Origin: an uncultured bacterium | Lineage (GTDB): Bacteria > Cyanobacteriota > Cyanobacteriia > CAZCXK01 | DNA: 24,790 bases | Assembly: GCA_964502605.1 (NCBI GenBank) | Contig: CAZCXK010000049.1 | Span: 1 to 24,790, forward strand | Direction of reading: 5' to 3' | In this document: positions 1 to 24,790 of the stretch, piece by piece | Numbering within the stretch: the stretch's first letter is position 1 | Layout: each line of letters opens with the position of its first letter | Notes under the pieces: model-generated | Told to the model about the DNA's origin: nothing | What the model saw: the letters and a program-made list of their open reading frames with translations, nothing else | Databases searched by the model: none | Position numbers and translations under genes: made by a program

Positions 1-74
1 TCCATCCCTCCATCCCTCCATCCCTCCATCCCTCCATTCCTCCATCCCCCCATCCCTCCATCCCCCTATCCCCC
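1..74. repeat. Imperfect tandem octamer repeat (TCCATCCC)n, about 9 units. It is polypyrimidine on the + strand and cut by the 5' window edge.
   Basis: The repeat is read directly: tccatccc tccatccc tccatccc tccatccc tccattcc tccatccc ccatccc tccatccc cctatccccc. It ends 20 nt before the flotillin start codon, just upstream of an AAGGAG ribosome-binding site. Confidence 0.9.
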
Positions 75-93
75 TAAAAAGGAGATCTCCTTC

Positions 94-1401
94 ATGACCG
101 CACTCATTGTCGTATTAGGCGCATTGGCCCTAGGCTCTGGCAGCGCCTGGCTTGTGATCCGCAATCTCTACTACATCTGCCAGCCGTCAGAAGTCCTGAT
201 TTTTGCCGGAACCCCGACTCGGTTGGCTGACGGTGATACGGTTGGCTATCGCCTGGTTAAAGGCGGCAGCAGTCTGCAGATGCCCCTATTAGAAAAAACC
301 TTTCGGATGGATCTCACCAATATGATCATCGATCTTAAGGTGGTGGGAGCCTATAGCAAGGGGGGGATTCCCCTGACGGTGACAGGCGTTGCCAATATTA
401 AGATTGCGGGTTCGGAACCCACCATTCATAATGCCATCGAGCGCTTATTGGGCAAAAGCCGTAAGCAAATTGAAAAGCTGGCCAAAGAAACCCTGGATGG
501 TAACCTGCGTGGCGTATTGGCGAGTCTTACTCCTGAAGAAGCAAATGGCGATCAAATTGCCTTTGCTCGGAGCTTGCTAGAAGAAGCAGAAGAAGACTTA
601 GAAAAATTGGGGCTGATGCTGGACAGCTTACAAATCCAGACGATTTCTGATGATGTCGGCTACCTTGATAGCCTCGGGCGCAAACAGCAAGCTGAGCTGA
701 TTCGAGATGCCCGCATCGCTGAGGCTCAAGCCAAGGCGGAGTCAGTTGTTCAAGCTTCGATCAATGAACGTGAAACCGCGCTGCGAGAGCTGATGCGGGA
801 TGAAGAGATCGCCAAAATCGAAGCAATGAAAGGGGTCAGAGATGCCCTGACCAAACGGACTGCACTGGTAACCGAGGTGGAATCAATAGCAGCGGCTCAG
901 ATTGCTGAGATTGAAGCAGAAATCAAGGTTGAAAAAGAGCGGATTATCGAAACTGAGCATCGTCTGCAAGCAGATATTCTGGCACCCGCTGAGGCTCAAT
1001 GTCAGCGAGCTATTGCTGAGGCCAAAGGTAACGCTGCCAAAATCATTGAAGATGGGGAAGCCCAAGCCCTGGGATTACAGCGCCTCGGAGAAGTCTGGCA
1101 AGCTGCGGGGCAGGATGCTCGTGAAGTATTTCTCTATCAGAAAATTGAAGTACTGACACAGATGATTGCAGCTAGCGTTCCCAAAATTACGGTGGCAGAT
1201 GTAACAGTTATTGATGCTGAACATGGCACTCAAACGACTAAAATCGCAGCGTTTTTAGAGCAGCTAACCCAGACCACAGGAATTGATGTCAAACATCTGT
1301 TCAACCAGATGAACGGAAAACAAGCATCTATTTCAACAGCAGCGGCAATAGAGCCGATCAAGTCAGTTGATATGCAATCGGGCGATCGCCCAATAGTTTG
1401 A
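94..1401 (+). CDS. SPFH/band-7 family flotillin-like protein (FloA/YqiK type)
   Basis: This is a 435-aa ORF with an N-terminal hydrophobic segment (ALIVVLGALALGSGSAWLVI). An SPFH core follows, then a long Ala/Glu/Gln-rich coiled-coil region (AEAQAKAE..., EIEAEIKVEKERI...) typical of bacterial flotillins. An AAGGAG ribosome-binding site lies 8 nt upstream of the ATG. Confidence 0.8.
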   Translation: MTALIVVLGALALGSGSAWLVIRNLYYICQPSEVLIFAGTPTRLADGDTVGYRLVKGGSSLQMPLLEKTFRMDLTNMIIDLKVVGAYSKGGIPLTVTGVANIKIAGSEPTIHNAIERLLGKSRKQIEKLAKETLDGNLRGVLASLTPEEANGDQIAFARSLLEEAEEDLEKLGLMLDSLQIQTISDDVGYLDSLGRKQQAELIRDARIAEAQAKAESVVQASINERETALRELMRDEEIAKIEAMKGVRDALTKRTALVTEVESIAAAQIAEIEAEIKVEKERIIETEHRLQADILAPAEAQCQRAIAEAKGNAAKIIEDGEAQALGLQRLGEVWQAAGQDAREVFLYQKIEVLTQMIAASVPKITVADVTVIDAEHGTQTTKIAAFLEQLTQTTGIDVKHLFNQMNGKQASISTAAAIEPIKSVDMQSGDRPIV

Positions 1402-1588
1402 CAGGTAGACCCTTCCGTCTTTGCGGATTTTTCGAGTTGCCCTGATGTCAGCCTTGCCAGAGACTATGAGTTTACAGACGAAGGGCTCAACTTCATCATC
1501 AACTACGATATCAACTACCGCATGGGCATCGACTCCCTAGAGGATAGTGATGATTAGATTTAGTATTTAAATTCGCTAGCAAGCACTC

Positions 1589-2683
1589 CTAAGACGAGAC
1601 CCACTTTTCAAGGTACTTATCAACTTTAACCAAGAACTTATTGTGATTTTGGTATGGAATGATTTCGACCTTCTTTAGGCGGCCCACTAAAATACCAGGA
1701 TGTCGCCCCTGAGATTTTGCAAAATCTTCCACCCTTTTCGCCGAAAAATATGGAGAAGTTTTGTCAACAAAATTGTTTAAGGCTTGCGCATCTAGTAGCC
1801 AGTTTGCTGCTAGTTGATTAGCCTCGGTTTCTTCTTGATTAACTTCCAAGTCATCCATATTGTCTAAATAGCTGCCCTCGTGACCTGCCACAATATGGCC
1901 TAGTTCGTGCATTAGCGTAAACCAAAAATTATCAATTCGCTTATATCTCAACGTCAGCGCAACCACCGGCCTGCCTTCTATGTGAAATGCTGCCCCATCT
2001 AAGTAGGTCTTATCCAAATGGGGCACAATGGCAAAATGTACGCCAAGGCTAAGAAGTTTATCTGGTACTAAAGCCACATTCTCTGCCTGAGCCGATAAAG
2101 CCAGAATTTCAGGAATCGCTGCCTCCAGCTTGGCTTGGTCAAAGGCAGTGAGCTTTTGAGCTCGCACAACCCTTTCAACCTGTTTCATCCAGGCGATCTG
2201 AGCCTGAGTCTCTGGGGCTCGCTTTTCAGATTGCCGACAGTTAACTGCCAGCTTTGGGGGCTCCCCAATCTGATCAATCTCGAAAAAACTACAAACCTGT
2301 TGCTCAAGTTCATCAATCGAGTTAGCCGATTCAATCCATCCCCGCTTAATCATCTCTGCGACCGGGGCAAAGCTGTAGAGACGGCTTTTACGAGCAATTT
2401 CACTCATCTCTGATGGGTTCTTAGCTTTCTTCTGGGCCACATGCAGCCGATATTTTGCCTCTAAGTTTGTCCAAAACTCAGCAGAGGTGCCCAATGCTTC
2501 AGCTAACTCAATCGCCGTCTCAGGTGTAATTTGCTTGTTTCCTTTGACGATGCCATTGATGGTTTGGTGAGGTCGCCCCATAATCTCGGCCAAGTCTTTT
2601 TGAGTCCATCCCCTGGCTTCGAGTTCTCGGTTCAAAATTCTTCCAGGCGGTGAAACCCTTGCTGGTGCTAATGTCTGAGTCAT
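1589..2683 (-). CDS. higA: HigA-type HTH (XRE-family) antitoxin fused to an ImmA/IrrE-family (COG2856) Zn metallopeptidase domain
   Basis: The N-terminus (ILNRELEARGWTQKDLAEIMGRPHQTINGIVKGNKQITPETAIELAEALGTSAEFWTNLEAKY) matches the HigA / VapI addiction-module antidote helix-turn-helix. The C-terminal half carries HEXXH plus a downstream Glu (FTLMHELGHIVAGHEG...EETEANQLAANWLL), the ImmA/IrrE metallopeptidase signature. A strong ribosome-binding site (GGGAGGAGAGG) precedes the ATG, which lies 24 nt downstream of the higB stop codon. Confidence 0.8.
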   Translation of the reverse strand: MTQTLAPARVSPPGRILNRELEARGWTQKDLAEIMGRPHQTINGIVKGNKQITPETAIELAEALGTSAEFWTNLEAKYRLHVAQKKAKNPSEMSEIARKSRLYSFAPVAEMIKRGWIESANSIDELEQQVCSFFEIDQIGEPPKLAVNCRQSEKRAPETQAQIAWMKQVERVVRAQKLTAFDQAKLEAAIPEILALSAQAENVALVPDKLLSLGVHFAIVPHLDKTYLDGAAFHIEGRPVVALTLRYKRIDNFWFTLMHELGHIVAGHEGSYLDNMDDLEVNQEETEANQLAANWLLDAQALNNFVDKTSPYFSAKRVEDFAKSQGRHPGILVGRLKKVEIIPYQNHNKFLVKVDKYLEKWVSS

Positions 2684-2707
2684 GCCTCTCCTCCCTTAGT
2701 GCCTGAT

Positions 2708-2998
2708 TCAGTGATAGTCTTCAATAGCAATGATCAGTAGATATCCTCCCTCTTCATCCTTCTCAATGGCGACAATTAGCCGCCACTGTTTGTTTAATCG
2801 TAGAGACCGTTCTCTTGGTCGTCCTTTGAGCTTTTCAAAGTGAAAGCCTTTTAGGGCGTATAGATCACGCTCATCTCTAGCAGCGGCGATCGCGTTCATG
2901 GCGTCAAAGAAATCGTCTATGACGTTAGGGTACTTATGGGCATTTTTCTCCTCGGTATAAAGAGCTTCTAGCCTTTTCTGCTTGAATTTGAACCTCAA
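2708..2998 (-). CDS. higB: HigB toxin (RelE/ParE superfamily, plasmid-maintenance-system killer protein)
   Basis: The 96-aa protein shows the HigB killer-protein pattern (MRFKFKQKRLEALY...LKGFHFEKLKGRPRE.SLRLNKQWRLIVAIE...IIAIEDYH), including the C-terminal EDYH seen in Proteus-type HigB. It appears to use a TTG start codon with a GGGAGG ribosome-binding site 9 nt upstream. It lies directly upstream of higA in the toxin-first order typical of higBA. Confidence 0.8.
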   Translation of the reverse strand: MRFKFKQKRLEALYTEEKNAHKYPNVIDDFFDAMNAIAAARDERDLYALKGFHFEKLKGRPRERSLRLNKQWRLIVAIEKDEEGGYLLIIAIEDYH

Positions 2999-3351
2999 GA
3001 GAATGCCTCCCCAACCGCAGTGACCGATTTTGGAACATCATAGCGTATACCGAATTCAGCGATGGGGTGAATCACTGAATATAGTTTATCGATTCTGGGT
3101 GAATTTTTGTATACAGGCTGACTTGTCAAGCGAGTTCAGGCTGTTTACCTCCACTTGCTCAGGAGTAAGGCGCTATGGATAGTGCCTCGTGTACGATACG
3201 GCTAGGTTAAGATCTAGATGTTGATTGTAAAGATATATTTGGAATTCTCTAAGGCGGTTGCTAGACTATATGACCTCTCCCGACAGGAGCCAGTTGTTTA
3301 GAATCGCCTCTAACCAGCCCACCCATCTCCTCATCCCCTTTTCTAGCAATC

Positions 3352-5277
3352 TCACAAGGGCGATCGCCTCCAAATCTTCAGCGCTCCATCCCAACTGCCG
3401 CTGACCAGAGTCGATGCCTCAGCAAACGCCACCGACCACACCCAACCCAAGTGGCCACTGAGCACCGTCAGACATTGATAGGTTTGCAAATCCCATAGGC
3501 GAATCGTTTTATCACTGCCTGCACTGGCTAACATCAACCCATCTGGGCTAAAGGCCACCGCATTCACGGCGCTGTTGTGCTCGACAAACTGATGCATCGG
3601 TTGACCGCTGTGCAAATTCCACAGGCGCACAGTTTGATCAGAACTGGCACTCGCCAGCAATGGCTTTGTGGGATGCATTGCCACCGACAAAATTTCAGCC
3701 GTGTGATCGGTCAGAGTGTGCATACAGCAACCTGTTTGGGTTTGCCACAGTCGAATCGTGTAATCGCGACTGCCACTGGCAAGGATAGCCCCATCGGGGC
3801 TGATAGCCGTGCTCAAGACCCAATGCTCATGCCCCGTCAGCGTGCGCGATATGGTACGTGTCGCGAGTTGCCAAATGCGGACGGTCTTATCTTGTGCTCC
3901 GCTAATCAAATGCGCCCCATCTGGACTAAAGGTAACCGTTCGCACCCAGTCGGTGTGCCCATTGAGAATGGCGATCGCCTCCCCAGTCTTTCGGTGCCAC
4001 AGGCGAATGGTGCGGTCGTTGCTGGCACTGGCAACGGTGACATTATCCGGGGCGATCGCCACCCCACGCACCCAACTAGTATGCCCCTCTAGCGTATGCA
4101 AGAGCGTGCCATCCGGCACTGACCAAAGCTTTACGGTTTTGTCGCCGCTGCCACTCGCCAAGACACGGCCATCACCACTCACAGCCACCGATCGCACCCA
4201 AGCGGCATGAGCCGCAACGGTTTGCAAACACTGCCATGCCGATGTGGAGGCATTTGGAGCAGGGGCCGGTGACATCAGCTCATTGGCCGCAGAGCGTGAC
4301 ACATCTGAGATAAACAGCGCCGCATCCTGGCGCGATCGCCTCGGTGATATCGGCACAAACGTAGGGCGATCGGAAACATCTGACGCACTGCTCTGTAAAT
4401 CAGTAATCACGGCCTCAGCCGATCGATATCGGTCGGTAATCTGAACCTGGAGCAGCTTGTCCAAGATTTGCCCTAGCGCCTCACTGATGGGGTGCTTGAG
4501 ATGGGGTCGCCATGTCCATCCGGGAGGCTGACGACGAAACATGGCGGTGGGAGGTTTTTCAGTCAATAGCTGAATGCAAGTCACCCCCAAACTAAAGAGA
4601 TCACTCGCGAAGGTGGCACGCCCCACGGCTTGCTCAGGGGCAGTGTAGCCGCGACTGCCGATTTTAGTGCCTGCCTGCAACAGATTGCTGGGAGTTGCAA
4701 ATTTGGCAGCGCCAAAATCAACCAGCACGAGCTGGTCATCCGCTTGACGACAGATGATGTTTTCTGGCTTGATATCGCGGTGAATCACCTGATGCGTATG
4801 GATGAAATGCAGCACAGGCAATAAGTGATTGAGCAATTGCCGAATCTGGCTTTCATCGAAGGCTCTCGATCGGCGCAGCATCTGCTGCAAGTTTTGCCCG
4901 TCAATAAATTCTTGGATCAGGTATTGCCGCCGATCTTGCTCAAAGTGAGCCAGCAGTTCTGGAATTTGAGGATGCTGGCCCAACTCTTCTAGTCGCATCG
5001 CTTCTTGCTGAAAGAGGGCGATCGCTTGATCAAACTCATCGTCTCGCTTCGACTGAATAAACGATTGCTTGATGACGCAATAGGGTTTAGACGGCTTATG
5101 TTCGTCAATGGCGAGAAACGTGCGGCCAAAGCCTCCTTGCCCAATGGGCTTCTGGGCACGATAGCGATCGCCCAATAGCAACTTTGCCCCGCAGTTTGAA
5201 CAAAATTTTGCCTGCTCTGGGTGTGGCGATCGCTGATGACCCGGTTCAAGACAGTCTGGGTTGAGGCAATAGCTCAT
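3352..5277 (-). CDS. Ser/Thr protein kinase with an N-terminal zinc ribbon and C-terminal WD40 repeats (7 blades)
   Basis: The kinase motifs GQGGFGRT, VIKQ, HRDIKPENI and DFG are present. The N-terminus MSYCLNPDC...CSNCGAKLLLGDRYRA is the zinc-ribbon start typical of cyanobacterial Ser/Thr kinases. The C-terminal half holds repeated GH..WV..VA.SPDG....SGS.D.T.RLW WD40 units. The ORF track extends to 5367 (MSVNQG...), but the conserved N-terminus begins at the internal Met encoded at 5277, so I prefer that start. Confidence 0.85.
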   Translation of the reverse strand: MSYCLNPDCLEPGHQRSPHPEQAKFCSNCGAKLLLGDRYRAQKPIGQGGFGRTFLAIDEHKPSKPYCVIKQSFIQSKRDDEFDQAIALFQQEAMRLEELGQHPQIPELLAHFEQDRRQYLIQEFIDGQNLQQMLRRSRAFDESQIRQLLNHLLPVLHFIHTHQVIHRDIKPENIICRQADDQLVLVDFGAAKFATPSNLLQAGTKIGSRGYTAPEQAVGRATFASDLFSLGVTCIQLLTEKPPTAMFRRQPPGWTWRPHLKHPISEALGQILDKLLQVQITDRYRSAEAVITDLQSSASDVSDRPTFVPISPRRSRQDAALFISDVSRSAANELMSPAPAPNASTSAWQCLQTVAAHAAWVRSVAVSGDGRVLASGSGDKTVKLWSVPDGTLLHTLEGHTSWVRGVAIAPDNVTVASASNDRTIRLWHRKTGEAIAILNGHTDWVRTVTFSPDGAHLISGAQDKTVRIWQLATRTISRTLTGHEHWVLSTAISPDGAILASGSRDYTIRLWQTQTGCCMHTLTDHTAEILSVAMHPTKPLLASASSDQTVRLWNLHSGQPMHQFVEHNSAVNAVAFSPDGLMLASAGSDKTIRLWDLQTYQCLTVLSGHLGWVWSVAFAEASTLVSGSWDGALKIWRRSPL

Positions 5278-5360
5278 AGTCGGGGCAAACGCGTAGATTG
5301 AATCTATCCTAATTCCTCTACTACCATCTAAAGCGAAATAAAAGACGCAGCCCTGATTGA

Positions 5361-5508
5361 CCGACAAAACTGTTTACAACCCATATGCGGCATTGGGTCA
5401 GGAGCCCTGCCCCCCTACATCAGGTGAAATATTACCGACAAAACTGTTTACAACCCATATATGGCATTGGATCAGGAGCCCTGCCCCTCTACATCAGGTG
5501 AAATACTA
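5361..5508. repeat. Two tandem copies of a 74-bp element with about 93% identity
   Basis: Copy one (5361-5434) reads ccgacaaaactgtttacaacccatatgcggcattgggtcaggagccctgcccccctacatcaggtgaaatatta. Copy two (5435-5508) reads ccgacaaaactgtttacaacccatatatggcattggatcaggagccctgcccctctacatcaggtgaaatacta. They sit between the kinase start and the stop of the next minus-strand gene. Confidence 0.9.
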
Positions 5509-5552
5509 TAAGGGTATCGAGCGCTAGACCACTGCACCCGTCTGCCAACTTC

Positions 5553-5906
5553 TCACAACAACGCAATCAAAATGCTGATCACCACTAGACCTGCCAGCAC
5601 TAAAAGAGCCGTATTGCGCCGCAGCCAAAACTTGACCGCACTCGAAAAGCTAGGGCGATAGGGGGGAGGAAGTTCAGGCTGATTTTGGTCAAGATAAAGC
5701 GTGCATTGCTTAGCCTCAGGGCGCTGCGGAAAATTGCAGGTGTCGTCATGGTGATAGACACAGGTTTTGCAGAGAAAGTCGTCTCCGACCGACTGATGCA
5801 GCGGAATCCCTGGATGGCCAAAGGCCTTGAGCGGGGTGCGACAATAGGGGCAGGCGATCGCCTGCGAATCAATCGGTTGTTGGCAGCGCGGACATGTCAG
5901 CATCAA
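5553..5906 (-). CDS. Cys-rich double zinc-ribbon protein with a C-terminal transmembrane anchor (hypothetical)
   Basis: CPRC...CPYC and CKTC...C pairs form two zinc-ribbon-like motifs. A hydrophobic C-terminal helix follows (ALLVLAGLVVISILIALL). Codon usage resembles the neighbouring genes. No specific family is recognised. Confidence 0.55.
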   Translation of the reverse strand: MMLTCPRCQQPIDSQAIACPYCRTPLKAFGHPGIPLHQSVGDDFLCKTCVYHHDDTCNFPQRPEAKQCTLYLDQNQPELPPPYRPSFSSAVKFWLRRNTALLVLAGLVVISILIALL

Positions 5907-6142
5907 CTCTGGCCCCAGTCAACTATGAAACTGCTCTCAAACGCTATAGATGTTTTAGTGCATTACACACGTTGACAATCCACACTCGTTTGCGGTCAAC
6001 CTCCCATGCCTAGCCTAGCGTGATCAGGTGCATCCTCTCAGGGGCGATCGCCCCATCCGAAAGAAGTCCATGATGACGGCTTAAATCTGCCAGAATAAAG
6101 CAGTAGGCTGGAGGCAGTTTATGTTGGCATCTTGTGCTGAGA

Positions 6143-6174
6143 TCATAGACTTGCCCAATCATAGACTTGCCCAC
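6143..6174. promoter_or_regulatory. Perfect 16-bp tandem duplication (ATCATAGACTTGCCCA x2) in the divergent promoter region
   Basis: The duplication is read directly at 6143-6158 and 6159-6174. It lies 52 bp upstream of the 6227 ORF and about 240 bp upstream of the divergent 5906 gene. Confidence 0.6.
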
Positions 6175-6226
6175 AATCGATTCAGCCTCGGTTCAGCCCA
6201 TCTGCAAGAACGCCGCATGAATCATC

Positions 6227-6550
6227 ATGAATAATAACGACATCCTGAAACAACTGTTAATGATCGGAATTGGCACCACGTCTCTCGTGGCCGAGAAGGT
6301 GCGAGAGGTGAGCAACCAATGGGTTAAAGACGGCAAGCTTGATTCAGAACAAGCCAGCAGCTTTGTTGACGACCTGCTGCAGCAGTTGCGGTCTGAGCAG
6401 ACAAATTTTGAATCGCAGATGCAGCGCCAAATGCGCAACGTCTTGCAAGATCTGGGGGTGCCTCGTCAAAACGAAATGGACGAACTCAGAGGTCGCCTCG
6501 ATCGCCTTGAGCGGCAAATGCGCGATCTGGAAAATAAGATGTGGCGCTAG
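6227..6550 (+). CDS. Phasin-family / PHA-granule-associated-like coiled-coil protein
   Basis: The 107-aa protein has an N-terminus (ILKQLLMIGIGTTSLVAEKVREV...) resembling the phasin_2 / PHA-granule regulator pattern. The C-terminus is a coiled coil (DELRGRLDRLERQMRDLENKM). Assignment to this family is by eye. Confidence 0.5.
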   Translation: MNNNDILKQLLMIGIGTTSLVAEKVREVSNQWVKDGKLDSEQASSFVDDLLQQLRSEQTNFESQMQRQMRNVLQDLGVPRQNEMDELRGRLDRLERQMRDLENKMWR

Positions 6551-6681
6551 CAGGCTGGCTGAGTCGATTGGTTTGCAAGTCTCGGCGTCAGGTCTCGGTT
6601 CTCTGCAATGAAATCTGTGAGCCAAACCAAGGTGTATAGTATTGGCGAGCATGAAAGCGATCGCCAGGGAGGAATTTAAGC

Positions 6682-7380
6682 GTGCGAGAGATTCTAATTA
6701 GCTTTGGAGTGATGATCACCTGCGTGATTGTGCTCATTGGAGCCCAAATTTTAGGCCCCCGACCAGCGGCAGTGGCAGCAGAGTTGCCATCTCCTCCGAT
6801 CGTGGCAGATACGGCGGTTGCAGATACATCTGTCTTGGATGACTCTGTTTTAGACGAATCTGCCGCAAAGTTGGCGGCTTCCGATGCGTCTGCAGATGCG
6901 TCTGCAACAGACCCTTCGCATTCAGTAGAGCCGCTCCTCATGGCTCAGCAGCCGGGAGGAGCCGCCGATTTAGAAGCACTTCCACCCACATCAGCAGCCC
7001 CCTTACCCGAAGAAGACGCAATGTCTATAGACGAAGCACCTGTCACAACAGCATCTGGCCTGCAATATGTCGATGTCGTGGAAGGCGCTGGAGCCTCCCC
7101 TGAAGCAGGTCAGACGGTCACCGTTCACTACACCGGCACTTTAGCCGATGGCACCAAGTTTGACAGCTCGCGCGATCGCGATCGCCCCTTTTCGTTTCGC
7201 ATTGGCGTGGGTCAGGTGATTCGCGGCTGGGATGAAGGCGTCATCAGCATGAAGGTCGGTGGGCAGCGCAAGCTCATCATCCCACCTGAACTGGGCTATG
7301 GAGAGCGAGGTGCTGGAGGCGTGATTCCGCCGAATGCCACGTTGCTATTTGATGTTGAGCTGTTGCGAATTGCAGGGTAA
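6682..7380 (+). CDS. FKBP-type peptidyl-prolyl cis-trans isomerase with an N-terminal transmembrane/signal segment and a low-complexity acidic linker
   Basis: The C-terminal domain GLQYVDVVEGAGASPEAGQTVTVHYTGTLADGTKFDSSRDRDRPFSFRIGVGQVIRGWDEGVISMKVGGQRKLIIPPELGYGERGAGGVIPPNATLLFDVELL is a canonical FKBP fold. The gene uses a GTG start, and a hydrophobic N-terminus suggests export. Confidence 0.85.
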   Translation: MREILISFGVMITCVIVLIGAQILGPRPAAVAAELPSPPIVADTAVADTSVLDDSVLDESAAKLAASDASADASATDPSHSVEPLLMAQQPGGAADLEALPPTSAAPLPEEDAMSIDEAPVTTASGLQYVDVVEGAGASPEAGQTVTVHYTGTLADGTKFDSSRDRDRPFSFRIGVGQVIRGWDEGVISMKVGGQRKLIIPPELGYGERGAGGVIPPNATLLFDVELLRIAG

Positions 7381-7492
7381 TGACAAGGCAATGATCTGAG
7401 TCTGGCGCTGAGAGTCTCCTGGGCAACATTGGGCGATCGCTGTTATTCTAAACGGATAACTAGTACTCAAGAACTACCAGCAAGCTAGACGT

Positions 7493-7792
7493 ATGCGAGC
7501 TACCATCGAGAACCAGGTGATAGTCCTTCATAAAGACGATGTACCCACCTTTAAGAAGGGTGGCTCAATTGTGCGAAACACCTATTTTTGGGCTCTCAGG
7601 GCGATCGCTGGCCAGGCACCTCGATATGGCAACTGGGAATTTGAATCTGAGGTCTGGCTGGCGCTGCGACGAATGCTGCTGTCATTTAGCGAGTCAGGCT
7701 ATTTGGGGCTGCAAGAAACCACCCTGGAGTTTTCTCCCCATGCCGACATTCCGCCGGTTTTACAGCCGGTTTCTAGCCGGGGCGATGGATAG
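7493..7792 (+). CDS. Hypothetical protein (orphan 99-aa ORF)
   Basis: The ORF fills the gap between the FKBP gene and the convergent 7TM-HD gene. I recognise no motifs, so the coding status is uncertain. Confidence 0.3.
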   Translation: MRATIENQVIVLHKDDVPTFKKGGSIVRNTYFWALRAIAGQAPRYGNWEFESEVWLALRRMLLSFSESGYLGLQETTLEFSPHADIPPVLQPVSSRGDG

Positions 7793-7823
7793 TCAGGGCT
7801 TTCTATCTAATGTGACACCAGAT

Positions 7824-10385
7824 CTATGACACCGGAGACGGTTGGGGCGACAGGGCTCCCTTGGGATAGGGAATTCGCTTGTGATTAAACTGCTGCCACA
7901 CCTGCACAAAGATGCTGGCAATGCGCGACATTTCTTGCCGGGTGAGCCCCGAGTCAATCAGCTGCTGATCTTGCCAGCGGGCTCTCAAGATTCGATTAAC
8001 CATGGCGAGAGCTTCTTCAGAGGTGGCATCTTTAAGCGATCGCAGCGCCGCCTCACAGGAATCCGCTAGCATGACAATCCCTGTCTCCTTCGATTGCGGA
8101 ATCGGCCCGTCATATCGAAAATCTTCTTCTTTCACACAGATGGTCGGGTCAGCCTTGGCCTGTTGCTGGGCTTGATAGTAGAAATAATTAATCAACATCG
8201 TGCCCTGGTGCTCTGGGATAAATGCCTGAATCGCAGTCGGCAACCGACATTTTCGCGCCATGACCAACCCCTGAGTCACATGCTTTTTAATGATGTCGGC
8301 ACTGCGCCAAGGGTCTGAAATTAGATCATGCTTATTGGGGCCACCCATTTGGTTTTCAATAAACCCAAGCGGGTCATGCATTTTGCCAATGTCGTGGTAG
8401 AGCGTCCCCGCTCGCACTAGCTCAACGTTGCACCCTAACTCACGGGCAGCGGCCTCAGCCAAGCTGGCCACAAATAAGGTGTGCTGAAATGTTCCAGGAG
8501 CCTCAGATGCAACCCGTTTGAGTAATGGGCGATTGGGATTCGACAACTCAACTAAGCGAATGGGAGTCACCAAATCAAACAAATGCTCAAGATAGGGGCT
8601 GAAGCCCAAGGCCACAATACTCCAAACGACTCCCATCAGCCCGTGGATCGCAGCCTTGGTAAATACGGTATACCAGACGGAGCTAGCAGCCGAACTGACA
8701 ATCAGGCTCATCAGCAGATAAACTCCACCTGTTGTCACTCCCACGGCACCCCCCAGCATGGCTAACTCTTCACGTGATCGCAGCCGTCCGGCGATCGCCG
8801 TTCCTACGAGACTGCCAGCCGCACTAGCCGCCAAATGACTCCAGGAAATATTCATACCAACGGGCAGCACAATACTTAACAGGCTGACCACCGTCACGCC
8901 TAGAGCTGACCCATAAAAACTGCCAACCAGTAGACCAACTAGCGGCAAGTTGACCGATGGCAGCCGCAGTGCGAGAACTAACGGCGTCGTCAGACATAGC
9001 AGCAGAATAAGGACATGATCGCGACGTCGCAACCCTGGATGAAACCGATGTTCGACCATGAGATAGAGGCCCATCGCACCTGCGACCAAGGCTCCAAATC
9101 CCGATAGCCCTACCCAATTAATGCCACGTCGGCTCATGCCGAAATAGTCGAGCAAGACAAACTGCTCTTGGGTAATGGTTTCATTCGCTTGAATAATGAC
9201 CTCACCTCGACGCACCTCAACCACTTCAGGATCAATGGCTTCTGCGGCCTGCTCTGCCCGCTGCCGCGTTTGCTCAGGGTCTTCTTGCAAGTTTGGCTTA
9301 ATCACCCAGGACAGCGTATCAACAGCCAGAGATTTTGCCGCTTGGGGCACGTCGATTTCGGTTTGCACTCGGATGGCCTCTGCCAGCAAATTAGAGGGCA
9401 ACCCAGCAGGCACACCCTGAATTAAAATTCGTTCGAGCGATCGCCGAATTCCAACTTTGGTCGCATCCCACTGGTCATCTGCTAAATTGAGCACCGTTTC
9501 ATCATAGAGATCATTCGGCTTGGATAGCGTTGCCACGGGCAACAGGGCAATCGTCGCGGCATAGCGCTGACGCGCTCGCACAATCGACTGCTTTAAAGCC
9601 GAAAAATCATCGACAGACGCAGTTTGTCGGTAGCTCTGCAATTCGATAATGGCAAGCTGCTGCGACGAACGGGTTGCATTAGCGCTAGTAGGCGACTCAT
9701 CAGGCGCTCTTGTGCCAGGTCGATTGCTCCAGGCAGATCCATTGCCTTCGGCAGCGGTAATCGTTGTCCGCCACTCCCACTCTTCAGCCTGACGCAGATA
9801 GTTTTGGGTATGAGTAGACAGAATAGACGTCTCAGCAAAGGGAAATGGCCCCGCCTGGGCCCGTAGGCGATCGCCCTCGTCAAAGATGCGCTGGAGCGAT
9901 TGATAAATTCGCTGGTTGACCGTCTGATCAATGGTTAACACCGGAATAGCTCCGGTAATCACTGCGTTGCGTTTGTCTTCTGTTGTCTGTTGATCTTCGA
10001 CAACCGCTGAATCAGGAGCTCTTAGCGTTTGAGGGGCAACCGTACCCACGTCTAGCTTAGGCTCATTGTAAAAGCGATAGCCAATGGTGCTGGTTAGAGC
10101 GAGAATGGCAATCAAAAAAATAATTTGGGGCTGTGGGCCTTTGCTGCGGGGGCGCTTGCGAGGAGGCTGACGCCAGAGAACCCGCACGATCTGGCTAGGG
10201 TTCAGCCCCTTCAGTCGCAAAATCTCCTGCCATGGCTGACTTGACTGTGCCACCTTCGTATAGCGTTTCATGTGCAGCACCGCTTGCCGCAGAGTTCCAT
10301 GAGTCTGCTGTTGTGAAGTACTCAAGACCTGTACCCTCCACCACTGATCAATCTGCTGAGTAAACGAGCGGAATGGGTTCATCAC
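7824..10385 (-). CDS. 7TM receptor with intracellular HD-domain phosphohydrolase (HDIG, 7TMR-HD; PgpH/YqfF-like, possible c-di-AMP phosphodiesterase)
   Basis: An extracellular region is followed by seven closely spaced transmembrane helices, then HD/HDIG motifs (LYHDIGKMHDP...) and a C-terminal 7TMR-HD extension. The 853-aa length matches cyanobacterial members of the family. The exact start is uncertain, as there is an N-terminal extension of about 100 aa. Confidence 0.8.
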   Translation of the reverse strand: MMNPFRSFTQQIDQWWRVQVLSTSQQQTHGTLRQAVLHMKRYTKVAQSSQPWQEILRLKGLNPSQIVRVLWRQPPRKRPRSKGPQPQIIFLIAILALTSTIGYRFYNEPKLDVGTVAPQTLRAPDSAVVEDQQTTEDKRNAVITGAIPVLTIDQTVNQRIYQSLQRIFDEGDRLRAQAGPFPFAETSILSTHTQNYLRQAEEWEWRTTITAAEGNGSAWSNRPGTRAPDESPTSANATRSSQQLAIIELQSYRQTASVDDFSALKQSIVRARQRYAATIALLPVATLSKPNDLYDETVLNLADDQWDATKVGIRRSLERILIQGVPAGLPSNLLAEAIRVQTEIDVPQAAKSLAVDTLSWVIKPNLQEDPEQTRQRAEQAAEAIDPEVVEVRRGEVIIQANETITQEQFVLLDYFGMSRRGINWVGLSGFGALVAGAMGLYLMVEHRFHPGLRRRDHVLILLLCLTTPLVLALRLPSVNLPLVGLLVGSFYGSALGVTVVSLLSIVLPVGMNISWSHLAASAAGSLVGTAIAGRLRSREELAMLGGAVGVTTGGVYLLMSLIVSSAASSVWYTVFTKAAIHGLMGVVWSIVALGFSPYLEHLFDLVTPIRLVELSNPNRPLLKRVASEAPGTFQHTLFVASLAEAAARELGCNVELVRAGTLYHDIGKMHDPLGFIENQMGGPNKHDLISDPWRSADIIKKHVTQGLVMARKCRLPTAIQAFIPEHQGTMLINYFYYQAQQQAKADPTICVKEEDFRYDGPIPQSKETGIVMLADSCEAALRSLKDATSEEALAMVNRILRARWQDQQLIDSGLTRQEMSRIASIFVQVWQQFNHKRIPYPKGALSPQPSPVS

Positions 10386-10519
10386 TTCACCAGTTCATAG
10401 ACCAAGCAGGGCGCTTGCAGAAGACACGAGCATTTAAGTACGTTTGGAAGCAGAATTCAGCAATGAGCATCACCATGAGTAATAGTATATCCAAGCCTTC
10501 TGGCTCGCAGCTCCGTTCA

Positions 10520-11593
10520 TCAATACTTAAAAGAGATGATTCTCGGTGCAGTAATGGCAAGACGATTAGCATAGTCCCAGGTCGCCGCTGGAGCGCTGTC
10601 GCCCCTCCAAGCGGCAGTCAACTGATCGGCAAGATGATTCAACGGTATGCCAGTTTTACCATTTTTATCGATTAATGCGGCTGAGGGGTTTTCCTCCTGA
10701 TTGTGGTGTGAGTGTTGCCAGTCAAGTGGTAGAGCGATCGCCCCGTGATGAGCTCCCAAGAGAGCACCGAGCAGGGCGCAGGCGCTTGAACTGATTGCAG
10801 CCCCTGATGCACGACTAAGAAGAAAAAGCAAGCGCCGCATGGCTACGTCAGGTTCGGCTGGAGTCCCTAAAAAGCCATAGAGTGCAGCCAAGCTTGAGCA
10901 AGTGGCTGGGAGAGCTAACGCATCATCTGAGACGGTTCCCCTGACAATTTGCCCCATGGCGGTCAAAGCCGAACCTTCAGAGTGCATTAGGGTTTGCAGG
11001 GCGATCAGCTGAGCCGTCCAGCCAGATGAGTCGGGTGCTGCTAATGAACTCTCAATTAAGTACTGCATCAGGCGATCAGGACGTTGCGGTTCACGTAACC
11101 CCCAGGCAAGTGCGTTGAGTATCGTCATAACAGCAGGGATGAGATGTTCAGATACCGACCAACTGGTAGCGAGGCGATAGACGGTATGACGCAAACTATC
11201 GAGATCGTCATGAAACACGATAGCCAGAGGCAGAGTGGCGATCGCCAGTTGCCCTGCATCAACATTAACAACAGCGGTCTGGGGCGCAATCTCTCTAAAG
11301 TAATTGAGTTCAGATGGGTCTTGCGATCGGCCTGACAGTAGCGCCTGGGGCAGCCCCTCCTCAAGTTGGGGCTCCTGAGACGCAACCGATTGCACATCCA
11401 GCCGCTGCACGTTGACCCGTCCCCATCGCCCCATGATGTAGCCATTAGTCAAGGTCAGAGCTGACGTGACCCACCAGGGCTGGCCGAGGCCAGACAGAGA
11501 AGTACCTCTCCACAGACCCTGGGTCGATCGCTCGATACTGCTTCCAATAGCCATGCCCAAGAGCAGGCCCCGGACGGGTTGAGAATTATACAT
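10520..11593 (-). CDS. ADP-ribosylglycohydrolase (ARH/DraG)-like protein, possibly catalytically degenerate
   Basis: The N-terminus GLLLGMAIGSSIE has the shape of the ARH G-rich motif (GxxLGxAxGDALG). The C-terminus SSSACALLGALLGAHHGAIALPLDW resembles the ARH motif DTDTxAAIAGALAGAYYG..IP..W. The conserved Asp/Thr metal ligands appear replaced by Ser. The gene is co-oriented with the 7TM-HD gene and 135 nt upstream of it. Confidence 0.5.
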   Translation of the reverse strand: MYNSQPVRGLLLGMAIGSSIERSTQGLWRGTSLSGLGQPWWVTSALTLTNGYIMGRWGRVNVQRLDVQSVASQEPQLEEGLPQALLSGRSQDPSELNYFREIAPQTAVVNVDAGQLAIATLPLAIVFHDDLDSLRHTVYRLATSWSVSEHLIPAVMTILNALAWGLREPQRPDRLMQYLIESSLAAPDSSGWTAQLIALQTLMHSEGSALTAMGQIVRGTVSDDALALPATCSSLAALYGFLGTPAEPDVAMRRLLFLLSRASGAAISSSACALLGALLGAHHGAIALPLDWQHSHHNQEENPSAALIDKNGKTGIPLNHLADQLTAAWRGDSAPAATWDYANRLAITAPRIISFKY

Positions 11594-11624
11594 AATCGTT
11601 GTCTTTCAAACCTATAACTACTTA

Positions 11625-11745
11625 CATCGGTGCTCACAGTATCGGCGCTCACAGTATCGGCGCTCACGGTATCGGCGCTCACGATATCGGCGTTCACGGT
11701 ATCGGCGTTCACGGTATCGGCGCTCACGGCATCGCCACGACAAGC
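11625..11745. repeat. 15-bp tandem repeat (GCTCACRGTATCGGC), about 8 units
   Basis: The array reads gctcacagtatcggc gctcacagtatcggc gctcacggtatcggc gctcacgatatcggc gttcacggtatcggc gttcacggtatcggc gctcacggcatcg. It lies 30-150 bp upstream of the ARH-like gene start on the minus strand. Confidence 0.9.
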
Positions 11746-12671
11746 CAATTCGTTTTAACTCAGGTAGAAGAGCCACCCGCATCATGAAAACTTGGGGCAA
11801 GACCGTCCTACTAAACTCTGGGCGTAGAAATATGTTGCTAAACGTAGAGCAATCATTACACTTCATCAATCATGATGAATTTTGGTAACTCAGGTGATGC
11901 CTCTCTGTGGGGTAATGCTAGCCTAACGGTAGGCACGCATAAGGTTAACGTTTTAGGTAAAACGACCTCAAAAAATAAGTTTTCTGGGTTCAAGCCTGTG
12001 CCTCCTGCTTGTAGCCAGCATGACACCTAAACCAATCGACGCGAGTCTCGTTTGATGGGTTATGTGTTTTAACCAGTCTTGTGAATTGAGCCGTCGAGGC
12101 TCTATCAACATCTAGGTTAAGCGCAATACCTCAGCTCTCTAGTCTCCTAAAGAGATTGAACCGTTGTCGAGGGTGGTGAGGGGCGTCGTGAGTTAGTTGT
12201 CCACCTGAGTTTAACGATTACTGAACTGAGCCTCAATTTATCTTCAACTGAGCAAGGTCAAGTTAAGCTAATTTTTTTGTAAGAGGTCTAGCCCTTGCTA
12301 GGCCTCGTTGTCGTTTTAGGGCATTTTTCAGACTGCATTGCGTTAGTGCTGTTCACAGCTCGGGTTCAACGCCGCTGGCTGCCAACCTAAAGCCTTTAGG
12401 CTAAGCCAGATAAATTTCCTTAACTTGTGAGTGAGGGTTTACTCCTTTTTTTCTTCACCTGGAACAACGCACCCACAGATCGGGTCTAAGTATGTAACAG
12501 CAACGTTTTGATTGATTTCGATTGCATCAGGTGCCTCTGCCTTCCTATGGGAAAGCGGGGCACCTTTTTGCATGGTTGAGGCTCGAGTCTAAAAATTGCT
12601 GTTGCCGTTCGGGTGCTCGGTCTGATTTCATCCAGTTTGCTCTTCCGTTGTAAATTAACGTGACCTAACGC

Positions 12672-15332
12672 ATGGATATTCTCGATTTTTCGGTTGCGAA
12701 CGACTGGGGCAGTGGCTTCACTGGCAGTCTGTCAATTACCAACCCAAACCCAACGGCTCTCAATCAATGGGTCGTTGAATTTGAAGCTCCATTTGAAATT
12801 ACAGACATTTGGAATGCTGAAATTATCAGTCGTGAGGGCAATCGTTATATCATTCGCAATGCCAATTGGAACGGGGCGATCGCCTCTGGTCAAACGGTTA
12901 CATTTGGCTTCAATGGCAAGAAAGCAACCGGGGTGACGCTAGAACCCCAAAATTATAAATTTAACGGAGTCGCGCTCGATCCTGGTCCTGCTCCCGCTGA
13001 GCCACCGTTTGCGCTGCTGCCTGAACTGGCGATCGCTGACACCAGCGTCGTTGAGGCTAACAATGCCCAAGCCAAGTTTGTGATTAACCTCTCAGAGCCC
13101 AGCACTCAGAACATCTCGGTCGAATATTCGACAAACTCACTCACTGCAAAGGCTGGTTCTGACTACCGCTCAAAGTCGGGCACGCTCACGTTTGCCCCTG
13201 GAGAAACGTCTAAAACAGTGTCAGTTGCCGTGTTAAATGACACCCTCGTTGAAAACTCAGAAACGTTTGAACTCAATCTAGCCCGAGCAAATAACGCAAC
13301 GATTGCCAGCGGCAAAGGAATTGCCACCATCTTGGACGACGATGAGGCCACGCCTACTCCTGCTCCCGCGCCTGTGCCTGCTCCCGCGCCTGCGCCTGCT
13401 CCCGCGCCTACCCCCGCGCCTGTGCCTGCTCCCGATTCAACATCTCCATCATCTGAGTCAAGCGTTGATTTTTCGGTTGCGAATAACTGGGGCAGTGGCT
13501 TTACGGCTAATCTATCGTTTACCAATGCTGGCAATGCAGCGCTCAACGGTTGGACGTTAGAATTTAGCGCTCCCTTTGAAATGACGAATATCTGGGGTGC
13601 TGAGCTAGTGCGTAAAGAGGGCGATCGCTATGTGATTAGTCCTGCTAGTTGGAATAGCTCTGTCGCCCCCGGACAAACGATTTCATTTGGCTTTAATGCC
13701 AACGGTGCCGCAACAGAACCAACGAGCTATGAACTCAACGGCTCTCCCCTATCTGCACCTCCATCTGCACCTCCAGCGGATAACCCTGAAGACGATCCGG
13801 CTCCATCTCCTCCCCCAGTGGCCGAGACGCCAGTAGACAACACCCCCGATAGCTCCAGTGAGCCGAATGAGCCCATTGATTCAGGTGAGCCAATCACTCC
13901 AGATGCGTCTGCTGACCCGCCCTCTCCTGACCCCACGGCTCCCGCGCCTGGGCCACAGTCTGGAGATTTTAATTATGGTGAAGCGCTGCAAAAGTCGCTG
14001 TTATTCATCGAAGCACAGCGGTCAGGGCCATTGCCTGACGACACGCGCATCGAATGGCGTGGGGATTCAGCCGTCAATGATGGCGCTGATGTGGGTCTTG
14101 ACCTGTCGGGTGGCTATTATGACGCGGGCGATCATGTCAAGTTTGGCTTCCCTATGGCATCATCCATGACCATGCTGAGTTGGGGCGTTGTGGAATATCG
14201 GGACGGGTATGCTCAAAGTGGTCAGCTTGATGAAGCCTTAGAGGCAATCAAGTGGGGCGCAGATTATATTCTCAAAGCACATGTGACCGATAGCCAGGGC
14301 ACGAAAGAGTTTTGGGGACAGGTCGGCAATGGCAACATTGACCATGCTTACTGGGGAACTGCCGAAACCATGACCATGGAGCGTCCCGCTTACAAGATTG
14401 ATCGGCAAAATCCAGGCTCAGATTTAGCGGCTGAGTCGGCGGCGGCTCTGGCCTCAGCCTCGATTGCCTTCAAAACAGCCGATCCAGACTACGCCGATCG
14501 ACTCTTGACCAACGCCAAACAGCTGTTTGAGTTTGCCGATCAATACCGAGGGAAATATTCCGACTCCATCACTGATGCGAGATCGTTTTACAACTCCTGG
14601 AGCGGCTATATTGACGAGTTAGTGTGGGGTGCGACATGGCTCTATAAAGCTACCGGCGAACAGAAATATCTGAACAAAGCCGAACAGCTCTATCAGGGGC
14701 TCAACCCTCAATGGACTCACAACTGGGACGACAAGTCTTATGGCGCTGCTGTGCTATTGGCTCAAGAAACCGGGAAGGCTCGCTATCGTAACGACGTTGA
14801 AGGCTGGCTCGACTATTGGTCAGATTCCAGCGGTGATGGGGTCAACTATACTTCTGGAGGTCTGGCATGGCTGAGCCAGTGGGGATCACTTCGCTATAGT
14901 TCTACAACGGCGTTTATCGCGGGTGTTTATAGCGACACGGTCAACGATAAGGGCGATCGCTACTCCAATTTTGCCGAAAACCAAATCGACTACATTCTGG
15001 GTGAAAATCCTAATAACCTTAGCTACATGGTTGGGTTTGGCGACAGCTACCCACTCAACCCCCACCATCGCAACGCCCACGGAGGCGGCAGCATTAATGA
15101 TCCGGCACCCAATGACAACATTCTCTTTGGGGCTCTAGTCGGTGGCCCTGCATCACCCAACGACAATGACTATGCTGACGTGCGCTCCGACTATATTCGC
15201 AATGAAGTCGCACTTGACTACAATGCTGGATTTACCGGGGCTTTGGCTCGTATGTATGACATGTTTGGTGGCCAACCTCTCAGTGATGCTCAACTCAATG
15301 CGTTACCTGGGATCGTTGTAGCTGATGCCTGA
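12672..15332 (+). CDS. Multi-domain glycoside hydrolase family 9 endoglucanase (cellulase): CBM2 - Calx-beta - Pro/Ala linker - CBM2 - Pro-rich linker - GH9 catalytic domain
   Basis: GH9 catalytic motifs are present (DLSGGYYDAGDHVKFGFPMA, HHRNAHGG, ALVGGP, RSDYIRNEVALDYNAGFTGALA). Two paralogous CBM2-like modules occur (DFSVANDWGSGFTGSLSITN...WNAEI...WNGAIASGQTVTFGFNG and the copy at about 13440-13700). A Calx-beta module is present (VEYSTNSLTAKAGSDYRSKSGTLTFAPGETSKTVSVAVLNDTLVENSETFELNL), and the linkers include (PAPAPV)n. An in-frame TAA lies 2 codons upstream of the ATG, so the protein has no N-terminal signal peptide. Confidence 0.9.
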   Translation: MDILDFSVANDWGSGFTGSLSITNPNPTALNQWVVEFEAPFEITDIWNAEIISREGNRYIIRNANWNGAIASGQTVTFGFNGKKATGVTLEPQNYKFNGVALDPGPAPAEPPFALLPELAIADTSVVEANNAQAKFVINLSEPSTQNISVEYSTNSLTAKAGSDYRSKSGTLTFAPGETSKTVSVAVLNDTLVENSETFELNLARANNATIASGKGIATILDDDEATPTPAPAPVPAPAPAPAPAPTPAPVPAPDSTSPSSESSVDFSVANNWGSGFTANLSFTNAGNAALNGWTLEFSAPFEMTNIWGAELVRKEGDRYVISPASWNSSVAPGQTISFGFNANGAATEPTSYELNGSPLSAPPSAPPADNPEDDPAPSPPPVAETPVDNTPDSSSEPNEPIDSGEPITPDASADPPSPDPTAPAPGPQSGDFNYGEALQKSLLFIEAQRSGPLPDDTRIEWRGDSAVNDGADVGLDLSGGYYDAGDHVKFGFPMASSMTMLSWGVVEYRDGYAQSGQLDEALEAIKWGADYILKAHVTDSQGTKEFWGQVGNGNIDHAYWGTAETMTMERPAYKIDRQNPGSDLAAESAAALASASIAFKTADPDYADRLLTNAKQLFEFADQYRGKYSDSITDARSFYNSWSGYIDELVWGATWLYKATGEQKYLNKAEQLYQGLNPQWTHNWDDKSYGAAVLLAQETGKARYRNDVEGWLDYWSDSSGDGVNYTSGGLAWLSQWGSLRYSSTTAFIAGVYSDTVNDKGDRYSNFAENQIDYILGENPNNLSYMVGFGDSYPLNPHHRNAHGGGSINDPAPNDNILFGALVGGPASPNDNDYADVRSDYIRNEVALDYNAGFTGALARMYDMFGGQPLSDAQLNALPGIVVADA

Positions 15333-15386
15333 TGCCTGATGTATAGGTTGAGATCAACTGTGGCATGAGTGTGAATTAATACAAAA

Positions 15387-15417
15387 CCCTGGAATTTTAG
15401 GATTCCGGGGTTTTTTT
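15387..15417. terminator. Rho-independent terminator, probably bidirectional
   Basis: aaaaCCCTGGAATtttaggATTCCGGGGttttttt forms a 9-bp stem with one G-U pair and a 6-nt loop. An A-run lies upstream and a T7 run downstream, so it can terminate both the GH9 transcript (+) and the convergent small ORF (-). Confidence 0.75.
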
Positions 15418-15483
15418 GTCTATTACATCAGTTTCAACTTTGGAAGGGTATTGCTCAGCGAACCGATCTCTCTCAGCACCGAT

Positions 15484-15624
15484 CTAACTTACGTTGTAGG
15501 CCGTACTCATGGCCCATATGACGAGAGCCACAATTCCTCCAATGATGACAAAGCCCGAAAGGGCGATCGCCAGCGGAGTATCAGCTCCCTCAAATTTCAT
15601 GATTCCCCGGTTTTGGTCTGTCAT
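15484..15624 (-). CDS. Small single-transmembrane protein of 46 aa (hypothetical; below the size cut-off of the ORF track)
   Basis: The minus strand encodes MTDQNRGIMKFEGADTPLAIALSGFVIIGGIVALVIWAMSTAYNVS* after a GGAGGA ribosome-binding site 8 nt upstream. The hydrophobic core has the length of a transmembrane helix. The ORF ends about 70 nt before the shared terminator. Confidence 0.4.
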   Translation of the reverse strand: MTDQNRGIMKFEGADTPLAIALSGFVIIGGIVALVIWAMSTAYNVS

Positions 15625-16460
15625 AGTGGGTGTCCTCCTGGGCTGCATTGATAGTCAGCGTTTAATTAGAGCAGTGTTTGATCAGAGCAACGACAGAATT
15701 AGTTGGGCAAATGACTTAATTTAAGCTGGCGTCTCTAATCTAACGCCTTGAAACGAACATCTTGATACCGTCTCATTTCCTTCTAAATTGTACTCAGGCT
15801 TAACCGTCAGCCAAGACACTACATTACATTGCTAGATTTTCTTAAGTTTCTGCAAATCTAACGTGCTAAGTTGCACAGTATCCCGCCTCATCCGTGGAAT
15901 CACATGGGAGAGCAGAAATTGAAAAGGCCGAAATATTGTATCCTCTGGACATTTTTATCACTCCTTTAATTTCTGCCGATATCTCTTTACACCCAAACCC
16001 TATTGTTTGCAGTTGAATAGAGATGAGGAGGTAGAAGTTATACTGAAACGTTTGAAATTGAGTGACCTCTCACATCCGTAAAAGTACTGTAACTGCTAAT
16101 TGGACAAATGCTATTGTGAATGGTTCTGACACGGCTCAACAGAGGAATTTATCATCGAACCATTCTTCTAATGTTGGTGCAAGTTTTATTTAGACTCAAT
16201 TGCAGCTTGCAACTATACCCAGCCCAGATCTTAATTGGGAGATATCCCATAGGTAGGGCTCCACTTCTAGACCTAGATACGGTTTAGTTGGTTGAATTAT
16301 CAGTTCAGAATGGGTGCATAAGTCATAAGGTTTTCAGGCGCGATCGCCATCTGATGGGCGATCGCCTGTTTGATGGTGGCAATTTCCAGGAGAATCTACC
16401 ACGCATTGTCTACCCATCTCTTTTAATAGTTCTGACAATAGTTCTGAGGTAATTGATTTC

Positions 16461-18674
16461 ATGGGCGAAAAGCTTGATTTTGTCGAGGTCAAATTAGATG
16501 GCGTTGGTGGTGTTGATGGTCTGGATGGTGCCTATAGCATTAGCATCAGTCCCGATGGCAAACATGTTTATGTGGCCGGAGATATTGATAATAAAGTTGC
16601 CGTATTCTCGCGCAATTTAGTAGACGGCACCCTTACCTTTGTCGAGGCTCTGGCCCACGGTGGTGATCCCAAGACCAGCCAGCCTCAGTTTGCTGGTGAC
16701 ACTGTTAGCGTTAGTCCAGACGGTGAGTTTGTCTATGCAACTAGCTTTTCGACTGATACCGTCACGGTGTTTGCTCGTAATGCAACTACCGGGGCACTGA
16801 CTCAGACTCAGGTGATTGCTGATTCTGGAGCCATCTCAAATTCTCTGCATGGCGTGTCTGGCATCCAAGTTAGCCCTGATGGCGAGTTTGCCTATGCTAC
16901 GGGCTATTTCAGTGATGCGATCGCCGTTTTTTCGCGCAACCCTACAACGGGCGCACTGACGTTTGTTCAACAGCAGAAGGATAATACCGCTGGTGTAGAC
17001 GGGTTAGACGGTGCTAGCAGCATCACCCTCAGCCCCGACGGAAAGTTTGTCTATGCCACAGGTGATAACGACAATGCGATCGCCGTTTTTTCGCGCAACG
17101 CAACGACCGGCTTGCTCACCTTTGTCGAGTTTCAAAAAGATAGTGTGGGCGGGGTTGATGGCCTCAGAGACGCCAGGAGCCTCAGCCTCAGCCCTGATGG
17201 CAAATTTGTTTATGCCGTGGGAGAAGGTGACGATGGCATTGCCGTATTTTCCCGGAATGCAACTACGGGTAGGCTCACCTTTGTTGAAGCTGTGAAAGAT
17301 GGTGTCAGCGGGGTCGATGGCCTTGATGGTGTCTATAATATCAACATCAGCTTAGACGGCAAGTTTGTCTATGCTGCAGGTAATAATGAAGACGCGATCG
17401 TCATGTTTTCGAGAAACACGACGACCGGGAAACTCACCTTTGTGAGAGTCCGCAAAAACAACGTGGATGGAGTCACAGGGCTAGATGGTGTGACCAACAT
17501 TCAAATTAGCCCCGATGGCAAGTTTTTCTATGCATCAGGCTACAACGACGACGCCATTTCGGTATTCTCAACCTTGGGCACCAATGCTCTACCGACATCT
17601 ACCAACGGCACGGTCACAGGTCTAGAAGATGCAATCTATCAGTTCAAGACGTCTGACTTTGCCTTTACTGATGCTGATGAGGGAGATACTTTTCAAACCC
17701 TAGAAATCACATCGCTAGAAACGGCGGGTAGTCTTTTCTTTGACGCTAACAACAATAATATTGAGAACTCTGGTGAAGCGGTCAGCCTCGGCCAAGTTAT
17801 TGCGGCTGCCAATCTCACCAACTTAAAATTTCGCCCGGTAGCCAATGCCTTTGGTAGCCCCTACGCCACCTTTGGATTCAAAGTTGGAGATGGGATTGAT
17901 TCTAGTGCTAGTGCCTACACGATGACGATCAACATTCTGGATCAGCCTGAACCCAGCCCCGGCGGTAGTGGTGGTAGTGGTGGCAGTAGTGGCAGCGGCA
18001 CTGGGCCACTCCAGTTTGGCGTGGCTCCTGACCCCATCAATTTCAGAGGGGGCAAGCGCGGTGCAAGATTAAAAGGGACAGGACGGGCAGATACGCTGCG
18101 CGGCACCAAAGCCAATGACACGCTGTTAGGTAAAGGCGGGGGCGATCGCCTGATTGCCAAGGGCGGTAAAGATATTGTCAAAGGTGGCGGCGGCAGTGAT
18201 TTGATCAAGGGTGGCGGTGGCAACGATCGCCTCTCTGGACAAGCGGGTAATGATACGATCAGTGGTGGTGGCGGGGATGATTTGCTGCAAGGAGGTGGTG
18301 GCAACGATCGCCTCAGAGGGGGCGGTGGTAACGATGTTTTAGTTGGTCAGAGAGGCGCTGACACTCTAATTGGCGGCGGTGGTGCCGATTTGTATGTTTT
18401 CAACAGCGTGGCCGATGGCATGGATACGATCATTGGCTTCCAAGTGGGGCAAGACCTGATCGACATCCGCTCAATTTTTGCCCAAAGTGCCTTTGCAGCA
18501 CCATCGCGCACTGCTCAGTTTCGACAGTTTGTCAAGATCGAACAGTTGGGTGTTAATACGGTGATTAGCCTCGACCAAGATGGCACTGGAGCGGGTACGG
18601 TGTTTCAACCCCTAGCCACATTGACCAATATTGCGGCGAGCACGGTGCAATCAACTAGCTTCGTAGTGGCCTGA
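16461..18674 (+). CDS. Beta-propeller (lactonase-type 7-bladed repeats) protein with a cadherin/Ig-like module and C-terminal RTX calcium-binding nonapeptide repeats (probable type I secretion substrate)
   Basis: There are at least 7 repeats of the type SPDGKFVYA.G..D.AIAVFSRN.TTG.LTFV. A Gly/Ser linker (GGSGGSGGSSGSG) follows. RTX GGxGxDxL repeats then appear (GGGGSDLIKGGGGNDRLSGQAGNDTISGGGGDDLLQGGGGNDRLRGGGGNDVL...), with an acidic/hydrophobic C-terminus and no N-terminal signal peptide. Confidence 0.85.
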   Translation: MGEKLDFVEVKLDGVGGVDGLDGAYSISISPDGKHVYVAGDIDNKVAVFSRNLVDGTLTFVEALAHGGDPKTSQPQFAGDTVSVSPDGEFVYATSFSTDTVTVFARNATTGALTQTQVIADSGAISNSLHGVSGIQVSPDGEFAYATGYFSDAIAVFSRNPTTGALTFVQQQKDNTAGVDGLDGASSITLSPDGKFVYATGDNDNAIAVFSRNATTGLLTFVEFQKDSVGGVDGLRDARSLSLSPDGKFVYAVGEGDDGIAVFSRNATTGRLTFVEAVKDGVSGVDGLDGVYNINISLDGKFVYAAGNNEDAIVMFSRNTTTGKLTFVRVRKNNVDGVTGLDGVTNIQISPDGKFFYASGYNDDAISVFSTLGTNALPTSTNGTVTGLEDAIYQFKTSDFAFTDADEGDTFQTLEITSLETAGSLFFDANNNNIENSGEAVSLGQVIAAANLTNLKFRPVANAFGSPYATFGFKVGDGIDSSASAYTMTINILDQPEPSPGGSGGSGGSSGSGTGPLQFGVAPDPINFRGGKRGARLKGTGRADTLRGTKANDTLLGKGGGDRLIAKGGKDIVKGGGGSDLIKGGGGNDRLSGQAGNDTISGGGGDDLLQGGGGNDRLRGGGGNDVLVGQRGADTLIGGGGADLYVFNSVADGMDTIIGFQVGQDLIDIRSIFAQSAFAAPSRTAQFRQFVKIEQLGVNTVISLDQDGTGAGTVFQPLATLTNIAASTVQSTSFVVA

Positions 18675-18800
18675 TTTATAGTAGATTTGATGTCTGCGAT
18701 CGGCAGGCCAGATGTGCAAATCTAGAATTTGTCACGGGCTGACTCAGTCTCCCCTCATCACGACATTGTATAGTTTTGTGATGGAGTGTGGTGAGGAAAT

Positions 18801-20801
18801 ATGGGTATGCAGATTCAAGATCGGTCTGCTGTGGCAGATCTGGAAGGGGCGATCGCCTCGAGTCAGGCCTATTTGTTATCCCAGCAATATGCAGAAGGCT
18901 ACTGGTGGGCCGAGCTAGAGTCAAATGTGACGATGGCGGCTGAGGTCGTCTTGCTGCACAAAATTTGGGGCACCGACCAAACCCGTCCGTTGCACAAAGT
19001 TGAACAATACTTGCGATCGCAACAGCGCGACCACGGTGGCTGGGAGCTATTTTATGGCGACGGGGGCCATCTGAGTAATTCCATCGAAGCCTATATGGCC
19101 TTGAAGCTATTGGGTGTTTCTGCTGCTGATGCTGCCATGGTGAAAGCCCGCCAATTTATCCTGGAGCGGGGCGGCATCACTCAAGCTAGAGTTTTTACCA
19201 AGCTGCATTTAGCGCTGATTGGTTGCTACGACTGGCGCGGGGTGCCGTCCATTCCCTCGTGGATTATGCTGCTACCCAATTCATTTCCCATTTATGAAAT
19301 GTCGAGTTGGGCTAGGGGCAGCACGGTGCCGCTGCTGATTGTGTTTGACCAGAAGCCAATTTACATCACCGCACCCGCCATTAATCTAGACGAGCTCTAC
19401 GTCGAAGGGCGCGCCAACGCAAATCTTGAATTTCCTAGCAGTGGCAACTGGACTGATACCTTCCTGTGGCTCGACAAGGCATTTAAATTTGCCGAAGATT
19501 TCAACCTCGTCCCCTTTCGTGAGGAGGGGCTGCGCGCCGCTGAAAAGTGGGTACTCGAACGGCAAGAAGAAACAGGCGACTGGGGCGGCATCATTCCGGC
19601 CATGCTCAATTCCTTATTGGCACTTCGCAGTCTGGGCTATGATCCTCAAGATCCGATTGTCGAGCGCGGTATGGCCTCGGTGGATCGGTTCGTCATCGAG
19701 ACACTTGACACCTATCAGGTGCAGCCTTGCGTTTCTCCAGTGTGGGATACGGCGTGGGTGATCCGCGCGTGCATTGATTCGGGCATGGCAGCGGATCATC
19801 CAGCGTTGGTCAGTGCGGGGCAGTGGCTGATTGATCAGCAGATTCTTGACTATGGCGATTGGGCCATCAAGAATAAGCGCGGTCGTCCCGGCGCTTGGGC
19901 CTTTGAATTTGTCAATCGCTGGTATCCTGATGTGGATGATTCGGCGGTCGTTGTGATGGCGCTGAGCCAGCTCCAGTTGCCCAACGAAGACATCAAATGG
20001 AAGGCGATCGCCCGTACAGTTGACTGGATCGCCACCATGCAGTGTAAACCCGGCGGCTGGGGCGCATTTGATCTCGACAATGATCATGAATGGCTAAATG
20101 GCCTACCCTATGCCGATCTGAAAGCCATGATTGACCCTAACACGGCTGATGTGACCGCCCGCGTCGTTGAAATGCTGGGATACTTGAAAGGCGATCGCCC
20201 TGCTAAACTTTCTAATCCCATTTTGCCGACCCAAACGGCTCCTTATGCTCACATTCCAACACTACTGCCAACGCTAGCATCGCCGCATCCGTTCCGGCTG
20301 ACTCACGCCCTTGCCTATCTTGCCGCCGAGCAGGAAGACGAAGGCTGCTGGTTTGGTCGCTGGGGCGTCAACTATATCTATGGCACGAGCGGCGTCTTAT
20401 CAGCATTAGCACTGATGGCACCCAACACCCATCAGCAGGCCATCGAGCGTGGAGTCGCTTGGCTGGTGAGCTGCCAAAACGCTGACGGCGGCTGGGGTGA
20501 AACCTGCTTTAGCTACAATGACCCGGCACTCAAAGGCCGTGGCGACAGCACAGCCTCCCAAACCGCATGGGCGTTGATTGGCCTGTTGGCTGCCGCTGAT
20601 GCAACAGAGTATCCTGCAACAGACGCACTCCAGAAGGGCGTTCGCTATCTACTCGCAACCCAACTCGCCGATGGTCGCTGGGATGAACCCTATTTCACCG
20701 GAACAGGCTTCCCCGGTCATTTCTATCTGAAATATCACATGTATCAGCAGTATTTTCCACTGATGGCATTGGGACAATATCAGGCTCGGTTTGCCAGGTA
20801 A
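18801..20801 (+). CDS. shc: Squalene-hopene cyclase
   Basis: Multiple QW (QxxxGxW) repeats are present, as is the catalytic DxDD motif (WYPDVDDSAVVVMAL). The N-terminus IQDRSAVADLEGAIASSQAYLLSQQ is typical of SHC, and the 666-aa length fits. Confidence 0.9.
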   Translation: MGMQIQDRSAVADLEGAIASSQAYLLSQQYAEGYWWAELESNVTMAAEVVLLHKIWGTDQTRPLHKVEQYLRSQQRDHGGWELFYGDGGHLSNSIEAYMALKLLGVSAADAAMVKARQFILERGGITQARVFTKLHLALIGCYDWRGVPSIPSWIMLLPNSFPIYEMSSWARGSTVPLLIVFDQKPIYITAPAINLDELYVEGRANANLEFPSSGNWTDTFLWLDKAFKFAEDFNLVPFREEGLRAAEKWVLERQEETGDWGGIIPAMLNSLLALRSLGYDPQDPIVERGMASVDRFVIETLDTYQVQPCVSPVWDTAWVIRACIDSGMAADHPALVSAGQWLIDQQILDYGDWAIKNKRGRPGAWAFEFVNRWYPDVDDSAVVVMALSQLQLPNEDIKWKAIARTVDWIATMQCKPGGWGAFDLDNDHEWLNGLPYADLKAMIDPNTADVTARVVEMLGYLKGDRPAKLSNPILPTQTAPYAHIPTLLPTLASPHPFRLTHALAYLAAEQEDEGCWFGRWGVNYIYGTSGVLSALALMAPNTHQQAIERGVAWLVSCQNADGGWGETCFSYNDPALKGRGDSTASQTAWALIGLLAAADATEYPATDALQKGVRYLLATQLADGRWDEPYFTGTGFPGHFYLKYHMYQQYFPLMALGQYQARFAR

Positions 20802-20938
20802 AGTACTTAGAACAGCCGATATGCATGAGTCTTCAACTATCTAATCCCATGTAAAACGTGGGGTACTTGCGTCTCAGTTGGTTCTCAGGATTCTATGTGA
20901 AGATGCAAGCAACACGCTACTTAGTAGGATGGTGCAGC

Positions 20939-21394
20939 ATGACAACCAGCACTCAATATCAGCGCATCCGATCGAATTGGACAGTTGAAGACTTGCATCG
21001 GCGCGTTTCTCTAACGCTATTGCTGACGCGCATCAGCATCTTCATCATGATGATAATTTGGGTGATTGATAAATTCGTCAATCCTCGACATTTTGCTGCC
21101 GTTTCAGCAGGGTTTTATGGCATCAGCGGTATGAGTAATGTGGCAGCCCATATTGCAGGAGCGATTCAACTGGCAATTGTAATTGGGTTTGTATTGGGGT
21201 TTCGCAAACGCATTACCTACGGGTTGGTGTTCCTAATGCACGCTGCCTCGACGGTGATCTCCTATAAGCAATATCTCAGCCCATTCGCCGCAGATAGCCC
21301 CAACATCTTATTTTTTGCCGCATGGCCTGTGCTAGCAGCCTGTTTCGCACTTTATTATCTGCGCGACTTAGACACACGCTTGGCAATTGATTGA
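20939..21394 (+). CDS. Small integral membrane protein (hypothetical, 3-4 transmembrane helices)
   Basis: The ORF track starts at 20858, but the N-terminal 27 aa there look like non-coding read-through. The internal ATG at 20939 (MTTSTQYQRIRSNW...) gives a 151-aa hydrophobic protein immediately downstream of shc. Confidence 0.5.
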   Translation: MTTSTQYQRIRSNWTVEDLHRRVSLTLLLTRISIFIMMIIWVIDKFVNPRHFAAVSAGFYGISGMSNVAAHIAGAIQLAIVIGFVLGFRKRITYGLVFLMHAASTVISYKQYLSPFAADSPNILFFAAWPVLAACFALYYLRDLDTRLAID

Positions 21395-21498
21395 TTGACG
21401 GGCGATCGCCAACTATGGCTCTTGATGGTATCTGCTTGGGGGCTCTAGCAGAAAAAATGTTAGCAAGTAGAGAGCATTAGACCGACTTCAATCCATCA

Positions 21499-24120
21499 TC
21501 AGGTCGTCAGCAGCTCTGATGGAAGTCGCTTAAACGATAGCCGTTCGTTTTCAACATCTCCAAAGATGGTATCACCATCATGAAACTCACCTCGCAAGAT
21601 AGACTTGGCAATTTGGGTTTCTAGTTCTCGTTGAATGGCACGCTTCAGCGGACGCGCCCCATAGACGGGGTCGTAGCCTACTTCAGCTAAGAAGTCGAGG
21701 GCTGCATCGGTGAGACGCAGTGACATTTTCTTCTCATCGAGACGGTGCGATAGCCGCTGCACTTGCAACTTGACGATCTCGCGTAGTTGCTCTTTCTTGA
21801 GACTATGGAAAATGATGGCCTCATCAATGCGGTTGAGAAATTCGGGACGGAAGCTGCTTCGCATGGCATCCATCACCCGGCTGTGCATCTCATCGTAGCG
21901 GTCATCATCTCCAGCTAGGTCGAGAATAAACTGGGAGCCGATGTTGCTAGTCATGATGATGATGGTATTTTTGAAGTCAACCGTGTGCCCTTGGGCATCG
22001 GTCATGCGGCCATCATCTAGGATTTGCAACATGATATTAAACACATCGGGGTGAGCTTTCTCGATTTCGTCAAACAGAATCACCGAATAGGGGCGGCGGC
22101 GCACAGCTTCGGTGAGCTGGCCGCCTTCATCGTAGCCGACATATCCCGGAGGTGCGCCCACAAGCCGGGAGACGGAGTGTTTCTCCATATATTCAGACAT
22201 GTCAATGCGAACCATGGCCTCTTCAGTATCAAACAGATAGACCGCGATCGCCTTGGCTAGTTCTGTTTTACCGACACCCGTTGGCCCCAAGAAGATAAAA
22301 CTAGCCGTGGGGCGGTTGGGGTCAGCTAGGCCAGCCCGCGATCGCTGAATCGCATCGGCCACAGCAGTGACCGCCTCCTCCTGGCCAACAACGCGCTGGT
22401 GCAGTTCGTCTTCAAGGTTGAGCAGCTTTTGCATCTCTGACTCAACCAGCTTGCTAATGGGGATGCCCGTCCACTTAGAGATGATTTCGGCGATATCAGC
22501 TTCTGTCACCTCTTCTCGCAGGAGCGATCGCCCACTTTTTTGCACCTCAGCCAGCTTCGACTCAGTATCTTCGAGCTTACGCTGCAGGTCGGTGAGTTTG
22601 CCATAGCGCAATTCAGCAGCGCGGTTGAGATCATAGTCGCGCTCAGCCTTTGGGATTTCGACGTTGACGATATGGTCGATTTCTTGCTTGAGGCCACTGC
22701 GCTGATCAAGAATGTCTTTCTCAGCCTGCCATTGGGCGTTGAGGGCTGTCTGGTCTTCTTTGAGGTCAGCCAGTTCGCGGTCGAGGCGTTCGCGGCGCTC
22801 CAATGAGGCGGGGTCAGTTTCTTTTTGCAGCGATAGCCGCTCCATTTCAAGCTGAAGGATCTTGCGATCGACCTCATCCAGTTCTTCGGGCTTTGAGGTG
22901 CTCTCCATCTTCAGCTTGGCAGCAGATTCGTCAACTAAGTCAATTGCTTTGTCAGGCAAAAAGCGATCGCTGATATAGCGAGTCGATAGCGTGGCAGCAG
23001 CAACTAGGGCGCTGTCAGCAATTTTGACGTTGTGATGAGTTTCGTAGCGATCTTTTAGCCCCCGCAAAATCGAGATTGTATCTTCAACCGTGGGCTGATC
23101 GACATAGACCTGCTGAAACCGCCGCTCTAGGGCGGCATCTTTCTCGATATATTTGCGATATTCGTCTAGGGTGGTCGCACCAATGCAGCGCAGCTCACCG
23201 CGTGCCAGCATCGGCTTTAGCAGGTTGCCAGCATCCATGGAGCCTTGGGTAGCCCCAGCCCCAACCACCGTATGAATCTCGTCAATGAACAGAATAATCT
23301 GCCCCTCGGAGTCAGTCACTTCTTTGAGCACGGCCTTGAGGCGTTCTTCAAACTCGCCCCGATATTTGGCTCCGGCGATCAAAGCTCCCATATCAAGCGC
23401 CATCAACTTGCGATCGCGCAGAGATTCGGGCACGTCGCCGCTGATGATGCGCTGAGCTAGACCTTCGGCGATCGCCGTCTTACCAACACCGGGTTCGCCA
23501 ATGAGCACCGGGTTATTTTTGGTGCGCCGCGACAAAATCTGAATGGTGCGGCGAATTTCGTCGTCACGGCCAATCACGGGGTCAAGCTTGCCCTGACGGG
23601 CAGATTCCGTCAGATCGCGCCCATACTTTTCTAATGCCTGATATTTGCCTTCTGGATTTTGATCCGTCACCGTCTGATTACCTCGAACCTGATCGATGGT
23701 TTCCCGCAATGTTTTCTCATCTAGTTTAAATTCCTGGAACAGTGCTTTACCAAAGCGATCGTCTTTGGCATAGCCTAACAGCAGATGCTCAATTGCAATG
23801 TAGTCGTCTTTATATGATTTGCGATAGTCTTCGGCGCGATCAAGCAGCAGATCCAGCGATCGCCCCAGATAGACCGATGAGCCGCTGCCCGACACTTTAG
23901 GCTGGCGGTCAATAAACTGCTGAGTATAGTCGCGCAGCTTTTGCACAGCCGCGCCCAGTTTATTAAAAATGCTGGCGGCCAGCCCCTCTTGCTCTAGCAG
24001 CGATCGCATCAGATGCTCACTTTCGATTTGCTGCTGCTGGGCTTGTTTAACAATATCAGGGGTGCGGGCGATCGCTTCCCAGGCTTTTTCAGTAAATTGG
24101 TTTGGATTAGTGGGTTGCAT
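21499..24120 (-). CDS. clpB: ATP-dependent chaperone ClpB (Hsp100 disaggregase)
   Basis: The N-terminus ([46 protein letters not shown]) is a Clp N domain. Two AAA+ modules are present ([18 protein letters not shown]..., [15 protein letters not shown]...) with Walker A/B motifs. A long middle coiled-coil domain separates them, which distinguishes ClpB from ClpA/C. The protein is 873 aa. Confidence 0.95.
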
Positions 24121-24315
24121 ACGACAAATTGAGAACTAGAAACTGATGATCGAAGTAGAGCGGTTGAGGGTTGAGGGTTGAGGTTCAGGATGTATGCCAC
24201 AGATGCGAATGGATAGATTGCTCTAGTATCGACAGCGTATCCGCTTGGGCAGCGACTCTCTGTCAAAAGACCCGAAACGCTCCTGCTATAAAATGCAGCC
24301 TTTGGCATACTCCTG

Positions 24316-24332
24316 AGGTTAACAGTTAACCT
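24316..24332. promoter_or_regulatory. Perfect 8-1-8 palindrome AGGTTAACaGTTAACCT upstream of clpB
   Basis: The palindrome is read directly. It lies about 200 bp upstream of the clpB start codon and may be an operator or hairpin. Confidence 0.35.
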
Positions 24333-24715
24333 GTGAGCCAGCCCTTGAAACCCGCGAGCAGATGTTGAGACAGGGGCTAAACCTCTTGCAAGTGTAGAAC
24401 TGGAGCTTTATCTGTGGGAAAACTCTAGCCCCCAAGCTAGACGCAGTTTCATTCAGAATTCAGAACTCAAGACTCAAGACTCAACATCGAACCTGTGTGT
24501 AATGCATTCATTGTAGAGAAGAACGCAAACTCATCAAGATCGGTGTTCACACCCTGAGCACTAGGTATTGCCGCCCCAGCCAACGATCGGCAGGCCAATT
24601 GCCATGCAGTCATTTGATTCATGCAGGCGATGGATACATCACGATCGAGGCAAACTCAATGCAACATCCGCTGGGATTGCAACAAGCAGGTGATTGATAA
24701 GAAATGCTTTGGTTA

Positions 24716-24790
24716 AACTCGATGCGCTATAAGCTGTGATTGAAACGCGCGCACTGTAACTCGATTCGCAATGAGCTGTGATTGAAACGC
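24716..24790. repeat. Tandem repeat of period 42 bp (two copies of 33 bp, AACTCGATKCGCWATRAGCTGTGATTGAAACGC), cut by the 3' window edge
   Basis: The first copy is aactcgatgcgctataagctgtgattgaaacgc (24716-24748), followed by 9 bp. The second copy is aactcgattcgcaatgagctgtgattgaaacgc (24758-24790). Each copy ends in GATTGAAAC, which resembles the 3' end of many CRISPR repeats. Confidence 0.7.

Follow-up and report, generated by a model that had tools for sequence, protein, structure and literature searches.

A two-gene cassette of a HigB/GraT-family protein and a HigA-peptidase fusion on a cyanobacterial chromosome

The stretch of DNA analyzed here (24.8 kb, hereafter called the window) carries a genuine two-gene cassette of the toxin-antitoxin (TA) type on a cyanobacterial chromosome (Table 1). 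Gene A codes for a protein of the HigB/GraT family, and the product of gene B joins a HigA-type HTH domain to a helical middle region and a zinc peptidase. The canonical higB-higA order and spacing claimed in the first-pass annotation were confirmed, since both open reading frames lie where it had placed them, the toxin gene comes first, the gap is 24 nt and a strong ribosome-binding site precedes gene B.

Table 1. Position of the genes, domains, motifs and putative regulatory signals of the cassette in the window (strand as noted; a dot stands for a feature without strand).
Feature	Position	Strand	Basis or remark
Gene A (HigB/GraT family, RelE superfamily; putative ribosome-dependent mRNA endonuclease)	2708..2998	-	96 aa, ORF list
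Gene B (HigA-type HTH, helical middle, M78/ImmA-IrrE zinc peptidase)	1589..2683	-	364 aa
Intergenic spacer, 24 nt, with the ribosome-binding site of gene B	2684..2707	-	Direct sequence reading
Ribosome-binding site of gene B, AAGGGAGGAG	2688-2697	-	Direct sequence reading
Shine-Dalgarno GGGGAGG of gene A, 7 nt before the TTG start	3006..3012	-	Direct reading
Candidate -10 box TATGAT, 39-44 nt upstream of the gene A start	3037..3042	-	Upstream alignments, inference only
Candidate operator, nested palindromes ATTCAGCGAT-N7-ATCACTGAAT	3054-3080	.	Repeat search
TTCAG-N7-GTGAA inside the candidate operator palindromes	3055-3071	.
Further half-site copy of the candidate operator, GGGTGAAT	3097-3104	.
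HigA/GraA-type Xre HTH domain, B aa ~7-92	2408..2665	-
Linker (aa ~85-100) and helical middle, B aa ~93-215	2039..2407	-	pLDDT, conservation
M78/ImmA-IrrE/CapP-like metallopeptidase and C-terminal helical part, B aa ~216-364	1592..2038	-
HEXXH zinc-binding/catalytic motif, H259-E-L-G-H263	1895..1909	-	Sequence reading and conservation
E285-T-E-A-N289, candidate third zinc ligand motif of the COG2856 family	1817..1831	-

According to the list of open reading frames, gene A starts with TTG and gene B with ATG, the latter being preceded by a strong Shine-Dalgarno sequence. Cyanobacterial relatives of gene A keep the G-rich Shine-Dalgarno sequence and the TTG start. This start codon was found in 19 of 23 close relatives and a non-ATG start in 43/59 relatives overall, and the spacers between A and B measure about 24-28 nt in close relatives. 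The combination of a weak start for gene A and a strong start for gene B fits a toxin held below the level of its partner. A 44-aa open reading frame (2995..3129, minus strand) was considered as a leader gene and rejected, as it overlaps the putative promoter and operator.

The gene A product matched PF05015 HigB-like_toxin (E = 2e-9, 38.3 bits for a curated cut-off of 27), which bears out the earlier assignment of this 96-aa open reading frame to the HigB family, and phrog_3066, 'toxin of TA system' (E = 6.5e-9). The profile of its family retrieved GraT (6f8s_B, E = 1.1e-12) and Proteus vulgaris HigB (4mct_B, E = 3.8e-6). Arg73, Asp90, Tyr91 and His92 are important residues of P. vulgaris HigB (PMC5027501), and the window protein conserves the equivalents of Arg73 and of the C-terminal D-Y-H. 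Indeed, R73 is kept in all 71 homologues and S65 and R67 in 70-71 of them; the window product ends with D94-Y95-H96, and the family terminates with D-Y-H in 51/71 homologues and with H-Y in the 20 others. Based on the conservation of R73, R67, S65 and the D-Y-H terminus, gene A is predicted to encode an active RNase under selection. The position of the general base His54 of P. vulgaris HigB is occupied in the gene A family by an invariant glutamate (E55) adjacent to H53, as in GraT, so that the catalytic mechanism would not be identical. Thus, the product of gene A is probably an active toxin variant whose residue set differs from that of P. vulgaris HigB.

The first-pass annotation described the 364-aa protein as a HigA-type HTH fused to an M78/ImmA-IrrE peptidase, and the profile matches agree, all above their cut-offs. 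HTH_3 was matched over aa 20-70 (E = 1.4e-11), TIGR02607 HigA with E = 6.6e-16 (57.9 bits, cut-off 47.7), and Peptidase_M78 (PF06114) over aa 223-304 with E = 5.9e-9 (36.2 bits, cut-off 22). In a profile search, the N-terminus also matched GraA (6f8s chain A, E = 1.1e-9). Both partners therefore match the two chains of one solved complex, GraTA 6f8s, which supports a toxin-antitoxin model. The HTH of B is expected to bind DNA and, from its sequence relationships, probably binds the toxin too. The HigA-like part is limited to aa ~7-92, in a protein far from the single-domain size of ~100 aa. The AlphaFold2 model of B has a mean pLDDT of 88.4 and a pTM of 0.73, with values of 65-72 at aa 81-100, and the linker (aa ~85-100) is poorly conserved. 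The middle region matched no known family. It includes a conserved motif, RLYS-x-AP-x-x-E-M-I-K-R-G-W-I (aa 98-117), common to the PD-lambda-2-type protein of a related locus (L108).

In the peptidase, H259, E260 and H263 are invariant in two alignments of 61 and 24 homologues (61/61 and 24/24), in which E285 and A288 are invariant or nearly so. Profile alignments superimpose the HEXXH motif on HELGH of CapP, and E-T-E-A-N on CapP E-A-Q-A-D. The motif thus occupies the catalytic position of the family, as had been proposed. An H-P-G motif (aa 328-330) is conserved in the C-terminal helical part, and the fold of the peptidase domain resembles that of solved M78/COG2856 family members. Searching the PDB by sequence with the peptidase part gave nothing significant by phmmer or with the full-length profile, and the profile of the C-terminal domain gave weak matches alone (9vzy_A, E = 0.087; CapP, E = 0.87); Pfam and the comparison of folds are thus the basis of the family assignment. 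The alignment of B with PDB entry 9vzy, an HTH protein of 393 aa, covers the HEXXH region; a literature search for a paper on this entry found none.

The candidate operator region (3054..3104) lies 56-106 nt upstream of the gene A start. Counted over the 150 nt that precede gene A in 74 loci, where 0.0087 occurrences per 150 nt are expected, the 17-nt palindrome TTCAS-N7-STGAA was found in 29, window included, at about 55-85 nt from the toxin gene. In 28 related loci it stands at the same relative position, and this conservation extends over several phyla (Cyanobacteria, Chloroflexi, Elusimicrobia, Acidobacteria, Planctomycetes). The palindrome upstream of gene A is probably the operator, judging from this pattern, and it is essentially confined to the promoter of the A-B operon itself. 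The window holds 2 occurrences for 0.13 expected. The second match is at 4558-4574. A scan for consensus promoters called nothing near the operator, so the candidate -10 box is proposed from the comparison with relatives, among which those of Nostoc have TATAAT at the equivalent position.

Of 80 related genome loci, which represent many phyla, about 75 have a gene A homologue directly upstream of gene B, so that the pairing is not due to chance, and the identities of A and B to the window proteins are correlated (r = 0.91, 63 loci). The two genes are inherited as a unit. Databases contain more than 3,500 homologues of B, named 'HigA family addiction module antitoxin' at NCBI, and nearly every B locus has a gene for a toxin of the RelE superfamily alongside. 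Some loci have B without A, for example L062, where it lies beside a type I R-M S subunit. In a syntenic Nostoc locus the partner was swapped in place, HigB being replaced by Gp49-RelE. This matches the picture of a hub antitoxin of the ImmA-protease type (Ernits, 2023). Many plasmids carry homologues. Prophages also contain homologous modules, and one is found in a temperate Achromobacter phage, beside the phage integrase. The flanks of the window module are not syntenic even with those of relatives at 71-74% identity.

The neighbors of the module in the window are housekeeping genes. No integrase, phage, ICE or conjugation genes, and no defence island or mobile element, were detected in the 24.8 kb, and scanning the window for Rfam families and tRNA genes gave no match. 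A proteobacterial and phage clade of relatives has a third gene encoding an unannotated protein of ~160 aa, for which Pfam, PADLOC and PHROGs gave no matches. No third gene is conserved in the window clade, and the 160-aa family, searched for with an HMM, was not found in the window; the 187 nt beyond gene B are devoid of open reading frames of 40 aa or more, and a convergent Band_7 gene comes next.

The explanation toward which we cautiously lean is that the module is a chromosomal, horizontally mobile, toxin-first operon resembling type II TA systems, of the kind 'RelE-family toxin plus Xre-COG2856 fusion'. We hypothesize that A is a ribosome-dependent mRNA endonuclease of the GraT/HigB type, as its conserved active-site residues suggest, and that the HTH of B most likely represses the operon by binding the TTCAS-N7-STGAA palindrome of its promoter. 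The same HTH would also hold and neutralize A, as homology with the GraTA and HigBA complexes suggests. A flexible linker and the conserved helical region would join this HTH to the peptidase, which is predicted to be catalytically intact and, by analogy with ImmA-ImmR, IrrE-DdrO and CapP-CapH, may cleave an HTH protein upon a signal such as phage infection, DNA damage or other stress. The substrate would most likely be B itself, either the same molecule (in cis) or the other subunit of a dimer (in trans), with the cut falling at the linker or beyond it. The operon would then be derepressed and the RNase set free, and translation would stop, leading to abortive infection or growth arrest. A signal-triggered, self-cleaving antitoxin of this kind, already suggested in the first-pass annotation, is plausible by analogy and is close to the hypothesis of Makarova et al. 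(2009).

This model of an RNase toxin and a signal-cleaved repressor-antitoxin, to which we give moderate credence as a whole, is supported by the co-inheritance of A and B, the positional conservation of the palindrome, the modules in prophages and in a phage, the partner swap in Nostoc, the invariance of the HEXXH and Glu residues across phyla and the homology of B with a component of PD-lambda-2. This validated abortive-infection defence system of Escherichia coli ECOR42 consists of a HigB-like protein, a HigA-HTH-peptidase fusion and a third gene (Vassallo et al., 2022; PMC9519451). The model is weakened by the replacement of His54 by the invariant E55, by the lack of defence-island or mobile-element context in the window, by the requirement of PD-lambda-2 for a third gene, of which the window has none, and by the behavior of PD-lambda-2 itself. 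There, the fusion protein alone is toxic and the HigB-like protein rescues (PMC9519451), the reverse of the parts that our model gives them; a HigB toxin and a fusion antitoxin should thus not be taken for granted. The first-pass annotation had assigned exactly these roles: its domain families hold, and its role assignment is contradicted by the PD-lambda-2 toxicity result.

Roles could indeed be reversed or mutual, free B being harmful through host proteolysis or mis-regulation and A acting as its inhibitor, or each partner restraining the other until a trigger separates them. Besides the rescue observed in PD-lambda-2, such an arrangement would agree with older TA catalogues, in which the toxin is a COG2856 protein and the antitoxin Xre, with the invariant active site of the peptidase, and with the HTH, middle region and peptidase that window B shares with the PD-lambda-2B-type protein of L108 (32% identity, E = 9e-40, HTH through peptidase). 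We nevertheless consider it somewhat unlikely. A mere inhibitor would not need the strongly conserved RNase residues of A, if A were an antitoxin needed in excess, the weak start of A and strong start of B would be the wrong way round, B is found without A at some loci, and the A protein of PD-lambda-2 belongs to another family (PF09907) with no detectable similarity, so that the result may not transfer. Plain addiction or selfish stabilization, with HigB as the toxin, B as the antitoxin and the peptidase as a scaffold, dimerization or autoregulatory element, without sensing or defence, appears quite improbable. It would account for the isolated position of the module, which has housekeeping genes and no defence genes around it, for the homologues on many plasmids, and for the non-syntenic flanks, which are typical of mobile TA cassettes. 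However, residues invariant over very wide phylogenetic distances point to a working enzyme and not to a scaffold, and the tested relatives, PD-lambda-2 and RosmerTA, defend against phage. We regard as very improbable indeed that B is a fused repressor/anti-repressor similar to ImmR/ImmA or IrrE/DdrO, that governs either a damage regulon or a mobile element, HigB being an incidental passenger. The HTH is of a specific antitoxin subfamily, HigA/GraA (TIGR02607), nearly every locus couples B with a toxin gene of the RelE superfamily, the palindrome is essentially restricted to the promoter of the operon, and the window is without integrase, phage or ICE genes, even though the ImmA/IrrE/CapP type of the peptidase, the Xre type of the HTH, the phage copy near an integrase and the additional palindrome match in the window could be read in its favor.

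A further proposal, which we find rather improbable, is that the two-gene cyanobacterial clade forms a self-sufficient switch in which the two enzymes restrain each other until a phage or stress signal leads to cleavage of the flexible linker of B. The HigB RNase would be kept inactive by the HigA domain of B and, in turn, HigB bound to B would keep the peptidase off; one cut after the HTH would then suffice to lift repression of the operon and set the RNase free. Third genes (PF14350 in E. coli, the ~160-aa protein elsewhere) might then be exchangeable trigger adaptors, and the core of B a hub taking different toxins, as the partner swap in Nostoc suggests. If true, this mutual check would also explain the toxicity of PD-lambda-2B alone.

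Among known systems, PD-lambda-2 shares with the window the same order of a HigB-like gene followed by a HigA-HTH-ImmA/IrrE peptidase fusion. Window B matched the PADLOC PD-Lambda-2_B model over aa 20-353 with E = 2.9e-51, and the true PD-lambda-2B orthologue of L108 matched the same model with E = 2.7e-134; window B thus falls in a separate subfamily. PD-lambda-2B carries ~65 additional N-terminal residues that window B does not have, and the third gene required for its defence (PF14350 Beta_protein) has no counterpart in the window. Also, the A proteins differ in family, PF09907 (E. coli K-12 HigB type) in PD-lambda-2 and PF05015 (GraT/P. vulgaris type) in the window. BLASTP gave no alignment between window A and the PF09907 protein of L108, and window A had no match in the PADLOC library, PD-Lambda-2 models included (E limit 0.1), just as the A and third-gene products of relatives had no PADLOC match. 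A literature search on the mechanism of PD-lambda-2 or of HigB + HigA-M78 systems returned nothing newer beyond surveys.

The toxin-first operon and the palindromic operator upstream, a candidate in the window, are shared with GraTA of Pseudomonas putida and HigBA of P. vulgaris, whose toxins resemble window A and whose antitoxins resemble the N-terminus of B in sequence and fold. In contrast to canonical HigA/GraA of ~100 aa, window B has ~270 additional residues, including the zinc peptidase. RosmerTA (RmrT/RmrA) is a tested defence system whose antitoxin, like window B, is made of an Xre HTH and a zinc peptidase of the ImmA type. This antitoxin serves as a hub for interchangeable toxins, in a gene order that varies and is commonly toxin-first (Millman, 2022; Ernits, 2023; PMC10440598). 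Window B gave partial matches to at least 12 RmrA models (E = 5e-10 to 5e-7, best 5.4e-10), each spanning the HTH only or a stretch of the peptidase only, the match to PD-Lambda-2_B being stronger by about 40 orders of magnitude. The characterized RmrT toxins are of unknown fold or depolarize membranes, whereas the window pairs B with a putative HigB RNase. The protease-repressor pairs ImmA-ImmR (ICEBs1), IrrE/PprI-DdrO (Deinococcus) and CapP-CapH (CBASS) each consist of two distinct polypeptides and govern a mobile element, a repair regulon or a defence operon; in the window both parts reside on a single polypeptide, within an operon that codes for a putative RNase toxin.

The architecture is not new. 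RelE-family toxins beside an HTH-fused COG2856 protein were described by Makarova, Wolf and Koonin (2009), who proposed that the protease cleaves the Xre repressor/antitoxin (PMC2701414), and their three-component TA class 'RelE/PIN toxin plus Xre-COG2856 fusion' is exactly that of the window, without essential difference. The first-pass annotation considered this class experimentally uncharacterized, a statement refuted by the work on PD-lambda-2 (Vassallo, 2022) and RosmerTA (Millman, 2022; Ernits, 2023). Predicted in 2009 and partly tested in 2022-2023, the architecture is auto-annotated in thousands of genomes, and the present module is one of many in cyanobacteria, where phage defence of the TA type has hardly been tested. 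The answer given by PD-lambda-2 on which partner is the toxin is paradoxical, and current understanding would change only if the mechanism of HTH-peptidase partners were worked out experimentally. The toxin swap and the lineage-specific third genes are natural variants that could serve as comparison material. Next to these systems, the window module is a minimal two-gene version, paired with a structurally well-understood toxin of the GraT/HigB type and offering a clearly conserved candidate operator.

The toxin gene followed by an antitoxin-peptidase fusion, with a 24-nt gap and a ribosome-binding site, that had been proposed by the first-pass annotation was correct in every checkable detail, as judged from the ORFs, the reading of the sequence and the Pfam/NCBIfam models. 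The features are listed in the table.

Coordinates of the module (gene A, HigB/GraT-family product; gene B, HigA-type HTH, middle region and M78 peptidase), of its candidate operator and of a third gene at L124, one of the fetched loci carrying B homologues
Feature	Position	Strand	Description
Gene A	2708..2998	-	ORF, 96 aa, TTG start
Gene B	1589..2683	-	ORF, 364 aa, ATG start; co-directional with A
Candidate operator	56-106 nt upstream of A		Nested palindromes; ATTCAGCGAT-N7-ATCACTGAAT at 3054-3080
Further half-site copy	3097-3104		GGGTGAAT (repeat search)
Third gene, Achromobacter phage CF418P1	L124, 4626-5111		Follows B

The 24 nt between the stop of gene A (TGA, 2708-2710) and the start of gene B carry AAGGGAGGAG, which ends 4 nt short of the ATG. 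The start of gene A (2996-2998) is preceded by GGGGAGG at 7 nt, and the TTG codon is supported by the N-terminus MRFKFK, which is conserved among relatives from the first residue onward. TTG was found at this position in 19 of 23 close relatives (loci of the cyanobacterial clade), and 43 of 59 loci overall start with a codon other than ATG. Such a start in A, against the ATG and strong Shine-Dalgarno (SD) sequence of the downstream gene B, looks like a conserved setting of the protein ratio, and this bias would hold the amount of A under that of B. A TTG-initiated ORF of 44 aa (2995-3129, minus strand), whose TGA overlaps the TTG of gene A, overlies the putative operator and the -10 box and is probably no gene.

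Protein A was confirmed as a member of the HigB/RelE family by a match to HigB-like_toxin (PF05015, E 2e-9, above threshold). A profile of 28 homologues matched GraT of Pseudomonas putida (6f8s_B, E 1.1e-12) and HigB of Proteus vulgaris (4mct_B, E 3.8e-6). In the latter, Arg73 contacts the scissile phosphate, and the loss of C-terminal Asp90-Tyr91-His92 reduces cleavage most (PMC5027501). Residues S65, R67, L68 and R73 of A are kept in 70-71 of 71 homologues, and the C-terminus reads D-Y-H in 51 and a permuted H-Y in 20 of them. According to the profile alignment, the position of the general base His54 of P. vulgaris HigB is occupied by an invariant Glu in the A family, as in GraT. Because residues equivalent to known HigB active-site residues are conserved, A appears to be an active RNase maintained by purifying selection.

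Protein B matched HTH_3 (aa 20-70, E 1.4e-11) and the NCBIfam HigA model TIGR02607 (E 6.6e-16), both above threshold, and its N-terminal ~90 residues matched the HigA/GraA antitoxins 4mcx_A, 3trb_A and 6f8s_A (E 1e-9 to 3.5e-12). Its C-terminal half does belong to the M78/ImmA family (Peptidase_M78, aa 223-304, E 5.9e-9, above threshold), and the HEXXH motif lies at the catalytic position of the family, as HELGH and E-x-x-A-N align with HELGH and E-A-Q-A-D of CapP in the profile alignment. Among 61 close and 24 diverse homologues, H259, E260 and H263 do not vary, and E285 varies little if at all; in the HTH, E20, R24-G-W-T-Q28, R37-P38 and Q40 are among the invariant residues. The AlphaFold2 model (alignment of 61 sequences, mean pLDDT 88.4, pTM 0.73) consists of the HTH domain, a linker and helical middle region, and an alpha/beta peptidase domain, with lower confidence in the linker (aa ~81-100, pLDDT 65-72). 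A solved 393-aa 'HTH cro/C1-type domain-containing protein', PDB 9vzy_A, can be aligned to the B family around the HEXXH motif (E 0.087) and may represent the first solved HTH-M78 fusion of this type; a literature search for a paper on PDB 9vzy found none.

Within 150 nt upstream of A, 29 of 74 loci contain the palindrome core TTCAS-N7-STGAA (background expectation 0.0087 per 150 nt), and in 28 related loci, which represent at least five phyla, it stands at an equal relative position. Upstream alignments place it just ahead of a TATAAT-like box in Nostoc relatives (TATGAT, 3037-3042, in the window), a placement to be expected for an operator of the very conserved HTH of B. The core occurs twice in the window (0.13 expected). 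The second exact match (TTCAGTCAATAGCTGAA, 4558-4574), within the Ser/Thr-kinase/WD40 gene upstream of the module, is probably due to chance; two matches were obtained in 1 of 100 shuffles.

Databases hold more than 3,595 homologues of B, very uniform in length (~360 aa), many of which carry the NCBI or JGI name 'HigA family addiction module antitoxin'; the class is common and routinely annotated. Among 80 genome loci fetched from Cyanobacteria, Chloroflexi, Elusimicrobia, Actinobacteria, Acidobacteria, Nitrospirae, Planctomycetes and Proteobacteria, about 75 have an A homologue directly upstream of B. Over 63 loci, the identity of A to its counterpart in the window correlates with that of B (r=0.91); the pair moves as a unit. 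Even relatives at 71-74% identity have other flanking genes. Homologues were present on 98 plasmids, at full length in 27 viral or prophage contigs, and near the integrase of the temperate Achromobacter phage CF418P1.

That the window is cyanobacterial is indicated by the HIP1 octamer GCGATCGC, present 45 times in its 24.8 kb (GC 51%), and by its nearest relatives, Nodosilinea and Acaryochloris. The contig itself comes from run SRR3310984. Its neighbouring genes are ordinary chromosomal ones (Band_7, Ser/Thr kinase with WD40 repeats, FKBP, 7TM-HD receptor, GH9 cellulase, squalene-hopene cyclase, ClpB); gene annotation revealed no defence island or mobile element in the window, and tRNA and Rfam scans gave no tRNA gene and no match. 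Two ORFs (10520-11593, minus strand, 357 aa; 20858-21394, plus strand, 178 aa) had no Pfam match at E <= 1e-5. A secreted-type GH9 cellulase with two CBM2 modules and a Calx-beta domain (12672-15332, plus strand) precedes a beta-propeller of the lactonase type that carries RTX repeats (16461-18674, plus strand), a pair that is notable for a cyanobacterial genome and unrelated to the toxin-antitoxin module.

Several relatives vary in composition. In Nostoc (L020, 3343-5143; also L025, L026, L028, L029 and L032), a Gp49/RelE-type toxin gene (PF05973) replaces the HigB-like gene. A shared upstream neighbour, a divergent Ser/Thr kinase gene, makes the locus look syntenic with those of the HigB type. 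There, the cognate HI1420-type antidote domain (PF21716) is in frame with B without a stop (489-aa ORF), and an SD-like GGGGAG followed by ATT occurs at the usual start of B, so that these loci may carry either a PF21716 fusion or a B whose start codon is unusual. The loci look as if one toxin had been exchanged for another in place, with B as the constant 'hub'. In the proteobacterial/prophage clade (L063-L080, L082-L107, L124), whose B is 35-42% identical to that of the window, a conserved third gene of ~155-175 aa lies 9-19 nt downstream of B or overlaps its end. This gene had no match in Pfam, PADLOC or PHROG, is not the PF14350 third gene of the phage-defence system PD-lambda-2, and was absent throughout the loci examined in the clade of the window. 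In a Brocadiaceae MAG (L062, 2534-4196), a B homologue without an upstream HigB gene directly follows a type I restriction-modification S subunit-like ORF (PF01420), which suggests that B is linkable to other defence genes.

The best-supported model, every step of which derives from homology, would have four steps. The HigA-type HTH of B would bind the palindrome and repress the operon, and the same domain would hold the HigB-type RNase A, as in the GraTA and HigBA toxin-antitoxin systems. A signal would then activate the M78 peptidase, as in ImmA-ImmR, IrrE-DdrO and CapP-CapH, to cut an HTH protein; the simplest substrate would be B itself, cut in the flexible and unconserved linker that follows its HTH. 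A would thereby be freed and the operon derepressed, and cleavage of ribosome-bound mRNA by A would stop growth. In favour of this model are the conservation of both active sites, the close co-inheritance of A and B, the candidate operator, the bias in start codons and the role in defence of those relatives that have been tested. The signal-triggered, self-cleaving antitoxin of the first-pass annotation is the proposal of Makarova et al. (2009), who already listed RelE- and PIN-family toxins adjoining Xre-COG2856 fusions and suggested cleavage of the Xre repressor or antitoxin by the protease (PMC2701414).

PD-lambda-2 of E. coli ECOR42 comprises three genes, of which A is HigB-like, B encodes a HigA-HTH-peptidase protein and C is an additional component. 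It defends against lambda-vir through abortive infection, and C is required for defence (PMC9519451). In this system B was toxic alone and was rescued by A (PMC9519451), which is the main counter-evidence to the four-step model and favours reversed roles or mutual inhibition between A and B; we consider this alternative rather unlikely. A plain addiction module without signalling appears improbable, and a switch for a mobile element or stress regulon highly improbable.

The class is not experimentally uncharacterised, contrary to the first-pass annotation: PD-lambda-2 has been tested (PMC9519451), and RosmerTA systems, in which an HTH/ImmA-protease antitoxin accompanies varied toxins, are also known, some of them phage-encoded (PMC10440598). 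The B of the window matched PADLOC PD-Lambda-2_B (aa 20-353, E 2.9e-51) far better than the RmrA models (best E 5e-10). A true PD-lambda-2-type locus was found in viral contigs (L108). Its B (E 2.7e-134 against PD-Lambda-2_B) has ~65 additional N-terminal residues and is 32% identical to that of the window from the HTH to the peptidase end (E 9e-40). The A of this locus is a PF09907 protein (E 2e-29) with no similarity found to the A of the window. PD-lambda-2 A, B and C correspond to PF09907, PF06114 and PF14350 (supplement, PMC9519451); in the window no gene C follows B, with no ORF of at least 40 aa in the next 187 nt and a convergent gene beyond. Thus, the two systems share the HTH-middle-peptidase core of B, but the window pairs it with another HigB family and lacks the third gene. 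The module is real, and constitutes a distinct two-gene GraT-type subfamily within a class already known and partly characterised; it has moderate value as a minimal model for the mechanism of this class. A matches 6f8s_B and the N-terminus of B matches 6f8s_A, so that each partner has its homologue in a single solved structure, that of the GraTA complex.

Follow-up and report, generated by a model that had tools for sequence, protein, structure and literature searches.

A leaderless, multi-modular GH9 cellulase of a cyanobacterial family and its possible export without a signal peptide

Introduction

How cyanobacteria secrete their proteins has been charted only poorly, and many of their exoproteins carry no recognisable signal, a gap that hampers physiology as well as the use of these organisms as secretion hosts. 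The stretch of DNA analysed here (the window: 24,790 nucleotides of contig CAZCXK010000049.1, from an uncultured cyanobacterium) raises the question in a single gene: how would a cellulase composed of carbohydrate-binding, Calx-beta and catalytic modules reach the outside of the cell, when its reading frame opens directly on the first of these modules? An earlier note on this DNA had offered either a non-classical export route or a mis-set start, and had also proposed that the two carbohydrate-binding modules were recently duplicated. The main result for the window is a correction of that account, in that the gene is intact, its start right and its internal duplication old. The export question itself bears on why photoautotrophs with cellulose-containing sheaths carry true cellulases, and on whether mat cyanobacteria re-use extracellular glucan.

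Results

The gene and its modules

The features to which the text refers are as follows, all on the forward strand.

12666..12668, +, in-frame TAA stop, two codons before the ATG (three-frame translation), which excludes an N-terminal extension
12672..15332, +, complete ORF of 886 aa plus stop, multi-modular GH9 endoglucanase (sequence translation)
12672..12983, +, CBM2 copy 1, aa 1-104, starting at the initiator Met (Pfam)
13026..13349, +, Calx-beta domain, aa 119-226 (Pfam E 7.8e-18)
13350..13451, +, Pro/Ala/Thr/Val linker, aa 227-260, an imperfect 6/18-nt tandem repeat of 70% GC
13452..13757, +, CBM2 copy 2, aa 261-362 (Pfam)
13758..13967, +, acidic Pro/Ser/Asp/Glu-rich linker, aa 363-432 (translation)
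13968..15266, +, GH9 (α/α)6 catalytic domain, aa 433-865 (Pfam E 4.3e-156)
14121-14123, +, catalytic Asp484 (alignment to T. fusca E4, 1js4)
14130-14132, +, catalytic Asp487 (same alignment)
15204-15206, +, catalytic Glu845 (same alignment)
15267..15329, +, C-terminal tail GGQPLSDAQLNALPGIVVADA, aa 866-886, lacking K/R and hydrophobic at its end, a putative secretion signal that would stay uncleaved
15383..15414, +, intrinsic terminator, a 14-bp stem and then a T-run, 50 nt past the stop (fold -18.7 kcal/mol, z -4.3)

From N- to C-terminus the protein thus consists of a CBM2, a Calx-beta domain, a PT linker, a second CBM2, an acidic linker, the GH9 domain and a 21-aa tail; its composition includes no cysteine and gives a pI of 4.18. 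An identical protein, called independently, is present in public data (P0001), and a second, independent assembly contains the identical gene. The HIP1 count is 46 against 0.63 expected, in agreement with the earlier assignment of the cellulase to a cyanobacterial host, and four HIP1 sites lie within the cellulase gene. The GC and GC3 of the gene equal those of its neighbours, and recent horizontal transfer is unlikely, since GC, GC3 and HIP1 content are all host-like. On this evidence the ORF appears to be a native, intact cyanobacterial gene.

The catalytic domain matches the Pfam family Glyco_hydro_9 (PF00759) with 521 bits against a cut-off of 27.7 and covers profile positions 1-444 of 444, which bears out the earlier GH9 call over its full length. 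In the alignment to 1js4 (T. fusca E4, E 2.8e-159), D55, D58 and E424 correspond to D484, D487 and E845, the first two forming the Asp-x-x-Asp catalytic base pair within a DAGD motif and the third the catalytic acid Glu of NEVA. The earlier note had held that the cellulase call would fall if these residues were missing on alignment; it holds, because all three are present and are invariant among 50 family members. Eighteen solved GH9 structures were matched with E below 1e-85, Cel9A/E4 and its relatives scoring about 535 bits, and in the AF2 model the domain is helical with pLDDT mostly above 90. The domain belongs to the T. fusca Cel9A/E4 type, without CBM3c.

The Calx-beta domain that had been noted earlier was recovered by Pfam (PF03160; 65 bits, cut-off 27) and is modeled with pLDDT above 90. 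In the alignment its ND..E..E and ILDDDE segments fall on the NCX1/CALX motifs DD..EE.E and DDD, and its acidic residues (..NDtlvENsEtF.., ..ILDDDE) match several of the acid-rich positions of NCX1 CBD1/CBD2 and CALX. The domain is therefore presented here as a candidate Ca-binding spacer. Of the two linkers, the first is repetitive, as claimed earlier, with the 6/18-nt tandem repeat at 13351-13434; residues 230-260 within it have pLDDT below 50 and are predicted to be disordered, and the same low values were obtained for residues 367-430 of the acidic linker. A search with the CBM2-Calx cassette (residues 1-226) gave mainly short, incomplete fragments and proteins with Calx-beta repeats and was uninformative on other enzymes.

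The CBM2 modules and the age of their duplication

Both CBM2 modules of the earlier description were matched by Pfam (PF00553, CBM_2; two copies, 155 bits, whole-protein E 7e-46). We aligned copy 1 to the CBM2a of Cex (1exg) and to ChiC (2rtt). Its surface tryptophans W12, W47 and W66 are conserved and align with W17, W54 and W72 of Cex; within the family W12, G15, F16 and W47 do not vary, and the conservation of W66 is 90% or more. The best solved-structure matches for copy 1 are chitinase CBMs, and CBM2a modules are also known to bind chitin. In classical actinobacterial CBM2 modules, conserved N- and C-terminal cysteines form a disulfide. These cysteines are absent here, there being none in the whole protein nor in 112 of 120 homologues, and the module is thus a disulfide-free variant of CBM2.

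The two copies had been described as about 80% identical at the DNA level. This is true over 59 nt, where the identity reaches 83%, but not over the whole modules, which are 66% identical in DNA and 53.5-54% in protein; the 83% is confined to one stretch, which starts at position 12684 and not, as previously quoted, at 12694. That stretch and the repetitive PT linker between the copies are what would favor a recent internal duplication, or gene conversion homogenising the copies through the repetitive linkers. However, in a nearest-neighbour analysis that took in 133 CBM2 modules, copy 1 had its closest match in the first copy of a Leptolyngbyaceae orthologue (P0004, 68%) rather than in its own copy 2, and copy 2 was likewise closer to P0004 copy 1 (61%) than to its own copy 1. 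Other lineages share the CBM2-Calx-CBM2-GH9 layout, and an arrangement with two CBM2 modules is found in many of the lineages. Orthologues from other genera match the 59-nt motif of this gene at 78-80% identity, and synonymous codons agree no more often within it than elsewhere (identical codons at 9 of 15 identical residues, against 20 of 36 in the rest of the module); it is no more than the best-conserved part of the module. The module alignments, the neighbour analysis, the inter-genus comparison and the codon-identity test together reject the proposed recent duplication and gene conversion, which we consider very improbable, and by these comparisons the internal duplication is old.

The start of the protein

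The earlier observation of an in-frame stop two codons upstream was correct (TAA, 12666-12668), as was that of an absent Sec or Tat leader. The first 30 residues contain no Lys or Arg, three Asp/Glu and no hydrophobic core, unlike a Sec or Tat signal peptide with its positive n-region, hydrophobic h-region and cleavage site or twin-Arg motif. The highest 9-residue hydropathy near the N-terminus is 1.24, at the Met itself, and in the AF2 model the first CBM2 strand begins at residue 3.

The alternative raised earlier was that the start is mis-set, an upstream exon, a frameshift or an assembly error concealing a normal Sec/Tat signal peptide. A 1.08-kb gene-free region lies upstream and could in principle conceal coding sequence. 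Against this, the 770 nt upstream contain stops throughout all three frames and no signal-like ORF, and the independently assembled copy of the gene is the same. An in-frame stop is present 1-14 codons before the ATG in 11 of 11 cyanobacterial loci from different genera, and the first CBM2 Trp lies at residue 10-17 in about 109 of 120 homologues, which begin directly at CBM2, 95 of these having no Lys or Arg before that Trp. Because of the stops in the 11 loci and the position of the Trp, together with the three-frame translation, a frameshift or hidden leader is excluded, and a mis-set start is scarcely credible. The contrast is meaningful because a homologue from Prosthecobacter does have a classic Sec leader. 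The lack of a signal peptide is genuine and common to more than 100 cyanobacterial relatives, rather than an annotation error, and the absence of a Sec/Tat leader turns the question to non-classical export.

Family architecture and the C-terminal tail

The cellulase is an ordinary member of a widespread and uncharacterised family with more than 100 members, whose hosts are filamentous and mat-forming cyanobacteria. Among the culturable strains that carry it are Synechococcus sp. PCC 6312 (P0011), Coleofasciculus chthonoplastes PCC 7420 (P0028) and Leptolyngbya. In the literature searched, we found no characterisation of this leaderless CBM2/GH9 family; the Elkhorn Slough exoproteome paper mentions one cyanobacterial glycosyl hydrolase (PMC5029224). 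The constant elements of the family are a CBM2 from residue 1-8 and, at the C-terminus, GH9 with a short tail, while the middle is variable, with zero to nine Calx-beta modules and the second CBM2 present or absent. The family pI is 4-5. As a measure of how unusual the lack of cysteine is within the window, eight of nine other ORFs examined have a Cys content of 0.1-1.8%.

The tail is rich in Ser, Thr, Leu, Ala and Val and is modeled by AF2 with a short helix at 872-877. Across the family, tails have a median length of 26 aa and 0.5% K+R versus 5% in whole proteins, with a recurring motif, PL[ST]D.QL[ND].LPGI.V. This motif is kept from genus to genus, in contrast to the hypervariable interdomain linkers, a difference that argues for selection on the tail. 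In 100 of 109 leaderless members, GH9 and a tail of at most 50 aa occupy the extreme C-terminus, whereas the four homologues with long N-terminal extensions have about 400 extra residues C-terminal to GH9; these four probably represent one clade, and so roughly a single observation. One homologue, P0081, opens with another type of module and likewise has no leader, so that CBM2 itself is unlikely to be the export signal.

Gene neighborhood

With its own terminator, the cellulase gene is monocistronic. Pfam analysis of 10 neighbouring ORFs detected RTX repeats in the downstream neighbour, as expected from the earlier mention of a type I secretion substrate-like gene. This neighbour resembles the cellulase in composition and has a similar ending (...STSFVVA), but no functional link was seen between the two genes, which are separated by the strong terminator and 1.1 kb. 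Genes for an ABC transporter, MFP or TolC were detected neither in the 24.8-kb window nor within 8-10 kb of the gene in seven other genomes, and in all eight loci examined the cellulase gene is solitary, with no conserved synteny. That the gene shares an operon with its RTX neighbour, or with T1SS genes, was considered and rejected on the neighbour Pfam matches, the terminator scan and fold, and the seven other genomes. An Rfam scan of the whole window with E up to 1 for a riboswitch or other known RNA, such as a c-di-GMP riboswitch, gave nothing.

Discussion

A route independent of signal peptides probably takes the protein out of the cell. As a specific account of that route, we give roughly even chances to the reading that it is a native leaderless endo-β-1,4-glucanase, exported in one TolC-dependent type I secretion step by means of its tail, and cutting glucan outside. 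The enzyme is predicted to be active, and its two CBM2a-type modules would direct it to crystalline β-glucan. The leaderless state would be ancestral in the family. Export would take place in one step through a TolC-dependent type I secretion system that reads the K/R-free C-terminal tail, and folding would occur outside the cell, aided by Ca2+ bound at the Calx-beta and GH9 domains. Once outside, the cellulase may cut cellulose-like glucan, either in its producer's sheath or matrix or in the surrounding mat; that the organism remodels its own sheath or cellulose, as suggested earlier, is plausible.

The traits of the family, namely a near absence of cysteine, pI 4-5, Calx-beta spacers and a K/R-free tail, resemble those of a type I secretion substrate. 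Such substrates are acidic and often cysteine-free (PMC3034196), and the lack of an N-terminal signal, the low pI and the absence of cysteine extend from this protein to the family as a whole. RTX proteins, in which the usual signal is C-terminal, uncleaved and about 60 residues long, are very abundant in cyanobacteria (PMC3034196). A motif search of the cellulase for the RTX nonapeptide counted no GGxGxD, Pfam gave no HemolysinCabind match, and no NCBIfam T1SS C-terminal target domain was found on it at E up to 1. The missing RTX repeats lower the case for classical RTX membership but not for the T1SS mechanism, because PlyA and PlyB are T1SS substrates without RTX (PMC3034196). At about 20 aa, the free tail falls short of the usual 60 or so, and any signal must therefore include the last helix of the folded (α/α)6 barrel. 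Cysteine is also nearly absent from the N-terminally extended homologues of Planctomycete type, so that its loss may be inherited rather than specific to a route. A separate point that counts against type I secretion concerns the N-terminal CBM2, an autonomous β-sandwich that could fold in the cytoplasm before a C-terminus-first export.

Two other readings of the leaderless start need to be weighed against type I secretion. In one, there is no dedicated export, and a cytoplasmic enzyme reaches its substrate only through lysis, necridia or outer-membrane vesicles. Regular cell death in dense mats and sheathed trichomes could suffice for this, no recognised signal of any kind was found, secretion genes are absent nearby in the window and the seven other genomes, and many leaderless proteins occur in the exoproteomes of cyanobacteria, with vesicles or unknown routes invoked to explain them (PMC4390845). 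Yet the family-wide cysteine loss, the Pro/Thr-rich linkers, Calx-beta and CBM2 are hallmarks of extracellular proteins, and the conserved tail motif points to selection on the tail; we regard the absence of export as quite unlikely.

The other reading is a dedicated but undescribed pathway that reads some other feature of the family, for example a non-classical cyanobacterial ABC exporter or a holin-like system, of the type used for Serratia chitinases. It would account for the lack of RTX repeats, of a 60-aa signal and of linked transporter genes, and the protein is constrained in position at either end, by a CBM2 from residue 1-8 and by a C-terminal GH9. On the other hand, none of the eight loci has candidate machinery near the gene, the leaderless P0081 with its swapped N-terminal module argues against an N-terminal determinant, and the composition fits the known profile of T1SS substrates. 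We consider such a pathway unlikely.

A broader and more tentative extension of type I secretion, which we hold to be possible but doubtful, is that these proteins form an RTX-less one-step secretion class across cyanobacteria, in which zero to nine Calx-beta modules, in place of RTX repeats, would serve as both a Ca2+-driven folding ratchet outside the cell and a rigid spacer, and the K/R-free tail of about 20 residues, coming straight after a catalytic barrel, would be the whole signal. If true, sheathed mat cyanobacteria would have a secreted cellulase dedicated to turning over the sheath or to using matrix glucan mixotrophically. With its more than 100 members, leaderless starts, short tail and easily assayed activity, the family offers a clean test case for signal-peptide-independent export.

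Comparison with known systems

The closest catalytic relatives are T. fusca Cel9A (E4) and the 'theme B' GH9 endoglucanases (1js4, 8u49), with which the GH9 domain aligns end to end (E ~1e-159). T. fusca E4 and the cellulase described here have in common the Asp-Asp base pair, the Glu acid and a barrel-exit 'GGxPL.D' segment, and also the use of CBM2, which T. fusca Cel9A carries. T. fusca E4 is Sec-secreted, with CBM3c fused to its catalytic domain and CBM2 at its C-terminal end. In contrast, the present protein has no leader and no CBM3c, its CBM2 begins at residue 1 and lacks disulfide cysteines, Calx-beta lies mid-protein, and the C-terminus follows about 20 aa past the GH9 barrel.

Endoglucanases of cellulose producers that edit nascent glucan chains, namely BcsZ (GH8), plant KORRIGAN (GH9), described as membrane-spanning, and cyanobacterial XcsC (PMC12430437), provide a model for the idea of own-sheath remodelling. 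Unlike them, the cellulase is encoded by a gene that is solitary in eight loci, and is multi-modular with CBM2, having neither a TM segment nor a leader. The closest functional analogy is with leaderless T1SS-exported glycanases without canonical RTX repeats, which act on the exopolysaccharide of their producer (PMC3034196). Their catalytic fold and repeat type are unrelated to those of the cellulase, whose gene has no PrsDE-like genes linked to it, and T1SS dependence was demonstrated genetically for them, whereas we infer it here. Within the phylum, HesF (Alr0267) of Anabaena sp. PCC 7120 has no detectable signal peptide, and its secretion needs the TolC-like HgdD (PMC4390845). Although HesF is an adhesion factor from a different protein family and not a glycoside hydrolase, it is a precedent for leaderless, TolC-dependent export among the cyanobacteria.

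Module Organization and Predicted Activity of the Cellulase

The cellulase gene (window 12672..15332, + strand) encodes a protein of 886 residues, in which Pfam searches identified two CBM_2 modules (whole-protein E 7e-46), one Calx-beta module (E 7.8e-18) and a full-length Glyco_hydro_9 (GH9) catalytic domain (E 4.3e-156, profile positions 1-444 of 444), as the earlier sequence-only note had proposed. A weak CBM49 match only overlaps CBM2 copy 2. Module boundaries were derived from a phmmer scan and a structure model.

Modules of the cellulase
Residues 1-104: CBM2 copy 1
Residues 119-226: Calx-beta
Residues 227-260: Pro/Ala/Thr/Val linker
Residues 261-362: CBM2 copy 2
Residues 363-432: acidic Pro/Ser/Asp linker
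Residues 433-865: GH9 catalytic domain
Residues 866-886: C-terminal tail, GGQPLSDAQLNALPGIVVADA

The AlphaFold2 model, for which 50 family members were used as input, has a mean pLDDT of 82.5, with all four domains confident and the two linkers disordered. Solved endoglucanases match the GH9 domain over its whole length, with 8u49 (E 6.9e-160) and Thermobifida fusca E4 (1js4, E 2.8e-159) at the top. The catalytic residues D55, D58 and E424 of E4 align onto D484, D487 and E845, which do not vary across 50 aligned relatives; the presence of these residues upholds the cellulase assignment. Both CBM2 copies are of the flat-face 'a' type. The three surface tryptophans of the Cex CBM2a have their aligned counterparts in W12, W47 and W66, which are kept across the family. 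In the Calx-beta module, the segments ND..E..E and ILDDDE hold acidic residues that align at several positions with the acid-rich NCX1/CALX motifs. The conserved catalytic residues and the CBM2a face point to a putative functional endoglucanase whose substrate would be crystalline beta-1,4-glucan. Because the best solved-structure matches of CBM2 copy 1 are chitinase CBMs, the CBM2 modules may also bind chitin.

The hosts of this GH9 family are sheathed, mat-forming cyanobacteria, and the cellulase may serve in turnover of the organism's own sheath or may scavenge matrix glucan. In a mat metagenome, GH9 was among the glycoside hydrolases that only the Coleofasciculus bin contained (10.1101/151704), extracellular organic carbon is re-used by mat cyanobacteria (PMC5029224), and a cyanobacterial biofilm exoproteome includes a CBM2-bearing protein (PMC4937211).

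Age of the CBM2 Duplication

A recent internal duplication had been proposed from a DNA identity of about 80% between the CBM2 copies. This value applies over 59 nt only: the quoted 59-mer, which begins at 12684 rather than 12694, is 83% identical to 13467-13525, whereas identity over the full modules is 66% for DNA and 54% for protein. A nearest-neighbour comparison covered 133 distinct family CBM2 modules. It pairs copy 1 with copy 1 of P0004, an orthologue from Leptolyngbyaceae (68%); that P0004 module also resembles copy 2 more (61%) than copy 1 and copy 2 resemble each other (53.5%). Two-CBM2 layouts occur in many lineages. The 59-nt stretch encodes the most conserved CBM2 motif, DFSVANDWGSGFT..LS.TN, and is 78-80% identical between the cellulase gene and orthologues of other genera; identical residues share identical codons at 9/15 positions within it versus 20/36 elsewhere in the module. 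The linker was correctly described as repetitive, the first one (Pro/Ala/Thr/Val) being encoded by a 6/18-nt tandem repeat, and no sign of recent conversion driven by this repeat was found. The module identities, the P0004 nearest neighbours and the unraised codon identity rule out a recent duplication or conversion; judged from these comparisons, the duplication is old.

Conservation of the Leaderless Start

An in-frame TAA (12666-12668) lies two codons 5' of the cellulase ATG, and no signal-like ORF was found in the 770 nt upstream in three frames, stops being abundant in all of them. Residues 1-30 include three acidic residues but neither Lys nor Arg, and they lack a hydrophobic core; the first CBM2 beta-strand begins at residue 3 of the AlphaFold2 model. 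A search of 5.8 billion proteins yielded 488 relatives at E <= 1e-10, the best 120 of which were analysed; filamentous or mat-forming cyanobacteria are the source of most of these (Coleofasciculus, Leptolyngbyaceae, Lyngbya, Symploca, Microcoleus, Nostocaceae MAGs, Synechococcus PCC 6312). The first structural CBM2 tryptophan is at residue 10-17 in 109/120, and 95 of these 109 leaderless relatives have no basic residue before it. At 11 cyanobacterial loci, drawn from different genera, the first in-frame stop 5' of the ATG is 1-14 codons away (usually 2-3). A homologue from Prosthecobacter differs in having a textbook Sec leader, MIKHRILFLLAWALTSALGVAQ, ahead of its CBM2. The leaderless puzzle raised earlier therefore stands, while the frameshift or mis-set start offered to explain it is excluded; from sequence, the cyanobacterial GH9 family conserves this lack of a leader.

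Four Planctomycete-type homologues (P0016, P0048, P0108 and P0120) have Arg-rich N-terminal extensions of 40-80 aa that lack a hydrophobic core, three of the four with a motif like LEDRLVPA, LEDRFLL or LEGRLV, and all four carry an extra Calx-beta and CBM2 after GH9. The N-termini of the cyanobacterial, Planctomycete-type and Prosthecobacter proteins differ, and thus one enzyme family has three N-terminal solutions in three phyla.

Genomic Context

The HIP1 octamer GCGATCGC occurs 46 times in the window versus 0.63 expected, with four copies inside the cellulase gene, confirming a cyanobacterial chromosome. The GC and GC3 of the cellulase gene equal those of its neighbours, which marks the gene as resident. 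This monocistronic gene and the RTX neighbour, which starts 1.1 kb downstream, are transcriptionally separate.

Features of the window
1589-2998 (-): HTH/Peptidase_M78 (IrrE-like) gene together with a HigB-like toxin gene next to it
About 2708-2998, within that span: the HigB-like toxin gene, called in the public assembly
10520-11593 (-): divergent 357-aa ORF, also called in the public assembly; no match in Pfam or NCBIfam
11626-11734: 15-nt tandem repeat ATCGGCGCTCACGGT, 7.3 copies, 92% matches
12283-12306 and 12529-12570 (+): terminator-like hairpins 5' of the cellulase gene
15383-15414: terminator, 14-bp stem, z -4.3, 50 nt after the cellulase stop
16340-16365: hairpin just upstream of the RTX gene, its stem formed by two HIP1 copies
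16461-18674 (+): RTX neighbour, 737-aa leaderless protein with a lactonase-type 7-bladed beta-propeller and C-terminal RTX repeats

Other genes of the window (Band-7, HTH/M78, Ser/Thr kinase-WD40, FKBP, 7TM-HD receptor, squalene-hopene cyclase, ClpB) are unrelated to the cellulase, and none of the window genes encodes an ABC exporter, MFP or TolC. The orthologue is also solitary, in unrelated surroundings, in seven other genomes. Rfam detected no known RNA element across the window. The 357-aa ORF and the cellulase gene are 1.08 kb apart, and the ATCGGCGCTCACGGT repeat in this gap generates spurious repeat-peptide ORFs on both strands. Of the two hairpins 5' of the cellulase gene, the one at 12529-12570 folds with -27.8 kcal/mol (z -2.6), has UUUUU after it and lies only some 100 nt from the ATG; it could serve as a leader attenuator or as the terminator of a small transcript made upstream. 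The HTH/M78 and HigB-like genes are likely a toxin-antitoxin or immunity-repressor pair. Two relatives have a gene pair of unknown function (~226 aa, +; ~266 aa, -) directly downstream of GH9 (L015 11136-12642; L016 10878-12389), and L016 has a GH8 (BcsZ-like family) gene ~7 kb downstream (17296-18304); all are absent from the window.

Candidate Export Route

Among the best 120 of the 488 relatives, 112 proteins of 700-1500 residues contain no Cys, and the family lacks the usual CBM2 disulfide; Cys amounts to 0.1-1.8% in 8/9 other window ORFs examined. The family pI is 4-5, and members carry 0-9 putatively Ca-binding Calx-beta modules. The tail after the GH9 barrel (median 26 residues) contains 0.5% Lys+Arg versus 5% in whole proteins, is rich in Leu, Ser, Thr, Ala and Val, typically has a hydrophobic end, and shows a recurrent motif, PL[ST]D.QL[ND].LPGI.V, in several genera. 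GH9 plus a tail of <=50 residues occupies the extreme C-terminus in 100/109 leaderless members; four N-extended homologues have ~400 further residues after GH9. Another homologue, P0081, has a different module in place of the N-terminal CBM2, yet is leaderless. The RTX neighbour has a profile like that of the family (no leader, 0 Cys, pI 4.4, end ...STSFVVA), and so looks like a typical type I secretion system (T1SS) substrate.

T1SS substrates are acidic and often cysteine-free, and cyanobacteria are very rich in RTX proteins (PMC3034196); secretion of Anabaena HesF, in which a signal peptide is undetectable, needs the TolC-like HgdD (PMC4390845). From the family traits and these precedents we infer that the most likely route would be TolC-dependent, one-step export, with its signal in the C-terminal tail. 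Substantial evidence speaks against this route: the cellulase has no RTX repeats, no recognised T1SS C-terminal domain and no linked transporter genes, its tail is one third of the canonical T1SS signal length, and the N-terminal beta-sandwich could fold before export.

Comparison with Known Systems

In its catalytic core the cellulase is closely related to the T. fusca Cel9A/E4 type. CBM3c is missing, and of the segment after the catalytic domain just the initial residues (GGxPL.D) are kept. Unlike characterised GH9 cellulases, the cellulase is leaderless and cysteine-free, with CBM2 first and Calx-beta modules as spacers. XcsC homologues are linked to cellulose synthase (PMC12430437), whereas the cellulase gene is linked to none. 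The relatives are already named 'glycoside hydrolase family 9 protein' in databases, and no paper describing the family or its missing leader was found in the literature. Thus the cellulase represents a known kind of enzyme in a variant that is widespread yet uncharacterised, and within that variant it is unexceptional.
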